A stretch of 64,000 nucleotides of DNA, taken from contig OZ244207.1 in NCBI GenBank assembly GCA_965216875.1, forward strand, positions 5,408,001 to 5,472,000, read 5' to 3'. A program made the position numbers and the translations under genes. This document shows, piece by piece, positions 1-64,000 of the stretch. The notes below the pieces were generated by a model. That model ran no database searches. It was not told the DNA's origin and saw nothing but the letters and a program-made list of their open reading frames with translations. Source of the DNA: Rubripirellula sp. Its GTDB lineage: Bacteria; Planctomycetota; Planctomycetia; Pirellulales; Pirellulaceae. Within the stretch, counting starts at the first letter, position 1; each line of letters opens with the position of its first letter.

Positions 1-1167
1 GCCGAGCCCAAGGCAGCGAGCGCGCACACACTCAAGAGCCTTTTGCCATGGGTCGGTGCAGCCGCGTTGCTGATTCTGATCCCCTGCATCGCGCTCTACA
101 AAATGTTCATTGCCCCATCACGCGTGGCAAGTGAACCTGCGCCCGTGACGCAACCGCGGCCGGCCGTTCGAGACAAACCTCACTTTGTAACCGTCAAGTC
201 ACTTGGGCCACTCGAGCTTTCGAGCGTCACGAGCAGTACAAGGCGCGTCCAAAACGGCGATGCCGCTCGTTTCAAAATGCAGCTATCCAACGCCACTGGC
301 GATGGCATCAATGATCCACGCGTCGTGAATGCGGCAGCACCGGTTGCGGCTCAAGTGATGACTTTTCTCAAGTCAAGCGATGGCGTCAAACGCAAAGCAC
401 CACCCTTTCCCAAAAAGTTCTCACCCAAGCAACTTCCCAGCCCCGGCGACGTCCAACAGATCGAAGTCATGTTCCTGACCAGCACGTTGCTTCCGGGAGA
501 CTTTGATGTGATCTTCGAGCTTCAATCACCCAGCGGCGGTTTGGTTGCAACGAGTGAGACCAAGTTGACCGTCACCGAGAACCTCAGCACCGGTGAGCTG
601 CTTGGATTCGAGACCCTGCGGACCCATACCGGAGGCGCCGACAGCTACGTGCGCAAAGGTTCACAAGAAGACTTTGGCGGCAAGAAAGTCATCTGCGTGC
701 ATCAAAAAGGTAACGGCCAAGTCGTCGAACACGCCTACTTGAAGTTTGATTTGTCCAAAGCACCGTTTGCGAAGTCAGAGATCGACCGCGCGATTGTGTT
801 GTTGACGGTCGTTCCTGGCGGTCATCCCGGAACAAACAAGATCAACGTTTACGGTGTTGTCGACGAGGACTGGAAAGAGAAGGGTGAGGGGCACTTGGTA
901 TGGGATCAAGCTCCAAGCCGTGACGGTACTGAATCACTACGCTATCTGACGCAAATCGAAATCGACAACGGCGGCGAAGCGCTCAAGAATCAAGTGGACG
1001 CGGTTCGGATTCATGGTCCAAACCTGGATGATTTCTTGCGTGAATCCTCCAGCGATCTTGTCACGTTGGTATTGGTCCGTGAATCGTCTGCCGACCGCCC
1101 GATCTGTTTCTCATCCAAAGAAGGCAAGCCCGAGCAGGCTCCCGCACTCGCTATTCGCCACCGCTGA
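1..1167 (+). CDS. 5'-truncated membrane-anchored protein with C-terminal DNRLRE/CBM96-like domain (possibly the C-terminus of a Ser/Thr kinase)
   Basis: Frame is open from base 1. TM segment WVGAAALLILIPCIALY, then ADSYVR...AYLKFDLS...F-SSKE...P-L motifs typical of DNRLRE domains. Kinase part is not visible. Confidence 0.55.
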   Translation, partial: AEPKAASAHTLKSLLPWVGAAALLILIPCIALYKMFIAPSRVASEPAPVTQPRPAVRDKPHFVTVKSLGPLELSSVTSSTRRVQNGDAARFKMQLSNATGDGINDPRVVNAAAPVAAQVMTFLKSSDGVKRKAPPFPKKFSPKQLPSPGDVQQIEVMFLTSTLLPGDFDVIFELQSPSGGLVATSETKLTVTENLSTGELLGFETLRTHTGGADSYVRKGSQEDFGGKKVICVHQKGNGQVVEHAYLKFDLSKAPFAKSEIDRAIVLLTVVPGGHPGTNKINVYGVVDEDWKEKGEGHLVWDQAPSRDGTESLRYLTQIEIDNGGEALKNQVDAVRIHGPNLDDFLRESSSDLVTLVLVRESSADRPICFSSKEGKPEQAPALAIRHR

Positions 1168-1226
1168 TGCGAAAGGAAAAGAGCTTCGATTCTCCTCTGT
1201 TGACTTTCTCACGTTAAACTAGCGTT

Positions 1227-1913
1227 ATGTCTGACGCCCCCACTCACGCCAACCAGAACACCAGCACCGTCAACTTGGTCCGCACGTCACACCCGTGGAC
1301 CAAGGCCGATAGCGCCGCAGGTTTTGTGCTTCGCTACCTGACACCGATGCGCAAACAGCTCATCGCGATGCTGGGAACCGAGGCACATGCCGACGAAGCC
1401 CTCAAGCTGCTGCTTGCGCATTTGGTTCAAGCCGGTTTTGGCGAACACAAACGGGGCAAACTCCGTGATTTCATTGTTCGCGGTTTACGAAGCGCAGCGA
1501 AGAGTCGCGCAGCCGACCTGACCGAGTCACCCGAACTCGATCTCGAATCGCTCACGCCCGAGTCCAAGAGTTGGCTGATGCTCTGGCGCGAGGGCTTGCT
1601 TGAACGTGCTTGGCGTTCGCTGGAACGACAAGAGCATGCCCAACCCGATGTGCCGGTCTACTCTGTCCTGCATCTGGCAACGGCCAATCCAAAAGCCACA
1701 CCCGAAATGCTGGCCGTCCAGATCAACACCGAAGGCGTTTTGAAAGTCGACAAAGCCAAGGTCGCTCAAACACTGCCACAAGCCCGCGCCCTGTTCGCGC
1801 AATTGGTCGCCGACGAAGTCGCCGAAACCCTCGAAGCGCCAAATGCCGAGGATGTCAAACGCGAAATCAACCTGCTTGGTCTCGGGCGAGCGTTCAGCGG
1901 GATGGAAATCTAG
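1227..1913 (+). CDS. Divergent planctomycete ECF-type sigma factor-like protein
   Basis: RGKLRDF, WREGLLERAW and ARALFAQLVADEVAETL...EINLLGL resemble kinase-associated planctomycete ECF sigma factors. Confidence 0.55.
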   Translation: MSDAPTHANQNTSTVNLVRTSHPWTKADSAAGFVLRYLTPMRKQLIAMLGTEAHADEALKLLLAHLVQAGFGEHKRGKLRDFIVRGLRSAAKSRAADLTESPELDLESLTPESKSWLMLWREGLLERAWRSLERQEHAQPDVPVYSVLHLATANPKATPEMLAVQINTEGVLKVDKAKVAQTLPQARALFAQLVADEVAETLEAPNAEDVKREINLLGLGRAFSGMEI

Positions 1914-2125
1914 GCTGATACAGAGCCTTTCGCCTTTTTCGCTATCCAGCCGTGCCCAACATCCTGGGAACTTTCTCGCCTATTGGTCGTCAGACCTAAA
2001 GCGTTAAAATAAACGCTGCGGTTGATGCTTGCGCATCATCGCTTGGTGCCGCCTCATTGATGACAGATTTCATCCAATCTCGTCATGCCGTTGTTCTTAC
2101 GCGATTGCGATCAGTGGTCTCAAAG

Positions 2126-3169
2126 ATGCGCCCCCAAACCTTCTTCGCAACCTTCGTCTTGGTGATCGTTGCCTTCGTTGGTCGTCCCGCCGACGCACAA
2201 CTGTTGGTTGAAGAACATGTGATCGTTGACCAATTTGTCGGTCCTCGTCCACTGGTTGGATCAGGTGTCTTGCATCACGCATGCATTGGCCCTGGTTGCG
2301 GTGGCTGTTTCGATCCCCGCTGCATCGCTGCGCCATTCTTTGGCGATCGCTACTATCATCGTGGCGTCCGCGTGTTGCCGCCGGTTTGGCGACACCTACC
2401 TTATGGGTATCCGATCCCGTTTGGGTATGGTGGCGTCACCACAACGATCACGCCGTACGGTGACACGGCATACGTGCCGATCTTTCCAATCTTCCCGCAG
2501 GCTCCGCTACCGCTGGCCAACCGCCCCGCCCATATTGCAAACGCGGCACCAGCGGCCCCCAATCGAATTGCCCCACAACCACCACTCCAACAACCAGCAC
2601 GTGGGCCCTTTGAGGGCGTTGATGAAATTCGTCGACGTGTTTCGGTACTCAAGCCAAGCACACCGGCCGGACGAACACGTGCCGATCGATCGATTTCGCT
2701 TGGCGACACCGCGTTTAGCGAACAGGTCTATGCGCGTGCCCTTTCAAAGTACCGCGAAGCGATCTCGCGAGCGCCTGATTACGCCGAGGGGCACTTTCGT
2801 CTCGCTCACGCCTACATCGCGACGCGCCGATTCAACTTGGCACTCGACAGCGCGTTGATCGCGTTGGAGCTTTCGGGAACAAGCCGGCGGCCAGGGTTCT
2901 CGCTTCAAGAGATGTATCGAGGCAACAAGTTTGCTCGCGAGACCCATGACGAACAGTTGCTCGACGCTTCCCTGCGCGAACCGGATGACGGCGGGCTCGA
3001 ATTCCTGATCGGGTTCACCTTGCACTATGGCGGTAATCCGCTCAAGGCGCGGGAACACTTCCGGCGCTCCGCCACGCTCGAAGGCCCCCACCAACCCTAC
3101 CTGCGACACTTTTTACCGGTGGTCCCCATCGCCGAGCCGAATGCCGACGACAAAAACCTCGGTAACTAG
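2126..3169 (+). CDS. Secreted TPR-containing protein
   Basis: Signal peptide from ATG 2126, Pro-rich linker, TPR-like helices (ALSKYREAISRAPDYAEGHFRLAHAY). Confidence 0.75.
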   Translation: MRPQTFFATFVLVIVAFVGRPADAQLLVEEHVIVDQFVGPRPLVGSGVLHHACIGPGCGGCFDPRCIAAPFFGDRYYHRGVRVLPPVWRHLPYGYPIPFGYGGVTTTITPYGDTAYVPIFPIFPQAPLPLANRPAHIANAAPAAPNRIAPQPPLQQPARGPFEGVDEIRRRVSVLKPSTPAGRTRADRSISLGDTAFSEQVYARALSKYREAISRAPDYAEGHFRLAHAYIATRRFNLALDSALIALELSGTSRRPGFSLQEMYRGNKFARETHDEQLLDASLREPDDGGLEFLIGFTLHYGGNPLKAREHFRRSATLEGPHQPYLRHFLPVVPIAEPNADDKNLGN

Positions 3170-3449
3170 CCAAGGTTGCCAGAGACAGAAAAATGTCCGA
3201 TTTTGCGGGCTGACTGCGGCATTCCGGCGGTCCCTAGGCCTCATTCGGCACTAGAAACCTAGGCGGGGCGAGACCACAATGAGTCTGTGGAGCCATTCCA
3301 CATCGGTGCGATGAATTGCACCGATCCCGCCCCTAACCTATGGATCGCACCTCACACCGCCCTTTTGGCGCGGTGTTTGATAATGGTGCTGCGGATCACC
3401 GTCACCCGCTACCATGCAAACAAGACGGCCACCTTTGGAGAATTCGCAA

Positions 3450-4592
3450 ATGCGCAGGTACTCAGTTCGTTTCCTTCAGCTCACACTGATTGCGTTTCTA
3501 TCAACTGCAACCCTTGCCGCGGTCGATGCCCAAGACTCGGAATCCTTTTCGGTCTTGGATGATGAAGGACGACTGGTTCAATTCGAGCGGGATGTCGCGC
3601 CGATCTTTCGCGACCGGTGCTTGGAATGCCATGGGCCTGAGGAAGCCAAGTCGGATTTCCGCATCGATGACGCCGAGCTTTTGATGGATTACATCGAAGC
3701 CGAAGATGCCGAGTCGAGCGTGCTCTACACCGACTACCTGGTGATCGACGACGCGGACATGATCATGCCACCTCTGTCAAAAGGTGGTCCGCTTTCGTCC
3801 GGCGAACTTGCAGTGATTCGATTGTGGATCAACGAAGGCGCACATTGGCCCGAAGGCTACCAACTCAAAGCCAAGTCGGACGGGGAAGCTGAAGTCGAAC
3901 CGGAACCGAAACAAGAAGCCGAAGCGCCCAAGACTCTCGGCGATCGGATCTGGGTCTTTCAAGGCTACCTCCATCCAGCGACGGTTCACTTTCCGATCGC
4001 ACTGTTCCTGCTCGGAGGCGCGTTTGTCGTCTTCGGTTGGAAATGGCCTTCTGTCGGCACACAAATTCCACTCGCATGTTTGCTGATCGGAACACTCACA
4101 GCCGTCTCGGCGTCGGCGATGGGTTGGGCGTTTGCGCCGATCCAAGGCTATGGCGATGGCTGGAGCCTGTTTGATTGGGAACGTGAAGTCAACGTTCACC
4201 GCATGAGCGGCGCGATCTCAACCATCATCGCGGTGGTGATCAGCGTGGTTGCCCTGATGGCACTCTGGAAAGACAGCGAGAAGCTGACCCGTATTTGGAA
4301 GATTGGCTTGTTGGCTCTGGCCGCAATGATCGGCTTGGTTGGTCACCAAGGTGGCGAACTACGCTACGGCAAAGACTTCTATCCCGAAGCATTCCGAATC
4401 CTGCTGGGCACCAACGAAGACGCCGAAGCAACAGACGCCGCCGATACCGAATCGGAAGCGGCGGCTGATGAAGCGGAAGCAGGGCAGGGGAGTGACGCAG
4501 AAAGTCCAGCGGAGGAATCAGCCGGCTCGGAAGAAACCGACGCACAATCGAATGCGACTTCCGAGCCTGAGACCGCTGAAAGCAGCGAGTGA
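3450..4592 (+). CDS. Planctomycete cytochrome c domain fused to DUF2231-like membrane domain, acidic tail
   Basis: Signal peptide; F.RDVAPIF..RCLECH (CxxCH), MPP and WI.EGA motifs; HPATVHFPIAL and GHQGG.L.YG. GGAG precedes ATG 3450; alternative start 3414. Confidence 0.8.
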   Translation: MRRYSVRFLQLTLIAFLSTATLAAVDAQDSESFSVLDDEGRLVQFERDVAPIFRDRCLECHGPEEAKSDFRIDDAELLMDYIEAEDAESSVLYTDYLVIDDADMIMPPLSKGGPLSSGELAVIRLWINEGAHWPEGYQLKAKSDGEAEVEPEPKQEAEAPKTLGDRIWVFQGYLHPATVHFPIALFLLGGAFVVFGWKWPSVGTQIPLACLLIGTLTAVSASAMGWAFAPIQGYGDGWSLFDWEREVNVHRMSGAISTIIAVVISVVALMALWKDSEKLTRIWKIGLLALAAMIGLVGHQGGELRYGKDFYPEAFRILLGTNEDAEATDAADTESEAAADEAEAGQGSDAESPAEESAGSEETDAQSNATSEPETAESSE

Positions 4593-4594
4593 AC

Positions 4595-5728
4595 TCACTT
4601 GTTGTCAATTGCCTGAAAGCGACGCGCGGCTGAATCGCCATCGACTCGATAGAGCGTGGCCCAGCCGCCGGCCGACTTGACCGGGTTAGAAGGATCGGGT
4701 TCCGACAGCGGAACACCGTCGGCTTCCACGTAGACCGTTCGCACCACGCCAACCGGCTGGCTGGCTTTGGGCATCAATTCGTAGTTGGCACCACGCGTGA
4801 CTTGCAGCCACGTGTTTTCGCGGAAGCCACGTCGTGTGCGTTGCCGCACGAAGTCGACGCTCTCTTTTTGCGTGTCAGCCGCTAGCGAATCGTTCGCGGC
4901 GATCTTGATCGCAAGCTTTTGAGTCTCGCTGAGATCAAAAGGTACCCAACCGTAGGGCGGCAGAAAAACTTCCATCTTGCAGTGCGATGGCGATGCTTTG
5001 TCGAACATCTGCAGGCCATACAGCACGCGTGATGGGTAGCCCACCTTTTGAGCTAACGTCGAGCAAAGTCCGTGATAGTCGCTGCAATGACCACGACGCT
5101 CGGTCAACGCATGCATTGGATCCGCGCTCAGCGATGCAACGGCATGGTCGTAAGTGAGGTGGCTGTCGACCCAATTCATGGCATTGATCAAACGTTCGGC
5201 TGACGACTTGGTCGACTCGCCAATTTCCCCCAGCACAGCGGTCAGCTGCTCGCCTTCCTTCGTGCGTGGATCGACGCGTTGGAACGGAGCGAATGACTTT
5301 GGCCACGTGTCGGGTTGAATGACTTGTGTGTAATCGACGTCCCAATCGACCTGACGAACCTGAGCTTTGAACGTGTGCTCGATCAGTTGCGGCCCACTCG
5401 GAGAATCAAATTCGAAAAAGGCAAACGTGTTGCCGAACATCGGCTCGACTTCAATGGACGGCTTGACGTTTCGAGGAAAGGTCTCGAGGTGACGATCAGA
5501 CACCTGTTGGACCGAATTGGACGGCGGAAGGGGCAACCAGACACGGAGTTTCTTGGTGTCTTTTGGTGGAGTGATGACGACACGAAAATCGACGTTGAAA
5601 TTCGCTTCTCGACTCGTTTCCCCCCGCGAAGGCGTATCGACCGAGAGTTCGCTCGCGGTCTCTGCGACGGCTTGAGCGACGGGAAAGACCAGCAGACAGG
5701 CCATGAGGCCAAGCAAAAATCGACGCAT
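4595..5728 (-). CDS. Secreted transglutaminase-like domain protein
   Basis: Signal peptide; LRVWLPLP; putative triad GHCSDY / SHC / GWVPFD. Confidence 0.85.
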   Translation of the reverse strand: MRRFLLGLMACLLVFPVAQAVAETASELSVDTPSRGETSREANFNVDFRVVITPPKDTKKLRVWLPLPPSNSVQQVSDRHLETFPRNVKPSIEVEPMFGNTFAFFEFDSPSGPQLIEHTFKAQVRQVDWDVDYTQVIQPDTWPKSFAPFQRVDPRTKEGEQLTAVLGEIGESTKSSAERLINAMNWVDSHLTYDHAVASLSADPMHALTERRGHCSDYHGLCSTLAQKVGYPSRVLYGLQMFDKASPSHCKMEVFLPPYGWVPFDLSETQKLAIKIAANDSLAADTQKESVDFVRQRTRRGFRENTWLQVTRGANYELMPKASQPVGVVRTVYVEADGVPLSEPDPSNPVKSAGGWATLYRVDGDSAARRFQAIDNK

Positions 5729-5918
5729 TGATTGGATTCTGATCGTGAAAGACGGGCTGAGGTGTGTTTACCGCTAAAACGTAATGCCTACTGGTCATTG
5801 TCGTCCGCAGATGAATATTCTGACTGTTATTGGCGGCAAATTCCAATGACGGCCACCGATCAGCCGATAAAAGCAGTCACTGCCGAAAGCCCTTTTCAAC
5901 GAAATTCGGAACCAACAC

Positions 5919-8087
5919 GTGCCAGAAACAAGCGTCTCGAACCAGCAGAATCGGCTCGAACCTCTTCAGGAAGATCGCTTCATCAATCGCGAACTCAGCT
6001 GGCTGCAATTCAACCAACGTGTTCTTGAACAGGCCGGTGACAGCTCCCTACCGATCCTCGAAAGAGCCAAATTCCTTGCCATCACCAGCTCGAACCTGGA
6101 CGAGTTTGTGATGGTGCGTGTCGGCAGTCTCAAGCTCAAAGCCCAGCGGAATCCTCTGCTCAAGGACCCCGCCGGACTGACGTGTGGCCAACAGCTGCAA
6201 GCGATTGCGACCGAGAGCCAGCAAATCGTCCGTCGCCAATACGCCGTATTCGACGCGCTCGAGCCCCTTTTGGTGGGCGCTGATATCCAACGCATCGATT
6301 TGAATGACTGCAGTGACCGATGCATCGATACCGCCGAGCGCCGATTCCGAAGCGACGTCTTTTCCGTCCTCTCGCCACAAGCCATTTTTGACCAACGCCC
6401 ATTCCCACTCTTGCAAGGTCTCGGTGTTCATCTTTGCGTCCGCTTGAAGCCCGAAAAGAGAGAAGGGGATCAAGAAGACGCGCCGCTGTGGGACTTTGCG
6501 ATCATCCCCTTGGGACGCACGGTGCCTCGCGTTGTCCCGATGCCGACCGAACGAGGGTTCGGTTACGTGTTACTCGAGGACTTGGTCGCGCATTATGTCG
6601 ACGACTTCTTCCCAGGCCGCGAGGTGGTCGAAACGGTGGTGTTTCGCATCACTCGCAATGCTGACGTTGAGCTTCAAGAAGACGCGGCCGCCGATTTGAT
6701 GGACGGCATGGAAGATGTGCTCGAATCAAGACGTGAGTCTCGTGCCGTTCGTTTGGAATACAGCGCCGCCGCCTCGGATCCGATGGTGACCTTCCTCTCG
6801 GAAAAGATGCAACTGACACACGAAGACCTGTTCGCCATCGATGGACCGCTCGATCTAACTTACCTGTTCATGCTTCACGGCCTGGAGGGATTTGATTCCC
6901 TTCGCGACACACCATGGCCCCCACAAAGCACGCCGGAAATCGATCCTGCGGAATCGATGTTCAACACGATCGCTTCGGGCGATGTGTTGATGGTGCATCC
7001 TTATGAACGGTTTGATCCGGTCGTCCGATTGATCGAAGAAGCTGCGGTCGATCCCGATGTTTTGGCCATCAAACAAGTGCTTTACCGCACCAGTCGCAGA
7101 AGTCCCATCGTCGCAGCTCTTAAGCGTGCAGCGGAACGTGGCAAATACGTCTCGGTGATTGTGGAATTGAAGGCCCGTTTCGACGAAGCACGAAACATCG
7201 AATGGGCTCGCGAGATGGAACATGCCGGTGTGCAAGTGATCTATGGCATACGCGGACTGAAAACGCACGCGAAGATTTGTGTCATCGTCCGGCGTCAACC
7301 GCAGGGCATCTTGCGTTACGTTCATTTCGGCACGGGCAACTACAACGAAGTCACGGCGAACCTTTACAGTGATGTTTCGCTGTTGACCTGCGATGAAGAA
7401 CTCGGTCTCGACGCGACCACATTCTTCAACGCGGTCACTGGCAACAGCCAACCTCAACAGATGCGTTACCTTGCCGCCGCCCCCAACACTCTTCGAAAAC
7501 AGATCTTGAATCTGATCGAAGGCGAGACGCGACGTTGCATTGAAGGTCAACGGTCCGAGATCATTGCCAAGTTGAACGCGTTGGTCGACACCGAAGTGAT
7601 CGACGCGCTCTACCGAGCGAGCCAAGCGGGTGTAAAGGTTCGATTGAACATCCGCGGCATCTGCTGCCTCAAACCTGGCGTGCCGGGGCTAAGCGAAAAC
7701 ATCGAAGTTCAATCGATCGTTGACCGCTTCCTTGAACATGCGCGAATCATCTACTTCCGACATGGCGGTGATGACGAGTTGTTCATCAGTAGCGCCGACT
7801 GGATGCCGCGTAACCTCGATCGACGTGTCGAATTACTGGTTCCGGTGATCGATCCAAAATGCCGCCGCAAATTGCTCGATACCCTGCGCACGTATTTCCG
7901 AGACAACCAAAACAGCTGGATCATGCAGGCTGATGGAAGCTACGTTCGCGACCAGTCCGAAAACGAGTCCGGCGCGGTTCAAGCCCAAGCGGTGCTTTAC
8001 GAACAGGCTTGTCAGCTGATTCGAAACATCAAGCAGAGCCGCCGAGAGACATTTCAAACCCATGAACCAAGGCAAAACGATTCGTAG
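5919..8087 (+). CDS. ppk1: Polyphosphate kinase 1
   Basis: FINRELSWLQFNQRVL, ELKARFDE, KTHAK, GTGNYN and SADWMPRNLDRRVE motifs. Confidence 0.97.
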   Translation: MPETSVSNQQNRLEPLQEDRFINRELSWLQFNQRVLEQAGDSSLPILERAKFLAITSSNLDEFVMVRVGSLKLKAQRNPLLKDPAGLTCGQQLQAIATESQQIVRRQYAVFDALEPLLVGADIQRIDLNDCSDRCIDTAERRFRSDVFSVLSPQAIFDQRPFPLLQGLGVHLCVRLKPEKREGDQEDAPLWDFAIIPLGRTVPRVVPMPTERGFGYVLLEDLVAHYVDDFFPGREVVETVVFRITRNADVELQEDAAADLMDGMEDVLESRRESRAVRLEYSAAASDPMVTFLSEKMQLTHEDLFAIDGPLDLTYLFMLHGLEGFDSLRDTPWPPQSTPEIDPAESMFNTIASGDVLMVHPYERFDPVVRLIEEAAVDPDVLAIKQVLYRTSRRSPIVAALKRAAERGKYVSVIVELKARFDEARNIEWAREMEHAGVQVIYGIRGLKTHAKICVIVRRQPQGILRYVHFGTGNYNEVTANLYSDVSLLTCDEELGLDATTFFNAVTGNSQPQQMRYLAAAPNTLRKQILNLIEGETRRCIEGQRSEIIAKLNALVDTEVIDALYRASQAGVKVRLNIRGICCLKPGVPGLSENIEVQSIVDRFLEHARIIYFRHGGDDELFISSADWMPRNLDRRVELLVPVIDPKCRRKLLDTLRTYFRDNQNSWIMQADGSYVRDQSENESGAVQAQAVLYEQACQLIRNIKQSRRETFQTHEPRQNDS

Positions 8088-8465
8088 TGGTCCGGGAGGG
8101 GCCGGGGCAAGGAATCTCGCAGCCTCTGGGTTTAAAGCTGCATCCGGGACCAAATTGGAACGGATTTAGCATGGAATTCGGCTCGGTCCCGTTTCCTCGA
8201 GATCACCGCCCGGAATGCGTCACATTGGGGCCTGATCGGGGTTAAACGGGGACGAGTCGTGGAAAACCGGCCATAAACGGCACCGCCGCGGGCTCAAACC
8301 CGCTCAATCAGAGGGTTTTGGCGAGTTTTTCGTCGACAAATCCTCGTTCCGACAGGGGTCAGACGCCGTTTCGGGGTCAAAACGAGTTCGATACCATACT
8401 GGCTGTCGTACGCGCCTCGTTCGCGAGGCGTCGAAAGCGAATTGTTTTTATTCACCGGATTTTGA

Positions 8466-10445
8466 ATGTATTCCATCTCAGGTTTTCGGCCGACAATCGG
8501 CCGGCTCCTTCTCACCGTCTGGTCTCTCTTTTGCGCCTTGCTCGTCGTCGAATCGACCACGCAAGCGGTCGCCCATGCCCAAGAGGCCGCAGGACAATAC
8601 ACGCCCGCCTCAAAATTGTTTCCTGATTCGACCGCCGGTCTGGTCCGCCTGCCCGATCTTCCTAAATTCCTCGACGCGTACGAGAAAACGCGATTTGGAA
8701 AACTGATGGATGATCCGGCGATGCAGCCGTTCGTCGAGGCGCAGCGGGAACGAGCCGAAAGCTACTTTGAAACGATCAACGAAAAGATCGGCATCCGCGC
8801 CGAAGACTTGATGGACATCGCCACCGGTGAAGTCGTGGTGGCTTGGTTGCCCTTTGAAAAAGACAAACGTCGCCCGTTCGCGGTCTGCGTGATCGCCGAC
8901 ACTCGCGGTGCGCGTCAACGCGCCGACAAGGTAATGGAGCAAATCGACGAGGACTTGAAGGGGGCCGGTGCAACGCGCACGGATGTCACACACGCTGGTC
9001 AAGAAGTTCGCGTCTACGCCCACGAGCGCAAGCCGGGACAACTGAAAATCGAACAGATTGCGGTCACCCTCAGCGATAATCGCATCATCGCGGCGGATCG
9101 TGATTCGGTCGTGACCGACCTGCTTGATGCAATCGCTGGCAATCCCAAAGGAAAGTCGATCAGTGAGTTGCCGGAGTTTCAAACGGTGCTCAAACGATCC
9201 GCCCAAGCGATTGCTGGACCGCTCAAGAACGGTGGTGGCGCGCTTGCGACCGAGTGGTTTGCGCGACCCTTTCAGATGGGCCGCATCCTTCGCGAAACAT
9301 TCAATGTCGATCGAGGCAACGATGTCGACATCCTTAAGCTTCTCGAAGGACAGGGATTTGATGCCGTCAAAGCCGCCGGTGGCGTTGCTGCGATCGGGGG
9401 CAACAAGTTCGACTTCTTGCATCGTGGCTTCATCCTTGCGCCCGCTGTAACGACCGAACCCAGCAAATACGAATTGGCAGCCAAGATGCTGCAGTTTGCA
9501 AACACCCCACGTGAAGAAGTGCCCGCCTGGGTTCATGAAAGCGCTGCGAGTTTCAATCGCCTGCACCTCAACATCACCGACGCATTCTGGGCATCCGAAA
9601 CGCTGATCGACGAGGCACTCGGTGACAAAGTGTTCCGTCCAATGCTTGATGGAATCAAGAACGATAAGGATGGCCCTCAAATCGACATCCCTGGCGAAGT
9701 GATCCCGAACCTCGCCGATCAGGTCATCTTGTTGACCGACAACACGGCACCGGTCGACGAGAACTCTGAGCGGATGTTGGTCGCAATCCGTGTGCTTGAT
9801 GCCAAGAAAATCGAAGAGAGCATTCGCAAGGTGATGGAACTGGAAAGCGACACCGAAAAACTGGATGTCGTTCCAGGCGTCGAAATCTGGCGCGTCCAGC
9901 GCGGCGAATCAAGTGACGACGACACCTTCGAATCCGAAGAGTTCAAAGACCTTGATCTCGACTTCGGCGAGGAATCAGAGGATTCACAACCGTTGCTCAC
10001 TCAATTTGCGATCGCGGTTGTCGACTGTGAACCAACGCCCTACTTGGTTTTCTCATCGCACCCGGAACTCTTGATCGAGACAGCTGGTCGGCTCAAGTCG
10101 GGCGAAGACGGGGGCTTTGCGAAGTCCGAAGAGATCAAAGAGATCGCCGCCGCGGCAGTTCAACTCGGGGGCAATTCGCCGGCCTTCGATCGAATGGTCA
10201 AAATGCGCCGATCGCTGCGTGCAAAATACGAACTCCTGCGTCAGGGCAAACTCGAGGACAGCGGATCGATTCTGGCTGCCTTGATTCGCCGCTTCTTTGA
10301 CGACGATAGCGAAGAGGAATCCGAGGACATCAGCGCCGAGAAGCTTCCGCCGATCGGTGCAATTGAAAAGTACCTCCCGAACGGGGGAAGCTATTTCGAG
10401 ACGGCTGAGGACGGCTGGTCGATCACAGGATTCCTTCTCAAGTAG
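8466..10445 (+). CDS. Conserved planctomycete secreted/membrane protein (DUF3352-like)
   Basis: 659-aa ORF with N-terminal signal or hydrophobic segment; no catalytic motif recognised. Confidence 0.7.
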   Translation: MYSISGFRPTIGRLLLTVWSLFCALLVVESTTQAVAHAQEAAGQYTPASKLFPDSTAGLVRLPDLPKFLDAYEKTRFGKLMDDPAMQPFVEAQRERAESYFETINEKIGIRAEDLMDIATGEVVVAWLPFEKDKRRPFAVCVIADTRGARQRADKVMEQIDEDLKGAGATRTDVTHAGQEVRVYAHERKPGQLKIEQIAVTLSDNRIIAADRDSVVTDLLDAIAGNPKGKSISELPEFQTVLKRSAQAIAGPLKNGGGALATEWFARPFQMGRILRETFNVDRGNDVDILKLLEGQGFDAVKAAGGVAAIGGNKFDFLHRGFILAPAVTTEPSKYELAAKMLQFANTPREEVPAWVHESAASFNRLHLNITDAFWASETLIDEALGDKVFRPMLDGIKNDKDGPQIDIPGEVIPNLADQVILLTDNTAPVDENSERMLVAIRVLDAKKIEESIRKVMELESDTEKLDVVPGVEIWRVQRGESSDDDTFESEEFKDLDLDFGEESEDSQPLLTQFAIAVVDCEPTPYLVFSSHPELLIETAGRLKSGEDGGFAKSEEIKEIAAAAVQLGGNSPAFDRMVKMRRSLRAKYELLRQGKLEDSGSILAALIRRFFDDDSEEESEDISAEKLPPIGAIEKYLPNGGSYFETAEDGWSITGFLLK

Positions 10446-10451
10446 GTAGTG

Positions 10452-10692
10452 GTAGGCCGGATCAAGGAGCGACAGCGACGCAGATCCGGCACTCCCGCCA
10501 CGCGTCATCCGCACCGTTCGTCCTCCGCCCTTGGGCGCCTTTGGGCGGAATGAGAGAAGATTCCGGCTAAAGCTCGGTACTACGAACGAGTCTTCCCTCC
10601 ACGCGTCGTAGCTACCTTCGCCAGAAGGTGGTCCGTGTTGGCTCGCCAAATCAGATCGCTAGCGGAAGATTCCGGCTAAAGCTCGGTACTAC
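10452..10692. repeat. Cluster of GTAG-type REP-like palindromes
   Basis: GTAGGCCGGATC...GATCCGGC (10452-10491), GAAGATTCCGGCTAAAGCTCGGTACTAC (10556, 10665), GTAGCTACCTTCGCCAGAAGGTGG (10608). All recur elsewhere in the window. Confidence 0.85.
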
Positions 10693-11225
10693 ATACGGGG
10701 GGCCGTGAACAAAACACCAAAATTTGTTGGCGGGGTTTTCCCCTCAGCAGACCTACACCCTTTTAGGCACGAAGCCCACCGAATCCGGGGGCCATTTGGT
10801 CTCGAAAGCTACCCGGGTTTGCCGCACGAACGATGGGACAAATGAACGGGCACTTGTTCCATTGGCGGGTGCGATTTTGTGTTGGGGCACCGCTACTTTC
10901 GTCTTCTCCGATAAGTAGCGGTCATCACCAATCGCACCCGCCCGTGTGCTCGGCAATTGCACAGCCCGTGTGCTCGGCTACATTCGTTGCTACAGCAGTC
11001 TGCCACCGCCCCAACAGCTTCTGTGCGTGAACACCATCCACGCTCAGCCCACCTGATCATTCCCCACCCCCAATCTCCCCTGTCAGGGAAGCCCCGACAC
11101 CCGCCAAAGCAGCAGAATACATCGCTGATGCGATTTGATATTTTGTTTGTATTACATACGTCAGTCACTATGGTGTGGTGCTCATGCTGATCCTGTAATG
11201 GGTTCCAAGGTACGGCTGGTAAACC

Positions 11226-11819
11226 GTGACTCCATCAGAGTTTGATTCCGGAGGCCTGTCGCAGACCGATCGTTCACTTGTTGTGCTTGTACGTGGTGGC
11301 GATGAAGACGCTGCGACAGCATTGTACGAACGCTATGCGCGACGGGTGTTTGGGTTGGTTGAAGCTCAACTCGGTGAGCGGCTGCGCGCAAACACGGAAC
11401 CCGAAGACGTCGTTCAATCCGTCTTCAAGAGCATGTTCCGTGGTGTTCAAGCGGGACACTACGACGCTCCCCCAGGCACAACGCTCTGGAATCTGCTGGC
11501 GGTGATCGCCGTCCATAAACTGCGCCGAAAAGCGGGCCACCACTCAGCCAAGCGGCGCGACACCAAACGTAATATTTCGCTTGAAACGCTCGAAGAGGGC
11601 GTCGGGCTCGACCCCTCGTCGCTTGAGTTCCTTCAAGTCACCGTCCGAGAAACGCTCGAATTGCTGCGACCGATCGACCGCGAGATCCTATCGCTAAGGA
11701 TTCAAAGGTACACCGTTGACGAGATCAGCGCTGAACTGGGCCGCAGCCGACGGACGGTCGAACGAAGCCTGCAGCGCAGTCGCGAAAGACTCGCCGACCT
11801 TTTGCTCGACGAAAAGTAG
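11226..11819 (+). CDS. ECF RNA polymerase sigma factor
   Basis: GDEDAATALYERY, EDVVQSVF (region 2) and YTVDEISAELGRSRRTVER (region 4 HTH). Confidence 0.92.
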   Translation: MTPSEFDSGGLSQTDRSLVVLVRGGDEDAATALYERYARRVFGLVEAQLGERLRANTEPEDVVQSVFKSMFRGVQAGHYDAPPGTTLWNLLAVIAVHKLRRKAGHHSAKRRDTKRNISLETLEEGVGLDPSSLEFLQVTVRETLELLRPIDREILSLRIQRYTVDEISAELGRSRRTVERSLQRSRERLADLLLDEK

Positions 11820-11982
11820 CGACAACAACCAATCACCTTTTTGCCCACACACCCCAATTTCCCTAAAAACCTGGAAATAGTTTGGCGGAAATCAACCGGT
11901 AGGTAACCTCAACTAGGTGTAGCCGCATGCGCGTACGGTGGGGGCATTGCTGGCTGTATGAGTCACAGGGCAGGCCATTGCC

Positions 11983-14900
11983 ATGATCAATAAGAGTAGC
12001 GTCGACCAACTTGATGAAGCCATTGATTGCTTCGAACGTGATTGGTCTCCGAGGTCCCTTGGAGGCATCCGGTCGCTGCTGAACCAATTTGATCTTGGTA
12101 ACGACCATTCAGCGATCACCGAGCTGATTCGGATCGACATCGAGCTACGTTACAACCACGGCCTCTCTTTTCCGTTGGACGACTACTTCCGCGAATTTGA
12201 CGGGCTGCTGACGAGCCCAGAAAGCGTGGCCCAAATTGCGTTTGAGGACTATCGAAGTCGGGTTGCCCACGGACACTCAATGGCCGTTTCTCGTTGGCAA
12301 CAACTGCCCGGTATTGGTGATCAGAGTTGGTATCGCGATTTGGTTGGCAAAACGAGCGCTCGCAAATCCCAGCTCAAGAACCGACCGCCGATCGGGACGG
12401 TGGCCGATGTTGGGTTTGAAGAAGCGCTTGAAAAGATCGGCTTTCGACTTGTCGAAGAACTCGGCAGCGGCGCGTTCAGCAAAGTCTACCTTGCAACGCA
12501 AGATGATCTGGCCGATCGTCACGTGGTGTTGAAAGTCGTGCGGCAAGCGCTCGCCGAACCCCAAAACATGGCGATGTTGCAGCACACCAACATCGTGCCA
12601 ATCTATTCGTTCCATCGCATTCAATCGCGATCGGTGATCTGCATGCCCTATGCCGGTGGGCTGACGTTGTCGGACTACCTTTCGTGCGACGATCAAGCAT
12701 CTTCCCGAGGCGGCCAAGGTTTGGTTAGCACCGTGCTTAACCAAGCGCATGACACGGTGGTCGACAGCGAGCCAACCGATGCCGAAGACGACAACAACCA
12801 AAACGGTTCGACACGAGTCCTACATCCAAGTGATCTCAAGAAGCCGCTCGAGTCGCTGCAAGACCTCGACTGCAGTGAGCTTGCGTTATGGATTTTTGGA
12901 CGGCTCGCTGGCGCACTCGCACACTCACACGCGCGTGGCTTGCTTCACGGCGACCTCAAACCCGCCAACGTTCTGATCCGAAACGACGGCGAACCAGCAC
13001 TACTCGACTTTAACCTCGCCCAGTCACTCGACCGCAAACAGATCGCACATGTTGGCGGCACCTTGCCCTACATGCCGCCTGAATCGTATCGCGCATTGAT
13101 GGGCCAATCGTTGGCTCCTCATTCATCGTCTGACGTGTATGCGTTGGGGGTGATGCTCTATGAATTCGTCACGGGCCGACTCCCTTATTCGGCGCCGCAA
13201 TCAACCAGTGCGAGTGACCTTGAACCGGCGATCAAAGACCGTAGCAATCCGGTGCAATGGCGCAGCGAAGACTCGGGCAGCCCAGGCTTGCGACGCATCG
13301 TTGAGCGTTGCCTCCTCGCCGAACCAGACCAACGATACTCGGCCGAACAGCTTCGCGAGGATTTGCAGCGAGAAAGCGAAAACAAGTCGCTCAGCCATAC
13401 GACCGAACCGACCACCTATCAAGCGACCAAGTGGCTCAAGCGTCATCCAAAAGCCGTCTCTGCCTCAACAGCCGGCGTGCTATTGATCTGCCTAATGATT
13501 CCTCTGGGCCTTGTTGCCATTGGGCTCAAGCAACAGTCGGATCATATGTCGGTCGTCGCTCAAATGGATGCGTTTGCTGACAGATCAGCCGACGTTCTGT
13601 CGACAACCATCGTCAATCCGCTTCGCCACCAAGACGATCTGATCGTCGCCGCGCTCGAACCGCTCGAAGAGTTTGGGATCCTCAACCCCGATCGTGAAAA
13701 CGAATTCCAATCGGCTTTGCTGACCCCCGAGCAGATCGAACAACACCGCGACACCGCCTTTCGACATGTCGCGCAAGTGGCCTATGCGGAAATCGACTGG
13801 CTCTCTTCGCGAAACGAGGCTGCCATCGACAGAGCCTCGCGCAAGCGATTGGACCGTTTGGTCGATGCGGCCGAGCGCATCCAAGGCGACATTCCTTCGC
13901 GAGCACTACTGTTCATTCGTGCTGACCAGGCCCTCCTGTCGGGCAAAACCGACCAATTCAAGAAGCTCTCGAAAAAGGCTGCCAAGGTCTTGTTGTCCGA
14001 TTCCAATGACACCGAACGCTATCTCGAAGCGATTCGTTTGTACAAGGAACGAGAATACGCCGAGGCAAGAAAACAACTTACTGAATTGGCGGACAGCGAC
14101 ATTCCGTCGGCTCTGCGTTGGACCATGCTTGGACGAGCACAGTTTCAATCGGGAAAATACGAAGACGCAAAACTTTCGTTCACTCAGTCCATCGAGCACG
14201 CCCCGACCGCATCGCGGCTTTGGTATCTACGTGCCCGTTGTTTCACGGCCACAAACATGTATCGTCGGGCTGCCGATGACCTTTCCAAGGCAATCGACCT
14301 CGAACCCGACCTCACTACGGCATGGACGCTGCGTGGCCTCTGCTACGAGAACATGAAACGGTTCGATGACGCGGTGGCGGACCAAACCGAAGCTCTCAAG
14401 CACTCGCCAAACAACCCGCACGTCTTGTTACTGCGTAGCCGAGCATTCGGAAAACTGAATCTCAAAGAACGGGCCGATGCAGACTACCGAGCCGCGTTGG
14501 AATCGGAGTCGCTTGTGCCGGCCGACTTGATCACTCGAGCGACCGCGCGCGTCAAACGCGGCGACCCCGAAGGCGCACTCGAAGACCTCGAACTCGCATT
14601 TCAACGCAGCCGGCGCGACGCAGGAATCCTTCAAGATAAGGCGTCCGTCCTTTGCAAACTGGGCCGCTACGAGGAAGCAATTGCGTCGCTCCAACAGGCC
14701 GTCGAGCTTGACCCCAGTCGTGAACAGTCGCTGATCGATGCCGCTGTCCTCTTGGCCCGATTTGGACAGGAGAAGCAAGCGAAGAGCTACCTTCGTAAGG
14801 CCATCCGTCCACCAAACAAACCTCGAACGCTTTATCAAGCCGCGTGTGCCAACGCGCTGCTAGGCGAGAACTACCATAAGCGAGCGCTCCCGTTGCTCGC

Positions 14901-15054
14901 CAAAGCACTTCAGTCCGGATACGGAGCGGAGGAGATCAGCCTTGATGACGATCTTGATTCGCTTCGTGAGTACTCCGACTTCAGATCAATGTTAAAAACC
15001 GTCGAATTGGGCAACCGACTTGTGGAAAAGAAAGCATCACGTAAACAACCCTAG
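11983..15054 (+). CDS. Ser/Thr protein kinase with TM helix and C-terminal TPRs
   Basis: LGSGAFSKVY, VVLK, HGDLKPAN, DFNLA, GGTLPYMPPE, SDVYALG; TM near aa 490-515; multiple TPRs. Confidence 0.93.
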   Translation: MINKSSVDQLDEAIDCFERDWSPRSLGGIRSLLNQFDLGNDHSAITELIRIDIELRYNHGLSFPLDDYFREFDGLLTSPESVAQIAFEDYRSRVAHGHSMAVSRWQQLPGIGDQSWYRDLVGKTSARKSQLKNRPPIGTVADVGFEEALEKIGFRLVEELGSGAFSKVYLATQDDLADRHVVLKVVRQALAEPQNMAMLQHTNIVPIYSFHRIQSRSVICMPYAGGLTLSDYLSCDDQASSRGGQGLVSTVLNQAHDTVVDSEPTDAEDDNNQNGSTRVLHPSDLKKPLESLQDLDCSELALWIFGRLAGALAHSHARGLLHGDLKPANVLIRNDGEPALLDFNLAQSLDRKQIAHVGGTLPYMPPESYRALMGQSLAPHSSSDVYALGVMLYEFVTGRLPYSAPQSTSASDLEPAIKDRSNPVQWRSEDSGSPGLRRIVERCLLAEPDQRYSAEQLREDLQRESENKSLSHTTEPTTYQATKWLKRHPKAVSASTAGVLLICLMIPLGLVAIGLKQQSDHMSVVAQMDAFADRSADVLSTTIVNPLRHQDDLIVAALEPLEEFGILNPDRENEFQSALLTPEQIEQHRDTAFRHVAQVAYAEIDWLSSRNEAAIDRASRKRLDRLVDAAERIQGDIPSRALLFIRADQALLSGKTDQFKKLSKKAAKVLLSDSNDTERYLEAIRLYKEREYAEARKQLTELADSDIPSALRWTMLGRAQFQSGKYEDAKLSFTQSIEHAPTASRLWYLRARCFTATNMYRRAADDLSKAIDLEPDLTTAWTLRGLCYENMKRFDDAVADQTEALKHSPNNPHVLLLRSRAFGKLNLKERADADYRAALESESLVPADLITRATARVKRGDPEGALEDLELAFQRSRRDAGILQDKASVLCKLGRYEEAIASLQQAVELDPSREQSLIDAAVLLARFGQEKQAKSYLRKAIRPPNKPRTLYQAACANALLGENYHKRALPLLAKALQSGYGAEEISLDDDLDSLREYSDFRSMLKTVELGNRLVEKKASRKQP

Positions 15055-15065
15055 CTATTCACCAT

Positions 15066-17120
15066 GTGCCCTGTGATTTCAGAATGAAGACCCCAACGAG
15101 ACACCGTCGCCCCGCATCAAAAAGGATTGAGATCGAACCGCTTGAGTCACGCCAATTGCTTGCCGCATTCGGCACACCGTGGCCCAACCCAAGAGAATTG
15201 ACCATCAGCTTCCCTACGGATGGAGTTGCAATCGGTCAGCACCCGAACGACCTTCACGCAACGCTTGACACCATCTCGGCGAGAAGCGAGTGGCAAGAGC
15301 TTGCACTGCGTGCGTACCAAACGTGGTCCGTGTACGCCGACGTCAACGTTGGCCTAAGGAATGACCACAACGTCGCATTTGGAACGGCGGGAATGTCGGT
15401 CAACGACCCGCGTTTCGGAGAGTTTCGCATTGGAGCTTTCCCACAAGGTGGTGTGCTTGCCAACTCGATTCCGTTTCAAGCATCGGCCGGAACCTACTCC
15501 GGTGATTTGCTTCTGAATTCGAACGAGCCGTTCTTCTATCACGACTGGGCCGGTGGTGTGCCACCGGCTCCCAGTTCCTACAAAGGCTACGAGCGAGATT
15601 TGTTTAGCCTGTTGCTTCACGAGTCGGGCAACACGCTGGGAGTGGATGATAACAAGACGCCACACTCGGTGATGTTTCGGCAATACACCGTCCCCAAGGG
15701 AACGCTTTCGCAGAGCGACATCGACAGCATTCAAGCCATTTATGGTGCGCGCACGGACCCGTTTGAACTTGTCGACAACGGCCAGCTTCAGCTGGCGACG
15801 TTGGTTTCCACTCCAGTTGGATTCCAAACCGCGTCGGATGTGATTTCTGTTTCGGGCAGTTTGAAGGACGCTGCGGATGTTGATTACTACGAAGTGACCC
15901 CCGCAAGCGGGCAAGACGATGTAACTGTCCGACTTCGAGCTGCTGGCATATCGTTGTTGACCTCCAAGGTCGATGTGCTTGATGTCAATGGCAATGTCCT
16001 TGGATCGGCGAGCGCAGCCTCGGCGTTTGACAACGACAACGAAATCAACCTCAGCGGACTGAGCGGCCACTCGGTGATCTACATTCGCGTCGCGAGCGCG
16101 AACCAAGATATCTACGGAATCGGCGATTACAAAATCGAAGTCGACTACCGGGACGCGACCGTCAAGGCATCCGACCCAACGCCCAAGGCGCACGATGGCG
16201 GTGTTGACTCGCTCTTTACCAATTTTGCGATTGCCGACGACGAGCAGGGCATCAACGACACGCTCGCGTCGGCGGGCACCCTCAACCATGCCACTGGCTT
16301 TGCTCCCCAAACCCGCTACGAGATCGTCTCGGCAGTATCATCGCTAACCGATGTCGACTACCTGAAAGTCCCTGGCACGAGTGTTGCCGGTCGTTTGATG
16401 GTGCACCTTTCTGGTGTTGGCTTGGATCAACCCGGGATGGACCTGAAGATTGTTGACACAAACGATCAACCGGTCGGAGCATCGGGCCGCCTACGACCAG
16501 ATGGATCGTGGGTGCTTGTCGTGAATCAGCCCGTCGTCAATGCAGACTACTATCTGCGTATCAGCGTGGATCCAACGTCCGCCGTCAGTGTCGGCAACTA
16601 TGTCGCGTCAGCAGAATTTGTTCCTTCCGACACGCCGCATCACATGACAAGTGGCTCGGTCTCTTCTATCGAAGAAGACTTCATTCGCTGGACGGCCGAC
16701 AAGTCAAAGTTGTTTCGATTCGACCTGTTCGCAAGTGGCGGTGCGAGAAACGAACTGGCACGGATTGTCATCTATGACGCTCACACCAAAGAAATCAAAC
16801 TCGCGTTCGCGGCGCGGTCCGACGCGGCACGAAGCGCCCACGTCTGGCTCGAGCAGGGCGACTACATCATTCGATTCACTGCCATCTCGCGCACCGGCAA
16901 TCCCGTCGACAATATCAACTACCGGCTCGAATGCCACGGCATTTCCGATGACCAGGATCCCGACGACCACGACCCACAAGACGACGACGGGCACAACCCT
17001 TATTACTACTACGAATACCAGTACTACGATTACAACACCGACCCAGGCAGCTCCGACTACTACGGGTATTATTATGGGTACGGAAGTGACCCCGAACCCC
17101 ATCCCACCAATACGCCATAG
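15066..17120 (+). CDS. Extracellular matrixin-like protein with PPC-like domains, degenerate zinc motif and Tyr/Asp-rich tail
   Basis: LEPR-XLL-type IEPLESRQLLA; LLHESGNTLG plus Met-turn SVM and LSQSDIDSIQAIYG; repeated DVDYY beta-domains. Alternative start ATG 15084. Confidence 0.82.
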   Translation: MPCDFRMKTPTRHRRPASKRIEIEPLESRQLLAAFGTPWPNPRELTISFPTDGVAIGQHPNDLHATLDTISARSEWQELALRAYQTWSVYADVNVGLRNDHNVAFGTAGMSVNDPRFGEFRIGAFPQGGVLANSIPFQASAGTYSGDLLLNSNEPFFYHDWAGGVPPAPSSYKGYERDLFSLLLHESGNTLGVDDNKTPHSVMFRQYTVPKGTLSQSDIDSIQAIYGARTDPFELVDNGQLQLATLVSTPVGFQTASDVISVSGSLKDAADVDYYEVTPASGQDDVTVRLRAAGISLLTSKVDVLDVNGNVLGSASAASAFDNDNEINLSGLSGHSVIYIRVASANQDIYGIGDYKIEVDYRDATVKASDPTPKAHDGGVDSLFTNFAIADDEQGINDTLASAGTLNHATGFAPQTRYEIVSAVSSLTDVDYLKVPGTSVAGRLMVHLSGVGLDQPGMDLKIVDTNDQPVGASGRLRPDGSWVLVVNQPVVNADYYLRISVDPTSAVSVGNYVASAEFVPSDTPHHMTSGSVSSIEEDFIRWTADKSKLFRFDLFASGGARNELARIVIYDAHTKEIKLAFAARSDAARSAHVWLEQGDYIIRFTAISRTGNPVDNINYRLECHGISDDQDPDDHDPQDDDGHNPYYYYEYQYYDYNTDPGSSDYYGYYYGYGSDPEPHPTNTP

Positions 17121-17122
17121 GC

Positions 17123-19117
17123 ATGGTTGTGAGCTTGGACAAGCTCGAAGCTCTTTTTGAGCAGGCCACGAGCCCACTACGCAGTTCCGTTCTGCAAGAC
17201 AGAAGTGCTGTCCTACGTGAAGCAAAACGCCGTCATGCGCGAGATCCAAACGATCGTGTCGCCATGCGGTCGGTCGCGGCTGCACTTCTGTGTAACAACC
17301 AGCCGGCCGAGTCGCTTGCTCTCTTGCAACGCGATCCTACGATCGCAGACGATCCCCTATGGCACCGACTCGTTGCCCACGCGCACTTGGCATTGAATGA
17401 CGGGCAGCGGGCTCTCGATCACCTTCAGCTGGCGATCCGCTCGGACCCCTGTCAGAGCGATGACTGGAATCTGATCGGGCATCTCTATGCACAGAGCAAT
17501 CAAACGGACAAAGCGATTGAGCATTTCCAACGCTCATTGGTCATCGACGATGTCAATCACGAGGCATCGATCGCGTTGAGTCAGCTTCTGGTCGATCAGG
17601 ACAGACCAAATGACGCGATCGACACCTTACGCGTCAGTATTCTAAAGGACCGCCGATCCGCAACGCTTAACCGAGCGCTCGGACAGTTGCTTGAACACCA
17701 AGCGTTGAGGCTTCGCAGGCGGCGAGCGTGGCGTTTGCATCGTAAGATCCTCGAAGAAGCGGTGGACTGCTACGAGATCGTTTCGGCGTCCGCCCCTGAT
17801 GCTGAAACGCTGGTCCGCTTGGCCGGTATCCTGCGACTCCTCGATCGGCATGACGAATCAACTGCGGCATTGCGAAAAGCCATCGAAGTCGATCCGCTGT
17901 CAGCAGAAGCGTACGCACAACTGGCCAATGTCCATGTCGAGAAAGGCGAAATGGATGCAGCCGCGGTTCTGTTTGAAAAATCACTACGCGCCAACCCCAA
18001 CCGTTCCGGCACGTACTTTCGCTTCACGCGAGCTAAAAAGTTCAAACCGGGCGATGAGTCAGATCAATACCTGGCACAGATTCGCAAGCTGCTTGCCGAT
18101 CCAACGTTGCGACGCCCCGACTTGGTGCCACTGCATTTCGCAGCCGCGAAAATCTTGGATGACACTCAGCAGTACGCGGATGCCTGGCTTCACTACGACG
18201 CCGGAAATCGACTGAAACCGGGTCACAGCGATAACCGCGAGAATCCTCAACGGAGTCAACTTGTTCAAACGGTCAAACGCACCATCGAGGTGTTTGACGA
18301 CGCGTTCTTCGACGGCAGGGTTCCCTCTCCATCGGCCGATCGACGACCGATCTTCATTATCGGCATGCCGCGGTCGGGCACGACATTGACCGAACAGATC
18401 GTTAGCAGCCACCCGTCCGTTATGGGCGCGGGCGAATTGAAAGAGATCGATCGCATCCGTCAACAGATCGTCAAGGACCACACCCAGTACGCTCAGAATC
18501 AAACTCCGGAAGTGCCACTCCAAGAGCTGTACCCTGCGATCCTCTCGACTGTCGACGGCCGCTACCTCGACGACCTGACTCAGCGTCATCTCGACTACTT
18601 AAGAGAGCTCGGCGGCGACTGCCAGTACGTGACCGACAAGATGCCAACCAACTTCTTGCACCTCGGGTTGATCGCGACACTCTTCCCTGGCGCGACCATC
18701 ATTCATTGCCGTCGAAACCCGATGGATGTACTCGTCTCTTGTTACTGCCAAAACCTGAGCGCGCCCTTTTGTGACCTGGAAGCTTTGATCGAGTACCACG
18801 GACTCTACCGAAGGCTCATGCGACATTGGCAGAGCGTGCTCCCGCTTCCTATCCATACGGTTGATTACGAAGAGCTGGTCACCGACCCCGAATCCAATGT
18901 CCGAGCGCTGATCGAGCATTGTGGCTTGCCTTGGGATGCGCGTTGTTTGGATTTCCAATCCAACAAACGAAGCGTCCAAACACCAAGCAAGTGGCAAGTC
19001 CGACAACCGATGTACTCGACATCCGTTGCTAAATGGAAACGCTTCGAACCGCAACTACGAGAGATTGCCGAGAGGATCGAAGAGGAAATGCGATCCGAGG
19101 CTACGTCCGGCTCCTAG
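17123..19117 (+). CDS. TPR-containing sulfotransferase (Sulfotransfer_3 / TPST-like)
   Basis: N-terminal TPRs; 5'-PSB PIFIIGMPRSGTTLTEQI; DKMP.NF; 3'-PB RNPMDVLVS; YEELV.DP; TPS.WQVRQP. Confidence 0.92.
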   Translation: MVVSLDKLEALFEQATSPLRSSVLQDRSAVLREAKRRHARDPNDRVAMRSVAAALLCNNQPAESLALLQRDPTIADDPLWHRLVAHAHLALNDGQRALDHLQLAIRSDPCQSDDWNLIGHLYAQSNQTDKAIEHFQRSLVIDDVNHEASIALSQLLVDQDRPNDAIDTLRVSILKDRRSATLNRALGQLLEHQALRLRRRRAWRLHRKILEEAVDCYEIVSASAPDAETLVRLAGILRLLDRHDESTAALRKAIEVDPLSAEAYAQLANVHVEKGEMDAAAVLFEKSLRANPNRSGTYFRFTRAKKFKPGDESDQYLAQIRKLLADPTLRRPDLVPLHFAAAKILDDTQQYADAWLHYDAGNRLKPGHSDNRENPQRSQLVQTVKRTIEVFDDAFFDGRVPSPSADRRPIFIIGMPRSGTTLTEQIVSSHPSVMGAGELKEIDRIRQQIVKDHTQYAQNQTPEVPLQELYPAILSTVDGRYLDDLTQRHLDYLRELGGDCQYVTDKMPTNFLHLGLIATLFPGATIIHCRRNPMDVLVSCYCQNLSAPFCDLEALIEYHGLYRRLMRHWQSVLPLPIHTVDYEELVTDPESNVRALIEHCGLPWDARCLDFQSNKRSVQTPSKWQVRQPMYSTSVAKWKRFEPQLREIAERIEEEMRSEATSGS

Positions 19118-19138
19118 AACCGAACGGCATTGCTTGCC

Positions 19139-20134
19139 TTAGTCTTGCAGGGCTTCTTCGACCGCTTTGATCACCACAGGCAAAACACGTGCTTTGACAT
19201 CGGCGAGTGTGCCTTCTTGGAAGGCACCGGCCGCGGCCTTGTGACCTCCACCGCCAAATTGCTGGGCGATTTCGTTGCAGTCCATCCCGCAACGGCTTCG
19301 GAAGCTCAACTTGAATCCGCCTCGCAGTTGCCCAACAAAGATGACTGCAGCCTGAGTGCCAGCGACGGAGAGCGTCAGATTGATCGCATCCTCGGTGTCG
19401 CTTGGCAGAGCACCCATTGCATCGAAGTCTTCTTTCTCGACGTAGGTATGCATCAACGCACCCTCCACTTCAGAAGTGGTACGCGACAAGATCAAACCAC
19501 GCAGCTTCAGTCTTCCGAGTGTGTCGCGTTCGTAGAGGTCCCCATAAACTTCCGACGGCACGACGCCAGCATCAACCAAACGTCCGATCACACGGTAGGT
19601 TTCTGACGTAACGCTGCTGAACCGGAACCAACCCGTATCGGTGGCGATGGCCGCGAACAGTGCCGACGACATCGTTCGGGTCAATGGCACATTCAAGGCA
19701 TCCGCGGCTTGGACCACCAAGTGGCCTGTCGCTTCGGCTTGGTAGTCCTTGTACATCGTCGCGCCCAAGTCATCTTCGCCGACGTGGTGGTCGACCACCA
19801 TTTTGTCCGCTCGCGAAGTACGAATCACATCGCCCATGTCACCAAGCTGCGCCCACGCGCTGGTGTCGAGCACCATGATGCAATCGGCCGAGATGTCTTC
19901 CGCTTCGACATCATCGCCAAGCACTTCGATGTTGCCTGCAGGGTCGAGAAACTGAAGGGCAGGCGGTGTGCGGTGCGCGTTGATGATTCGCACTTTCTTG
20001 CCGACCGCACGCAACACTTCGGCCATCCCGAGCTCGCTGCCCAGGGCATCGCAATCAGGGCGAATGTGGCTTACCAAAACGAACGATTCGTAATGGCTGA
20101 TTTGATCAACAAAAGCTTTCCAGTTAACGCCCAT
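19139..20134 (-). CDS. nrnA: DHH/DHHA1 phosphoesterase (oligoribonuclease / pAp phosphatase NrnA-like)
   Basis: SHIRPDCDALGS, VDHH, TDTGWF, SFRS and GGGGHKAAAG motifs. Confidence 0.9.
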   Translation of the reverse strand: MGVNWKAFVDQISHYESFVLVSHIRPDCDALGSELGMAEVLRAVGKKVRIINAHRTPPALQFLDPAGNIEVLGDDVEAEDISADCIMVLDTSAWAQLGDMGDVIRTSRADKMVVDHHVGEDDLGATMYKDYQAEATGHLVVQAADALNVPLTRTMSSALFAAIATDTGWFRFSSVTSETYRVIGRLVDAGVVPSEVYGDLYERDTLGRLKLRGLILSRTTSEVEGALMHTYVEKEDFDAMGALPSDTEDAINLTLSVAGTQAAVIFVGQLRGGFKLSFRSRCGMDCNEIAQQFGGGGHKAAAGAFQEGTLADVKARVLPVVIKAVEEALQD

Positions 20135-20180
20135 TGAGGTTTCTTTCTCTATGCGAGTGTTTTCAGCGGTGGCAGCGTGT

Positions 20181-21128
20181 TTAGGCAGAGACAAATTCGG
20201 AATCGGAACTCAGTCGTGAACGAATCGTTGCGACATCGGTTGCTAGTTGTTGAGCCAAATCTTCGGCCGATTCAAAGCGGGCAATGTCACGCACTCGGAC
20301 GGCAAAGTCAACCATGATCGTTTGGCCATAAAGATCGGCATCGAGATCCATCAGGTGCACTTCGATCTTTGAACGCCCATCCTGCTCGAAGGTGGGACTG
20401 GGTCCGATATGGATCGCCGCCAAATGCCGCTTACCCTGGCAATACGCGTGACCTCCGTAGACCCCCAAGGCAGGTGTCACGACGTCAACTTGCCCGAGGT
20501 TTGCCGTCGGAAAACCGATGGTTCGACCGCGGCCCGCCCCCGTTTCGACGACGCCACGAATACGATGCGGCGCGTTGATCAGGCTTGCTGCGGATTCAAC
20601 ATCGCCTTCAGCGAGCAGACCGCGAATTCGCGTGCTGCTGATCATCCCGTCGCCAACGACCGTCGGCTCAACGATTGAGAGTTTGATCTGGTTGCGATCA
20701 CAAAGCTCAGCCAAGGTTTCGACGTTGCCCTCGCGGCCACGACCGAAGAAGAAGTTGGGACCCTCAACCACCGCCTTGGCTTCCAATCCTTCGACCACCA
20801 ACCCGTTGAAGAACGCCTCGGCCGATTGCTGCAGAAACTCACGTGTCGTCTCACAGACCACCAGGTAATCGACACCGAACTCTGACATGCGTTCAGCGCG
20901 ACGCTCGATCCAGCTCAATCGTGCTGGCAACTGTTGTGGCCGCAGGATCGCCGCAGGATGAGGGTCGAGAATCATCGCGGTGACTGGCCCCGAAACTTCG
21001 TCCGCGAGACGCCTCGCCTCACTCAACAGTGCTGCATGACCTCGATGCACTCCATCGAAGTTGCCAATACTGATCACGCCCCCCTTGTTGGCTGCGGTGA
21101 TTTGAGCGAGCGGGACGATTTCGGTCAC
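20181..21128 (-). CDS. ribF: Bifunctional riboflavin kinase / FAD synthetase
   Basis: IGNFDGVHRGH, ISSTRIR, GRTIGFPTAN and EVH motifs; GTG start at 21128 inferred. Confidence 0.95.
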   Translation of the reverse strand: MTEIVPLAQITAANKGGVISIGNFDGVHRGHAALLSEARRLADEVSGPVTAMILDPHPAAILRPQQLPARLSWIERRAERMSEFGVDYLVVCETTREFLQQSAEAFFNGLVVEGLEAKAVVEGPNFFFGRGREGNVETLAELCDRNQIKLSIVEPTVVGDGMISSTRIRGLLAEGDVESAASLINAPHRIRGVVETGAGRGRTIGFPTANLGQVDVVTPALGVYGGHAYCQGKRHLAAIHIGPSPTFEQDGRSKIEVHLMDLDADLYGQTIMVDFAVRVRDIARFESAEDLAQQLATDVATIRSRLSSDSEFVSA

Positions 21129-21291
21129 TGGGCGAGGCAACGATAGAGGATTGAAAGCAGGGCAGGGGAGTGGAGCGGCTGCCGCGATGGCCTCCACGAT
21201 TATGATCGACTCAGTGCGATCTTCGTAGCGGTGATTCGACGCGGCATTTGGGAGGGATTCCGAGGCGATTTGCGACCAGTCCACCGCGAGG

Positions 21292-22179
21292 CTAGTCGGC
21301 GAGGACCTCGTCAATTGCGAGCGAAATCATCGAAGAAATCGCCGGCGCGGTCACACCTGCTTGCCCCATTTGGCTGGCCACCAAATCGCCAGCTCGACCG
21401 TGCAGCCAGACCCCCAGGCGAGCAGCATCGCCAACCGACAGCGATTGTCCAATCAGCGATGCGATCACTCCGGTAAGCACATCGCCACTGCCGGCGGTCG
21501 CCATCCCGGGGTTACCGGTCGAATTGGTCCAAACCGCATCGCCTTCGATCACCATCGTCGGCGCTCCCTTCAACACAATGACCGCTCCAGAGGCTTTTGA
21601 CAGCTCGATCGCAGCATCCCGCTGCGATCGGCGGTCTGCCGATGACACTCCTGTCAATCGTGCGAACTCGCCCGGATGCGGCGTCAGGACAAGCGAAGCC
21701 TCGGCGGTAGCACTTGCTTGGTTCCGTACCAGAGTCGTCCAATCCAACATCGCCAAACAATTGATCGCGTCGGCATCAAAAACGACGGGCGTCTTCGAAG
21801 ATTGCAAAACGCGCTCAACAATCGCCATCGATCCAGCCGCAGTGGTCATGCCTGGCCCACACGCGACGACGTTGGCGGCGGCCATCCATTTGCAAAGCTC
21901 ACCAGCCGCATCGGTTGCAAACCTGCCGTCCGAATCATCCGCCAGCGGTGTCGTCATGATCGCTGGATGAAACGACGCCACGGTTTCGAGACAACGATTG
22001 GGGACTGCGGCAGTGACCAAGCCGCTTCCGGTATGCAACGCCGCGATCGAACTCAACGCGATCGAACCTGCCATGCCACGACTGCCGCCGATCAACAACA
22101 CGCGTCCAAAGCTTCCCTTGTGCGCATCCGACTCGCGCTGCGGAAGCATGAGTGGCGGTTCGGGACTGTCGTGCGTCAT
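21292..22179 (-). CDS. nnrD: ADP-dependent NAD(P)H-hydrate dehydratase (stand-alone)
   Basis: HKGSFG, GPG, DADA, TPHPGEF and GSGDVLTG motifs; start overlaps larB stop (TGATG). Confidence 0.92.
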   Translation of the reverse strand: MTHDSPEPPLMLPQRESDAHKGSFGRVLLIGGSRGMAGSIALSSIAALHTGSGLVTAAVPNRCLETVASFHPAIMTTPLADDSDGRFATDAAGELCKWMAAANVVACGPGMTTAAGSMAIVERVLQSSKTPVVFDADAINCLAMLDWTTLVRNQASATAEASLVLTPHPGEFARLTGVSSADRRSQRDAAIELSKASGAVIVLKGAPTMVIEGDAVWTNSTGNPGMATAGSGDVLTGVIASLIGQSLSVGDAARLGVWLHGRAGDLVASQMGQAGVTAPAISSMISLAIDEVLAD

Positions 22180-23087
22180 CAGCGTCCAAGTCTCTGCGAA
22201 ACTTCGATCAACTGTTTGAGCACGACTCCGGCCATGTATCCACCTTTGAAACCGGCATCGATGTTGACCACCGAAACGTTGGACGCGCAACTGCAGAGCA
22301 TTCCCATCAGCGGCGTCAGTCCGTTAAGAGCGCTGCCGTACCCGACACTCGTTGGAACGGCAAACACAGGCGCTGAGACATGACCGGCGACCACCGGCGG
22401 AAGAGCACCCTCCATTCCGGCCACAACGACGATCGCCGAAGCTTGGCGCAGTTGGTCCACCACCGCCAACAACCGCTGCGGCCCTGCCACGCCGATGTCC
22501 TCGTACCGAGCGACAGGAATCTTCATCCAAGCCAATGTCTCGATCGCCTCTTCGGCAACCGGCAAGTCAGTGCTGCCCGCCGTCACCACGGCAGCATGCA
22601 GCGTCGTTGCAAGGTCTTCTTTGGCCAGCGGCTGGACCACTTCGCACCGGTCACCCATCGGCGCATGCAGCGTTCGAGCGACCGGGTTGTGCCTGGCCTG
22701 TCCGACGACTTGGCGAACCCGAAAGGCGACATCACTATCAATACGTGTGACGAAAGCGTTTTGACCCGCCTCGTGTTGTGTCTGGATGATTCGCGTGATC
22801 AGTTCCGACGATTTGCCTTCGCCGTAAATCACCTCACCAAACCCACACCTCGCTTGGCGACCCAAATCGACTGTCGCACCTTCGGTTTCTGTCATCATGT
22901 CGAGCGTCCCTGAAGGGGTGGATGATTCACCAATCGAACCACTAGCGGAGCTTCCGCGGTCATTACCACCGCGGCCGTTGACCTGCTGGCGGCTGCGATC
23001 AAGCTGGGCAACCAGCTCGTCGCTCGATGCTTCGCCCGACAGCACTTTGGTGACCAAGTCCAGTAGGGCAGGGGGGAGGTTAGACAT
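22179..23087 (-). CDS. larB: Nickel-pincer cofactor biosynthesis protein LarB (AIR carboxylase-like)
   Basis: GEVIYGEGK, AGSTDLPVAEEA, DIGVAG, VAGMEGAL, VPTSVGYG and VVNID motifs. Confidence 0.92.
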   Translation of the reverse strand: MSNLPPALLDLVTKVLSGEASSDELVAQLDRSRQQVNGRGGNDRGSSASGSIGESSTPSGTLDMMTETEGATVDLGRQARCGFGEVIYGEGKSSELITRIIQTQHEAGQNAFVTRIDSDVAFRVRQVVGQARHNPVARTLHAPMGDRCEVVQPLAKEDLATTLHAAVVTAGSTDLPVAEEAIETLAWMKIPVARYEDIGVAGPQRLLAVVDQLRQASAIVVVAGMEGALPPVVAGHVSAPVFAVPTSVGYGSALNGLTPLMGMLCSCASNVSVVNIDAGFKGGYMAGVVLKQLIEVSQRLGR

Positions 23088-23252
23088 GATGTGGTTTCCG
23101 CATCGTTGTCGACTGCATGCCGGGTTGCGGCCAAGCAAAAGGAATCATCAAATCACAGCGTGATCGACTCTTGCAAATCGCAACCAATCCCATAGTCTCA
23201 CACGTCACACCCCGCGTCTCAAGTCACTCACCCTCCATCAAACACAGCAAAA

Positions 23253-24467
23253 ATGAAAAGTTGCGTCCTCGCGTATTCCGGCGGCCTCGATACTTCCGTC
23301 ATTCTCGGCTGGCTGCAAGACGAAGGCTACGAAGTCCACGCAGTCTACGTTGACCTCGGTCAGCCTTGCGAAGACCGCGAAGCAACGATGCAAAAGGCCA
23401 AGGATTGTGGAGCCGCTTCATCGCGTATTGTCGACGTTCGCGAAGAGCTGTGTCGCGACTTTGCTTTTCCCGTCCTCGCATGGCAAGCCAAGTACGAACA
23501 AATCTACTTGCTCGGGACTTCGATCGCCCGCCCCTTGATCAGCAAGGTGTGTCTTGAGGTCGCCCGCGAGGTCGGAGCCACCGCCTACGCTCACGGTGCA
23601 ACTGGCAAAGGAAACGACCAATGTCGCTTCCAACTGGCAGCCGAAGCACTCGACCCAAGCGTGGAAATGATCGCCCCCTGGCGAATCAAAAAGTTCCGCG
23701 ATGCATTCCCGGGACGAACCGAACTGATTGCCTACTGCGAAAACAAGAACATCCCTGTCAAAGCATCGACGGCCAAACCTTACTCGAGCGACGAAAACGT
23801 CTTGCACATCAGCTATGAAGCAGGCGAGCTGGAAGAGCTAGACGTCAACGGCGTCGAACTGGTCGACTTCGGTATGGGCGTCAGTCCTCAAGAAGCACCC
23901 GACGAATCGGAAACGGTCACCATCGGATTCGAATCAGGTGTTCCGACCACACTCAACGGCACCAAAGTTGGCCCGCTGGTCATGGTTCAACAGCTCAACC
24001 AAATCGCTGGCCGCAACGGTGTCGGCCGAATTGATATGGTTGAGAATCGATTTGTTGGCATGAAGAGCCGCGGCGTTTACGAATCACCAGGCATGACCGT
24101 CCTGTACGACGCGTTGATGTACATCGAACAACTGACGATGGATCGCGACCTGACTCACCTCCGCGATCGGCTCGCCCCCGAAGTTGCCGAAATGGTTTAC
24201 TACGGTTTCTGGTACACGCCAAAGATGGATGCGTTGATGTCGTTCATCAAGGAAGCTCAAAAACCAGTGACCGGCGAAGTCACCCTGAAACTTTACAAAG
24301 GCAACATCAGCGTCGATTCGCGAACCAGCCCAAACAGCCTTTACGATGCAGAAATCGCAACGATGGAGGGCGGCGGATCCTACAACCAAGACGACGCCGA
24401 AGGCTTCTTGCGAATTCAGGGGCTGCCAAGCCGCGTCCAGGGCACGGTATCGCCAAGAAAGTTCTAG
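23253..24467 (+). CDS. argG: Argininosuccinate synthase
   Basis: LAYSGGLDTS, HGATGKGNDQ and ENRFVGMKSRGVYE motifs. Confidence 0.98.
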   Translation: MKSCVLAYSGGLDTSVILGWLQDEGYEVHAVYVDLGQPCEDREATMQKAKDCGAASSRIVDVREELCRDFAFPVLAWQAKYEQIYLLGTSIARPLISKVCLEVAREVGATAYAHGATGKGNDQCRFQLAAEALDPSVEMIAPWRIKKFRDAFPGRTELIAYCENKNIPVKASTAKPYSSDENVLHISYEAGELEELDVNGVELVDFGMGVSPQEAPDESETVTIGFESGVPTTLNGTKVGPLVMVQQLNQIAGRNGVGRIDMVENRFVGMKSRGVYESPGMTVLYDALMYIEQLTMDRDLTHLRDRLAPEVAEMVYYGFWYTPKMDALMSFIKEAQKPVTGEVTLKLYKGNISVDSRTSPNSLYDAEIATMEGGGSYNQDDAEGFLRIQGLPSRVQGTVSPRKF

Positions 24468-24480
24468 AACCGCCCGGACG

Positions 24481-24552
24481 TCCCGAAACCGGATGGGACA
24501 TTCCAAAATCGGAAGTGGCGTTTCAAAACCAGTCCGCGCGTTTCAGAATCGG
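24481..24552. repeat. Four degenerate 12-mers (TYYCRRAAYCRG) at exact 20-bp period
   Basis: tcccgaaaccgg (24481), ttccaaaatcgg (24501), tttcaaaaccag (24521), tttcagaatcgg (24541). Confidence 0.6.
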
Positions 24553-24818
24553 CAAAGCACCCGCCACCTGGGCCGCGCGTCCCCCTCACAATGAACCATC
24601 AAGGCCATGCGAGACATACTCGCATGGCCTTTTTTATTGACGCGTAGACGCACTCTTCTTAGATTCAGATGGTTCGATGCTTGGTGCACAAGGCACTCGG
24701 TCTGCGCGCCAAGACGCCCAAACATCAACAACGCAGGGACGATAAGTCTCTCTATTCCAAGCTCGCCAAACTCACGGCGAAAAACCTGTCATTGCAATCA
24801 CGTGGTTGAGACATCGAC

Positions 24819-26657
24819 ATGCTGATCCTACGTACACTCCAAGTCGGCCTCGTTGCCCTCTTGGTCTTCTCAAGCGTTCCAGTGGACGCGGGCACATTCG
24901 AAGTCGAATCCCGCGCCGATGTCGCGTTGATGAAACGCAAGGTTCGGGCTGCTCAATTCTTGCACCGCGCCACGTTTGGTCCAACGCTCGAAGACATCGA
25001 TCAACTCGCTGCTCGGATGCGGCAGATCGGAACTCGTCGCGCTTGCGAAGAATGGATCAACGAGCAATTTGAGATCCCTGCGACGCTGCATGAACCGCTC
25101 GCGATTCAAATGATCCAAGACGACGGGTTCACCACCAATCAAAACAACGTCTGGATCCAACGTTTTCGCTATCACGCTTGGTGGCACAACTCACTGACCG
25201 CCGAAGACCAATTACGTCAGCGTGTCGCTTGGGCCCTGATTCAAATCCTTGTCACCAGCGAAGACGGCGCCGGATTCAACGATGCCAACCTCGGTAACGT
25301 TTCGGGCATCGGCCGCTGGCTGGGACCTACAAACTATTACGACATGTTGCTGAAGAACTCTTTCGGCAACTACCGCGAATTGCTCGAAGACGTCACCTAC
25401 CATCCGATCATGGGCGTCTACTTGAGCCACATGCGCAATCGCAAATCGAACGGAGTGCGATTCCCCGATGAAAACTACGCACGAGAGATCATGCAGCTGT
25501 TCACCATCGGCTTGTATGAACTTCATCTCGATGGTCGGCTGAAGACAGATGACGAAGGGAACCTCATCCCGACTTACGACAACGAAACAATCAAGAGCTT
25601 CGCTCGCGTCTTTACGGGCCTGACGTTCCAACCGGCCAACAATAACAACCACCCGTTTTGGAGCGGCAATGACTTTGAGTATCCCATGGTCATGTACGCC
25701 CCCGAGCATGACACCGATCCCAAAACGCTGCTCCGCGGCGAAGTGGTCGACCTGGACGACCCGGACGCCGAAATCAAAGCAGCGATCGAAAACCTGTTCA
25801 ACCATGAAAACATCGCGCCCTTTATCGCTCGACGATTGATTCAGCGGTTCGTCAAAAGCAATCCTTCACGTGCTTACATTCGCCGCGTTGCAAGAAAGTT
25901 CGAAAACAACGGCCAAGGCGAACGTGGTGACCTGAAAGCCGTTATCAAAGCAGTCCTCCTCGACCCTGAATGTTGGCGGAGTGTCCGAATTCGGGGCCTT
26001 CGTAGTCCCAACCGCGTCGAAGTAACGCCCCGCGGAACGGAATACTCGCGATTGCGTGAACCAGTGATTCGCTACACCTCGATGCTTCGCGCCGTCAACG
26101 TGACCAGCACGTACCACACCGGCCGAATGATGGTTTCGCCCCAATCGTGGAACTGGACACAAGAACCCTATCAATCGCCCAGCGTCTTCAACTTCTGGTT
26201 GCCTGATTACCAACCTCCGGGCGAACTATCGCGACACCCACCTTCGCGACGCATTCCCAATGGAGCGCTCTACGCACCCGAGTTTCAAATGAAGACAGCC
26301 GTGACATCCAACCGGTTGGTCAACCGCTACATCTGGGACATCAGTGGCCAGCGTTCGCGTCACTACCTCAGCAACAGTAACTACACGATGGATTGTGAAT
26401 TGCTGTTCGACCTCGAGCGTCAAAAAACGTATGCGACCGAAGATGACGACATGCACAAGCTATTGGACGAATTCGACTTGGTCTATTGCTGTGGATCGAT
26501 GCCGCAAGACTACAAAGATCGGATCGTCGAAGTCGTCAACGATCGAACGCAGTGGATGAAGAACAATGCCCAGTACCGGCCAGAGCTCGAAAATGCTCGA
26601 GTCGAAAGCGCGTTGATCGCCGTTGTCACCTCACCCTTCTGTGCTGTGTCCGAATAG
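24819..26657 (+). CDS. DUF1800 family protein
   Basis: AAQFLHRATFGPT, DQLRQRVAWAL, PDENYAREIMQLFTIGL and SPSVFNF motifs. Confidence 0.92.
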   Translation: MLILRTLQVGLVALLVFSSVPVDAGTFEVESRADVALMKRKVRAAQFLHRATFGPTLEDIDQLAARMRQIGTRRACEEWINEQFEIPATLHEPLAIQMIQDDGFTTNQNNVWIQRFRYHAWWHNSLTAEDQLRQRVAWALIQILVTSEDGAGFNDANLGNVSGIGRWLGPTNYYDMLLKNSFGNYRELLEDVTYHPIMGVYLSHMRNRKSNGVRFPDENYAREIMQLFTIGLYELHLDGRLKTDDEGNLIPTYDNETIKSFARVFTGLTFQPANNNNHPFWSGNDFEYPMVMYAPEHDTDPKTLLRGEVVDLDDPDAEIKAAIENLFNHENIAPFIARRLIQRFVKSNPSRAYIRRVARKFENNGQGERGDLKAVIKAVLLDPECWRSVRIRGLRSPNRVEVTPRGTEYSRLREPVIRYTSMLRAVNVTSTYHTGRMMVSPQSWNWTQEPYQSPSVFNFWLPDYQPPGELSRHPPSRRIPNGALYAPEFQMKTAVTSNRLVNRYIWDISGQRSRHYLSNSNYTMDCELLFDLERQKTYATEDDDMHKLLDEFDLVYCCGSMPQDYKDRIVEVVNDRTQWMKNNAQYRPELENARVESALIAVVTSPFCAVSE

Positions 26658-26749
26658 ACACATTTGCCGAGTGGACACCGGGTCACTCTTCGTTTCACAC
26701 AACTCCTCACCAAACATCATCGCAGTCAACAAGTCGCTGGAACGTCGCC

Positions 26750-28219
26750 ATGAAACAAGCCGTCAAGATTAGCCGCGATTCTCTGTCTCGCCGCAACCTG
26801 ATGAAGTCCGCTGGCGGATGCGCTGCGCTAACCAGCACGTCGCTCCTGTCGACCATGTTCAACCTCTCGGCGACCAATGCCTTGATGGCTCAGGGAACAT
26901 CGATCAACGATTACAAAGCGATCGTTTGCTTGTTCCTGTTCGGTGGCAACGACTCGTACAACATGCTTTCGCCCACGACCGCTGGAGAGCGCGAAGCGTA
27001 TGTGACTGCGCGCGGCGGTCTGCACACCGAAGTCAACGGCGCACTTGGACTTGAACTCGATTCGCTGCATCAAATCACTGACGGCCCGTCGGGACGCACC
27101 TTCGGCATCCACAATTCGATGCCGGAAATGAAAACACTTTACGATGCTGGTGACCTAACGTTCCTGTGCAATGTCGGCAGTCTGGTCCGTCCAACCACCA
27201 TGGCCGACTATCAAGCACAGACGAATCTGCCACTTGGACTCTTTTCACACAGTGACCTGCAACAACACTGGATGACCTCGGTCCCACAAACGCGTTCGCA
27301 GGTCACCGGTTGGGCTGGCCGCATGGCGGACCTGTTGACCGCTTCGACGAATACCAACGACAGCATCTCGATGAACATTTCGTTGAACAACGTTAACATG
27401 CTGCAAACCGGCAACAGCGTCGTGCCTTACGTCGTGACCTCCGGCGGAGCCCAGGAAGTGGGCTGGTACGGACCAACGTGGACTCAGGCCGACATCTTTA
27501 CCACGCTGACTGACGATGTTCTGTCGCGCACCTATGGCAACTTGGTCGAAAAGACCTTTGCTCAAGGCAACCGCAACGCGCTCGACGCTGCGATCGCTTA
27601 CAACCAAGCGACGTCGCAAGTCACATCCGTCAACGACTTCTTCCCTGACGAAAACGATCCCAACACGCCAAATCCAACGTCGCTCCAGCAACAGATGCGA
27701 ATGGTGGCTCGCGCGATCGGCGCCAATCAAACGCTCGGTCATAAACGCCAAGTCTTTTTCGTCAGCCACTTTGGTTGGGACAATCATGACGAATTGATCA
27801 ACAACCAGAATTACAACTTGATGGTGGTCAGCCAGGCGCTCAAGAACTTCTATGACGCCATCGATGACCTCGGCCTTGGCAATGATGTCCTGACCTTCAC
27901 GGCGAGCGACTTTGCTCGAACACTCAATAGCAACGGCCAAGGCTCGGATCACGCTTGGGGCGGAAACCAAATCATCATGGGCGGTGGCGTCAACGGTGGC
28001 CGTATCTATGGCGACTATCCGTCGTCGCTGGCACCAGGCAACTCACTCGACCTCGGCCGTGGACGCTTGTTGCCAACGACAAGCGTCGACGAAATGTCGG
28101 CCGAAATCGCAATGTGGTATGGGGTCGGCAACAACCAAGATCTTGTCGATGTCTTGCCAAACATTCGAAGTTTCCCATCCGCCAACACCGGCACCCGTCC
28201 AATCGGATTCCTCAGCTAA
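26750..28219 (+). CDS. DUF1501 family protein with Tat-like signal
   Basis: SRRNLMK; DYKAIVCLFLFGGNDS; LFSHSD; SDFARTL.SNG.GSDHAWG. Confidence 0.92.
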   Translation: MKQAVKISRDSLSRRNLMKSAGGCAALTSTSLLSTMFNLSATNALMAQGTSINDYKAIVCLFLFGGNDSYNMLSPTTAGEREAYVTARGGLHTEVNGALGLELDSLHQITDGPSGRTFGIHNSMPEMKTLYDAGDLTFLCNVGSLVRPTTMADYQAQTNLPLGLFSHSDLQQHWMTSVPQTRSQVTGWAGRMADLLTASTNTNDSISMNISLNNVNMLQTGNSVVPYVVTSGGAQEVGWYGPTWTQADIFTTLTDDVLSRTYGNLVEKTFAQGNRNALDAAIAYNQATSQVTSVNDFFPDENDPNTPNPTSLQQQMRMVARAIGANQTLGHKRQVFFVSHFGWDNHDELINNQNYNLMVVSQALKNFYDAIDDLGLGNDVLTFTASDFARTLNSNGQGSDHAWGGNQIIMGGGVNGGRIYGDYPSSLAPGNSLDLGRGRLLPTTSVDEMSAEIAMWYGVGNNQDLVDVLPNIRSFPSANTGTRPIGFLS

Positions 28220-28261
28220 AGCAAACCGGGGCAGGGCAGGGGACCCAACCAAAATCAAGCG

Positions 28262-28495
28262 AGCCCCTCATCGCCATCGCCCCCATCTCTCTCCCGTCCT
28301 TCTTTCTCTCCCCTCCATCTTTCTCTCCGCTATTCTTCCGCCCCTCTTCCCGCGCACCCTTTTTCTGCCCCACATCTTTTTGCCTCTTCTTTCTGTGCGC
28401 ATCCTCAAGAGCAGAATCACCTAACCGCTACCTACCCCATCTTTCTGCCCACCATTTTTCTGTCCCTCTTCACGCGCACTATTCTCTTCCCGCGG
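28262..28495. repeat. Pyrimidine-rich low-complexity tract of CCATCTTT(C)TGCC-like units
   Basis: About 230 bp strongly C/T on + strand, with repeated ccatctttct and tttttctg units; intergenic between convergent genes. Confidence 0.7.
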
Positions 28496-28502
28496 GCCTT
28501 CG

Positions 28503-29408
28503 CTAGTCGAGCAGATCATCACGCAGCCGTTCACCTCCGCTCGGTGTGACCAATGCGCGAAACGTTTGCGTGTCAGTGGTGATTGGCAAGAAGTGGCCGC
28601 GTCCATCAACGGTCGCCATCATCGCACCGTCGTCGATCAATCCGCCTGGTTCAACGCCCACTGTGCCACCGACATTGCCGACCATTTTTGCAAAATCCAA
28701 ATCCATCGGTTCGGTCCACATGCGCGACGGCACCAATGGCTTGCCTTCGATCACAAGAATCGTCTGGCCCGGATCGTCGACCACCGCGTTGGGGCCGAGC
28801 GGTTTTGCTTTGGGCGGAAAGAGTGTCCCCGTACCCACGATGTAGAAATACGCTGTCTCTGAATACATCCCTTGCGCGGTCGCATCGGGATGTTTGAACA
28901 CCGACGGCGGGTTGTAGGCGACCGACATATTCTCGGGATCATCCCAAGACACATCGAGTTTGAATTGGTTGTAGAGCTCTTCCTCACCCAGGTATGGCAA
29001 AATCAACACGCGCCATGAATGGAGTTTTTGTCCGTTCGCCGCTCGAGTAAAGGGCGGCGGATAGGTTCCGAAGTCAGCCGCGTAGGCGTTGAGCGCCTTG
29101 GCGATCTTTTCCAGGTTGCTCTTGGAGGCCGCTTTGATTCGGTTCGTATTGAACCGATTCATGGTGTCCCCGCCATACTTGGCCGCCGCAAAAATAAAGC
29201 AGCCCAAGAGGATCACGGCGACCAAAGAGGCGACGATCCATCGCAACGACTTCACGCCATCTTGAGGCGCGCTCGCATGGCTTGTTCCGGAAAACTCTGG
29301 AAGCTGAATCTCGCCTCCGCACGAGACGCATTGACCAGCCTGGCCACTGAAACGATCCTCAACCTGAGTCTTTGTTTGGCAGTGGGGGCAAGTGAACAAG
29401 TACGGCAT
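28503..29408 (-). CDS. DUF1559 domain protein with N-terminal zinc ribbon and TM helix
   Basis: CPHC...CVSC, TM segment, SNLEKIAKALNAY and HSWRVLILPYL.E motifs. Confidence 0.88.
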   Translation of the reverse strand: MPYLFTCPHCQTKTQVEDRFSGQAGQCVSCGGEIQLPEFSGTSHASAPQDGVKSLRWIVASLVAVILLGCFIFAAAKYGGDTMNRFNTNRIKAASKSNLEKIAKALNAYAADFGTYPPPFTRAANGQKLHSWRVLILPYLGEEELYNQFKLDVSWDDPENMSVAYNPPSVFKHPDATAQGMYSETAYFYIVGTGTLFPPKAKPLGPNAVVDDPGQTILVIEGKPLVPSRMWTEPMDLDFAKMVGNVGGTVGVEPGGLIDDGAMMATVDGRGHFLPITTDTQTFRALVTPSGGERLRDDLLD

Positions 29409-29562
29409 GTTTCCGAAGCGTCCTAACCAAGAAAAAAGAACACGATCTTTGCGTTCGACCGGCTCGTGAAGATCCCCATATGGTGCAGGGCAGGGGAGTG
29501 GGTATTTTATCAGGCCTGTCCTTGCGATTCATTCTATCAACATTCATTGGGGAAACTGACCG

Positions 29563-30000
29563 GTGCGAGTCGTCCTTCAGCGTGTTCTCAGTGCCCAAGT
29601 CGAAGTGAACGGCAAGGTGGTTGGCCAAATCGACGGCGGCCTATTGGCACTCGTCGGGATTGGTCACGACGATGGACCGGAACAAGTCGAGTGGATGGCG
29701 GGCAAAACCGCCGAGCTGCGCATCTTTGAAGACGACGCTGGAAAGATGAACCGCAGCCTCCTCGACACCGGTGGCCAAGCTTTGGTGGTCAGTCAATTCA
29801 CGTTGTTGGGCGATTGCCGAAAAGGGAGACGTCCCGCCTTCACCGCGGCCGCGGCGCCCGAGCTGGCCAACGAACTCTATGAGATGTATTGCGATCGGCT
29901 CGCCGAGAGAGAGATCAAAGTCGAACGTGGCATCTTTGCTGCCGACATGCAGGTATCGCTCGTCAACGACGGCCCCGTCACGATGGTGATCGATCGCTAA
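29563..30000 (+). CDS. dtd: D-aminoacyl-tRNA deacylase
   Basis: MRVVLQRV, VSQFTL and NDGPVT motifs. Confidence 0.97.
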   Translation: MRVVLQRVLSAQVEVNGKVVGQIDGGLLALVGIGHDDGPEQVEWMAGKTAELRIFEDDAGKMNRSLLDTGGQALVVSQFTLLGDCRKGRRPAFTAAAAPELANELYEMYCDRLAEREIKVERGIFAADMQVSLVNDGPVTMVIDR

Positions 30001-30009
30001 CTTGTGTCA

Positions 30010-30735
30010 TTAGCGCCAAGGCATCAAACGCCGAAGCCCTTCGTGATCCTCGATCGGCTGAGCGATGTAGGGGCTGTCTAGTCGAGCGCGTTCGCGCACG
30101 CGATCAGTAATGGCGTGATCGCCAAAGGCAAAGTAGGCCAAGATAAAAAGCTTGGCGTAGACCGATACGTTGGCCAATGGATTGTTGCTGAAGAATTTAA
30201 GCGCGGTGCCGAAAGACTTTTTCAAACGAAAGCCCCGACTAACGTCGATGCTCCAAATCTCGTCCATCACCAGATGCGTCATGAAGCCGACGACAACCGC
30301 TGCGCTTTTGTAGATGCGAATTGACTCACTTGGACAAGGCATCACGAGGTAAGCAAGGAGTCCTGCGGAGACCGCTGCCGGGATGCTGTGCCACATACCG
30401 CGGTGCACGGTGTAGCGTTTGAAGAACTCGACTGCCACAAACCGGATAGCGATGTAGATCAACATCGCCGCAAGCGCCATCGCTTCGTGTGAGAGACCGA
30501 GGTCTCGAAAGCGATCGATCATCAGCATCGGGATGACCGCGGCGGCAAACATACTTGTTTCGCGAAGCGGGATCCCCGAATCACTGTCGAGGTCAGGCAA
30601 CATGCCACTGACTGCGCACAGACCTCCGGCAAGGATACCGCTCTCGAGAGACATCGATTGATAGGCGACGCCCCAATAGCCGTATCCGATCCCAACGATC
30701 GTGCTACCGGTAATGTGCGATTTAAAGTCAGCCAC
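30010..30735 (-). CDS. Inner-membrane metal-dependent hydrolase (YdjM-like)
   Basis: F.SH, LPDLDSD, HRGMWHS and HLVMD motifs. Confidence 0.85.
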   Translation of the reverse strand: MADFKSHITGSTIVGIGYGYWGVAYQSMSLESGILAGGLCAVSGMLPDLDSDSGIPLRETSMFAAAVIPMLMIDRFRDLGLSHEAMALAAMLIYIAIRFVAVEFFKRYTVHRGMWHSIPAAVSAGLLAYLVMPCPSESIRIYKSAAVVVGFMTHLVMDEIWSIDVSRGFRLKKSFGTALKFFSNNPLANVSVYAKLFILAYFAFGDHAITDRVRERARLDSPYIAQPIEDHEGLRRLMPWR

Positions 30736-30857
30736 TTACGTCCGTTTTGCAAGCAAGCAGTGCAGGGCAGTGGAGTCGAGCGCAACAGCGCACTGTAAAA
30801 GACGTAAGTACGCCAAACCAAGCACCCCCGACAACCCCGCTCCCATTGCAAGCATTC

Positions 30858-31004
30858 CCAACAGGGGACAGGCACCCAACAGGGGACAGGCACCTCATGC
30901 AAGCATTCATCCAACCACCCTCACCTGTTTTGCCAGCAACCCATTCGTTTGATTCGTGCGATCCGTGGCTCCCTCTCATTCGTTTGATTCGCGCGATCCG
31001 TGGT
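30858..31004. repeat. Tandem CCAACAGGGGACAGGCAC x2 and ATTCGTTTGATTCG(T/C)GCGATCCGTGG x2
   Basis: Direct repeats read from sequence. The second family also occurs, reverse-complemented, at about 41414 and 42073. Confidence 0.75.
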
Positions 31005-31189
31005 CTTAGTCCCCTCCACCTTCGATCGCCGTTGGTTCCGCGACCTTCAACGATTGGTCTTCGCTTGGGGGTTCGTCGACCGCTATACTCGCCGAACCGC
31101 TGTCACCAATCGGACCTTCACGGTTGTGTTGCTATCAAACGTGAAATCTCTCGTGGTGCAGACCCACCCAATCAATTCTCCTGACGTGC

Positions 31190-31927
31190 ATGGATGCCCC
31201 CATGGAGATTTACGACATCATCATGTTGATCGTCCTGATCGGCGCAATGATCTTTGGCGCTGTGAAAGGATTCGCGTGGCAACTTGCCTCAATCGCTTCG
31301 ATCGTTGTCAGCTACATTGTCGCGTACCGATTTCGCGAGCCGTTCAGCGAGTCGATTCAAGCCGAGCCGCCGTGGAATCGCTTCCTCGCGATGCTGATTC
31401 TGTACCTTGGCACATCGCTGGTGATCTGGGTTGCATTCCGCATGATCAGCGGCTCGATCGACCGGTTGAAATTGAAGGAGTTTGATCGGCAAGTCGGCGC
31501 AATGTTTGGGCTGGCCAAGGGAGCGTTGTATTGCGCCTTGATCACGCTTTTCGCCGTCACGCTGCTCGGCAACAAGACGCGTGACAAGATCGTCGCTAGC
31601 AAAAGCGGACGCTACATCGCCCAGGTGCTCGACCGCAGCGGCGCGGTCATGCCCCCAGAAATCCACCAAGTCATCGGACCCTATTTGGATCGCTTTCAAC
31701 AACGGTTTCACGAACCGAGTTCGACGTCGCCATCACAGGTCGTTCCTTGGATTGCAGGCGACCAGAATGGGCAAAGATCGTGGGACGGAGTCCCGCTTCC
31801 AAACGCCGATCAGTTGCGTGAATCGTTCCGCAATCAGCTACCACAAAACAGCCCGTTGCCAATCGATCCCGGCCAGTACGTTCCCCAGCAACAACCCAGC
31901 CAACCCCGCAGCTCATTTGGCTTCTAG
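31190..31927 (+). CDS. CvpA family membrane protein
   Basis: YDIIML..., GAVKGF and DRQVGAMFGLAKG motifs; four TM segments. Confidence 0.88.
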   Translation: MDAPMEIYDIIMLIVLIGAMIFGAVKGFAWQLASIASIVVSYIVAYRFREPFSESIQAEPPWNRFLAMLILYLGTSLVIWVAFRMISGSIDRLKLKEFDRQVGAMFGLAKGALYCALITLFAVTLLGNKTRDKIVASKSGRYIAQVLDRSGAVMPPEIHQVIGPYLDRFQQRFHEPSSTSPSQVVPWIAGDQNGQRSWDGVPLPNADQLRESFRNQLPQNSPLPIDPGQYVPQQQPSQPRSSFGF

Positions 31928-32006
31928 TGACCGCAGACGCGAACGTCGGGCAGTGGGACAAGCCAAACGCGAGAAACGCCTATTCCTATAGGTTTACGCA
32001 GCATTA

Positions 32007-32034
32007 ATACAACATAAGGGGCATTATCGGACGT
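32007..32034 (-). other. dif: Putative chromosomal dif site (XerC/XerD recombination site)
   Basis: Minus strand ACGTCCGATAA-TGCCCC-TTATGTTGTAT has the 11-6-11 layout. The XerD arm matches E. coli TTATGTTAAAT at 9 of 11 positions. Intergenic; KOPS polarity and gene orientation flip here. Confidence 0.85.
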
Positions 32035-32199
32035 TGCTGAGAGGGCGAAATCGACTGTGCTGGGCGTCCCCAGCCGTGCGGCGCCCATTGTTGCGAGCCA
32101 TGATCACGTCAGCGAACGAGCTTTCACATGCCACTTCATGAGCGGTGATTTTGCTTCTGCGTCCGCACCATCGCTCGCCGTAGAGAGGCCGGGTTTTGT

Positions 32200-32290
32200 G
32201 ACAGTCTTTTGCTCCGCCAAAGCTGGCCTGGCGGACGCTGCTTTCCCCGGTTTGTGAACGCTGCTTTCGCGGAGCGAAAGGCGACTATCA
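32200..32290. repeat. REP-like inverted pair (TTTTGCTCCGCCAAAG ... CTTTCGCGGAGCGAAAGGCGAC)
   Basis: Same family at 33302-33329 and 60634-60697. Confidence 0.75.
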
Positions 32291-32753
32291 AAGACTGACT
32301 CCAGTCGGCTCCGGTAGGCCCCGTCCACACACATTTCACTTCCAAACAGCTTCCTAAAAAATACTGTGGCGAGCTCGCTGAACTCGTCGGAACTCTCCCT
32401 GAGAGCACTCGCGTGTCGACTGGCTCACATCGCCGACCAGCCTTCTCGCGACCGTTGCCACAAATGCTGCGAATGTGCAATTTCCGATCACTTGGTTCAA
32501 TCGAACCAAACCGACCTGAATCCCGGATCGTTTTTTGCATCAAAACACTTCCCGAACCCCTTACGATTCAGTTTCGCCTGCTCCCATTCTTTCGCCCCAG
32601 CGCAAGAACCGCTATCGCGTGCACTTCCAAGACTGCCGCAGCTGTGATCTTTTTGACAGCAACAGATCGCCACCGCCCTATTCGTAGCTCACCGGTAACT
32701 GGTAGTGCCTGAAGATTCCGGCTGAAGCTCGGTACTACAAACGGTAGATTTCC

Positions 32754-33245
32754 TTGACCTTGTCACCAAAACCAACACCGGGACTCAAGTGGCCCAAGGG
32801 TTACGACCAAGCGTGCGAGAGCCCTTCGGATTGGCCGCAATACGTGTTCGAGTTTGCCATGATCGGCGAAGACCCTCGCGGAGGCGGCGATTCGACATGG
32901 CTGTATTACTTCCACCAACCACTCCTTCGCTGGTTGCAGAGAGTTGGAGCACCTCCGAAAGCCTTCGCTAACAATCCCATTCGGATTCGGCGTCAAGAGC
33001 TTCGCTGGCAGATTGGCGAACCGAAGAACAGCTTCCGAATTATGCGAGAATCGATCGAGCGTTTTTTCGATCAGGGATTCGCCCGATACGGAGTGAGGTT
33101 GATGCAATCGTATGCCGAGCATATGTACTGGGCTTCAAAGGCCGATCAGCATCACAACCAATTCAACATCAATACTTGGATGCAAAAACAACACGAACTC
33201 ATTCAATCGCATCTCAACGTTGATCGCCGCGCAGATGCTTTCTAG
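32754..33245 (+). CDS. Hypothetical protein
   Basis: 163-aa ORF between REP clusters; no motif recognised. Confidence 0.55.
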   Translation: MTLSPKPTPGLKWPKGYDQACESPSDWPQYVFEFAMIGEDPRGGGDSTWLYYFHQPLLRWLQRVGAPPKAFANNPIRIRRQELRWQIGEPKNSFRIMRESIERFFDQGFARYGVRLMQSYAEHMYWASKADQHHNQFNINTWMQKQHELIQSHLNVDRRADAF

Positions 33246-33786
33246 CGTTTGATCGCCAACTCCCCTGCCCTACTCCATTCGCCTGACGTCCCTTGCCCAT
33301 TGTCGCCTTTCGCTCCGCGAAAGTAGCGCCCGAACAGTGCCGCCTCCCGCATCAGACCGCTTTCGCCCATTTCGTTTCTTCCGCGGTTATCAAGCCTGAC
33401 GCTGAAGCCACCACGCGCGGCCTTGGCCTTCACACATGTCCAAGAGATGACGAACCGCGAAAAAGACGAAATCAGCGAAACAAATGGAATGAGCATCTCT
33501 TTAATGCGCGAGCAGCACATACCTTCAAAAGCTGATTAGCAGGTCGCGCTGCGCACGAAGATGGCATTAGAATGGAGCGCGCATTAATAGAGCATCAACC
33601 GTTATCCGACAGTAGGCAAATCGAATGGACATTCGAGAGGCAATTCGACTAGCAAAGGAAGCCAACGCTACTTCGCTAAAACTCTCCAGCGTTTCTGAAG
33701 ATGACATCGAATTGCTCAAAACCATCGCAAGCTCGAGAGCGGTGGTGGTTAACGAATCCTGAAACAACCTCTCCTCCCATCACCCA

Positions 33787-34386
33787 GTGATTCCGCGCAT
33801 GGCAGACTTGCGGCATTATGACGACTGGCTCACGCTACCCGAAGATGCGCGAGAGCATTTCCACCGCGCTTGGGACGTCTATTCTCACGAGATGTTCTGG
33901 GTGCCCATGTGTGCCGCCAGTCGGTTAGCTGCCCAGACACATGTGCCAGTAATCGATCTTTATGCCGGAATCTGGCATGGCGGCGAATACGTTCTTCATT
34001 TGACAGTTCCCAAAGCATCCCTTCCCTCCCTTCCGCGGCCACTTGAACAGACATTTGAAGGCTTCCGAGTCATTTGGGTCGGTGACACGGCAGACGTCGC
34101 ATCGCCAAACCGATTCTATGGCACCTGGCATTCATCAGGTGACTTTGGCTCTTTTCAAATCACCGTTGCCGATAGCGCCGAAGGATTGCATGTCGAATGC
34201 ATTGACACAGTAAGCGGCCAGGTACATGACGTGATGTCCCCATCGGTGCATTTGGATCAACTGAGCTTCACAAGTCGCTCGGACGAACGATGTCTATTCC
34301 ACACGCTGGACCTCGACACTGGCGACAAGTTCAATCACCGGATTACTCGGTGCCAAGTTGCTCGACACATCCGCGACGAATCGTAG
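33787..34386 (+). CDS. Hypothetical protein
   Basis: 199-aa ORF with protein-like composition; no motif recognised. Confidence 0.6.
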   Translation: MIPRMADLRHYDDWLTLPEDAREHFHRAWDVYSHEMFWVPMCAASRLAAQTHVPVIDLYAGIWHGGEYVLHLTVPKASLPSLPRPLEQTFEGFRVIWVGDTADVASPNRFYGTWHSSGDFGSFQITVADSAEGLHVECIDTVSGQVHDVMSPSVHLDQLSFTSRSDERCLFHTLDLDTGDKFNHRITRCQVARHIRDES

Positions 34387-34571
34387 CGATGGGTTACAAC
34401 AGAGACAGCGAGCCGACGCTTTTGCCCCTATCGATATTCCATGGCTGATCATGCAACTTTTCCGTTCGAAACAGCGTGGCCCCACATCCCTTTGAAGGGC
34501 TTTCGAGATGGGGACACCTACACGAGCTTTAGCAAATGCTAATGCTAATGCCTTGTGGCCTTGCAGGCAGA

Positions 34572-34862
34572 TTACCAGAGATCGAATTCTATCAGTTTTG
34601 TGTCTGGATGGACTTCATTCTGGTCCCATCCTGTCGTTTCGGAAACAATTCTTCGAACTGTGAGACTGACCTCAGGATGTACCTCCGGAATCAGTTCACA
34701 AAACTCTTGATCTGAGATTGTTGGCTGCTTACTGATCTGATTTCGAAGTTCATCCATGTACATCTCAGCTTTTACCGTCGCATAGCAAACGAAAATAACC
34801 ACAGCCACTAAGCCGGTGAGAAGGATCAGAAGAAAGATAGCCATCAGATTATCGTCTCCCAA
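34572..34862 (-). CDS. Small hypothetical membrane protein
   Basis: N-terminal TM helix plus a small acidic domain; alternative ATG at 34844. Confidence 0.55.
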   Translation of the reverse strand: MGDDNLMAIFLLILLTGLVAVVIFVCYATVKAEMYMDELRNQISKQPTISDQEFCELIPEVHPEVSLTVRRIVSETTGWDQNEVHPDTKLIEFDLW

Positions 34863-35253
34863 GTTCGGATAAGAGCACGGATCACCGGGAATGCTAGACT
34901 CAGCGATATCTCAATCCACCAATGGTATTGCCGGGAGGCCTCGCAGGCAATTCCGCTGATGGTTCGCGGGTTCTTCGGTTGGTCTGGGCCTGACGGAGCT
35001 GGCGACGGTTCACGCAGTGTTTCGCTCGCCTGGTTCGCGTGTGCCTTCGGTCGCGTGCTTAGGCGAGCGGGTTCACGCCCAATGTTCCTCACGGCGCGAT
35101 GCTCGTCGGTGCAGTCGTCTTGTTCTATGTGATCAGGCAATGGGGCTAGGCGGCATCGTGAGCCAGGTGGTCGCGCGACCGATGTAGAATGTTGACCCCT
35201 GCTCGCCCGGTCACTCATTCATCAAGACAATCTCCTTTTGGATTCGAAGACGT

Positions 35254-35637
35254 ATGTCAGCATCGAGTAAGCTTTCGACCATCCATCAAATTGCGATCAC
35301 CGTGAGTGACGTTGAATCGGCTGTCGCGTTCTACAACGGTGTCCTTGGATTGGACCTCTTGTTTCGAGCGGGACCCAATCTCGCGTTCCTCGACGCTGAT
35401 GGCGTCCGCATCATGCTGACAACGCCACAGGGCGCGGGCACGGTCGGCGCCAACTCGATCTTGTATTTTCGTGTGCAGGATATCGTTGCGGTACATGCAG
35501 CACTCGTGGAACAGGGAGCCACGAGCGAACGTGCACCTGAGCTTGCCGCCAAAATGCCAGACCACGAACTCTGGTCTGGATTCCTCCGTGACCCCGACGG
35601 GAATCTCGTCGGACTGATGGAAGAGAAACGCGAATAG
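35254..35637 (+). CDS. VOC family (glyoxalase/bleomycin-resistance-like) protein
   Basis: IHQIAITVSDVESAVAFY and FLRDPDGN motifs. Confidence 0.9.
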   Translation: MSASSKLSTIHQIAITVSDVESAVAFYNGVLGLDLLFRAGPNLAFLDADGVRIMLTTPQGAGTVGANSILYFRVQDIVAVHAALVEQGATSERAPELAAKMPDHELWSGFLRDPDGNLVGLMEEKRE

Positions 35638-35799
35638 CCAACCATCGATCGAGACGCTCGCTCGCCTTTCCCCTACCCTGCCCCGTGCGTGATGACGTTA
35701 TGACCGCCGCGAGATGTTGAAGAGAAAAGGGACACCGCGAATGATGTCGCCATCCGATTTACCGAAGGATGGGTGGTCAGTTGCATGCGACGAGGTTGT

Positions 35800-36087
35800 C
35801 CTGTGAGCCGTGATCGCGCGAACGGCCGGGCGATTCACTCGTTTCCCCATAGCGCGAACGCTCGTCATGCGGAGCATGACCTACGAAGAGGACGCGGAGC
35901 GTCCGAAGAGTGCGTTACCACGCGGAGCGGGGTAACGAGGCATGCTAGAGAATAGTGGCCGGTTCGTAGTACCGAGCTTTAGCCGGAATCTTCTCGCATT
36001 CCGCCCAGCGGCGAGACTACAAACGGTACGATGCACGAACCACCTTCTGGCGAAGGTAGCTACGCAATGCCAAAGGCCCGACGCTAG
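35800..36087. repeat. Mosaic REP-like cluster
   Basis: Modules GTGAGCCGTGATCGCG, CGTCATGCGGAGCATGACCTAC, GGACGCGGAGCGTCC...GTTACCACGC, GTAGTACCGAGCTTTAGCCGGAATC and CCACCTTCTGGCGAAGGTAGCTAC. Confidence 0.85.
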
Positions 36088-37764
36088 CCCGAATTATTCA
36101 TGGGTTTTGAGATTTTGAGTTGCTGGGGTGATCGAGGTTGTTTTTCGGGGGCTGTGCCGAAGTCGGCGCGGAGGGCCCCTTACCCCAATGACCTGATTGG
36201 CCACGAGCGACTAGCGAGCGCTTCGATGGGGGCGATTAGTCGCTGGCATGGTAGGCCGCCAGTGCGACACTGACTCGGTGTAGGTGTCGCCAGTGAGGCC
36301 AAGAAGTTGGAACGAGAAGACGCACCTTGCGGCTAAGCAGTTCCACTCGCGCTGCCACTTTCACGACCAGTTTTCGCCAAGTCATCGCTTGCCCGCGACC
36401 CAATGGATCGTGTCGGCGATTGCGACTTCGGTGACGCTGCTTTTGAGGTGTTGGCAACGCCTCGAATGGAAGGTGGGTTGACGGATCGACCGGTTCATCC
36501 AGTGGGCTCGCAACGATCCTCCGTAGTCTCGCCAGCAAGTTGTAAGAGACACAGTGCAACATCATCCGGAACAGATTCGCCATGTAGCGGTGGTCGCTCA
36601 GGCGGTCAGCGCAGAGGTCCACACTCAATTCTTTGTTTCGGTTTTCACTTTCGCCCCGATCCCCATACTCTTGATAGACTCCGTCGGGGTATTGCTCGGC
36701 GCCTGGACGATTGGTCACCACGACACGTCGGTTGGTTCCTTCGCTGGTCACTTCACATTTAAAGACCAAGTCACGTTCCCGTTTCCAGGTTCCAGCTTGA
36801 TGTTTGCGGTGCATGAACCGACACTGCTCCTGTCCGGACGACTCGAATGCCAACTCGGCAACACACTTCAATTCGTCCGTAAATCTCCGCATTAACCGGT
36901 CCATTTGGTAACCGATGCTATACGTCACTCCGGAGCGAGATTCCAGTGCCTCGTAGATGTAGGGTGTGGCGAAGCCGTTGTCGGCTCGCACATGCACCCG
37001 AACATCCGGGAACTTCTGACGCAACGCGTCGATGATTCGAAGCAGGTCATCGTCTGCGGCCAATGCAACATTGGCCGTCCCATACAGCAAAACAGGGAGA
37101 ACCACCTGTTGGTTTTCAGCACAAGTGATCACACGCTCCTGGTACATGTGCTGACGGTAAAACCCGTTGAAGAAGGTTAGTTGCTGGGCGCCGTGCGTGG
37201 CGTCGGCAAAGGTGTCGATATCAAGGGTGACCTCGGAGGGTGGCTCGTCAAACGACTCGACGAATGCCTTGATGAACCAGTCCTCCAGAGCCAGCAGATC
37301 TCTCGGGGTGATCCCATTTTCAATTCTGGAGATGGTGGGCTGACTCGCCAAATCCCCCTCTTGAACCGTACGCCCAGCGATCAACTTGAAGATAGGATCC
37401 GAGCGCAACGTGTCGTGATCGTCTTGGTCTTCGTAGCCAGCGATGATTCCAAAAACGCGCTGTCGAATAACGCTCAAGTGAGAATGAGTCGGCTTGCGTC
37501 TGACTTCGCCGATGCAATTAGAAAACGATTCAGTCAGCCCGAGCTTATCGTCGAGTTCGCGGAACACCACGAGGCCACCATCGCAACTGACATGTTCGTC
37601 AACTTGCCGAACTTCAATCGTTCGCCCCGGGAAAAAGTCGAACAACGCTGGCTGTAAATCGTGTACCATTGGGGCGAGCCTTTTTGTGGGTCGTAAGTTG
37701 ATGTCAGATACCAACTTGGACGCACGAAAGGCTCTTTTCGTTCAACTCTGATGAATAATTCGGG
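36088..37764 (-). mobile_element. IS1380-family insertion sequence, 1677 bp
   Basis: Perfect 14-bp terminal inverted repeats CCCGAATTATTCAT (36088-36101 and 37751-37764); CTAG target duplication (36084-36087 and 37765-37768). Confidence 0.93.
36236..37714 (-). CDS. IS1380-family DDE transposase
   Basis: S.DGG, AGYED.DD..LRSDP, LASQPTISR.E, LDID, HG.QQ, RADNGF and RGESENR.KE motifs; alternative start ATG 37669. Confidence 0.93.
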   Translation of the reverse strand: MVSDINLRPTKRLAPMVHDLQPALFDFFPGRTIEVRQVDEHVSCDGGLVVFRELDDKLGLTESFSNCIGEVRRKPTHSHLSVIRQRVFGIIAGYEDQDDHDTLRSDPIFKLIAGRTVQEGDLASQPTISRIENGITPRDLLALEDWFIKAFVESFDEPPSEVTLDIDTFADATHGAQQLTFFNGFYRQHMYQERVITCAENQQVVLPVLLYGTANVALAADDDLLRIIDALRQKFPDVRVHVRADNGFATPYIYEALESRSGVTYSIGYQMDRLMRRFTDELKCVAELAFESSGQEQCRFMHRKHQAGTWKRERDLVFKCEVTSEGTNRRVVVTNRPGAEQYPDGVYQEYGDRGESENRNKELSVDLCADRLSDHRYMANLFRMMLHCVSYNLLARLRRIVASPLDEPVDPSTHLPFEALPTPQKQRHRSRNRRHDPLGRGQAMTWRKLVVKVAARVELLSRKVRLLVPTSWPHWRHLHRVSVALAAYHASD

Positions 37765-37863
37765 CTAGCGCGTTCGGCTCACGGGCTGGGACGTGGAGCG
37801 CCCGAAGAGTGGCCAATCATCGCGAGATGCGGAACCGCCAGCGAAACGAAAGAAGCGAAAAAC

Positions 37864-38274
37864 ATGATGCCAAAGTACTTGGGGGCAATTTTGGGCGTCT
37901 GCGTCTTGTCGGTGCTCATTCTCGTACTGATGCGTAGTGAGTCGGAGATTGAATTACGACTAAAGCGTGACCTCAATCTCTCGAGTGTCTGGACGGTGAG
38001 CTTGGTTGAAAAAACATCATTTCCGTCGACGAACAACCGGGAAACTCGAGAAGAAGCGTTGTTCGTAAAGTCTGCTGGGCGGAAGCACGTGCTCGCACTC
38101 GCATACCGAAATCCAGACTCTCCGAACGCGAATGAGTCTCGGTGGAGAATCGCCGAAACAAGCATCATGTCCGATGACGGCCGAGACGAGTGGATTTGCC
38201 ACGAACGTGCATTTTACTACTTCCCGTCGAGAGCAGAGATCGAGCAATTCCGTACTGATGCGCCCTGGTATTGA
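37864..38274 (+). CDS. Hypothetical protein with N-terminal TM/signal
   Basis: 136-aa ORF with hydrophobic N-terminus. Confidence 0.55.
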   Translation: MMPKYLGAILGVCVLSVLILVLMRSESEIELRLKRDLNLSSVWTVSLVEKTSFPSTNNRETREEALFVKSAGRKHVLALAYRNPDSPNANESRWRIAETSIMSDDGRDEWICHERAFYYFPSRAEIEQFRTDAPWY

Positions 38275-38519
38275 TTGTCCCCTAGTTGATCCGCGTGTGT
38301 TCGCTGTGCAGACGTGCGTCGGATTGTGGATACCGTAGAGATACCGGCGGCTTGCTGCTTGCTGCTCGATAGGTGCCAGTGAGTCGCCGTGAGGGCTCGT
38401 TCCTTTGCGTTTCGCAATCGAGTGTAAGGCCCGGCCGCTTACGCGATCGCGGCTCACTTGTGGTGCGTGCTGGTCGAATTGCATACCGGCGGCTCGTGCC
38501 TTGCCGCTCATTGGCTGTG

Positions 38520-39536
38520 TCAGGCTCCGCGTCGCTCGGCGACGACTCGGTTGCCGCCGAGGCCTTTGGCTTCGTAGAGAAGCTTGTCGGCTCGTTCGTA
38601 GAGGCTCTTTTCGTCGTCGGTAGCTCGCAGCACAGCGAGGCCAACCGAGATGGTTGCCACTCCGAGTAGGTCCCCCGATTCAACCATGGTCAATTTCTCT
38701 GAAGCCATTGCGGAGCGAATTCGCTCAACCATCTCCTCCGCCTGATGACTACCTTCCGATCGCAAGAACACCGCGAACTCGTCGCCGCCAAGACGCGCGT
38801 GCTCGGCTTCGGGAATCAGAGCTTTGAGGCGTGTTGCGACATGTTTGATGACCAGATCGCCAACCTCGTGCCCAAACGAGTCGTTGACCGCTTTGAGCTT
38901 GTCCATGTCCAAGAGCGCTAGAAACACATCTCGCTCGGAAGCCTCTGGAGCTCGCAAGAGCTGACGCAAGACGGTGTCAAAGTAGCGACGATTCCCGATA
39001 CCCGTCAGCGGATCGATCATCATCGCGCGCTGAGACTCGGCGAGCAATTGACGTAGATCTCGAACGGTCGTCGTCATGCCGTCGAGCGCAAGGGCTGACT
39101 GCTGGAGCTCCGATTTCATCTCGGCCGTCGCCGCCAACAACTCGCCAATGCACTCAGCGAGTTCTTCCGAACTGAGTCCATCGCTGATCGACTTGACGGC
39201 GTCGCTGAGTGTATCGGTATAGGTACCGCCGGCGTCCTTCTGCCGATTCACCACCAACTGCAAACTCACCAACTCGCATGTCAGTGTCGTTTGAACGTCG
39301 GCGATCGACTCATTTACTTTCACACAATGTTGTTCATGAAGCGAATGTAAATAGTCACCGTCGATCGTCCGCCCCTGATCGATGGCAACATCGAGGGCTT
39401 CGACCAAGGCCTCGTTCTCTCGCTGCGAGTATCGGTACCAGACCTCATAGATTTCTGGCGTCGCTGGCGTTTGAAACCGCGCGATGAGTTGAAGGACTTC
39501 CTGAACAACGCGAACTCCTTCCGTTTGACCGTCCAA
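38520..39536 (-). CDS. Cytoplasmic diguanylate cyclase
   Basis: TPEIYEVWY N-terminal motif, coiled coil, DPLTGIGNRR, D.D.LK.VND.FGH.VGD and RLGGDEF. Confidence 0.92.
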   Translation of the reverse strand: MDGQTEGVRVVQEVLQLIARFQTPATPEIYEVWYRYSQRENEALVEALDVAIDQGRTIDGDYLHSLHEQHCVKVNESIADVQTTLTCELVSLQLVVNRQKDAGGTYTDTLSDAVKSISDGLSSEELAECIGELLAATAEMKSELQQSALALDGMTTTVRDLRQLLAESQRAMMIDPLTGIGNRRYFDTVLRQLLRAPEASERDVFLALLDMDKLKAVNDSFGHEVGDLVIKHVATRLKALIPEAEHARLGGDEFAVFLRSEGSHQAEEMVERIRSAMASEKLTMVESGDLLGVATISVGLAVLRATDDEKSLYERADKLLYEAKGLGGNRVVAERRGA

Positions 39537-39791
39537 ATCTTCACCTCACCTCGCGTCCTTGGGCATTGACCGCGGCGATCCGGACCAACATCGGCCCGCG
39601 CTCTGGTGAGCGTCGCTGCGACGGATTGTAGACTCACACAAGTTGCAACTCCCGCAATCTCGACGCGAAGTCTATCCCAAGTACCGCCTCATCAAAACAT
39701 CGAAAAAATCAGCCGACACAGGAAACTCGGTTCAACTTTGGCACAGCGTGATTCCTGGGGGCTCGCTCTCAGGCAGTTGCAAAATGCTGGG

Positions 39792-41306
39792 CTAGTCGTT
39801 GCGGCGAACTTCGTTGCGGTTTTCCGACGTCAGGAGTGTGATCTTTTCTTCGGTAGAGCCGTCGGCTTTCTTGACGGTGAGAGTGACATGCCAATTCGGA
39901 TTGTGCCCCATCTTGGCGAGCGTCTCGACGAAGTCTTCGGCGAAGCGTTTTTTGGCTTTACTCCCGAATTCGTCGTTCGCAAATTGCATGACCTTTTCGA
40001 TCGGATGACCATCGACGGCAAGGAGTGGATACCAACTGCCTTCGATCTCAATCGTTGGTCGATCGTTCTCCCAGCGGACTCCGGTAAAGGGCGCAACTTT
40101 GGCATAGTTGCCATCGGCGACCAAACGTTTGGCTGCCTCTGGACTGTACAAATCTAGAAAGACCGGGCCAAGCGTCTTCTCGATGTGCTTAACGATCTTG
40201 TCCAAATCACCGTTACTCGAATTGTCGAGCACGACGAAACAACAATCGCTTTCGGGATAGCGAGCGATGAACGTTCTCGCTCCTAGCCAAGAACCATTGT
40301 GCCAATGCCGATCCTCTTCAACGATCCAACCGAATCCGTAGTTCGACACCGAACCGCCACTCAATTCGACGGGACTCAACGCCTCACCCAACAGGTCGCT
40401 CGAAACGATCGCGTTACCGTTCCAGAATCGATGCCAGATGACAAAGTCGTGCAGGCTGCAAAAAACGGCGCCGTCGCCAGCGACACCGTCAATCCACGTC
40501 GGCGACAACTCCGTGCGGCTGGCATTGAATTGTTTGAAGTCACTCGACTGGTTCGCTGACCGATCCTTTGACAACAGGTTCCAAACGCGTGTGTCTTTCA
40601 TCCCAAGCGGCACGAACAATTCTTGTTGCATGAATCGTTCAAAACTCGTCTCCGACGCCGACTCGATAATCCCGGCGAGCAACACGTAGTTTGTGTTGCT
40701 GTACTCCATTTTGCTTCCCGGCTCGAATTCTTGTTCGCCGTACTTGGCTAGCAGTTCGACCACCTCTTGAATCGACAACACGTCTCCAATGTCGTCGCGA
40801 TGTTTGCGACCAAGCCGCATGTAGGCGTCGCCAATTCCGGAAGTTTGGTTGAGCAGATGGCGGATGGTCACTTCGTCCGTAAAAAACCCTTCGAAGTGTT
40901 TTGAAAGTGGGTCGTCGAGAGAGAGCTTGCCCATCTCGGCCAGTCGCAGAACGCCGGCAGCGGTGAATTGTTTTGAAACCGATGCAAGGCGAAACGATGA
41001 ATGATCGTCCAACTTGGCCTTGGCCGTATGATCGGTGAAGCCGCAGGTCTTCGAAAGCAACACTTCGTCACCGCGCACGACGAGGACACCACCGTTGAAG
41101 CGGTGGTTGGAAAACTGCTGGTCCAGCCATTGGCTGACCGCAGCGATCCGCTCGGCTTCGGTCGCTTGCGAGGTCACCTTGACTGGCGTCACCGCTGGGC
41201 GAGAATCGACGAAGTGGCGACGTCCCAATTCGACCAGCAACAGCGATCCGACAAGCATCGTGAAGACCGATGCAAATACAACTAACCACAATGTCTTCTT
41301 GAGCAT
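39792..41306 (-). CDS. Serine hydrolase (class C beta-lactamase family) with C-terminal extra domain
   Basis: FRLASVSK (SxxK), YSNTNY and HNG motifs; N-terminal TM. Confidence 0.9.
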   Translation of the reverse strand: MLKKTLWLVVFASVFTMLVGSLLLVELGRRHFVDSRPAVTPVKVTSQATEAERIAAVSQWLDQQFSNHRFNGGVLVVRGDEVLLSKTCGFTDHTAKAKLDDHSSFRLASVSKQFTAAGVLRLAEMGKLSLDDPLSKHFEGFFTDEVTIRHLLNQTSGIGDAYMRLGRKHRDDIGDVLSIQEVVELLAKYGEQEFEPGSKMEYSNTNYVLLAGIIESASETSFERFMQQELFVPLGMKDTRVWNLLSKDRSANQSSDFKQFNASRTELSPTWIDGVAGDGAVFCSLHDFVIWHRFWNGNAIVSSDLLGEALSPVELSGGSVSNYGFGWIVEEDRHWHNGSWLGARTFIARYPESDCCFVVLDNSSNGDLDKIVKHIEKTLGPVFLDLYSPEAAKRLVADGNYAKVAPFTGVRWENDRPTIEIEGSWYPLLAVDGHPIEKVMQFANDEFGSKAKKRFAEDFVETLAKMGHNPNWHVTLTVKKADGSTEEKITLLTSENRNEVRRND

Positions 41307-41487
41307 CTTTTCATCCCAATCTTACAGAGTCCCCTGCCCTGCTCTCTCTAACGACATCCTCGTTGTCAGCATAGTCGATTCTTCTCGGTGGCATTTCTTG
41401 AAGAGAAGAATGGAACCACGAATGATGCGAATCACGCGAATGGGTCTGGTATGGTTGCGATAGAATGCGAATGAAAGTGCAAATCCG

Positions 41488-42102
41488 ATGAATGGCCTTC
41501 AGAACACCTATTACTTGTTGCGACATGGAACGAGTGTCGCGAATGAAGAAGGCTTGATTGTCAGCTCGCCGGAGGTTGGCACGCGACGATATGGACTCGC
41601 GGACATTGGGAGGCAGCAGGTCCGCCAATCTGTTGAGAACGCTGCCGATCGTCTCGGCGACGTGCACGCGGTCTACAGCTCCGATTTTCTGCGCACGAAG
41701 CAAACAGCGGAAATCGCCTGCGAAATCCTAGGCGTTCCGCTGACGACAACGCCAACACTGCGTGAGCGTTTCTTTGGCGAGTTGGACCTGCAGTCGAACG
41801 ACCACTACGCAAACGTCTGGCGCTACGATGCGGAGGACCCGTCACATGAACGATGGGGCGTCGAAAGTGTTGTCAGTGTCGCGGCGAGAATGGAGTCGGC
41901 GATCTCGGAGCTAGAAGACAAGTTCCGAGGAAAAACATTGCTCGTCGTTTCGCATGGCGATCCGCTGCAAATCCTTCTCACCCAACGGTCGGGACAATCG
42001 CTGACGAAGCACCGGGAGATCGAGCCGATTCAAACGGCGGAGATCCGAGAGTTGGGTGGTTTGGGAGGAAGGAACCACGAATCGAACGAATCACACGAAT
42101 AA
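41488..42102 (+). CDS. Histidine phosphatase family protein
   Basis: LRHG, SSDFLRT, LRER.FG and VSHGD motifs. Confidence 0.9.
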   Translation: MNGLQNTYYLLRHGTSVANEEGLIVSSPEVGTRRYGLADIGRQQVRQSVENAADRLGDVHAVYSSDFLRTKQTAEIACEILGVPLTTTPTLRERFFGELDLQSNDHYANVWRYDAEDPSHERWGVESVVSVAARMESAISELEDKFRGKTLLVVSHGDPLQILLTQRSGQSLTKHREIEPIQTAEIRELGGLGGRNHESNESHE

Positions 42103-42194
42103 AGTGCTGGTGCGTTTTGAGTGGCTTTGGCGTTCGCGGCTACGGATTGGCAAATGTGCTTCCACCAGCAGCAATCCATGCCCAAGTTCACACA

Positions 42195-42378
42195 AATGAG
42201 CCGCGATCGCGTAAGCGGCCGGACCTCACTGCCTACTCGCTAGCTGCGTCGGCAAGGGCCCGAGGCCTCACGGCCAGCGGCTCACGGGCACTGCGCAAAA
42301 AGTTGCTTTGGTGGCACCAAGGGAAGAGCCGCGGAGCGGCGAGAGCTGTGTTCCCACGGCGGACCGTGGGAACAAGGA
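42195..42378. repeat. REP-like cluster between convergent genes
   Basis: GAGCCGCGATCGCGTAAGCGGCCGG (reverse copy near 38428-38457), GGCCCGAGGCCTCACGGCCAGCGGCTCAC (reverse copy near 45790) and GTTCCCACGG..CCGTGGGAAC. Confidence 0.75.
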
Positions 42379-42392
42379 TCGAACTTGAGTCG

Positions 42393-43361
42393 TTATGCGG
42401 TGGCTTCTTCGAGGAAGACGCCCATGCGGCGGAACTTTTCGTAGCGTTCGTCGATCAATTCGTCGGTCGACTTCGTTTCGAGATCGGACAACGTTCGCGA
42501 TAGGTACGTCTTGAGTCGCGTTGCCATTTGATGGTGGTCACGATGCGCGCCACCGAGTGGTTCCTCGAGCACATCGTCGACGACGCCAAGGCGTTCGAGA
42601 TGGTTGCTGGTGAACTTGAGCGCGGCGGCAGCCTTGGGTGCATGCTCATGACTCTTCCAGAGAATCCCGGCGCAACCTTCAGGACTGATGACGCTGTAAT
42701 AGGCGTGCTGCAACATCGCCACGCGGTCACCGACTCCGATACCCAGAGCGCCCCCCGAACCACCTTCGCCAATGACCACGCAGATCACTGGCGTGCGTAG
42801 CCGGCTCATCTTGAACATGCTCTCGGCGATCACTTGTGCCTGCCCGCGTTCTTCGGCACCGACACCGGGGTAGGCCCCAGGCGTGTCGATAAAGCAGATC
42901 AGCGGAAGGTTGTACTTTTCCGCCAGCCGCATCTTGGTCATCGCCTTGCGATAGCCTTCGGGGTGAGCACACCCGAAGTGACACGCTGCGCGTTCCTTGT
43001 AGGTGCGTCCTTTTTGGTGGCCAATCACCAAGACTTTGAAACGGTCAAGCTTGGCGAAACCTGACAACATGGCGCGGTCGTCACCAAAGTGCTTGTCGCC
43101 GTGCAGTTCGACAAATTCGTCGAATGCCAAATTCAAGTAGTCACGTGTGTAGGGACGATTCTTGTGCCGCGCAACTTGCACGGTTTGCCACGCATCGAGA
43201 GAACCGTAGGTCTCGCGCAGTTGCTTGACGAGGTTCAAACGGAGCTGACGAATCTCGGCTTCGATTTCATCGCTGCGTTCAGTCTGTCGTTCAAGTGTGG
43301 AAATTCGACTTTCGAGTTCGGCGATCTCGCTTTCGAACTCAAGTCCTGGGCCAGCGTTCAC
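42393..43361 (-). CDS. accA: Acetyl-CoA carboxylase carboxyltransferase alpha subunit
   Basis: ELHGD, GHQKGR, PEGYRKA, IDTPGAYPG and GEGGSGGAL motifs. Confidence 0.98.
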   Translation of the reverse strand: MNAGPGLEFESEIAELESRISTLERQTERSDEIEAEIRQLRLNLVKQLRETYGSLDAWQTVQVARHKNRPYTRDYLNLAFDEFVELHGDKHFGDDRAMLSGFAKLDRFKVLVIGHQKGRTYKERAACHFGCAHPEGYRKAMTKMRLAEKYNLPLICFIDTPGAYPGVGAEERGQAQVIAESMFKMSRLRTPVICVVIGEGGSGGALGIGVGDRVAMLQHAYYSVISPEGCAGILWKSHEHAPKAAAALKFTSNHLERLGVVDDVLEEPLGGAHRDHHQMATRLKTYLSRTLSDLETKSTDELIDERYEKFRRMGVFLEEATA

Positions 43362-43386
43362 TTGTTAGGTACCTTTTGGTTTTGCT

Positions 43387-44337
43387 TTACGCGTCTTCTT
43401 CGTCGTCGGTCAGGTCGGAAGGTTGCCCCTTCCTCATCAAGTCTTCCGCACCCTTAATGCCAGGCATGTTTTCGAACACCGTGATCTTCGGTCGTCGTGG
43501 TCGTTTCTTGAAGATTTCCATACTGCGGAACTCCTTCAAGAACTCCCACATCGATGGTGGTCGATCTTCTGGCCTTTTCGACATCATCTTTTTGACAATA
43601 TCGGCGAACTCTTTAGTAACGTTGTCGTTGTGCACAATCGGACTTGGGATCGAGGCTGAAAGGTGCTTGTTCAACAAGTCATTAGGCGTGTCGCCGGTGT
43701 ACGGTGGGCGGCCGGTGCAAAGCTCGTACAGAACGCAACCGAAGGCGTAGACATCGGTCCGTTCGTCACAGACCTTTTTGCGAATCTGTTCGGGAGCCAT
43801 GTAGCTGCGTGTTCCCTTGGCAACCTTTGCGCTGTGGAACAATTTGCTGAGGCCAGTCTTTTTCTTTTCAGCGATCGTGAAGTCGATCAGCTTGACGGTT
43901 CCATCGCTGCCGACAAGGAAGTTATCAGGCTTGATATCGAGATGGATCCAATTCTTTGTGTGCAGGTAATACAAACCTTCGGCCGCCTGTTCGACAATCT
44001 TGTCAAGCATGAAGGCGAGCGACTCGGGACCGCGCCGCAAGGCTTGCTTCATGTTCAACTCGCTGAACAGTTCCAACACAAGGAATGGCACACCACCCTC
44101 TTCGCGATATTCGATCACTTTGATCACGCGAGGGCTGTTGAGAGTTTTAGCGACCGAGTATTCGTGCTTGAGAAGCGCGATTTCAGTTTTGTCACCCCGC
44201 ATATTCTGACGCAGAATCTTGAGCGCAAAACGATCCTGGGTGTGGTCTTCGATCGCTTCCCAGACTTCAGCGGTACTACCAAGCCGGATGAGGCGGGCCA
44301 AGCGATACGGCCCGAGAAAGTCACGAGATTTGGACAT
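43387..44337 (-). CDS. Cytoplasmic Ser/Thr protein kinase
   Basis: FALK, HLDIKPDN, DFTIA and GTRSYMAPEQ motifs; start ATG 44337 inferred. Confidence 0.92.
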   Translation of the reverse strand: MSKSRDFLGPYRLARLIRLGSTAEVWEAIEDHTQDRFALKILRQNMRGDKTEIALLKHEYSVAKTLNSPRVIKVIEYREEGGVPFLVLELFSELNMKQALRRGPESLAFMLDKIVEQAAEGLYYLHTKNWIHLDIKPDNFLVGSDGTVKLIDFTIAEKKKTGLSKLFHSAKVAKGTRSYMAPEQIRKKVCDERTDVYAFGCVLYELCTGRPPYTGDTPNDLLNKHLSASIPSPIVHNDNVTKEFADIVKKMMSKRPEDRPPSMWEFLKEFRSMEIFKKRPRRPKITVFENMPGIKGAEDLMRKGQPSDLTDDEEDA

Positions 44338-44494
44338 AGAAGAGAAGTCGTTGGGTGCGATCCGATGTTCTGGTTGGGGTCCTTTATGATAATTCAAGAA
44401 GCCTTGAGGCCGGAAGGTCACACGACACGCCCAAAAATACGGAAGTTCCGCCGCCATCCCGTTTTCCGAGCGACGCGGAGGGCCCCGTTGCGGG

Positions 44495-45655
44495 CTATTC
44501 TTCCCCCAAAACCTCGCCATAAAGTTCTCGAATCAGCCGTGTCATCGTCTGATGCCGAAACTGGTCGGTGAACCGCTTCTGCCCTGCCCTGCCTCGATCG
44601 AGACGGAGCTGGGGGTCGGCGACCAGCGAGGCGATCGCGTCGGCAAGTTTTGACGTATCACCAGGCGGAACCAGAAAGCCAGTTTCGCCCGTAATCGCCA
44701 CCTCACGAGCTCCGTCCACGTCGTAGCTGACCACCGGCCGGCCCGCAATCAAGGCCTGTGGCAGGGCTCTGGCCAAGCCCTCGCGATAGGAGGTGTGAAC
44801 CAGTGCGTCCATTGCGCCGATCATCGCTGGGACTTCGCTTGGCGGCACGAGGCCACTGAAGATGAAATGCTCGGAAAGACCGAGCGATTCAATGCGTGCG
44901 GTCAATTCCTCTCGCAAGATTCCGTCGCCAACGAGCAAGAATCGAACGTTGGGATGTCGGCGTGCCACTTCAACCGCGGCGGTGATCAGATCATCGTGGC
45001 CTTTGAGGTGAAACAGGCGTGCAATCTTTCCAACCACAACGTGCTCGTCGCTAAGCCCGAATTGAGCACGTACGCGCTCGCGATGTTCATCGGCGGCCGC
45101 AAAGGGCTCGACCTTCATCCCACTGTAGATCGTTTTGAACTTGTCGCGTGGTGCAACGCCGGCATCGACCATGAGATCGGTCATCGCATCGGCCACACAG
45201 ATCATCCGGTGACAACGACGCGCGGCCCAGCGTTCACAGCGTCGAAAGAATTCGCGAGCGAGTCTGTTTTGGTAGGGATGAAAAGGGGCACCGTGCACCG
45301 AGTGGATCACGGCAGGGACTTTTTGCGACCAACCGACAGCGCGACCAAGCAAACCGCCCTTGGCACTGTGGGTGTGAACGACGTCGGGCTTGAAATCAGC
45401 AATCGCCGCGTGCAATTGACGCCACGCAGCATAGTCTCGGGTGGGATGAATGGCGCGGCGCAGATCGGGCAAGACCTTGACCGGCAACTCCCCTGCCCTG
45501 CCCTGGCTCAATAGATCGCCCTCGGGCCCCAATGCCGGCCCCGTGATCAACAACACATCGTCGTCATAGTCTCGAATCAGATCGAGGCAATTCAGCAGGG
45601 TGTTTTCTTGGGCACCGCCGATGATCATTCGGGTGATGACGTGAGCGACGCGCAA
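44495..45655 (-). CDS. Glycosyltransferase family 4
   Basis: IGGAQENT, HTHSAKGG, KGHDDL and EGLARALPQAL motifs. Confidence 0.92.
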   Translation of the reverse strand: MRVAHVITRMIIGGAQENTLLNCLDLIRDYDDDVLLITGPALGPEGDLLSQGRAGELPVKVLPDLRRAIHPTRDYAAWRQLHAAIADFKPDVVHTHSAKGGLLGRAVGWSQKVPAVIHSVHGAPFHPYQNRLAREFFRRCERWAARRCHRMICVADAMTDLMVDAGVAPRDKFKTIYSGMKVEPFAAADEHRERVRAQFGLSDEHVVVGKIARLFHLKGHDDLITAAVEVARRHPNVRFLLVGDGILREELTARIESLGLSEHFIFSGLVPPSEVPAMIGAMDALVHTSYREGLARALPQALIAGRPVVSYDVDGAREVAITGETGFLVPPGDTSKLADAIASLVADPQLRLDRGRAGQKRFTDQFRHQTMTRLIRELYGEVLGEE

Positions 45656-45915
45656 GGAAGGTTCCTGGTGTGAGGTTTCTGGGAGGCGAATGGTTCGAAG
45701 GGGTTGCTACGCAGCACATGGCAACTGTGTTCGTTTTGACATGCAGTGAGCCGCCTGAGCAACGCTTTGTGCAACTCGGGCAGTGCCACTGAGCCGCTGG
45801 CCGTGAGGTCTCGGGCCCTTGCCCCGGAAAGGGTTTGTTTTGAGGAAGCATTCCCTCCCCGGACTTCGCATCCGACCGTCCCGCAATCGGGAAGGTGCTT
45901 GTTGTTAAACGAGCA

Positions 45916-45947
45916 AGCGGCATCCCCCACTGAAAGGGAATGCCGCT
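45916..45947 (-). terminator. Hairpin downstream of fliA, possible terminator
   Basis: AGCGGCAT-CCC...GGG-A-ATGCCGCT stem; no strong U tract. Confidence 0.3.
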
Positions 45948-45980
45948 GGCGAAGTTTTTCTACGATGGGTTGTCGGCCAA

Positions 45981-46778
45981 TCAGGTGCCGAACTCGATCC
46001 GTCGGCGGCCGAGTTGCTGCTGCAATCGGTTAACGATCGAGGTGTGCATTTGGCTGACGCGAGATTCGGAAAGGTCGAGCGTTGCGCCGATTTCCTTCAT
46101 CGTCAGTTCTTCGTAGTAGTACAAGATGATGATCAGACGCTCGTTACGATTGAGGCCTTTGGTGACCAATCGCATCAGGTCATTCTTTTGAACACGACGT
46201 GTCGGGTCTTCGCCCTTTTTGTCTTCAAGGATGTCGATTTCACGAACATCTTTGTAGCTGTCGGTTTCGTACCACTTTTTGTTCAGCGAAACGACGCCAA
46301 CGGCATTGGCATCACTTTGCATTTTCTCGACTTCCTTGACGGGAAGTTCCATGTGATCGGCAAGCTCTTGGACGCTGGGAGCACGCCCGTGTTTGGTTTC
46401 GAGAGCTTTACGGGCCACAGCAAGCTTGCTGGCTTTGCTTCGCACCAAGCGTGGAACCCAGTCCATCGTACGAAGTTCGTCGAGCATCGCCCCACGAATA
46501 CGAGGCACGCAATAGGTTTCGAACTTAACACCACGATCCATGTCGAACGCATCGATCGCATCCATCAGTCCAAAGATGCCAGCGCTGATCAGGTCGTCAA
46601 GTTCGACGCCGTCGGGCAGACGCTGCCAAATGCGTTCGCCGTTATAGCGAACCAGCGGCATGTACCGCTCGACCAATCGGTTACGCAAGTCTTCGTAATC
46701 GGGCGCGTCTTTGTTGATCGTCTTGAACGTTGCCCAGACTTGCAGGATTTCGTCGTCGGCTGTGGCTGTCGCTGCCAT
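45981..46778 (-). CDS. fliA: FliA/WhiG family sigma factor (sigma-28)
   Basis: RIRGAMLDELR.MDWVPR and LTMKEIG.TLDLSESRVSQ motifs; GGAGG before ATG 46778. Confidence 0.95.
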   Translation of the reverse strand: MAATATADDEILQVWATFKTINKDAPDYEDLRNRLVERYMPLVRYNGERIWQRLPDGVELDDLISAGIFGLMDAIDAFDMDRGVKFETYCVPRIRGAMLDELRTMDWVPRLVRSKASKLAVARKALETKHGRAPSVQELADHMELPVKEVEKMQSDANAVGVVSLNKKWYETDSYKDVREIDILEDKKGEDPTRRVQKNDLMRLVTKGLNRNERLIIILYYYEELTMKEIGATLDLSESRVSQMHTSIVNRLQQQLGRRRIEFGT

Positions 46779-46896
46779 CCAATCCTCCATGATGGTTACA
46801 AACCCATGCCACATCCTGTAGCACGGTTTTCGACTCGTGTTGAATTCATCCTGAATTCGCAGCGAGCCGGATTACTTCGATGTCAATAATGTTCGT

Positions 46897-47172
46897 TTAG
46901 TCTTCTGTCGAAGGCTTTTGTTCTTCGACGTATCCGCTATCGAGCAGGCCCTTTCGGTACCAATCTACGCGGCGTCGAAACAAGTCCTCTAATGAATCAC
47001 GGACCAAATAATCTGCAATCCAACCTGCTACTGCACCGATCCCCGCGAAGATTACCATCGCGACGATCGCATCCATTGCTACCTCGCCAGCAATTCCACC
47101 GTCGATGGCGCCACGCAGGACAACCAGTCCCATGGCGAGCGCTCCAAGCGATGCGGCAAAGCTGCGTGACAA
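46897..47172 (-). CDS. Small two-TM hypothetical protein
   Basis: 91-aa ORF with two hydrophobic helices, between flhF and fliA. Confidence 0.7.
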   Translation of the reverse strand: MSRSFAASLGALAMGLVVLRGAIDGGIAGEVAMDAIVAMVIFAGIGAVAGWIADYLVRDSLEDLFRRRVDWYRKGLLDSGYVEEQKPSTED

Positions 47173-47333
47173 CGGTTCGAATGTCCAGTGAAGGCCAAGA
47201 GTTCTTTGTTTCCTAAACTTGACAGACCGCTATCACAAATTTTCGCTCAAGTCGATTTTTGTAATCGCGTTCTGTCTCAGTATCTGTATCGGACGCCATG
47301 CCCTTTGGCATGAGTCAAAATTTTTGTTGTTTC

Positions 47334-48461
47334 TTAAGCCGCTTCGATTTGTGGCATCACTGCGCGGGCTGGCAAGAGCCGGGAAAGCAACCAATCGCTA
47401 TCTGCAATCGCAATGTCGTCGGGCACTTGTTGCCCATTGGTCATGTAGCTCAGCGGAATCCCAGGTGAATCGTCCGACGCGACCAGAGACGACAAGACGC
47501 CTGCGGTGATCGGAGCTTCGTCCAGTTTCGTCAGGATCGCGGCGGTCGGCCGTACCGGTGCAAATCCCTTGATGACCGATTGGACGGTCGACGCCGAACT
47601 GGTGGCACTCAGTACCAAGTGTGTTTCATCAGGCTGGGCCGTTCGCAACAACTCGACAAGCTGGTCGATTCTCGCGTCACTACGAGGGCTACGCCCGGCC
47701 GTATCGATCAAGACGAGGTCAACGTCGCCCAGTCGTTCCAAGGCAGCGTGCATTTGATCGGGACGCTCGACGACCTCCATCGGCAGGTCCATGATCTCGG
47801 CATAGGCTTTGAGCTGCTGAACGGCCGCGATCCGGAAGGTATCGATCGTGACCAATCCGACACGACGTCGTGCTTCGATTCGGAAACCGGCGGCGAGTTT
47901 TGCGACCGTGGTTGTTTTGCCGACGCCGGTTGGCCCCACCAGTGCCACAACGTGACGGTCACCGGGCTGAGTGCGAATCGCACCGCCAATTCGCATTTCG
48001 CGGGCGACCGATCGTTTGAGGTGTTCGGACCAATCATTGCCGATCGGGTCGCCAAGGCTGACCGCAAAACTTGCGGTCGCTTCGAGCCATCTCGACACCG
48101 TTGGTGTCGGCACGCCGGCTTCGATGAGCGCGTCGCGGTACCACAGTAGTTGCGGTGGCAATCCGTGTTGCGGAGTATTGGCTTCTTGCGAAAACACTTG
48201 CCCTGTGGGGCCGGTTTGACCGGCAACCACTCTTGAATCGGTGTCGCGCGGTGTTGGCCCCGATTCCAATCGAACCGACGGCGGATCATCCGCAAAATCG
48301 CGGAGCCCCGCGGTGACCTCGACGTAGGTGCGACCCAACCATCCCATCCATCCATCACGAACTTGACGGGTGTGCAAGACCGAAGCCTCGGGACCCATCT
48401 GATTGCGGATCTCTTCCAAGGCGTCTTGCAGGCTGGCGGCTCGAAAGGTGCGAATATGCAT
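47334..48461 (-). CDS. flhF: Flagellar biosynthesis GTPase FlhF
   Basis: GPTGVGKTTTVAKLA, DTFRIAA, DTAGRS, TKLDE and GQQVPDD motifs. Confidence 0.95.
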   Translation of the reverse strand: MHIRTFRAASLQDALEEIRNQMGPEASVLHTRQVRDGWMGWLGRTYVEVTAGLRDFADDPPSVRLESGPTPRDTDSRVVAGQTGPTGQVFSQEANTPQHGLPPQLLWYRDALIEAGVPTPTVSRWLEATASFAVSLGDPIGNDWSEHLKRSVAREMRIGGAIRTQPGDRHVVALVGPTGVGKTTTVAKLAAGFRIEARRRVGLVTIDTFRIAAVQQLKAYAEIMDLPMEVVERPDQMHAALERLGDVDLVLIDTAGRSPRSDARIDQLVELLRTAQPDETHLVLSATSSASTVQSVIKGFAPVRPTAAILTKLDEAPITAGVLSSLVASDDSPGIPLSYMTNGQQVPDDIAIADSDWLLSRLLPARAVMPQIEAA

Positions 48462-48516
48462 GAATGAAACGTTGGTTGAACAGGTTAGCTTGCCGTCTGG
48501 CAACATGGACCATCAC

Positions 48517-50598
48517 CTACTGATCGGTGATGGCTCCGTGTGATTCGATCTTCGTGTCTTGGGTAATCTCGTTGTAGGACAACACTCGCAGTCGCGGCAT
48601 GCTGGTTGCCGTGATCTGACGCAGACCCGGTCGTATCCTTGGGCTGACCAAAATGACCGGTGGATGGCCTGCTGTGATTAGCTTCTTAACGCCTTCTTGA
48701 ATTTTCTCGCAAGTGAGGTCTACGGCTTGCGGGCTCATTCGGACAAAAAGTCCTCTTTCGGTATGCTCGATCCCCGCTGCAATGCGGTCTTCCATGCCCG
48801 GATCGAGTGCCATCACATGGAGTCGGCCTTGGGCATCGCGATATCGCGTACTGATTGTGCGGGCCAAACGATGCCGTACGTATTCCGATAACCAAACCGG
48901 ATCCTTTGTCCGCGTGGCAAAGTCGCCGAGTGTTTCGAGGATGATCCCAAGCTGGCGAATCGGCACGTCCTCTCGCAGCAACATGTGCAAGACCTGTTGA
49001 ACATCGCTGATCTTCATCACACCTGGAATCAGCTCATCAACGACCGCTGGAGCCGCTTCTTTGAGTTCGTCGACGAGGTGTTTGGTCGCGTCACGCGAAA
49101 GCAGCTCGTCGGCGTGGCGTTTGGAGATTTCTTGCAGGTGCGTTGCGAGAACGGCGCCGGGTTCAACCACGGTGTAGCCGTAGATAGCGGCTTGTTCGCG
49201 ACGGATTTGATCGATCCAGACTGCCGGTTCGCCAAACGTTGGATCACGCGTCGGTTCGCCTTCGATCACGCCCGTGGTTTGTCCACTGTCGATCGCGAGC
49301 AACTTATCAGGCAACACTGTGGCACGTGCGATCGGATTACCTGCGATCCGAATTTCATATTCAAAGTCGCCGAGGCTCATTTCGTCGCGGACACGAACTT
49401 TGGGCAGCACGATGCCGATGTCGGTTGCGATGGCGTTTCGAACCCCTGTGATGCGTTGCATCAGGTCGCCACCACGCGATGGATCGGCAAGGCTAAGCAA
49501 ACCGAGGCCAATCGACATTTCCATCGGGTCGATTGTCAAAAAGTCTTCGACCCGCTTTTCGGGCGGTGCGGCTGCGGCTGCTCGTTCGGCCTCGGCCCGT
49601 TCGGCCTCCTGTTGATCGTTCCGAGCGCTTTGGCGGTTCATCACAACGGCCAAACCGATGCATCCTGCGCCCAAAGTAGCCATGGGCACTGCGGGCAAGT
49701 TGGTCACGATCAAGAGCGTCAAAAAGGCACCGGCAACACCCAACGCTTTGGAATTACCGAGCAACTGCTGCAAGAACTGAACCGGCAGGTTTGCTGATTG
49801 AGCGCTTCGCGTGACCAACAAGCCCGCGGCAAGCGAGATCAACAACGCGGGGACTTGCGAGACCAAGCCGTCGCCAATGGTGAGTTTTGTGAAAAGTGCA
49901 CCAGCTTCAGAGATGGTCATCCCTGATTGCACGCCGATAAAGAGGCCACCGATCACATTGACAATCGTGATCACGATGCCGGCAATCGCATCCCCGCGCA
50001 CAAACTTGCTGGCACCATCCATCGCCCCGTAAAAGTCAGCTTGTGAACTGATTTCTTCGCGGCGTGACTGTGCTTCTTTTTCGTCAATCAATCCTGCGTT
50101 CAGGTCGGCATCGATCGCCATCTGGCGACCAGGCATTCCGTCCAACGCAAAACGTGCAGCAACTTCACTGATTCGAGTTGCACCTTTAGTGATCACGATG
50201 AACTGAATCAGAACGATGATCACAAAGATGATCAGTCCGACTTCGATCCGGTCGCCAGCGACAAATTCACCGAAACTTTGAATCACACCTCCGGCCGCAC
50301 CCATGCCACGATCTTCGGCGCCGGTCAAAATCAACCTGGTCGTGGCGACGTTCAACACCAAACGAGCCAGAGTGGTTGCCAATAGCAACGATGGAAAGAT
50401 GCTGAATTCGAGCGGTGTTGCGACGTAAACCGTCGTCAACAAGACAATCACACCGATGGTGATGTTGCCAGCCAGCAACAAGTCCATCAGCACGGGCGGA
50501 AGTGGCACGAGGATGACTACCAGACATCCAATGATCCCGATCGGGAGGATCAAATCTCGGTAGCGCATCAATAACTGCATCTGCGATCCTTCGCCCAT
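48517..50598 (-). CDS. flhA: Flagellar export protein FlhA
   Basis: ITKGATRISEVAARFALDGMPG, FYGAMDGASKFVRGDA and IGDGLVSQ motifs. Confidence 0.97.
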   Translation of the reverse strand: MGEGSQMQLLMRYRDLILPIGIIGCLVVILVPLPPVLMDLLLAGNITIGVIVLLTTVYVATPLEFSIFPSLLLATTLARLVLNVATTRLILTGAEDRGMGAAGGVIQSFGEFVAGDRIEVGLIIFVIIVLIQFIVITKGATRISEVAARFALDGMPGRQMAIDADLNAGLIDEKEAQSRREEISSQADFYGAMDGASKFVRGDAIAGIVITIVNVIGGLFIGVQSGMTISEAGALFTKLTIGDGLVSQVPALLISLAAGLLVTRSAQSANLPVQFLQQLLGNSKALGVAGAFLTLLIVTNLPAVPMATLGAGCIGLAVVMNRQSARNDQQEAERAEAERAAAAAPPEKRVEDFLTIDPMEMSIGLGLLSLADPSRGGDLMQRITGVRNAIATDIGIVLPKVRVRDEMSLGDFEYEIRIAGNPIARATVLPDKLLAIDSGQTTGVIEGEPTRDPTFGEPAVWIDQIRREQAAIYGYTVVEPGAVLATHLQEISKRHADELLSRDATKHLVDELKEAAPAVVDELIPGVMKISDVQQVLHMLLREDVPIRQLGIILETLGDFATRTKDPVWLSEYVRHRLARTISTRYRDAQGRLHVMALDPGMEDRIAAGIEHTERGLFVRMSPQAVDLTCEKIQEGVKKLITAGHPPVILVSPRIRPGLRQITATSMPRLRVLSYNEITQDTKIESHGAITDQ

Positions 50599-50767
50599 GC
50601 GTTTTCACCAATTCCCGAACCCAATTGCGAGAATGCGCAGAGGGTTGGCCGCCGAAGTCCATTCCGGGGGACCGGACCGTACCTAAATTCGCCGGCGCGG
50701 GTCTAGAGTAAGAGCCAAGATTTCGCAGTTTCACGCGTCGAGTTTCACAACGCTGCCGCTCTGGCTG

Positions 50768-51304
50768 CTATCGCGGCAAATTCCGCACGAGGCGACGGCG
50801 GTTCTCGAGATGATGCGATAACCGCTCACGCAGCGTTTTTGCATCGGGAATCTGATTCGAACGAAGATGCACCACGGCAAGTTTTGCCGCGACCAATGAT
50901 CGCTGCAGCACTCGGTCGCGAGGCTCGTAGGACTGGGTTTCCTCGCACCACCAATCAATTTGCACGGCGAGCAGGGGCTCAAAGTTGCTCCGATCGCAAA
51001 CCAGAAAATCAATGGACTTGCGATCGATTCGAACCGCTTCGTTCATTTGCTTGGCACCGTCAACGATGCTCAAGACGTCCGTCGCGCGTGTTTTGGGACA
51101 GACGATGGCCAAGTCCCACAGCGCGTCCTGCAAGACGTGAAAGAACTCCTGCTCGTCAGCATTCAACAACTGATCACGAAGAACAAACGCACTCTCGTCC
51201 TTCAAGTCGGGCAGCGATTCCCTTGGAATCGGTGCAGGAGGCTGGCTGGCACCAAAGAGCTTGGACGCCGCCTTCATCCATCGAATGCGTGTATCCCGTA
51301 TCAT
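50768..51304 (-). CDS. DUF2726 domain protein
   Basis: LLNADEQEFF, IVCPK, KSIDFLVCD and RD..L motifs; start uncertain. Confidence 0.75.
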   Translation of the reverse strand: MIRDTRIRWMKAASKLFGASQPPAPIPRESLPDLKDESAFVLRDQLLNADEQEFFHVLQDALWDLAIVCPKTRATDVLSIVDGAKQMNEAVRIDRKSIDFLVCDRSNFEPLLAVQIDWWCEETQSYEPRDRVLQRSLVAAKLAVVHLRSNQIPDAKTLRERLSHHLENRRRLVRNLPR

Positions 51305-51571
51305 CGAACAGCTCGCGAATTGAAACCTGTGCGTTTCGCGAATAAGGAAAAGAACCATCACGGACGGCGCTGCTTTGGGTTAGACACCGTTGCCTCGAAC
51401 GTGTCTCACAAAACCTCTCTGCACTCGCTTCCGTGTAGCCTTTTCCAAGGCTACCTGACCTGGACCGGCAAAGGCAGCCCTTCCCCACCATGGAGTGGAC
51501 GTGATTATCTCGCACTCAACCCGGTTTTGACAATCGCTTTGTGATGAATCCGCGGGATGAAACTTGCGAAT

Positions 51572-53065
51572 TCACTCGGCCTTCACGCACTGTTTGAGCG
51601 ATGTAGCGATTTTGTCGTTGGCCAAGTGAGGATCACCCGTTTGCTCGCATTTCGAAAGCAAAGCCTGGGCAAGCCGGCTCGTTGCTTCGGCAGTCCCAGG
51701 ACGCCCGTAGAAATTCAGCAGTTCGTCAGGGTCCTGCTCGGCGTCGAAAAGCCATGGACGATCGTTCACCGAAACGACCAGCTTGTAGCGTCGATCGACG
51801 GCAGCCAACCACCCGGCCGAAGTGCCCGAGTTTCTCAGAAAGGTGATCTCTGGCTCCGATGTCTTGGTTTCCCCTCGAAATGAGGAGGTCAGGTCGCGTC
51901 CTTCGAACTCGACGGGCTTGCCAATGCCAGCAAGACCAAGAATCGTCGGCGAAACATCGACCGTGCCGACCGGATCGACGTAAAGGGTCTTGGCAGCCAA
52001 GCGTTTCGGATAGCGAACCAACATTGGAACACGCGCCGATCCTTCGTAGGGATTCCCTTTGTTCAGCCGGTCATGCTCGTAGCAAAGGTCGCCATGGTCC
52101 GAGGTCAGCAGAATGATGGTCGAATCCAATTCACCTGACTCCTCAAGCGTCGCAAGCAACCGGCCGATGTTGTCGTCGATGCACTTCACCATCCCGAAGT
52201 ACTTGCTCATTTGAGCGCCAACAAATTTGGGGTGCTTTGCAGCGCCGAGCCATTTGGGAATAGGAAAGTCCTTTCGTCCGTAGGTCCGCGGCGCCAAAAA
52301 TCGAAGACTGTCGTACATCCGGTCATAAGGAGCCCGCACCGTATTCGGTCCGTGCGGATCGGGATAACTGACCACGGTCAAAAAGGGTTTGTCGCTCGGC
52401 TGGTTGATGTACTGGATCACACGGTCAGTCAAAAAGTCGGTGGTGAAGGTTTCTTCGTCAGCACCCGAAACGCCGTAGGCAGGCTTCCCCTTCTTGTCGA
52501 GCGCGCCGACCGAAGGGACACCCTCCTTTTCGGCAAGCTTCTTCCAATGCCCGCGATTGAACATGTACTTGGTGTGCTGGAAACCGCCATCGATCTTCGG
52601 CGCCCAGCCAGGTTTGCTCTCGCCACCCAAGTGCCACTTCCCAATGAAGCTTGAGCGATAGCCGTTGTCATTCAAGATCGTGGCAAGCGTTGGGATATCG
52701 GTTCGCAACTTGTGATTGTTGGTCGGCACTCCAGTGTTGTGCGGGTACAACCCCGTGATCATCGCAGCACGACTCGGCGAACAAACCGGCGCCGTCGCAT
52801 AGGCGCGCGTGCAAATCACGCCCTCATCGGCAATGCGGTCCATGTGTGGCGTAGGGACAACACAATTGGGACCCCACATTTCAGCCTGCTCTTTGGGCAA
52901 CCGGTCTCGGTAACATCCGAGCGTGCGAAAGTTGTGTTCGTCGGTGATGATGACCAAGACGTTTGGTTTATCCTGGCCTCCCTCGGCGAAAGAGTTGGCG
53001 TCTGCGAGAGAGTTGACCAGCGATAGAAACGCAGTCAGGACAGCAGCAAAGGTGGTGGCTTTCAT
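51572..53065 (-). CDS. Secreted sulfatase (S1, formylglycine-dependent)
   Basis: PNVLVIITD, CSPSR (CxPxR), GKWH and TSDHG motifs. Confidence 0.95.
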   Translation of the reverse strand: MKATTFAAVLTAFLSLVNSLADANSFAEGGQDKPNVLVIITDEHNFRTLGCYRDRLPKEQAEMWGPNCVVPTPHMDRIADEGVICTRAYATAPVCSPSRAAMITGLYPHNTGVPTNNHKLRTDIPTLATILNDNGYRSSFIGKWHLGGESKPGWAPKIDGGFQHTKYMFNRGHWKKLAEKEGVPSVGALDKKGKPAYGVSGADEETFTTDFLTDRVIQYINQPSDKPFLTVVSYPDPHGPNTVRAPYDRMYDSLRFLAPRTYGRKDFPIPKWLGAAKHPKFVGAQMSKYFGMVKCIDDNIGRLLATLEESGELDSTIILLTSDHGDLCYEHDRLNKGNPYEGSARVPMLVRYPKRLAAKTLYVDPVGTVDVSPTILGLAGIGKPVEFEGRDLTSSFRGETKTSEPEITFLRNSGTSAGWLAAVDRRYKLVVSVNDRPWLFDAEQDPDELLNFYGRPGTAEATSRLAQALLSKCEQTGDPHLANDKIATSLKQCVKAE

Positions 53066-53150
53066 CTCGGTCCTTTGTGGTGGTGGCTTAGTCAGCGAGC
53101 TAACTAGTCTAACCATCACCACGACCGACCTGCGCGGGATCCCACGCAGA

Positions 53151-53551
53151 GGCTGTGCGTGAGCCGAACGCGCTAGCGTCGGGCCTTACACGCAACGTAG
53201 CCACCCTCGCCAGAGCGTGGAGATCGTAATAGCGGCCCGCCCATGTGAACCACCTTCTGGCGAAGGTAGCTACCGCCAACGAAGAGGACGCGGAGCGTCC
53301 GAGAGTGCGTTACCACGCAGACCGTGGTAACGAGGCTGTCGTGAGCCGAACGCGCTAGCGTCGGGCCTTGCACACAACGTAGCCACGCTCGCCAGAGCGG
53401 CCCGCCAATGTGAACCACCTTCTGGCGAAGGTAGCTACGGACGGTGCGCAAAACGAACCCCCGTCATGCGGAGCATGACCTACAAAGAGGACGCGGTGCA
53501 CCCGAAATGGTTGCCGGATCCGCGTCGCTGTCGCTCCTTGATCCGGCCTAC
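53151..53551. repeat. BIME-like REP mosaic with duplicated unit
   Basis: GAGCCGAACGCGCTAGCGTCGGGCC at 53161 and 53343; CCACCTTCTGGCGAAGGTAGCTAC at 53250 and 53415; reverse GTAGGCCGGATC REP ending at 53551. Confidence 0.88.
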
Positions 53552-54723
53552 TGCTTCTTGCCGAGGCAACGCAGCGATAGAACGCCTTCGATCGCCCGGA
53601 TCTCATTGACCGTTTCGTCAGCGATTTCGCCATCAACATCGATGATGGTGTAGGCGATTTCGCCACGCGACTTGTTCAACAGGTCGGCGATGTTCAAACC
53701 AGCATTCGCGAGCAGTGTCGAGATTTGGCCGACCATGTTTGGAACGTTGGCGTTGGCGATCGTGATTCGGTACCCGCCGTTTCGCGGCATGACCGCTTCG
53801 GGGAAGTTGACCGAATTGCGAACGGTACCATCTTCCAAGTAGTCGCGAACTTGGTCGGCGACCATGACCGCACAGTTCTCTTCGGCTTCGGCGGTCGACG
53901 CGCCAAGGTGCGGGAACGACAACACTTTGTCGTGTGCCAACAGCGCACCGGTTGGAAAGTCGATCACGTAACGATGTAGGTGTTCGTCATCAAGCGCCTT
54001 CAACACAGCTTCGTCATCACAGATTCCACCGCGAGCCAAGTTCACGATCACGCCTCCCTTGGGCATCATCGCAATCCGCTCGGCCGACACCAATCCGCGA
54101 GTCGCATCGATCAATGGCACGTGAACCGAAACAGCGTCGCACTGGCTGAACAAGTGATCGATGCTGACCGCTTGCTCGACGCCACTGTCGAGTTGCCATG
54201 CACTTTGCACCGAGATCAGTGGATCGTAACCAACAACCTTCATGCCAAGCGACAAAGCAGCGTTGGCAACGCGAAGGCCGATTGCACCAAGTCCGATCAC
54301 GCCGAGCGTTTTCGACGGAAGCTCGTAGCCGACAAAGTTCTTTTTGCCCGACTCGACTGCTTTCGAGATCTCGGCGTCATCACCAGAAAGTCCCGCGGCA
54401 AAGTTTTGAGCTGCTGAGATGTTTCGTGCTGCCATCAGCAAACCGGCCAGAACCAACTCTTTGACCGCGTTGGCGTTGGCACCGGGTGCGTTGAAGACTG
54501 GCACACCGCGCTGAGTCATCTTGTCGACAGGGATGTTGTTGACTCCGGCGCCAGCACGCCCGATGGCGACCACTGACTCGGGAATCTCCATGTCGTGCAT
54601 CTTGAACGAACGCAGCAGAATCGCATCAGGATGACCGATCTCGGAAGCCACTTCGTAGCTCTCACGAGGCAGTCGCTGTAAACCCTTAACGGAGATGTTG
54701 TTCAGCGTGAGGATCTTGGGCAT
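53548..54723 (-). CDS. serA: D-3-phosphoglycerate dehydrogenase with ACT domain
   Basis: RAGAGVNNI, GLGAIG, NLARG and PHLGAST motifs; downstream of serC. Confidence 0.93.
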   Translation of the reverse strand: MPKILTLNNISVKGLQRLPRESYEVASEIGHPDAILLRSFKMHDMEIPESVVAIGRAGAGVNNIPVDKMTQRGVPVFNAPGANANAVKELVLAGLLMAARNISAAQNFAAGLSGDDAEISKAVESGKKNFVGYELPSKTLGVIGLGAIGLRVANAALSLGMKVVGYDPLISVQSAWQLDSGVEQAVSIDHLFSQCDAVSVHVPLIDATRGLVSAERIAMMPKGGVIVNLARGGICDDEAVLKALDDEHLHRYVIDFPTGALLAHDKVLSFPHLGASTAEAEENCAVMVADQVRDYLEDGTVRNSVNFPEAVMPRNGGYRITIANANVPNMVGQISTLLANAGLNIADLLNKSRGEIAYTIIDVDGEIADETVNEIRAIEGVLSLRCLGKKQ

Positions 54724-54800
54724 TGCTTGGAACCGCTGTGCGGCAATGAAGATAGGTGGTGTTGAGAAATCGATTGGAACGGCCGACCGGGCAAAGGCGA

Positions 54801-55913
54801 TCAGCCGTTCTTGGATGCAAAGTCTTTCATGAAGTTTGCAAGCGACTGGGCGCCTTCGACGGGCATCGCGTTGTAGATGCTGGCTCGGATTCCACCCACG
54901 CTGCGGTGACCCTTCAAGTTCGCCAGTTCATTCCCGGCCGCTTCGGCGATGAATTTGCTTTGCAAATCATCGTTGGGCAACGTGAACGTGACGTTCATGA
55001 TCGAGCGGCAATCGGGCACGGCGTGGCCGGTGAAGAACCCGTTGCTGCCGTCGATGACGTCGTAAAGCATTTGAGCCTTGTCGCGGTTTTGCTTTTCCAT
55101 CGCTTCGAGGCCACCGATGTCGTCGGTCAACCACTTGGCGACTTTGCCCAACACGTAGATTGCAAAGGTTGGTGGCGTGTTCCACTCCGAATCGGCATCG
55201 GCGTGGTTTTTGTAACGCAGGTAACCTGGCAGCGTCTCGCTTCCGACATCAAGCAGGTCTCGGCGGACAACGGCGACCGTCACACCAGCGGGTCCAGCGT
55301 TCTTTTGAGCACATGCATACAAGATGCCGTACTTGTCCATCGGCAACGGACGACAGAGCAAATCGCTCGACGCGTCACAAATCAAAGGCACGTCGGAGGG
55401 GCATTCAGGTTCGCTTTGGAACTGAACACCTTGAATCGTTTCGTTGCTGCAGTAGTAGAGGTACGCCGCATCGCTTGGAACTTGGTAATCCGAAGCCGAA
55501 GGAACGTGGTTGTAGTTGGATTCTTTGGCGTCGAAAGCAACTTCGACGTTTCCTTCTTTCTTGGCCTCGGCAAGCGCCTTTTTGGCCCATGAACCGGTAA
55601 CAATGTATTGAGCCGTCTTCCCACTGTCTCGCAGCAGGTTGGCGGGGATCATCGAGAACTGAAGTGCCGCACCGCCTTGAAGGAACAGGACTGCGTGATC
55701 GTCACCGATACCCAGCAGCGATCGGATCGAGTTCTCTGCGTCGTGCAAAATGTCGACAAAGGTCTTACTGCGATGGCTGATTTCCATCACCGAGGCGCCC
55801 GCGCCGGGCAAACAGAGCAGTTCTTCTTGAACCTGCTGGAGGACGGACAGGGGCAACGCGGCGGGGCCCGCCGAGAAGTTAAAAACCCGCTGAGCGGTCG
55901 CGGTGGCACTCAT
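54801..55913 (-). CDS. serC: Phosphoserine aminotransferase
   Basis: FNFSAGPA, EISHRS, NETIQG, AQKN.GPAG and GHRSVGGIRAS motifs. Confidence 0.97.
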   Translation of the reverse strand: MSATATAQRVFNFSAGPAALPLSVLQQVQEELLCLPGAGASVMEISHRSKTFVDILHDAENSIRSLLGIGDDHAVLFLQGGAALQFSMIPANLLRDSGKTAQYIVTGSWAKKALAEAKKEGNVEVAFDAKESNYNHVPSASDYQVPSDAAYLYYCSNETIQGVQFQSEPECPSDVPLICDASSDLLCRPLPMDKYGILYACAQKNAGPAGVTVAVVRRDLLDVGSETLPGYLRYKNHADADSEWNTPPTFAIYVLGKVAKWLTDDIGGLEAMEKQNRDKAQMLYDVIDGSNGFFTGHAVPDCRSIMNVTFTLPNDDLQSKFIAEAAGNELANLKGHRSVGGIRASIYNAMPVEGAQSLANFMKDFASKNG

Positions 55914-56147
55914 CGTTCAGTGTTCCAGGACGTGAATTTGAGGGAAAGTGACGCCTGTCGAGACGGGAAAAATGGGTCACAAACGGGCGATTCTAAACAT
56001 CGATGTGAATTTGCGGTAGGTTGCGACTTTCCTTCCTTTTTGCCCCCCACCAGCTTTGGGGCGCATGACGCCCTAATCTGCCGAATTGGGTTGCCACCCG
56101 TCAGCGTCATCACCCTGATTTGATCGATTTCCAACAGGTTTCTCACC

Positions 56148-59100
56148 ATGTCGACCCACCAAGCTGATGCCACCGAGGCGATCGAAGTCGCCGCTGAGCT
56201 GCTACGTGAGGCGAACCGGCTGCAAACGCCGCACGAACGCCGCCAGCAGGCCGAACTCGACCGCATGATCGGTCACGCCGAGGACAAAGCGACGCTGGTC
56301 GAAATGACCGACCAGGCCTTTCGCACGCACACGCCGGCTCGGGTTGCCGATCAACTCACACACCTCTTAGACGTCCAGGGCGTCCCAAGGTTCTTCAATC
56401 CTGTCGAACAAGCCATGCTTCGTGGCTTTCAATCGTTCGGCGAATACTTGCCTGGCGTCGCCGTTCCGCTGGTCAAAGAAAAAATGAGGCGAGAAACGGC
56501 CAACGTCATCCTGCCATCCAATGGCGACCTCTTGGCCGAACATTTGCGCAACCGGCAAAGTCAGGGCGTTCAGATGAACGTCAACCTGCTTGGCGAAGCA
56601 CTCTTGGGCGAAAGGGAAACGTGGTCGCGGATGCAAGACTTCCACAACGCACTGCGGCTTCCTGATGTGCGTTGTCTCTCGGTCAAAATCACCACGCTCT
56701 ACAGCCAGGTCTCGCCGCTCGCCCGCCAGCACACGATTGATGTGGTTGCCGATCGATTGGAAACGCTTTATCGAACCGCCAACCGCGAGGTCGATCCCGA
56801 GACCAATCTCGGCAAATTCGTCTACCTCGATATGGAAGAGTACCGCGACCTCTACCTGACAGCCGATGCCCTCAAGCAAACGCTCGAACGCGAACGTCTC
56901 GAAAAGACACGAGCCGGGATCGCGCTGCAGGCTTACGTTCCTGATTCCTTTGGGGTGATGCAAGACTTGATCGCGTGGTCGACCTCGCGCGTTGCGGCCG
57001 GCGCGGTCCCTTTAACCATCCGGTTGGTCAAAGGAGCCAACATGGAAATGGAACGCGCCGAAGCCTCCGTCGGTGGACACGCGCAAGGCCCGTTTCAATC
57101 CAAACTCGAAACCGACGCGAACTACAAAAAGATGCTGCGTGTTTTGATCGACGCTGCGGCCGATGGCAACATTCGCGTTGGCGTGGCATCGCACAATCTG
57201 TTCGATGTCGCCCTCGCACTGGTTTGGGCGCAACGAAAAAACCTTGGCGACCAGATCCAGATCGAGATGCTTGAAGGCATGGCCAATCATCAACGCCGTG
57301 CGATCTCGGCCCGCGGCGCCAAGATGCTGTTGTACGCGCCGGCATGCAGCAAGGCTGGATTCCTGAATGCAATCGGCTATTTGATTCGTCGCCTGGACGA
57401 AAACACGGGACCACAGAACTTTTTGCGGCACGCCTATCGGCTCACTCCTGATAGCGAAGATTTCGAGAGCCTCGCAAACGACTTCAGACGTTCACTCGAA
57501 CTCGCCGACACGCTCGATTGCAGCCCGCGTCGCAAGCAGATCCGACGCGAAGCCCCCGCCCAACCGGTCGCTGCCGAGCATTGGTCCCAGCTTGTCAATG
57601 AACCTGACACCGACTGGTCACTTCCGCAGAACAGTCAATGGGCAAGCGAACTCCTTGAGCGCTGGAAAGATCGCTGCGATGAAAACGCGGCCAGTGTGGT
57701 CTGTGGCGAAAGCGACGCAGCGAGCCCGTCACTGCGTGAAACGTACGATCCGTTGCTGCGTGAAACGTACGATCCGTCGCGTCCCGGCAAGGTGATCGCG
57801 CGGTACAACGTGATGCCACTTGCGCAGGTGCAGCGAGCCGTCGAGGTGGCTGATGATGATCCATCAAGTTGGTCGGCGACCTCTGTCGAATCGCGACATG
57901 CGTTGCTTCGACAGGTCGCCCAAGTGCTCCGCGGTCGCCGAGGTGACTTGATCGGCGTGATGGTCGCCGAAGCAGGCAAGACCGTTGCCGAAGCCGATCC
58001 CGAAGTGAGTGAGGCGATCGATTTTTGCGAGTTCTATCCGCTGTCGATGCAACACTGGTGCGAGCAACGTCAAATCAAACTCAAGCCGCGGGGCGTGGTC
58101 GCCGTGATCACGCCGTGGAACTTTCCTTTGGCGATCCCATGCGGCGGCATCGCAGCCGCGCTTGCGGCAGGTAACACGGTGATCTTGAAACCGTCTGCTG
58201 AAACGGTGCTGACTGCAAAGTTGCTATGTGATGCTTTCTGGGACTCCGGCGTGCCACGTGACGTCCTGCAATTGGTGACCTGCGAAGACGAAGTTGCCGA
58301 AACGGGCCTGGTGAAGAACCCGCGTGTCGACACCGTGATTTTGACTGGCGGCACATCGACCGCTCGGCGCATGCTCTCCGTACGTCCCGACCTCCACTTG
58401 CTTGCCGAAACGGGCGGCAAGAACGCAACCATCGTGACCGCGATGGCCGACCGCGAACTCGCGATCAAACACATCATTCACTCCGCGTTCGGGCACAGCG
58501 GACAGAAGTGCAGCGCAACCTCGCTGCTCTTGCTCGAAGACGAGATCTTTCGCGATGAAAGGTTCAAAGCGATGCTCGCCGATGCGATCAACAGCATCGA
58601 AGTCGGCTCGGCCTGGGACCTTCACACCAAGATGGGGCCACTCATTGCTCCGCCCGGCGAAACGCTGACGCGTGGATTGAAAGCTCTCGAAGATGACGAG
58701 TCGTGGCTGGTCGTCCCCGAACACGTTGTTGATAACCCCAACCTTTATCGTCCCGGCGTGAAATGGAACATTCGTCCGGGTGGCTTCGCGCACCTGACCG
58801 AGCTCTTTGGCCCCGTCCTTGGCGTGATGCGATTCACGCGATTGGAGGAAGCGATCGAGATCGTGCGTTCGACCGGCTACGGCTTGACCAGCGGTTTGGA
58901 AAGTCTTGATGATCGCGAAATCGAACTTTGGAAACAAACGATTCACGCAGGGAACCTTTACATCAATCGACCAACCACCGGCGCGATCGTGTTGCGACAA
59001 CCCTTTGGCGGTGTCGGACTCAGTGCGTATGGGCCAGGTGTCAAAGCTGGTGGCCCACACTATGTGCTGGCGCTCGCGAAGATCGAAAACGGTGCGGCCG

Positions 59101-59750
59101 AGCCGATTGATACAAGTAAGCCAGCACATGACGACATGGATTGGCTCGAGGATTGGCGTGAGACTCTCAAACCGCGCATCCCAGCCGAGGACTATCCGAT
59201 CGTTTGCGCCGCGATGGCAAACCAACGCCAAGCCGCCGCCATTGAGTTTTCATCGGAACACGACAGCGTCAAATTGGTCGGCCAAGACAACGTGCGCCGC
59301 TACCGCCCTGTGCGAGCGATGACAATCCATGTGGGTGCAAGCGATCCGATGCTTGACGCGATCGTCGCGATCAGTGCTGCGGTGGCCGCGCGTGCACAAG
59401 TCACCCTTTCGATTGATCCCACCGTCGAACTGGCAATGCGAGAATTGCTTGAAGCGGCCGCCGACTTCGTGCCTGGATTGATTCATCCCGTCGAAGAAAC
59501 GGGCGTCGAACTGGCCGAGCGAATCGGCCGAGATGACGTCAACCGATTGCGACTTCTGTCGGACTCGGTTGATCCCGCCGTCTTGAAAGCGTGTGCCGAC
59601 AAGTTTGTGACCGTGGTGAAAGAACCGGTCGTCCATGATGGCCGAATCGAGTGCCTGAGGTACGTTGATGAGCAATCGATTTCGTACGACTATCACCGGT
59701 ACGGAAACCTCGGCCGCCGTAGCGAAGAAGCACGGCGCGACGTGCTGTAA
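56148..59750 (+). CDS. putA: Bifunctional proline dehydrogenase / P5C dehydrogenase
   Basis: DMEEY, RLVKGA, ASHN, YLIRRLDEN, PWNFPLAI, ETGGKN, GQKCSA and ELFGP motifs. Confidence 0.95.
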   Translation: MSTHQADATEAIEVAAELLREANRLQTPHERRQQAELDRMIGHAEDKATLVEMTDQAFRTHTPARVADQLTHLLDVQGVPRFFNPVEQAMLRGFQSFGEYLPGVAVPLVKEKMRRETANVILPSNGDLLAEHLRNRQSQGVQMNVNLLGEALLGERETWSRMQDFHNALRLPDVRCLSVKITTLYSQVSPLARQHTIDVVADRLETLYRTANREVDPETNLGKFVYLDMEEYRDLYLTADALKQTLERERLEKTRAGIALQAYVPDSFGVMQDLIAWSTSRVAAGAVPLTIRLVKGANMEMERAEASVGGHAQGPFQSKLETDANYKKMLRVLIDAAADGNIRVGVASHNLFDVALALVWAQRKNLGDQIQIEMLEGMANHQRRAISARGAKMLLYAPACSKAGFLNAIGYLIRRLDENTGPQNFLRHAYRLTPDSEDFESLANDFRRSLELADTLDCSPRRKQIRREAPAQPVAAEHWSQLVNEPDTDWSLPQNSQWASELLERWKDRCDENAASVVCGESDAASPSLRETYDPLLRETYDPSRPGKVIARYNVMPLAQVQRAVEVADDDPSSWSATSVESRHALLRQVAQVLRGRRGDLIGVMVAEAGKTVAEADPEVSEAIDFCEFYPLSMQHWCEQRQIKLKPRGVVAVITPWNFPLAIPCGGIAAALAAGNTVILKPSAETVLTAKLLCDAFWDSGVPRDVLQLVTCEDEVAETGLVKNPRVDTVILTGGTSTARRMLSVRPDLHLLAETGGKNATIVTAMADRELAIKHIIHSAFGHSGQKCSATSLLLLEDEIFRDERFKAMLADAINSIEVGSAWDLHTKMGPLIAPPGETLTRGLKALEDDESWLVVPEHVVDNPNLYRPGVKWNIRPGGFAHLTELFGPVLGVMRFTRLEEAIEIVRSTGYGLTSGLESLDDREIELWKQTIHAGNLYINRPTTGAIVLRQPFGGVGLSAYGPGVKAGGPHYVLALAKIENGAAEPIDTSKPAHDDMDWLEDWRETLKPRIPAEDYPIVCAAMANQRQAAAIEFSSEHDSVKLVGQDNVRRYRPVRAMTIHVGASDPMLDAIVAISAAVAARAQVTLSIDPTVELAMRELLEAAADFVPGLIHPVEETGVELAERIGRDDVNRLRLLSDSVDPAVLKACADKFVTVVKEPVVHDGRIECLRYVDEQSISYDYHRYGNLGRRSEEARRDVL

Positions 59751-59755
59751 TTGTC

Positions 59756-59971
59756 AGCCGAACGCGCTAGCGTCGGGCGTTTCACGCAATGACGCGTTTG
59801 CTAGCTCGCAACGTAGCTACGCTCGCCAGAGCGTGGTGTGGTGAAAAACGTTTCGCCGTCGCGCCCACCTTCTGGCGAAGGTAGCTACGATTGCGTACGA
59901 ACATGAGCCGAACGGGCTGGGGACGCGGAGCGTCCGAAGAGTGCGTTACCACGCAGAGCGTGGTAACGAGG
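59756..59971. repeat. REP mosaic between convergent genes
   Basis: AGCCGAACGCGCTAGCGTCGGGC; inverted pair GTAGCTACGCTCGCCAGAGCGTGG / CCACCTTCTGGCGAAGGTAGCTAC; GGACGCGGAGCGTCC...GTTACCACGC. Confidence 0.85.
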
Positions 59972-59983
59972 TGTGTAACTCAG

Positions 59984-60538
59984 CTACGGATCAAGTCCAA
60001 AATCCTCAAGCCATTTACGGGCGTCGTCGGGGCTGACACCCTCGGGCTTATCATCGTCGACACTCCCCTGCCCTGCCCCGTCGTCCTGGCCTGTCCTCAC
60101 GACTTTGTGCGCCAGCCGAACTCTACCGTCGATCAAATCGTCGAGCCACGGCTCGGCGTCAAAAGCCATCGCACTGCGTCTGGCAGCCGCAGCTTGAATC
60201 CGGTGATCCGAGGAGATCACGGCTAACCGTTTTGGCGCCGATTGGATGGCGATGATCTCTTCGATCAAGTCATCGGCCTCGGGATAGCCGACCGCAAAAC
60301 GGACGTCGATCGATTGATGAGTGAATCGATTCGGTCGGCCCGGCGGCGGATTGGCTGCATCAAAGACCACACAACAACGCGCGCGGACCGATCGATCGAG
60401 CTGACTGGCAAGCCGATCAAGCAACCGTGTGCGTTCGCGGTGCAGCCAATCGTCGGCACCGCGCGCAGGTGCGGCTGCAGGCGAAACGACGTTGTAGCCG
60501 TCGACGAGAAGCAGCAAAGACGATTCCGATCCAGACAT
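59984..60538 (-). CDS. YacP-like NYN domain protein
   Basis: LLVDGYN, VVFD, EADDLI and VISSD motifs. Confidence 0.85.
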   Translation of the reverse strand: MSGSESSLLLLVDGYNVVSPAAAPARGADDWLHRERTRLLDRLASQLDRSVRARCCVVFDAANPPPGRPNRFTHQSIDVRFAVGYPEADDLIEEIIAIQSAPKRLAVISSDHRIQAAAARRSAMAFDAEPWLDDLIDGRVRLAHKVVRTGQDDGAGQGSVDDDKPEGVSPDDARKWLEDFGLDP

Positions 60539-60705
60539 ACATCGAATCGTACCCGCAAAGGCTCTTCGCGGGAAACCGCTCGCTGGACCTATCCGAATAG
60601 TCCGTACGTCGTATCGAGCCTCGGCGCAGTTTTGTCGCCTTTCGCTCCGCGAAAGTAGCGTCTTGCGAACGCAACTTTTGCGGAGCAAAAGGCGACAATA
60701 ACCGA

Positions 60706-61896
60706 CTAACCTCTGCGGTCAGCGATGGCTTTCGAGACAGCGGAGGCGATTTGCTGGGCTGACTTCTCGACCGTTCGCTCGGCAACCGAGAGGCGTGAGC
60801 TTGCCGGCAAGGCCGAGAGCTGTGGATCGGAAAGATTCACGAACTTGTCGAGCGTATCGGCAAGCGTCCCTTCGACTTCCGGATCGTAGACGAATCCGTT
60901 TTGGCCGTCGCGAATCAACGTGGCGACCGATTGGGCATGCTTGCTGCCGATGACTGGCACGCCAGAAAAAAGCGATTCATCAACGACCAAACCCCATTCG
61001 TCACACAGGGTCGGAAAGAGCGACGCGTCGCAACTGCGGTAGTGTTCGCTGATTTCGTCGGGACCACAAAAACCGTGCAGATGAACCTTCAAGTTGTCGG
61101 GCGTCACAAAGTTCTCGATCATCGACTGCTGAGGGCCTTTGCCGACCAAGTGCCAATCAAGCTGCCGAGACGCATTCGCTTCGGCCCAATCCGCGAGTTG
61201 GTTGAGTGCCAAGAAGACACCTTTGCGATCGCTCAATTCACCTGTGGTAACAAGCGATAGGTGGTCGCGATCAAGACTTTGCACGCGATCGCCGACGTCG
61301 TGTTTGCGAGGGTCGGCAGCGTAGAACCAAGGATGCAAGCGCTCCTCGGGCGTTCCAAGCGAAACGAGAAACTCGCGACACTCGGGACCATTGTAGGTGA
61401 CCGCATCGAGTCGCGGCAGCAACCGGCGGCGAATCATCCCGCGCAGGCGTCCGCGTCCCGCTTCGCTTCGTGGCGACGCATTGACCGCGGCGACCAGCGC
61501 GCAACTGGAATTTGCTTTCTGATACGCATGGGCAAGCATCGTTCGCGGCCCAAGTTCAAGCGAAACGATCGCATCGGGTCTGAGTCGGCGCAATTGGCTG
61601 ATGGTATCGAGCGGAATGTGCAAATAGTTAACGTCCCGGTATCCCCCGGGATGATCGACGTTGCGCGTAATCGTCCACGTCTTTTGAACCGTCACGTCCA
61701 AGTCAGCCCAATCGGGTGTCCAAGCGCGATTGGATTCAACCGCCACTGAAGACAAAACGGTCAAGCGATCGACATGCGCCGCGAGAGCCTGGAGCACCGG
61801 CAAGTGGTTCGGCGCCACAAAGTTCACCAGCACAACAACGTGTGACTTTGACGCCAGCGCCAGTGAATCATCGAGGCTTGCTTGGTCCATGATCAT
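60706..61896 (-). CDS. Glycosyltransferase family 4
   Basis: G.LSDRKG and DEWGLVVDESL..GVPVI motifs; ATGA overlap with the upstream flippase. Confidence 0.88.
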   Translation of the reverse strand: MIMDQASLDDSLALASKSHVVVLVNFVAPNHLPVLQALAAHVDRLTVLSSVAVESNRAWTPDWADLDVTVQKTWTITRNVDHPGGYRDVNYLHIPLDTISQLRRLRPDAIVSLELGPRTMLAHAYQKANSSCALVAAVNASPRSEAGRGRLRGMIRRRLLPRLDAVTYNGPECREFLVSLGTPEERLHPWFYAADPRKHDVGDRVQSLDRDHLSLVTTGELSDRKGVFLALNQLADWAEANASRQLDWHLVGKGPQQSMIENFVTPDNLKVHLHGFCGPDEISEHYRSCDASLFPTLCDEWGLVVDESLFSGVPVIGSKHAQSVATLIRDGQNGFVYDPEVEGTLADTLDKFVNLSDPQLSALPASSRLSVAERTVEKSAQQIASAVSKAIADRRG

Positions 61897-63200
61897 GCCT
61901 CGACTTCCTTTGACGAGGAAACATCGGCATAGACGATCGCGGACAACCAAACCAAACAAAGGACTTGCCCGGCAAGGGCGGACATCGCAATGGCGACCGC
62001 TCCATAACGATCAAACAACAGCCAGGTCACCACCACCATGACGATCGCCGAAACGATCCTTGCTCGCATCGGCGCCAGTGGGCGACCGCGGCCTTTCAAG
62101 TAGCTGTCGAGTCCTTGAAGAATGCCTTTGATCGCTGAAACGGGGGCAAGCCAAAGAGCAAACACGACCGCCGGCGCGAACGCTTCGGTGTACAAGAAAA
62201 CGACCACCGGACCGATCACCACCATGAACGCGATCGTCATCAATGACTGAACGCCAATCGACGATGCGAGAATGCGGTGCACATCTTTCGTGGTCAAACG
62301 CGACTCGCGACTTGCGCCGGCGTTGAACAAAAACAGGCCAAGCGTGTTTGGGATCACGGTTAGCGGATAAACGACGGGTACCATCGACGCGTAGTAGCCC
62401 TGTTCGATCAGCGGCACCAACCACAACACCAACAGCAGGTCGAACCGTTCGAAGAGGTCGGTCACAAACATCGAAAAGGCATAAGGCCGACTCTCATGCA
62501 CCAACGATTTGACCGGCGAATACGTTCCGCCGCGCAGAGGTTGCTTGAGGCCGACCACACAAGCGGCCATTGAAATGATTGAAGCGACAACGAAGAGTGC
62601 ACAGGCAAGCAGCAAGTCGACTTGAGTCAACAGCGCGGCGATCAATAGCAAGGCGGGGAAAGCAGCGGCCGCGATCACTCGGCGCGCATTGTAGGCTCCA
62701 AAATTTCCACTTCCTCGATCGACCGCCGTCATGATCAACATGACATGCTGACCGACAATGCTGAGCGAACAGAGCAGCGCCATTGGCATCAAGAATCTTT
62801 TCTCGCCTGGCAAGGCGGCAAACGAAAGCGCCATGCAAATCAAGGTGGTCACGGCTCCCGTTGCAAGACCCAACCATAGGGCCGCGCGCCGCAACCGGGT
62901 TTTGTCGACTTGATCGTCAGCGGCATAACGACAGATCACTTCGAGACCGCCGAACAATCCGATGTACAGCAACATCTGGACGTACAGCACGGCCGTCGCG
63001 TATTGACCGCGACCTTCTGGACCCAGCAACCGTGCGAGCAGGATGCCCTGTGCCATTTGCAGGGCGACGATCGCAAACGAGACGCCCACGGTGTAAAGAA
63101 ACTGCCACTTCGCTCGGGGCGCGCGCGTCTCGCTGCCAACATCCTCAGGAGGAGAATAGGCCTGCTTGGTCGAGTCGGCAGTGATCGATTCAGAAGACAT
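61893..63200 (-). CDS. Oligosaccharide flippase (Wzx/MOP family)
   Basis: About 12 TM segments; LARLLGPEGRG motif. Confidence 0.85.
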   Translation of the reverse strand: MSSESITADSTKQAYSPPEDVGSETRAPRAKWQFLYTVGVSFAIVALQMAQGILLARLLGPEGRGQYATAVLYVQMLLYIGLFGGLEVICRYAADDQVDKTRLRRAALWLGLATGAVTTLICMALSFAALPGEKRFLMPMALLCSLSIVGQHVMLIMTAVDRGSGNFGAYNARRVIAAAAFPALLLIAALLTQVDLLLACALFVVASIISMAACVVGLKQPLRGGTYSPVKSLVHESRPYAFSMFVTDLFERFDLLLVLWLVPLIEQGYYASMVPVVYPLTVIPNTLGLFLFNAGASRESRLTTKDVHRILASSIGVQSLMTIAFMVVIGPVVVFLYTEAFAPAVVFALWLAPVSAIKGILQGLDSYLKGRGRPLAPMRARIVSAIVMVVVTWLLFDRYGAVAIAMSALAGQVLCLVWLSAIVYADVSSSKEVEA

Positions 63201-63277
63201 CGCAGGCTGAGTATAGTTGCCCCCCAAAACTCCCCATTCGACCTGTCGCGAATGTACCGGTCGTAACGGCAGAATGT

Positions 63278-64000
63278 TCAGGACTCGCGTGAAGCGTTCT
63301 CTGCCGGACCCACTTTGTCGTTGCCGTCGTAATCGACCCAAAGCAGGAACAATCCCATCGGGGGCGCCGTTTGACCAGCAACGTTGCGATCACGAGCCTC
63401 GAGCACTTCGTCGATCCACTCGTCCGGTCGCTTACCGCGACCCACTTCGATCAACGTGCCCACGATGTTGCGGACCATGTTGTACAAGAATCCGTCCGCT
63501 TCGATCTCGATGGCAACAAATCGACCACCGTCCTTGATCGGCCTTTGCTCGATCACATCACAAGCAAAGATCGTTCGGGTCGTGGTGATCTTGGGGTCGG
63601 CACCCGATGCCTGAAAGCTTCGGAAATCATGTCGCCCAAGAATCCGATTGGCCGCCGCCTGCATCACCTCGAGGTCATAGCGCCCGTGAACGTGCCAGCG
63701 GTACCGAAACTCGAATGCGTCACGCAGACCGCTGAGCTGTAGTTGATACCGATAACGTTTTCGTACGGCGTCGCGGATTGCATGAAAGTCGTCCGGAGCA
63801 TCAACGGCATCGCGGACGGTGATCGTATCGGGAAGATGAGCATTGAGAGCTCGAACCAAATTGGCCGCCGGTGCACGCCAATTCTCGACGCGGCAACTGG
63901 CCACTTGCCCCAACGCGTGGACGCCCGAGTCGGTACGCCCACTGCCGATCACTTGAACCTCTTCGCCAGTGACCTTCAAAAACGCACGTTGCAGTTTTTG
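63278..64000 (-). CDS. truA: tRNA pseudouridine(38-40) synthase, 5' part outside window
   Basis: GSGRTDSGVHA, FHA, HDFRSF, GFLYNMVR and TAPP.GL motifs. Confidence 0.96.
   Translation of the reverse strand, partial: QKLQRAFLKVTGEEVQVIGSGRTDSGVHALGQVASCRVENWRAPAANLVRALNAHLPDTITVRDAVDAPDDFHAIRDAVRKRYRYQLQLSGLRDAFEFRYRWHVHGRYDLEVMQAAANRILGRHDFRSFQASGADPKITTTRTIFACDVIEQRPIKDGGRFVAIEIEADGFLYNMVRNIVGTLIEVGRGKRPDEWIDEVLEARDRNVAGQTAPPMGLFLLWVDYDGNDKVGPAENASRES

Follow-up and report, generated by a model that had tools for sequence, protein, structure and literature searches.

Within the window, a 64,000-nucleotide stretch of contig OZ244207.1 from Rubripirellula sp. (Pirellulaceae), positions 11226-19117 carry four open reading frames in one orientation (+), as the original prediction had described. 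They code for an ECF sigma factor (11226..11819; 197 aa; Pfam Sigma70_ECF), a Hanks-type Ser/Thr kinase (11983..15054; 1023 aa; Pfam Pkinase and TPR), a matrixin-like protein (15066..17120; 684 aa; Peptidase_M10 with a sub-threshold Planc_extracel match) and a sulfotransferase (17123..19117; 664 aa; TPR and Sulfotransfer_3, PF13469, E 2e-46). The gaps first given, 11 bp from the kinase to the GTG start of the matrixin gene and 2 bp from that gene to the sulfotransferase, both match the ORF coordinates. Judged by the start sites of close orthologues, the ATG at 15084 is more likely the true start than the GTG, and the gap behind the kinase would then be 29 bp; in some orthologues the spacing between matrixin and enzyme reaches ~200 nt. 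The cassette is flanked upstream by a weak DUF3352 match and downstream by DHH and FAD synthetase genes, and neither a transporter gene nor RiPP machinery was found at the locus. A promoter scan returned 0 sigma-70 sites, and terminator-like sites numbered 13 vs 10.2 +/- 3.0 in shuffled sequence. In one sequencing run, guessed to be RNA, a contig spans the kinase-matrixin junction and nothing covers the tail or the enzyme. Full-text searches of openly accessible literature yielded no paper on this locus.

The kinase comprises an N-terminal kinase domain, one predicted transmembrane helix (aa 497-515) and a C-terminal TPR region that is likely periplasmic. Its Gly loop, catalytic Lys and HxDxKxxN motif (as an HGD variant) are all present and DFG reads DFN, as it does in 64/71 relatives; kinase activity is putative. 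The periplasmic part shows no clade-specific shift in net charge (-8 vs -8); between aa 516 and 750, seven Arg columns are specific to the clade, and 8 Asp/Glu columns offset them. An ECF gene beside a Ser/Thr kinase gene with no anti-sigma gene in the cassette is the arrangement of the kinase-associated ECF groups (ECF43, 59-62, 217, 267 and 283; PMC7826278, PMC8999054), for which the available text of these two papers makes no mention of a matrixin or a sulfotransferase. In ECF43 an uncharged Ser/Thr motif replaces DAED, whereas the ECF of this cassette retains an acidic version, EPED, with Asp61 in 59/62 sequences and Glu in the other 3; the conserved Ser65 and Ser/Thr69 near this motif could be phosphorylation targets. 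Gene order is the one feature from which control of the cassette by the kinase and ECF factor may be inferred. The ECF-kinase-matrixin cassette predates the enzyme, and most of its copies carry neither tail nor enzyme; it is therefore not a dedicated sulfation regulon.

The matrixin-like protein consists of an LExRxLL leader, an M10-like domain, further domains (a PPC domain is weakly matched in one orthologue) and a C-terminal tail. The putative export leader (15141..15164, PF07595) scores 16.9 against a profile cut-off of 25.5; a basic N-terminus followed by the LExRxLLA motif is nevertheless present and conserved. This leader is the sole basis for describing the protein as secreted, as the original prediction did, and a hydrophobic signal stretch is absent; export through LExRxLL is itself a proposal (PMC8567305). 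The product is likely an exported surface protein. It is also likely protease-dead, because the zinc motif at 15618..15650 has degenerated to HESGNTLG with loss of the second and third His of the HExxHxxGxxH signature of active M10 enzymes. Both residues are lost in 32/32 scored clade members and in 4/4 of the proteins paired with a glycosyltransferase (see below), and all three His are kept in 52/109 scored others.

The tail itself, the predicted sulfation target, occupies 16953..17117 and contains 14 Tyr, 13 Asp/Glu and no Lys or Arg in 55 aa. The Tyr-rich motif once taken as the end of the protein is present there, but 12 further residues come after it. With 13 Tyr in 25 residues, the tail outranks every other of the 31,222 ORFs found in the genome in six frames, which places it beyond chance. 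Across the clade, tails are composed of 32% Tyr, 22% Asp, 7% Glu, 0.6% Phe, 0.4% Trp and 0.3% Lys plus Arg; short tails of enzyme-less loci (n=86) contain 4.8% Tyr, 5.1% Phe and 3.0% Trp. This composition points to selection for the phenolic hydroxyl rather than for aromatic bulk. Among 543 clade tail Tyr, Asp or Glu occupies the -1 position in 125 and at least three acidic neighbours surround 221. Metazoan TPSTs prefer a proximal Asp and acidic flanks (PMC9372746 section 4). Counting against sulfation, an acidic -1 residue is present at only 23% of tail Tyr. Tails use both Tyr codons (402 TAC, 141 TAT) and occur in many independent genomes, and a slippage artefact was accordingly rejected.

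The sulfotransferase exceeds the PF13469 cut-off by a wide margin (159.5 vs 27 bits), has no predicted transmembrane or signal stretch and is the only close copy in its genome, which also carries APS kinase genes. The PAPS-binding motifs and TPRs reported earlier are all there. The 5'-PSB motif GMPRSGTT (18362..18385, containing Arg417), Glu438, Lys506, Arg531/Ser539 of the 3'-PB and Ser622 are invariant in 22/22 aligned clade enzymes. In TPST, an Arg in the 5'-PSB, a Glu base about 20 residues further on, a Lys and a distal Ser play catalytic roles, and R417, E438, K506 and S622 line up with the corresponding residues of TPST1 and tick TPST; a review names Arg/Lys, Glu/His and the 3'-PB Ser (PMC9372746). 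These residues are common to the wider TPR-sulfotransferase family and are thus no proof of a tyrosine acceptor. TPST1, tick TPST and TPST2 head the sequence matches in the PDB (E 2e-8 to 3e-4); the top 4 are all TPSTs (E 2e-8 to 5e-6), and CurM and HS-OSTs come behind (E 0.02 or worse). Two solved structures labelled 'uncharacterized protein' equal TPST2 in score. A single-sequence structure model gave pLDDT <50 in the catalytic domain, and the prediction score of 0.02 for a complex of enzyme and tail counts neither way. The N-terminal TPR region contains an Arg-rich segment (aa ~175-208; 17645..17746) that is conserved in the clade and is a candidate dock for the acidic tail. Median TPR net charge is +12 in 22 clade enzymes vs -7 in 36 other TPR-sulfotransferases and -4 to -15 in the nearest sisters; the window's own enzyme, at -4, has the lowest value within its clade. 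A TPSK motif was rejected as a clade marker, as it is found in sister enzymes too.

The coupling of tail and enzyme was assessed in 177 distinct matrixin C-termini, with Tyr counted per 25 residues and a threshold of 8. The enzyme is the next gene in 35/177, and 34 of these 35 tails reach at least 8 Tyr (range 7-16); without a downstream enzyme or glycosyltransferase, 0/115 scored tails do so. The co-occurrence in orthologues by which the original prediction proposed to be judged is thus borne out in 35/35 loci, all within a single clade. No loss of tail or enzyme was seen among these divergent loci (median core identity 54%), nor any enzyme-less clade locus where the downstream DNA suffices. 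Across 401 genomes of the family, 32 clade-level enzyme matches were detected, 27 adjoining a matrixin match, 4 separated from one by contig ends and 1 running off its contig. The sulfotransferase loci form one clade with support of 100 in trees built with FastTree only; the pairing arose once, and the 35/35 coupling therefore represents one evolutionary event. Association of a modifier gene with a Tyr tail showed 0 discordant cases in 57 full-context loci, and 3/3 independent pairs were concordant (p=0.25), with a Tyr threshold picked after the data were seen and with loci L251 and L264 excluded for want of upstream DNA. These two are counter-examples: their Tyr-rich, non-acidic tails (7 and 9 per 25 residues, respectively) have no modifier gene nearby or elsewhere in their genomes.

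The reading that best accommodates these findings is that the tail probably undergoes multi-site Tyr-O-sulfation by the adjacent enzyme before export. An old planctomycete ECF-kinase-matrixin cassette would have gained a TPST-like TPR-sulfotransferase in one Pirellulaceae clade. A signal perceived at the periplasmic TPR region of the kinase would lead to ECF activation and transcription of the cassette. In the cytoplasm, the basic TPRs would grip the acidic tail in its unfolded state, and the catalytic domain would meanwhile move sulfate from PAPS to the Tyr hydroxyls. The LExRxLL leader would then direct export, and the polyanionic, heparin-like tail would be displayed, where it may bind basic partners or cations. 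The original interpretation is thus partly supported: the tail-enzyme coupling, the tail's preference for Tyr over Phe and Trp and the TPST-aligned residues of the enzyme speak for its core, whereas the pairing is confined to a single clade and the cassette around it is older.

An unlikely alternative is that the enzyme has a different acceptor, which could be a glycan, a small phenolic or other surface proteins reached in trans, and that the coupling is a legacy of one ancestral insertion. The single origin of the pairing speaks for this, and the family is very large (7,948 matches), its members usually lying beside surface genes, e.g. those for flagellin, PEP-CTERM and giant LExRxLL proteins, that lack poly-Tyr tails; poly-Tyr-tailed neighbours are absent from all 53 other TPR-sulfotransferase loci, the closest sister enzymes adjoin giant LExRxLL genes, and two more LExRxLL proteins in the window's genome have internal Tyr/Gly/Asp stretches. 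A mere legacy is harder to reconcile with the retention of both partners in all 35 loci and with the exclusion of Phe, Trp, Lys and Arg from the tail, which falls on the same branch as the basic TPR shift. Somewhat less probable still is a tail whose function does not depend on sulfation. It might be phosphorylated on Tyr by the kinase, act as an adhesive through oxidative cross-linking (dityrosine/DOPA) or, having replaced the aromatic motif that closes sister-lineage tails at the same position, bind metal or provide an anchor. Modifier-less Tyr-rich tails did arise in two lineages, yet both are non-acidic; the kinase, for its part, is found upstream in almost every cassette for which the sequence extends far enough, Tyr tail or not, and its catalytic domain is predicted to be cytoplasmic. 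Such a role would also leave the retention of the enzyme and its basic TPRs unexplained.

In sister lineages, the equivalent tail position seems to be paired with a GT1-like glycosyltransferase. Two Tyr-rich lineages besides the sulfotransferase clade carry such a gene nearby instead of the sulfotransferase. It follows the matrixin gene in 4 loci whose tails end in Tyr-rich sequence; in the other of these lineages, the third when the sulfotransferase clade is counted, it lies 5.3 kb upstream of the cassette, with another LExRxLL gene in between whose product could be its target. It is therefore conceivable, if improbable, that a GT1-like enzyme acting in trans O-glycosylates the tail Tyr and that the sulfotransferase then sulfates the sugar. 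GT-TPR-sulfotransferase fusions in two genomes fit sulfation of a sugar, sister cassettes carry the glycosyltransferase in the same gene slot, and the window's genome has one elsewhere, adjoining an LExRxLL gene. The glycosyltransferase was found, however, in just 13/32 genomes with the clade enzyme (3 of the 13 matches being weak), in none of the three single-contig, 99% complete genomes bearing the operon, and nowhere in the available surroundings of any sulfotransferase locus; an enzyme of a different GT family would escape these counts. A broader and doubtful proposal is that LExRxLL proteins undergo modular Tyr decoration, with interchangeable enzymes that polysulfate the pseudo-protease tail in one lineage and O-glycosylate it in others, such that the polysulfated tail would be a genetically encoded heparin mimic and maybe a ligand of the cassette's membrane kinase, in whose periplasmic part no matching shift in net charge was seen.

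If the tail is indeed sulfated by its neighbour, the pair would align in several respects with known systems. The RaxST/RaxX system of Xanthomonas (raxX-raxSTAB) likewise has a TPST-like cytoplasmic bacterial enzyme encoded beside an exported substrate that it modifies before secretion (PMC9372746 section 4; PMC6637879). The RaxX precursor has 60 residues, is sulfated on one Tyr and leaves through a dedicated type I exporter. The protein predicted to be sulfated here is multidomain, ~670 aa long and carries 9-25 Tyr in its tail; the enzyme bears TPRs, and an ECF/kinase pair but no transporter is present. The RaxX-type RiPP arrangement, a short leader precursor with a peptidase-containing type I exporter, was not found, the predicted substrate being 684 aa in length. 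SslST is another bacterial enzyme that uses PAPS to O-sulfate Tyr in a ribosomal product encoded alongside it, but it sits with a LanM and its target is a single Tyr in a small cyclic RiPP (PMC11143521). Metazoan TPST1 and TPST2 are the best solved-structure matches, with the Arg, Glu, Lys and Ser residues in alignment; the bacterial enzyme differs from them in its lack of a Golgi anchor, its N-terminal TPRs, its remote similarity (E 2e-8 at best) and its activity, which is predicted. The tail recalls the 'acidic array' in which sulfotyrosines are set, and with it the Tyr-rich acidic extensions of matrix proteins of the fibromodulin and osteoadherin type (PMC9372746; PMC7310474). The enzyme's own family is that annotated 'Tetratricopeptide repeat-containing sulfotransferase family protein' (PF13469 plus TPR), from the rest of which the clade enzymes differ by their basic TPR region and fixed poly-Tyr neighbour.

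Section 4 of a 2022 review states that TPST is not encoded by most bacteria and names Xanthomonas alone (PMC9372746); a Tyr sulfotransferase acting on a lanthipeptide followed in 2024 (PMC11143521). Each of these enzymes modifies one Tyr of a small peptide (PMC9372746; PMC11143521). For the very large and apparently uncharacterised TPR-sulfotransferase family, for which no substrate was found in the literature searched, the locus supplies a concrete candidate enzyme-substrate pair, and cassette orthologues in named Stieleria and Rhodopirellula strains make a test of sulfation practical. The enzyme may also be a source of soluble activity for the production of polysulfated peptides. Dense multi-site sulfation of a bacterial surface protein, as predicted here, would be convergent with that of vertebrate matrix proteins and, if true, would give bacteria a counterpart to the acidic tails that carry sulfate on matrix proteins of animals. 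Should the sulfated tail also be read by the kinase, the system would parallel the sulfopeptide/receptor-kinase signalling of plants in a bacterium, with a sigma factor as its endpoint.

The locus comprises four co-oriented ORFs on the forward strand, which Pfam assigns to an ECF sigma factor (11226-11819), a TPR-containing kinase (11983-15054), a matrixin with a weak planctomycete leader (15066-17120, with an ATG at 15084 more likely as its start than the GTG), and a TPR/Sulfotransfer_3 protein (17123-19117). The intergenic gaps are, in order, 163, 11, and 2 bp, and the ORF coordinates and Pfam assignments bear out the co-oriented arrangement and the two short gaps described in the original prediction. 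The poly-Tyr tail was also correctly recognized, but 12 residues follow the stretch quoted as the end of the protein. The matrixin-like identity likewise stands by Pfam, although the zinc motif lacks two of its three His residues, and the designation 'secreted' amounts to a predicted export for which the LExRxLL leader (treated in PMC8567305) is the sole basis. The 55-residue tail (16953-17117) carries 14 Tyr and 13 Asp/Glu residues, and its best 25-residue segment has 13 Tyr, the highest value in this 8.26-Mb genome when all 31,222 six-frame ORFs of 80 aa or longer are compared. A genome search identified no close paralogue of the matrixin or the enzyme. Upstream of the ECF gene, the intergenic region at 10446-10700 is a REP-like repeat element (33-nt direct repeat, copies at 10556 and 10665), and as a query it returned 640 BLAST matches over the whole genome. 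Just after the kinase overlapping the window start, the ORF at 1227-1913 begins, as judged by eye, like another ECF-type sigma factor.

ECF, kinase, and matrixin genes are found together throughout the Planctomycetia, and a matrixin match at E ≤ 1e-40 is present in 120 of 401 family genomes. In deeper members of this cassette the ends are dockerin or Ig-like and the zinc motif is often intact; the cassette predates the arrival of the enzyme. Every locus that covers the matrixin core to its end was pooled, giving 177 distinct C-termini from 228 hits, and the following gene codes for a sulfotransferase in 35, a GT1-like glycosyltransferase (GT) in 4, and neither in 119, with 19 truncated; many of these loci have just 1.5–4.5 kb of downstream DNA, and their upstream DNA is short. 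The maximum number of Tyr per 25 residues is 7–16 at the 35 enzyme loci (≥8 in 34), 7–9 at the 4 GT loci, and 0–7 in 115 enzyme-less tails (≥8 in none), the other 4 of the 119 being shorter than the 25 aa required for scoring. Tail and adjacent enzyme, whose co-occurrence the original prediction had proposed to check, are thus together in 35/35 loci, as one evolutionary event. In a FastTree phylogeny of 111 matrixin cores, 30 enzyme-bearing rows and two contig-truncated rows fall on one branch (support 100), with the 4 GT rows on a separate branch; because the enzyme loci share a single branch, the 35/35 reflects long retention without repeated origin. The enzyme tree recovers the same clade (99) with internal groupings similar to those of the matrixin tree, and the sisters of the clade enzymes adjoin giant LExRxLL genes. 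An enzyme-side survey of the 401 family genomes gave 32 hits of at least 264 bits; by coordinate comparison, 27 adjoin a matrixin hit and 4 are parted from one by contig ends, and the remaining hit runs off its contig in a genome that is 73% complete. The locus is a real feature, and its comparative signal is strong but of single origin. In several assemblies (loci L054, L058, L073, L087) the reading frame of the matrixin or kinase gene is broken, by sequencing error or decay, and the tail and enzyme are kept. Some cassettes come with a small protein whose C-terminus is similar (L116:4738-5991, with a weak LExRxLL-leader match, and L430:9735-11009), encoded 5' of the ECF gene or between kinase and matrixin.

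The top PDB matches of the enzyme's catalytic domain are TPST1, TPST2, and a tick TPST (E 2e-8 to 3e-4); a short stretch also matches two uncharacterised structures (E 3-5e-4), and CurM and the aryl and heparan sulfate enzymes score E 0.02 or worse. Two strong APS kinase matches indicate that PAPS is supplied, and the enzyme has no predicted transmembrane or signal stretch. The feature specific to the clade is charge: over the 360 residues preceding the 5'-PSB, net charge has a median of +12 (-4 to +21) in 22 clade enzymes versus -7 (-31 to +20) in 36 others, after 9 more non-clade enzymes failing the motif pattern were dropped. The window's enzyme has the lowest clade charge (-4), yet keeps an Arg-rich segment (+10 in 35 aa). 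The periplasmic part of the kinase shows no such shift (-8 in both 25 clade and 20 other proteins), so the shift is not a general drift in composition. TPR-sulfotransferases form a large family (7,948 of 8,000 scored candidates), and at 53 other loci the neighbouring genes often encode giant LExRxLL proteins or sorted surface proteins such as flagellin and PEP-CTERM proteins. No neighbour at these 53 loci has a poly-Tyr tail; one sister enzyme lies beside a protein that contains an internal cluster of 9 Tyr per 25. Enzymes beside flagellin, PEP-CTERM proteins, or proteins with sorting-like, hydrophobic/basic C-termini occur at L127, L137, L138, L423, L427, L428, L348, and L349, and natural single-protein fusions of the GT, TPRs, and the sulfotransferase (~1,180 aa) at L345:6854-10375 and L347:6755-10336.

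The GT lineages lend partial independent backing to the link between tail and modifier. In four paralogous cassettes (L088, L092, L093, L096), a GT-B, GT1-like enzyme with invariant His and Asp occupies the slot after the matrixin, whose tail ends in Tyr clusters; in three, the ECF gene has moved downstream to the opposite strand, and at least three of the genomes also have a sulfotransferase-type cassette. In L116, a third Tyr-rich lineage with 13 Tyr in 55 aa, a member of this GT family is encoded 5.3 kb upstream in the same orientation, with an extra LExRxLL gene intervening, so that the link is non-operonic; its genome has no match to the sulfotransferase catalytic domain. When the 29 enzyme-less loci whose upstream DNA spans 8 kb or more are compared, L116 is the sole GT bearer and the most Tyr-rich. 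No conflict between modifier and Tyr-rich tail occurs in the 57 tree rows whose full context is available, at a threshold of at least 7 Tyr per 25 chosen after the data were seen, and independent pairs are 3/3 concordant (p=0.25) with L251 and L264 left out. These two count against the link: their tails are Tyr-rich and non-acidic, yet a modifier was found neither in their loci (18 kb and 14 kb, respectively, the L264 locus stopping 173 nt past the gene) nor by genome searches. In the genome carrying the window, a GT1-like gene lies directly 5' of a gene for a 1120-aa LExRxLL protein (G000:C1:1407319-1412130; L357:5320-10131). Internal stretches rich in Tyr/Gly/Asp, with 11 and 9 Tyr per 25 aa, respectively, occur in two likely paralogues of that protein (C1:5844224-5847859; C1:101085-104645), which are possible in-trans targets for the GT or sulfotransferase. 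In 12 of the 20 loci L390-L409, the GT family lies immediately next to a gene whose protein has at least 1,000 aa; most of these proteins have an LExRxLL-type leader, and some contain Tyr-rich stretches (e.g. L398, 11 per 25). This GT family and its large neighbours are a candidate planctomycete surface-protein O-glycosylation system.

Several readings of the tail's association with the enzyme can be weighed. R417, E438, K506, R531, S539, and S622 are invariant among 22 clade enzymes and near-invariant in a 96-row alignment including non-clade members; these residues mark a working sulfotransferase and do not specify its acceptor. That the enzyme acts on another substrate, with the tail coupled to it by descent, is unlikely but carries some weight. 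Clade tails are composed of 32% Tyr, 22% Asp, 7% Glu, 0.6% Phe, 0.4% Trp, and 0.3% Lys+Arg, versus 4.8% Tyr, 5.1% Phe, 3.0% Trp, and 19% Pro in 86 short enzyme-less tails. That Phe and Trp are excluded hints at a role for the hydroxyl. Tail identity (0.51) only modestly exceeds that of shuffled tails (0.40), so much of the conservation is of composition. We regard a tail functioning without sulfation as improbable. Sulfation of a GT-made Tyr glycan is more doubtful still: GT-TPR-sulfotransferase fusions exist, but the GT was found in just 13 of 32 clade genomes and was not found in three that are single-contig and 99% complete.

Direct sulfation of tail Tyr would likely resemble, by analogy, the actions of RaxST on RaxX and of metazoan TPST on acidic arrays. 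In PMC9372746, Xanthomonas is given as the bacterial TPST example, and acidic tracts with multiple sulfotyrosines are described in fibromodulin; SslST is a further bacterial case (PMC11143521), raxST homologues without raxX have been reported elsewhere (PMC6637879), and bacterial sulfotransferases have been predicted to act on hydroxylated collagen-like proteins (PMC2938197). With its large predicted substrate and no exporter, the locus is not a rax-type RiPP system. A full-text search of non-subscription papers found none on planctomycete tyrosine sulfation. Within the kinase, a membrane-proximal periplasmic region (13471-14232; aa ~497-750) carries 7 Arg and 8 Asp/Glu columns whose conservation is confined to the sulfotransferase clade, and it may form a ligand site specific to that clade. 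Gene order and known kinase-linked ECF groups (PMC7826278, PMC8999054) suggest that the kinase and ECF regulate the cassette; because an acidic DAED-like motif is retained in this ECF, an EcfP-like mechanism would not be required. We consider it fairly probable that the basic TPRs of a cytoplasmic enzyme dock the unfolded acidic tail, that several of its Tyr would be sulfated before export, and that the likely protease-dead matrixin-like protein, once exported, would present a polyanion.
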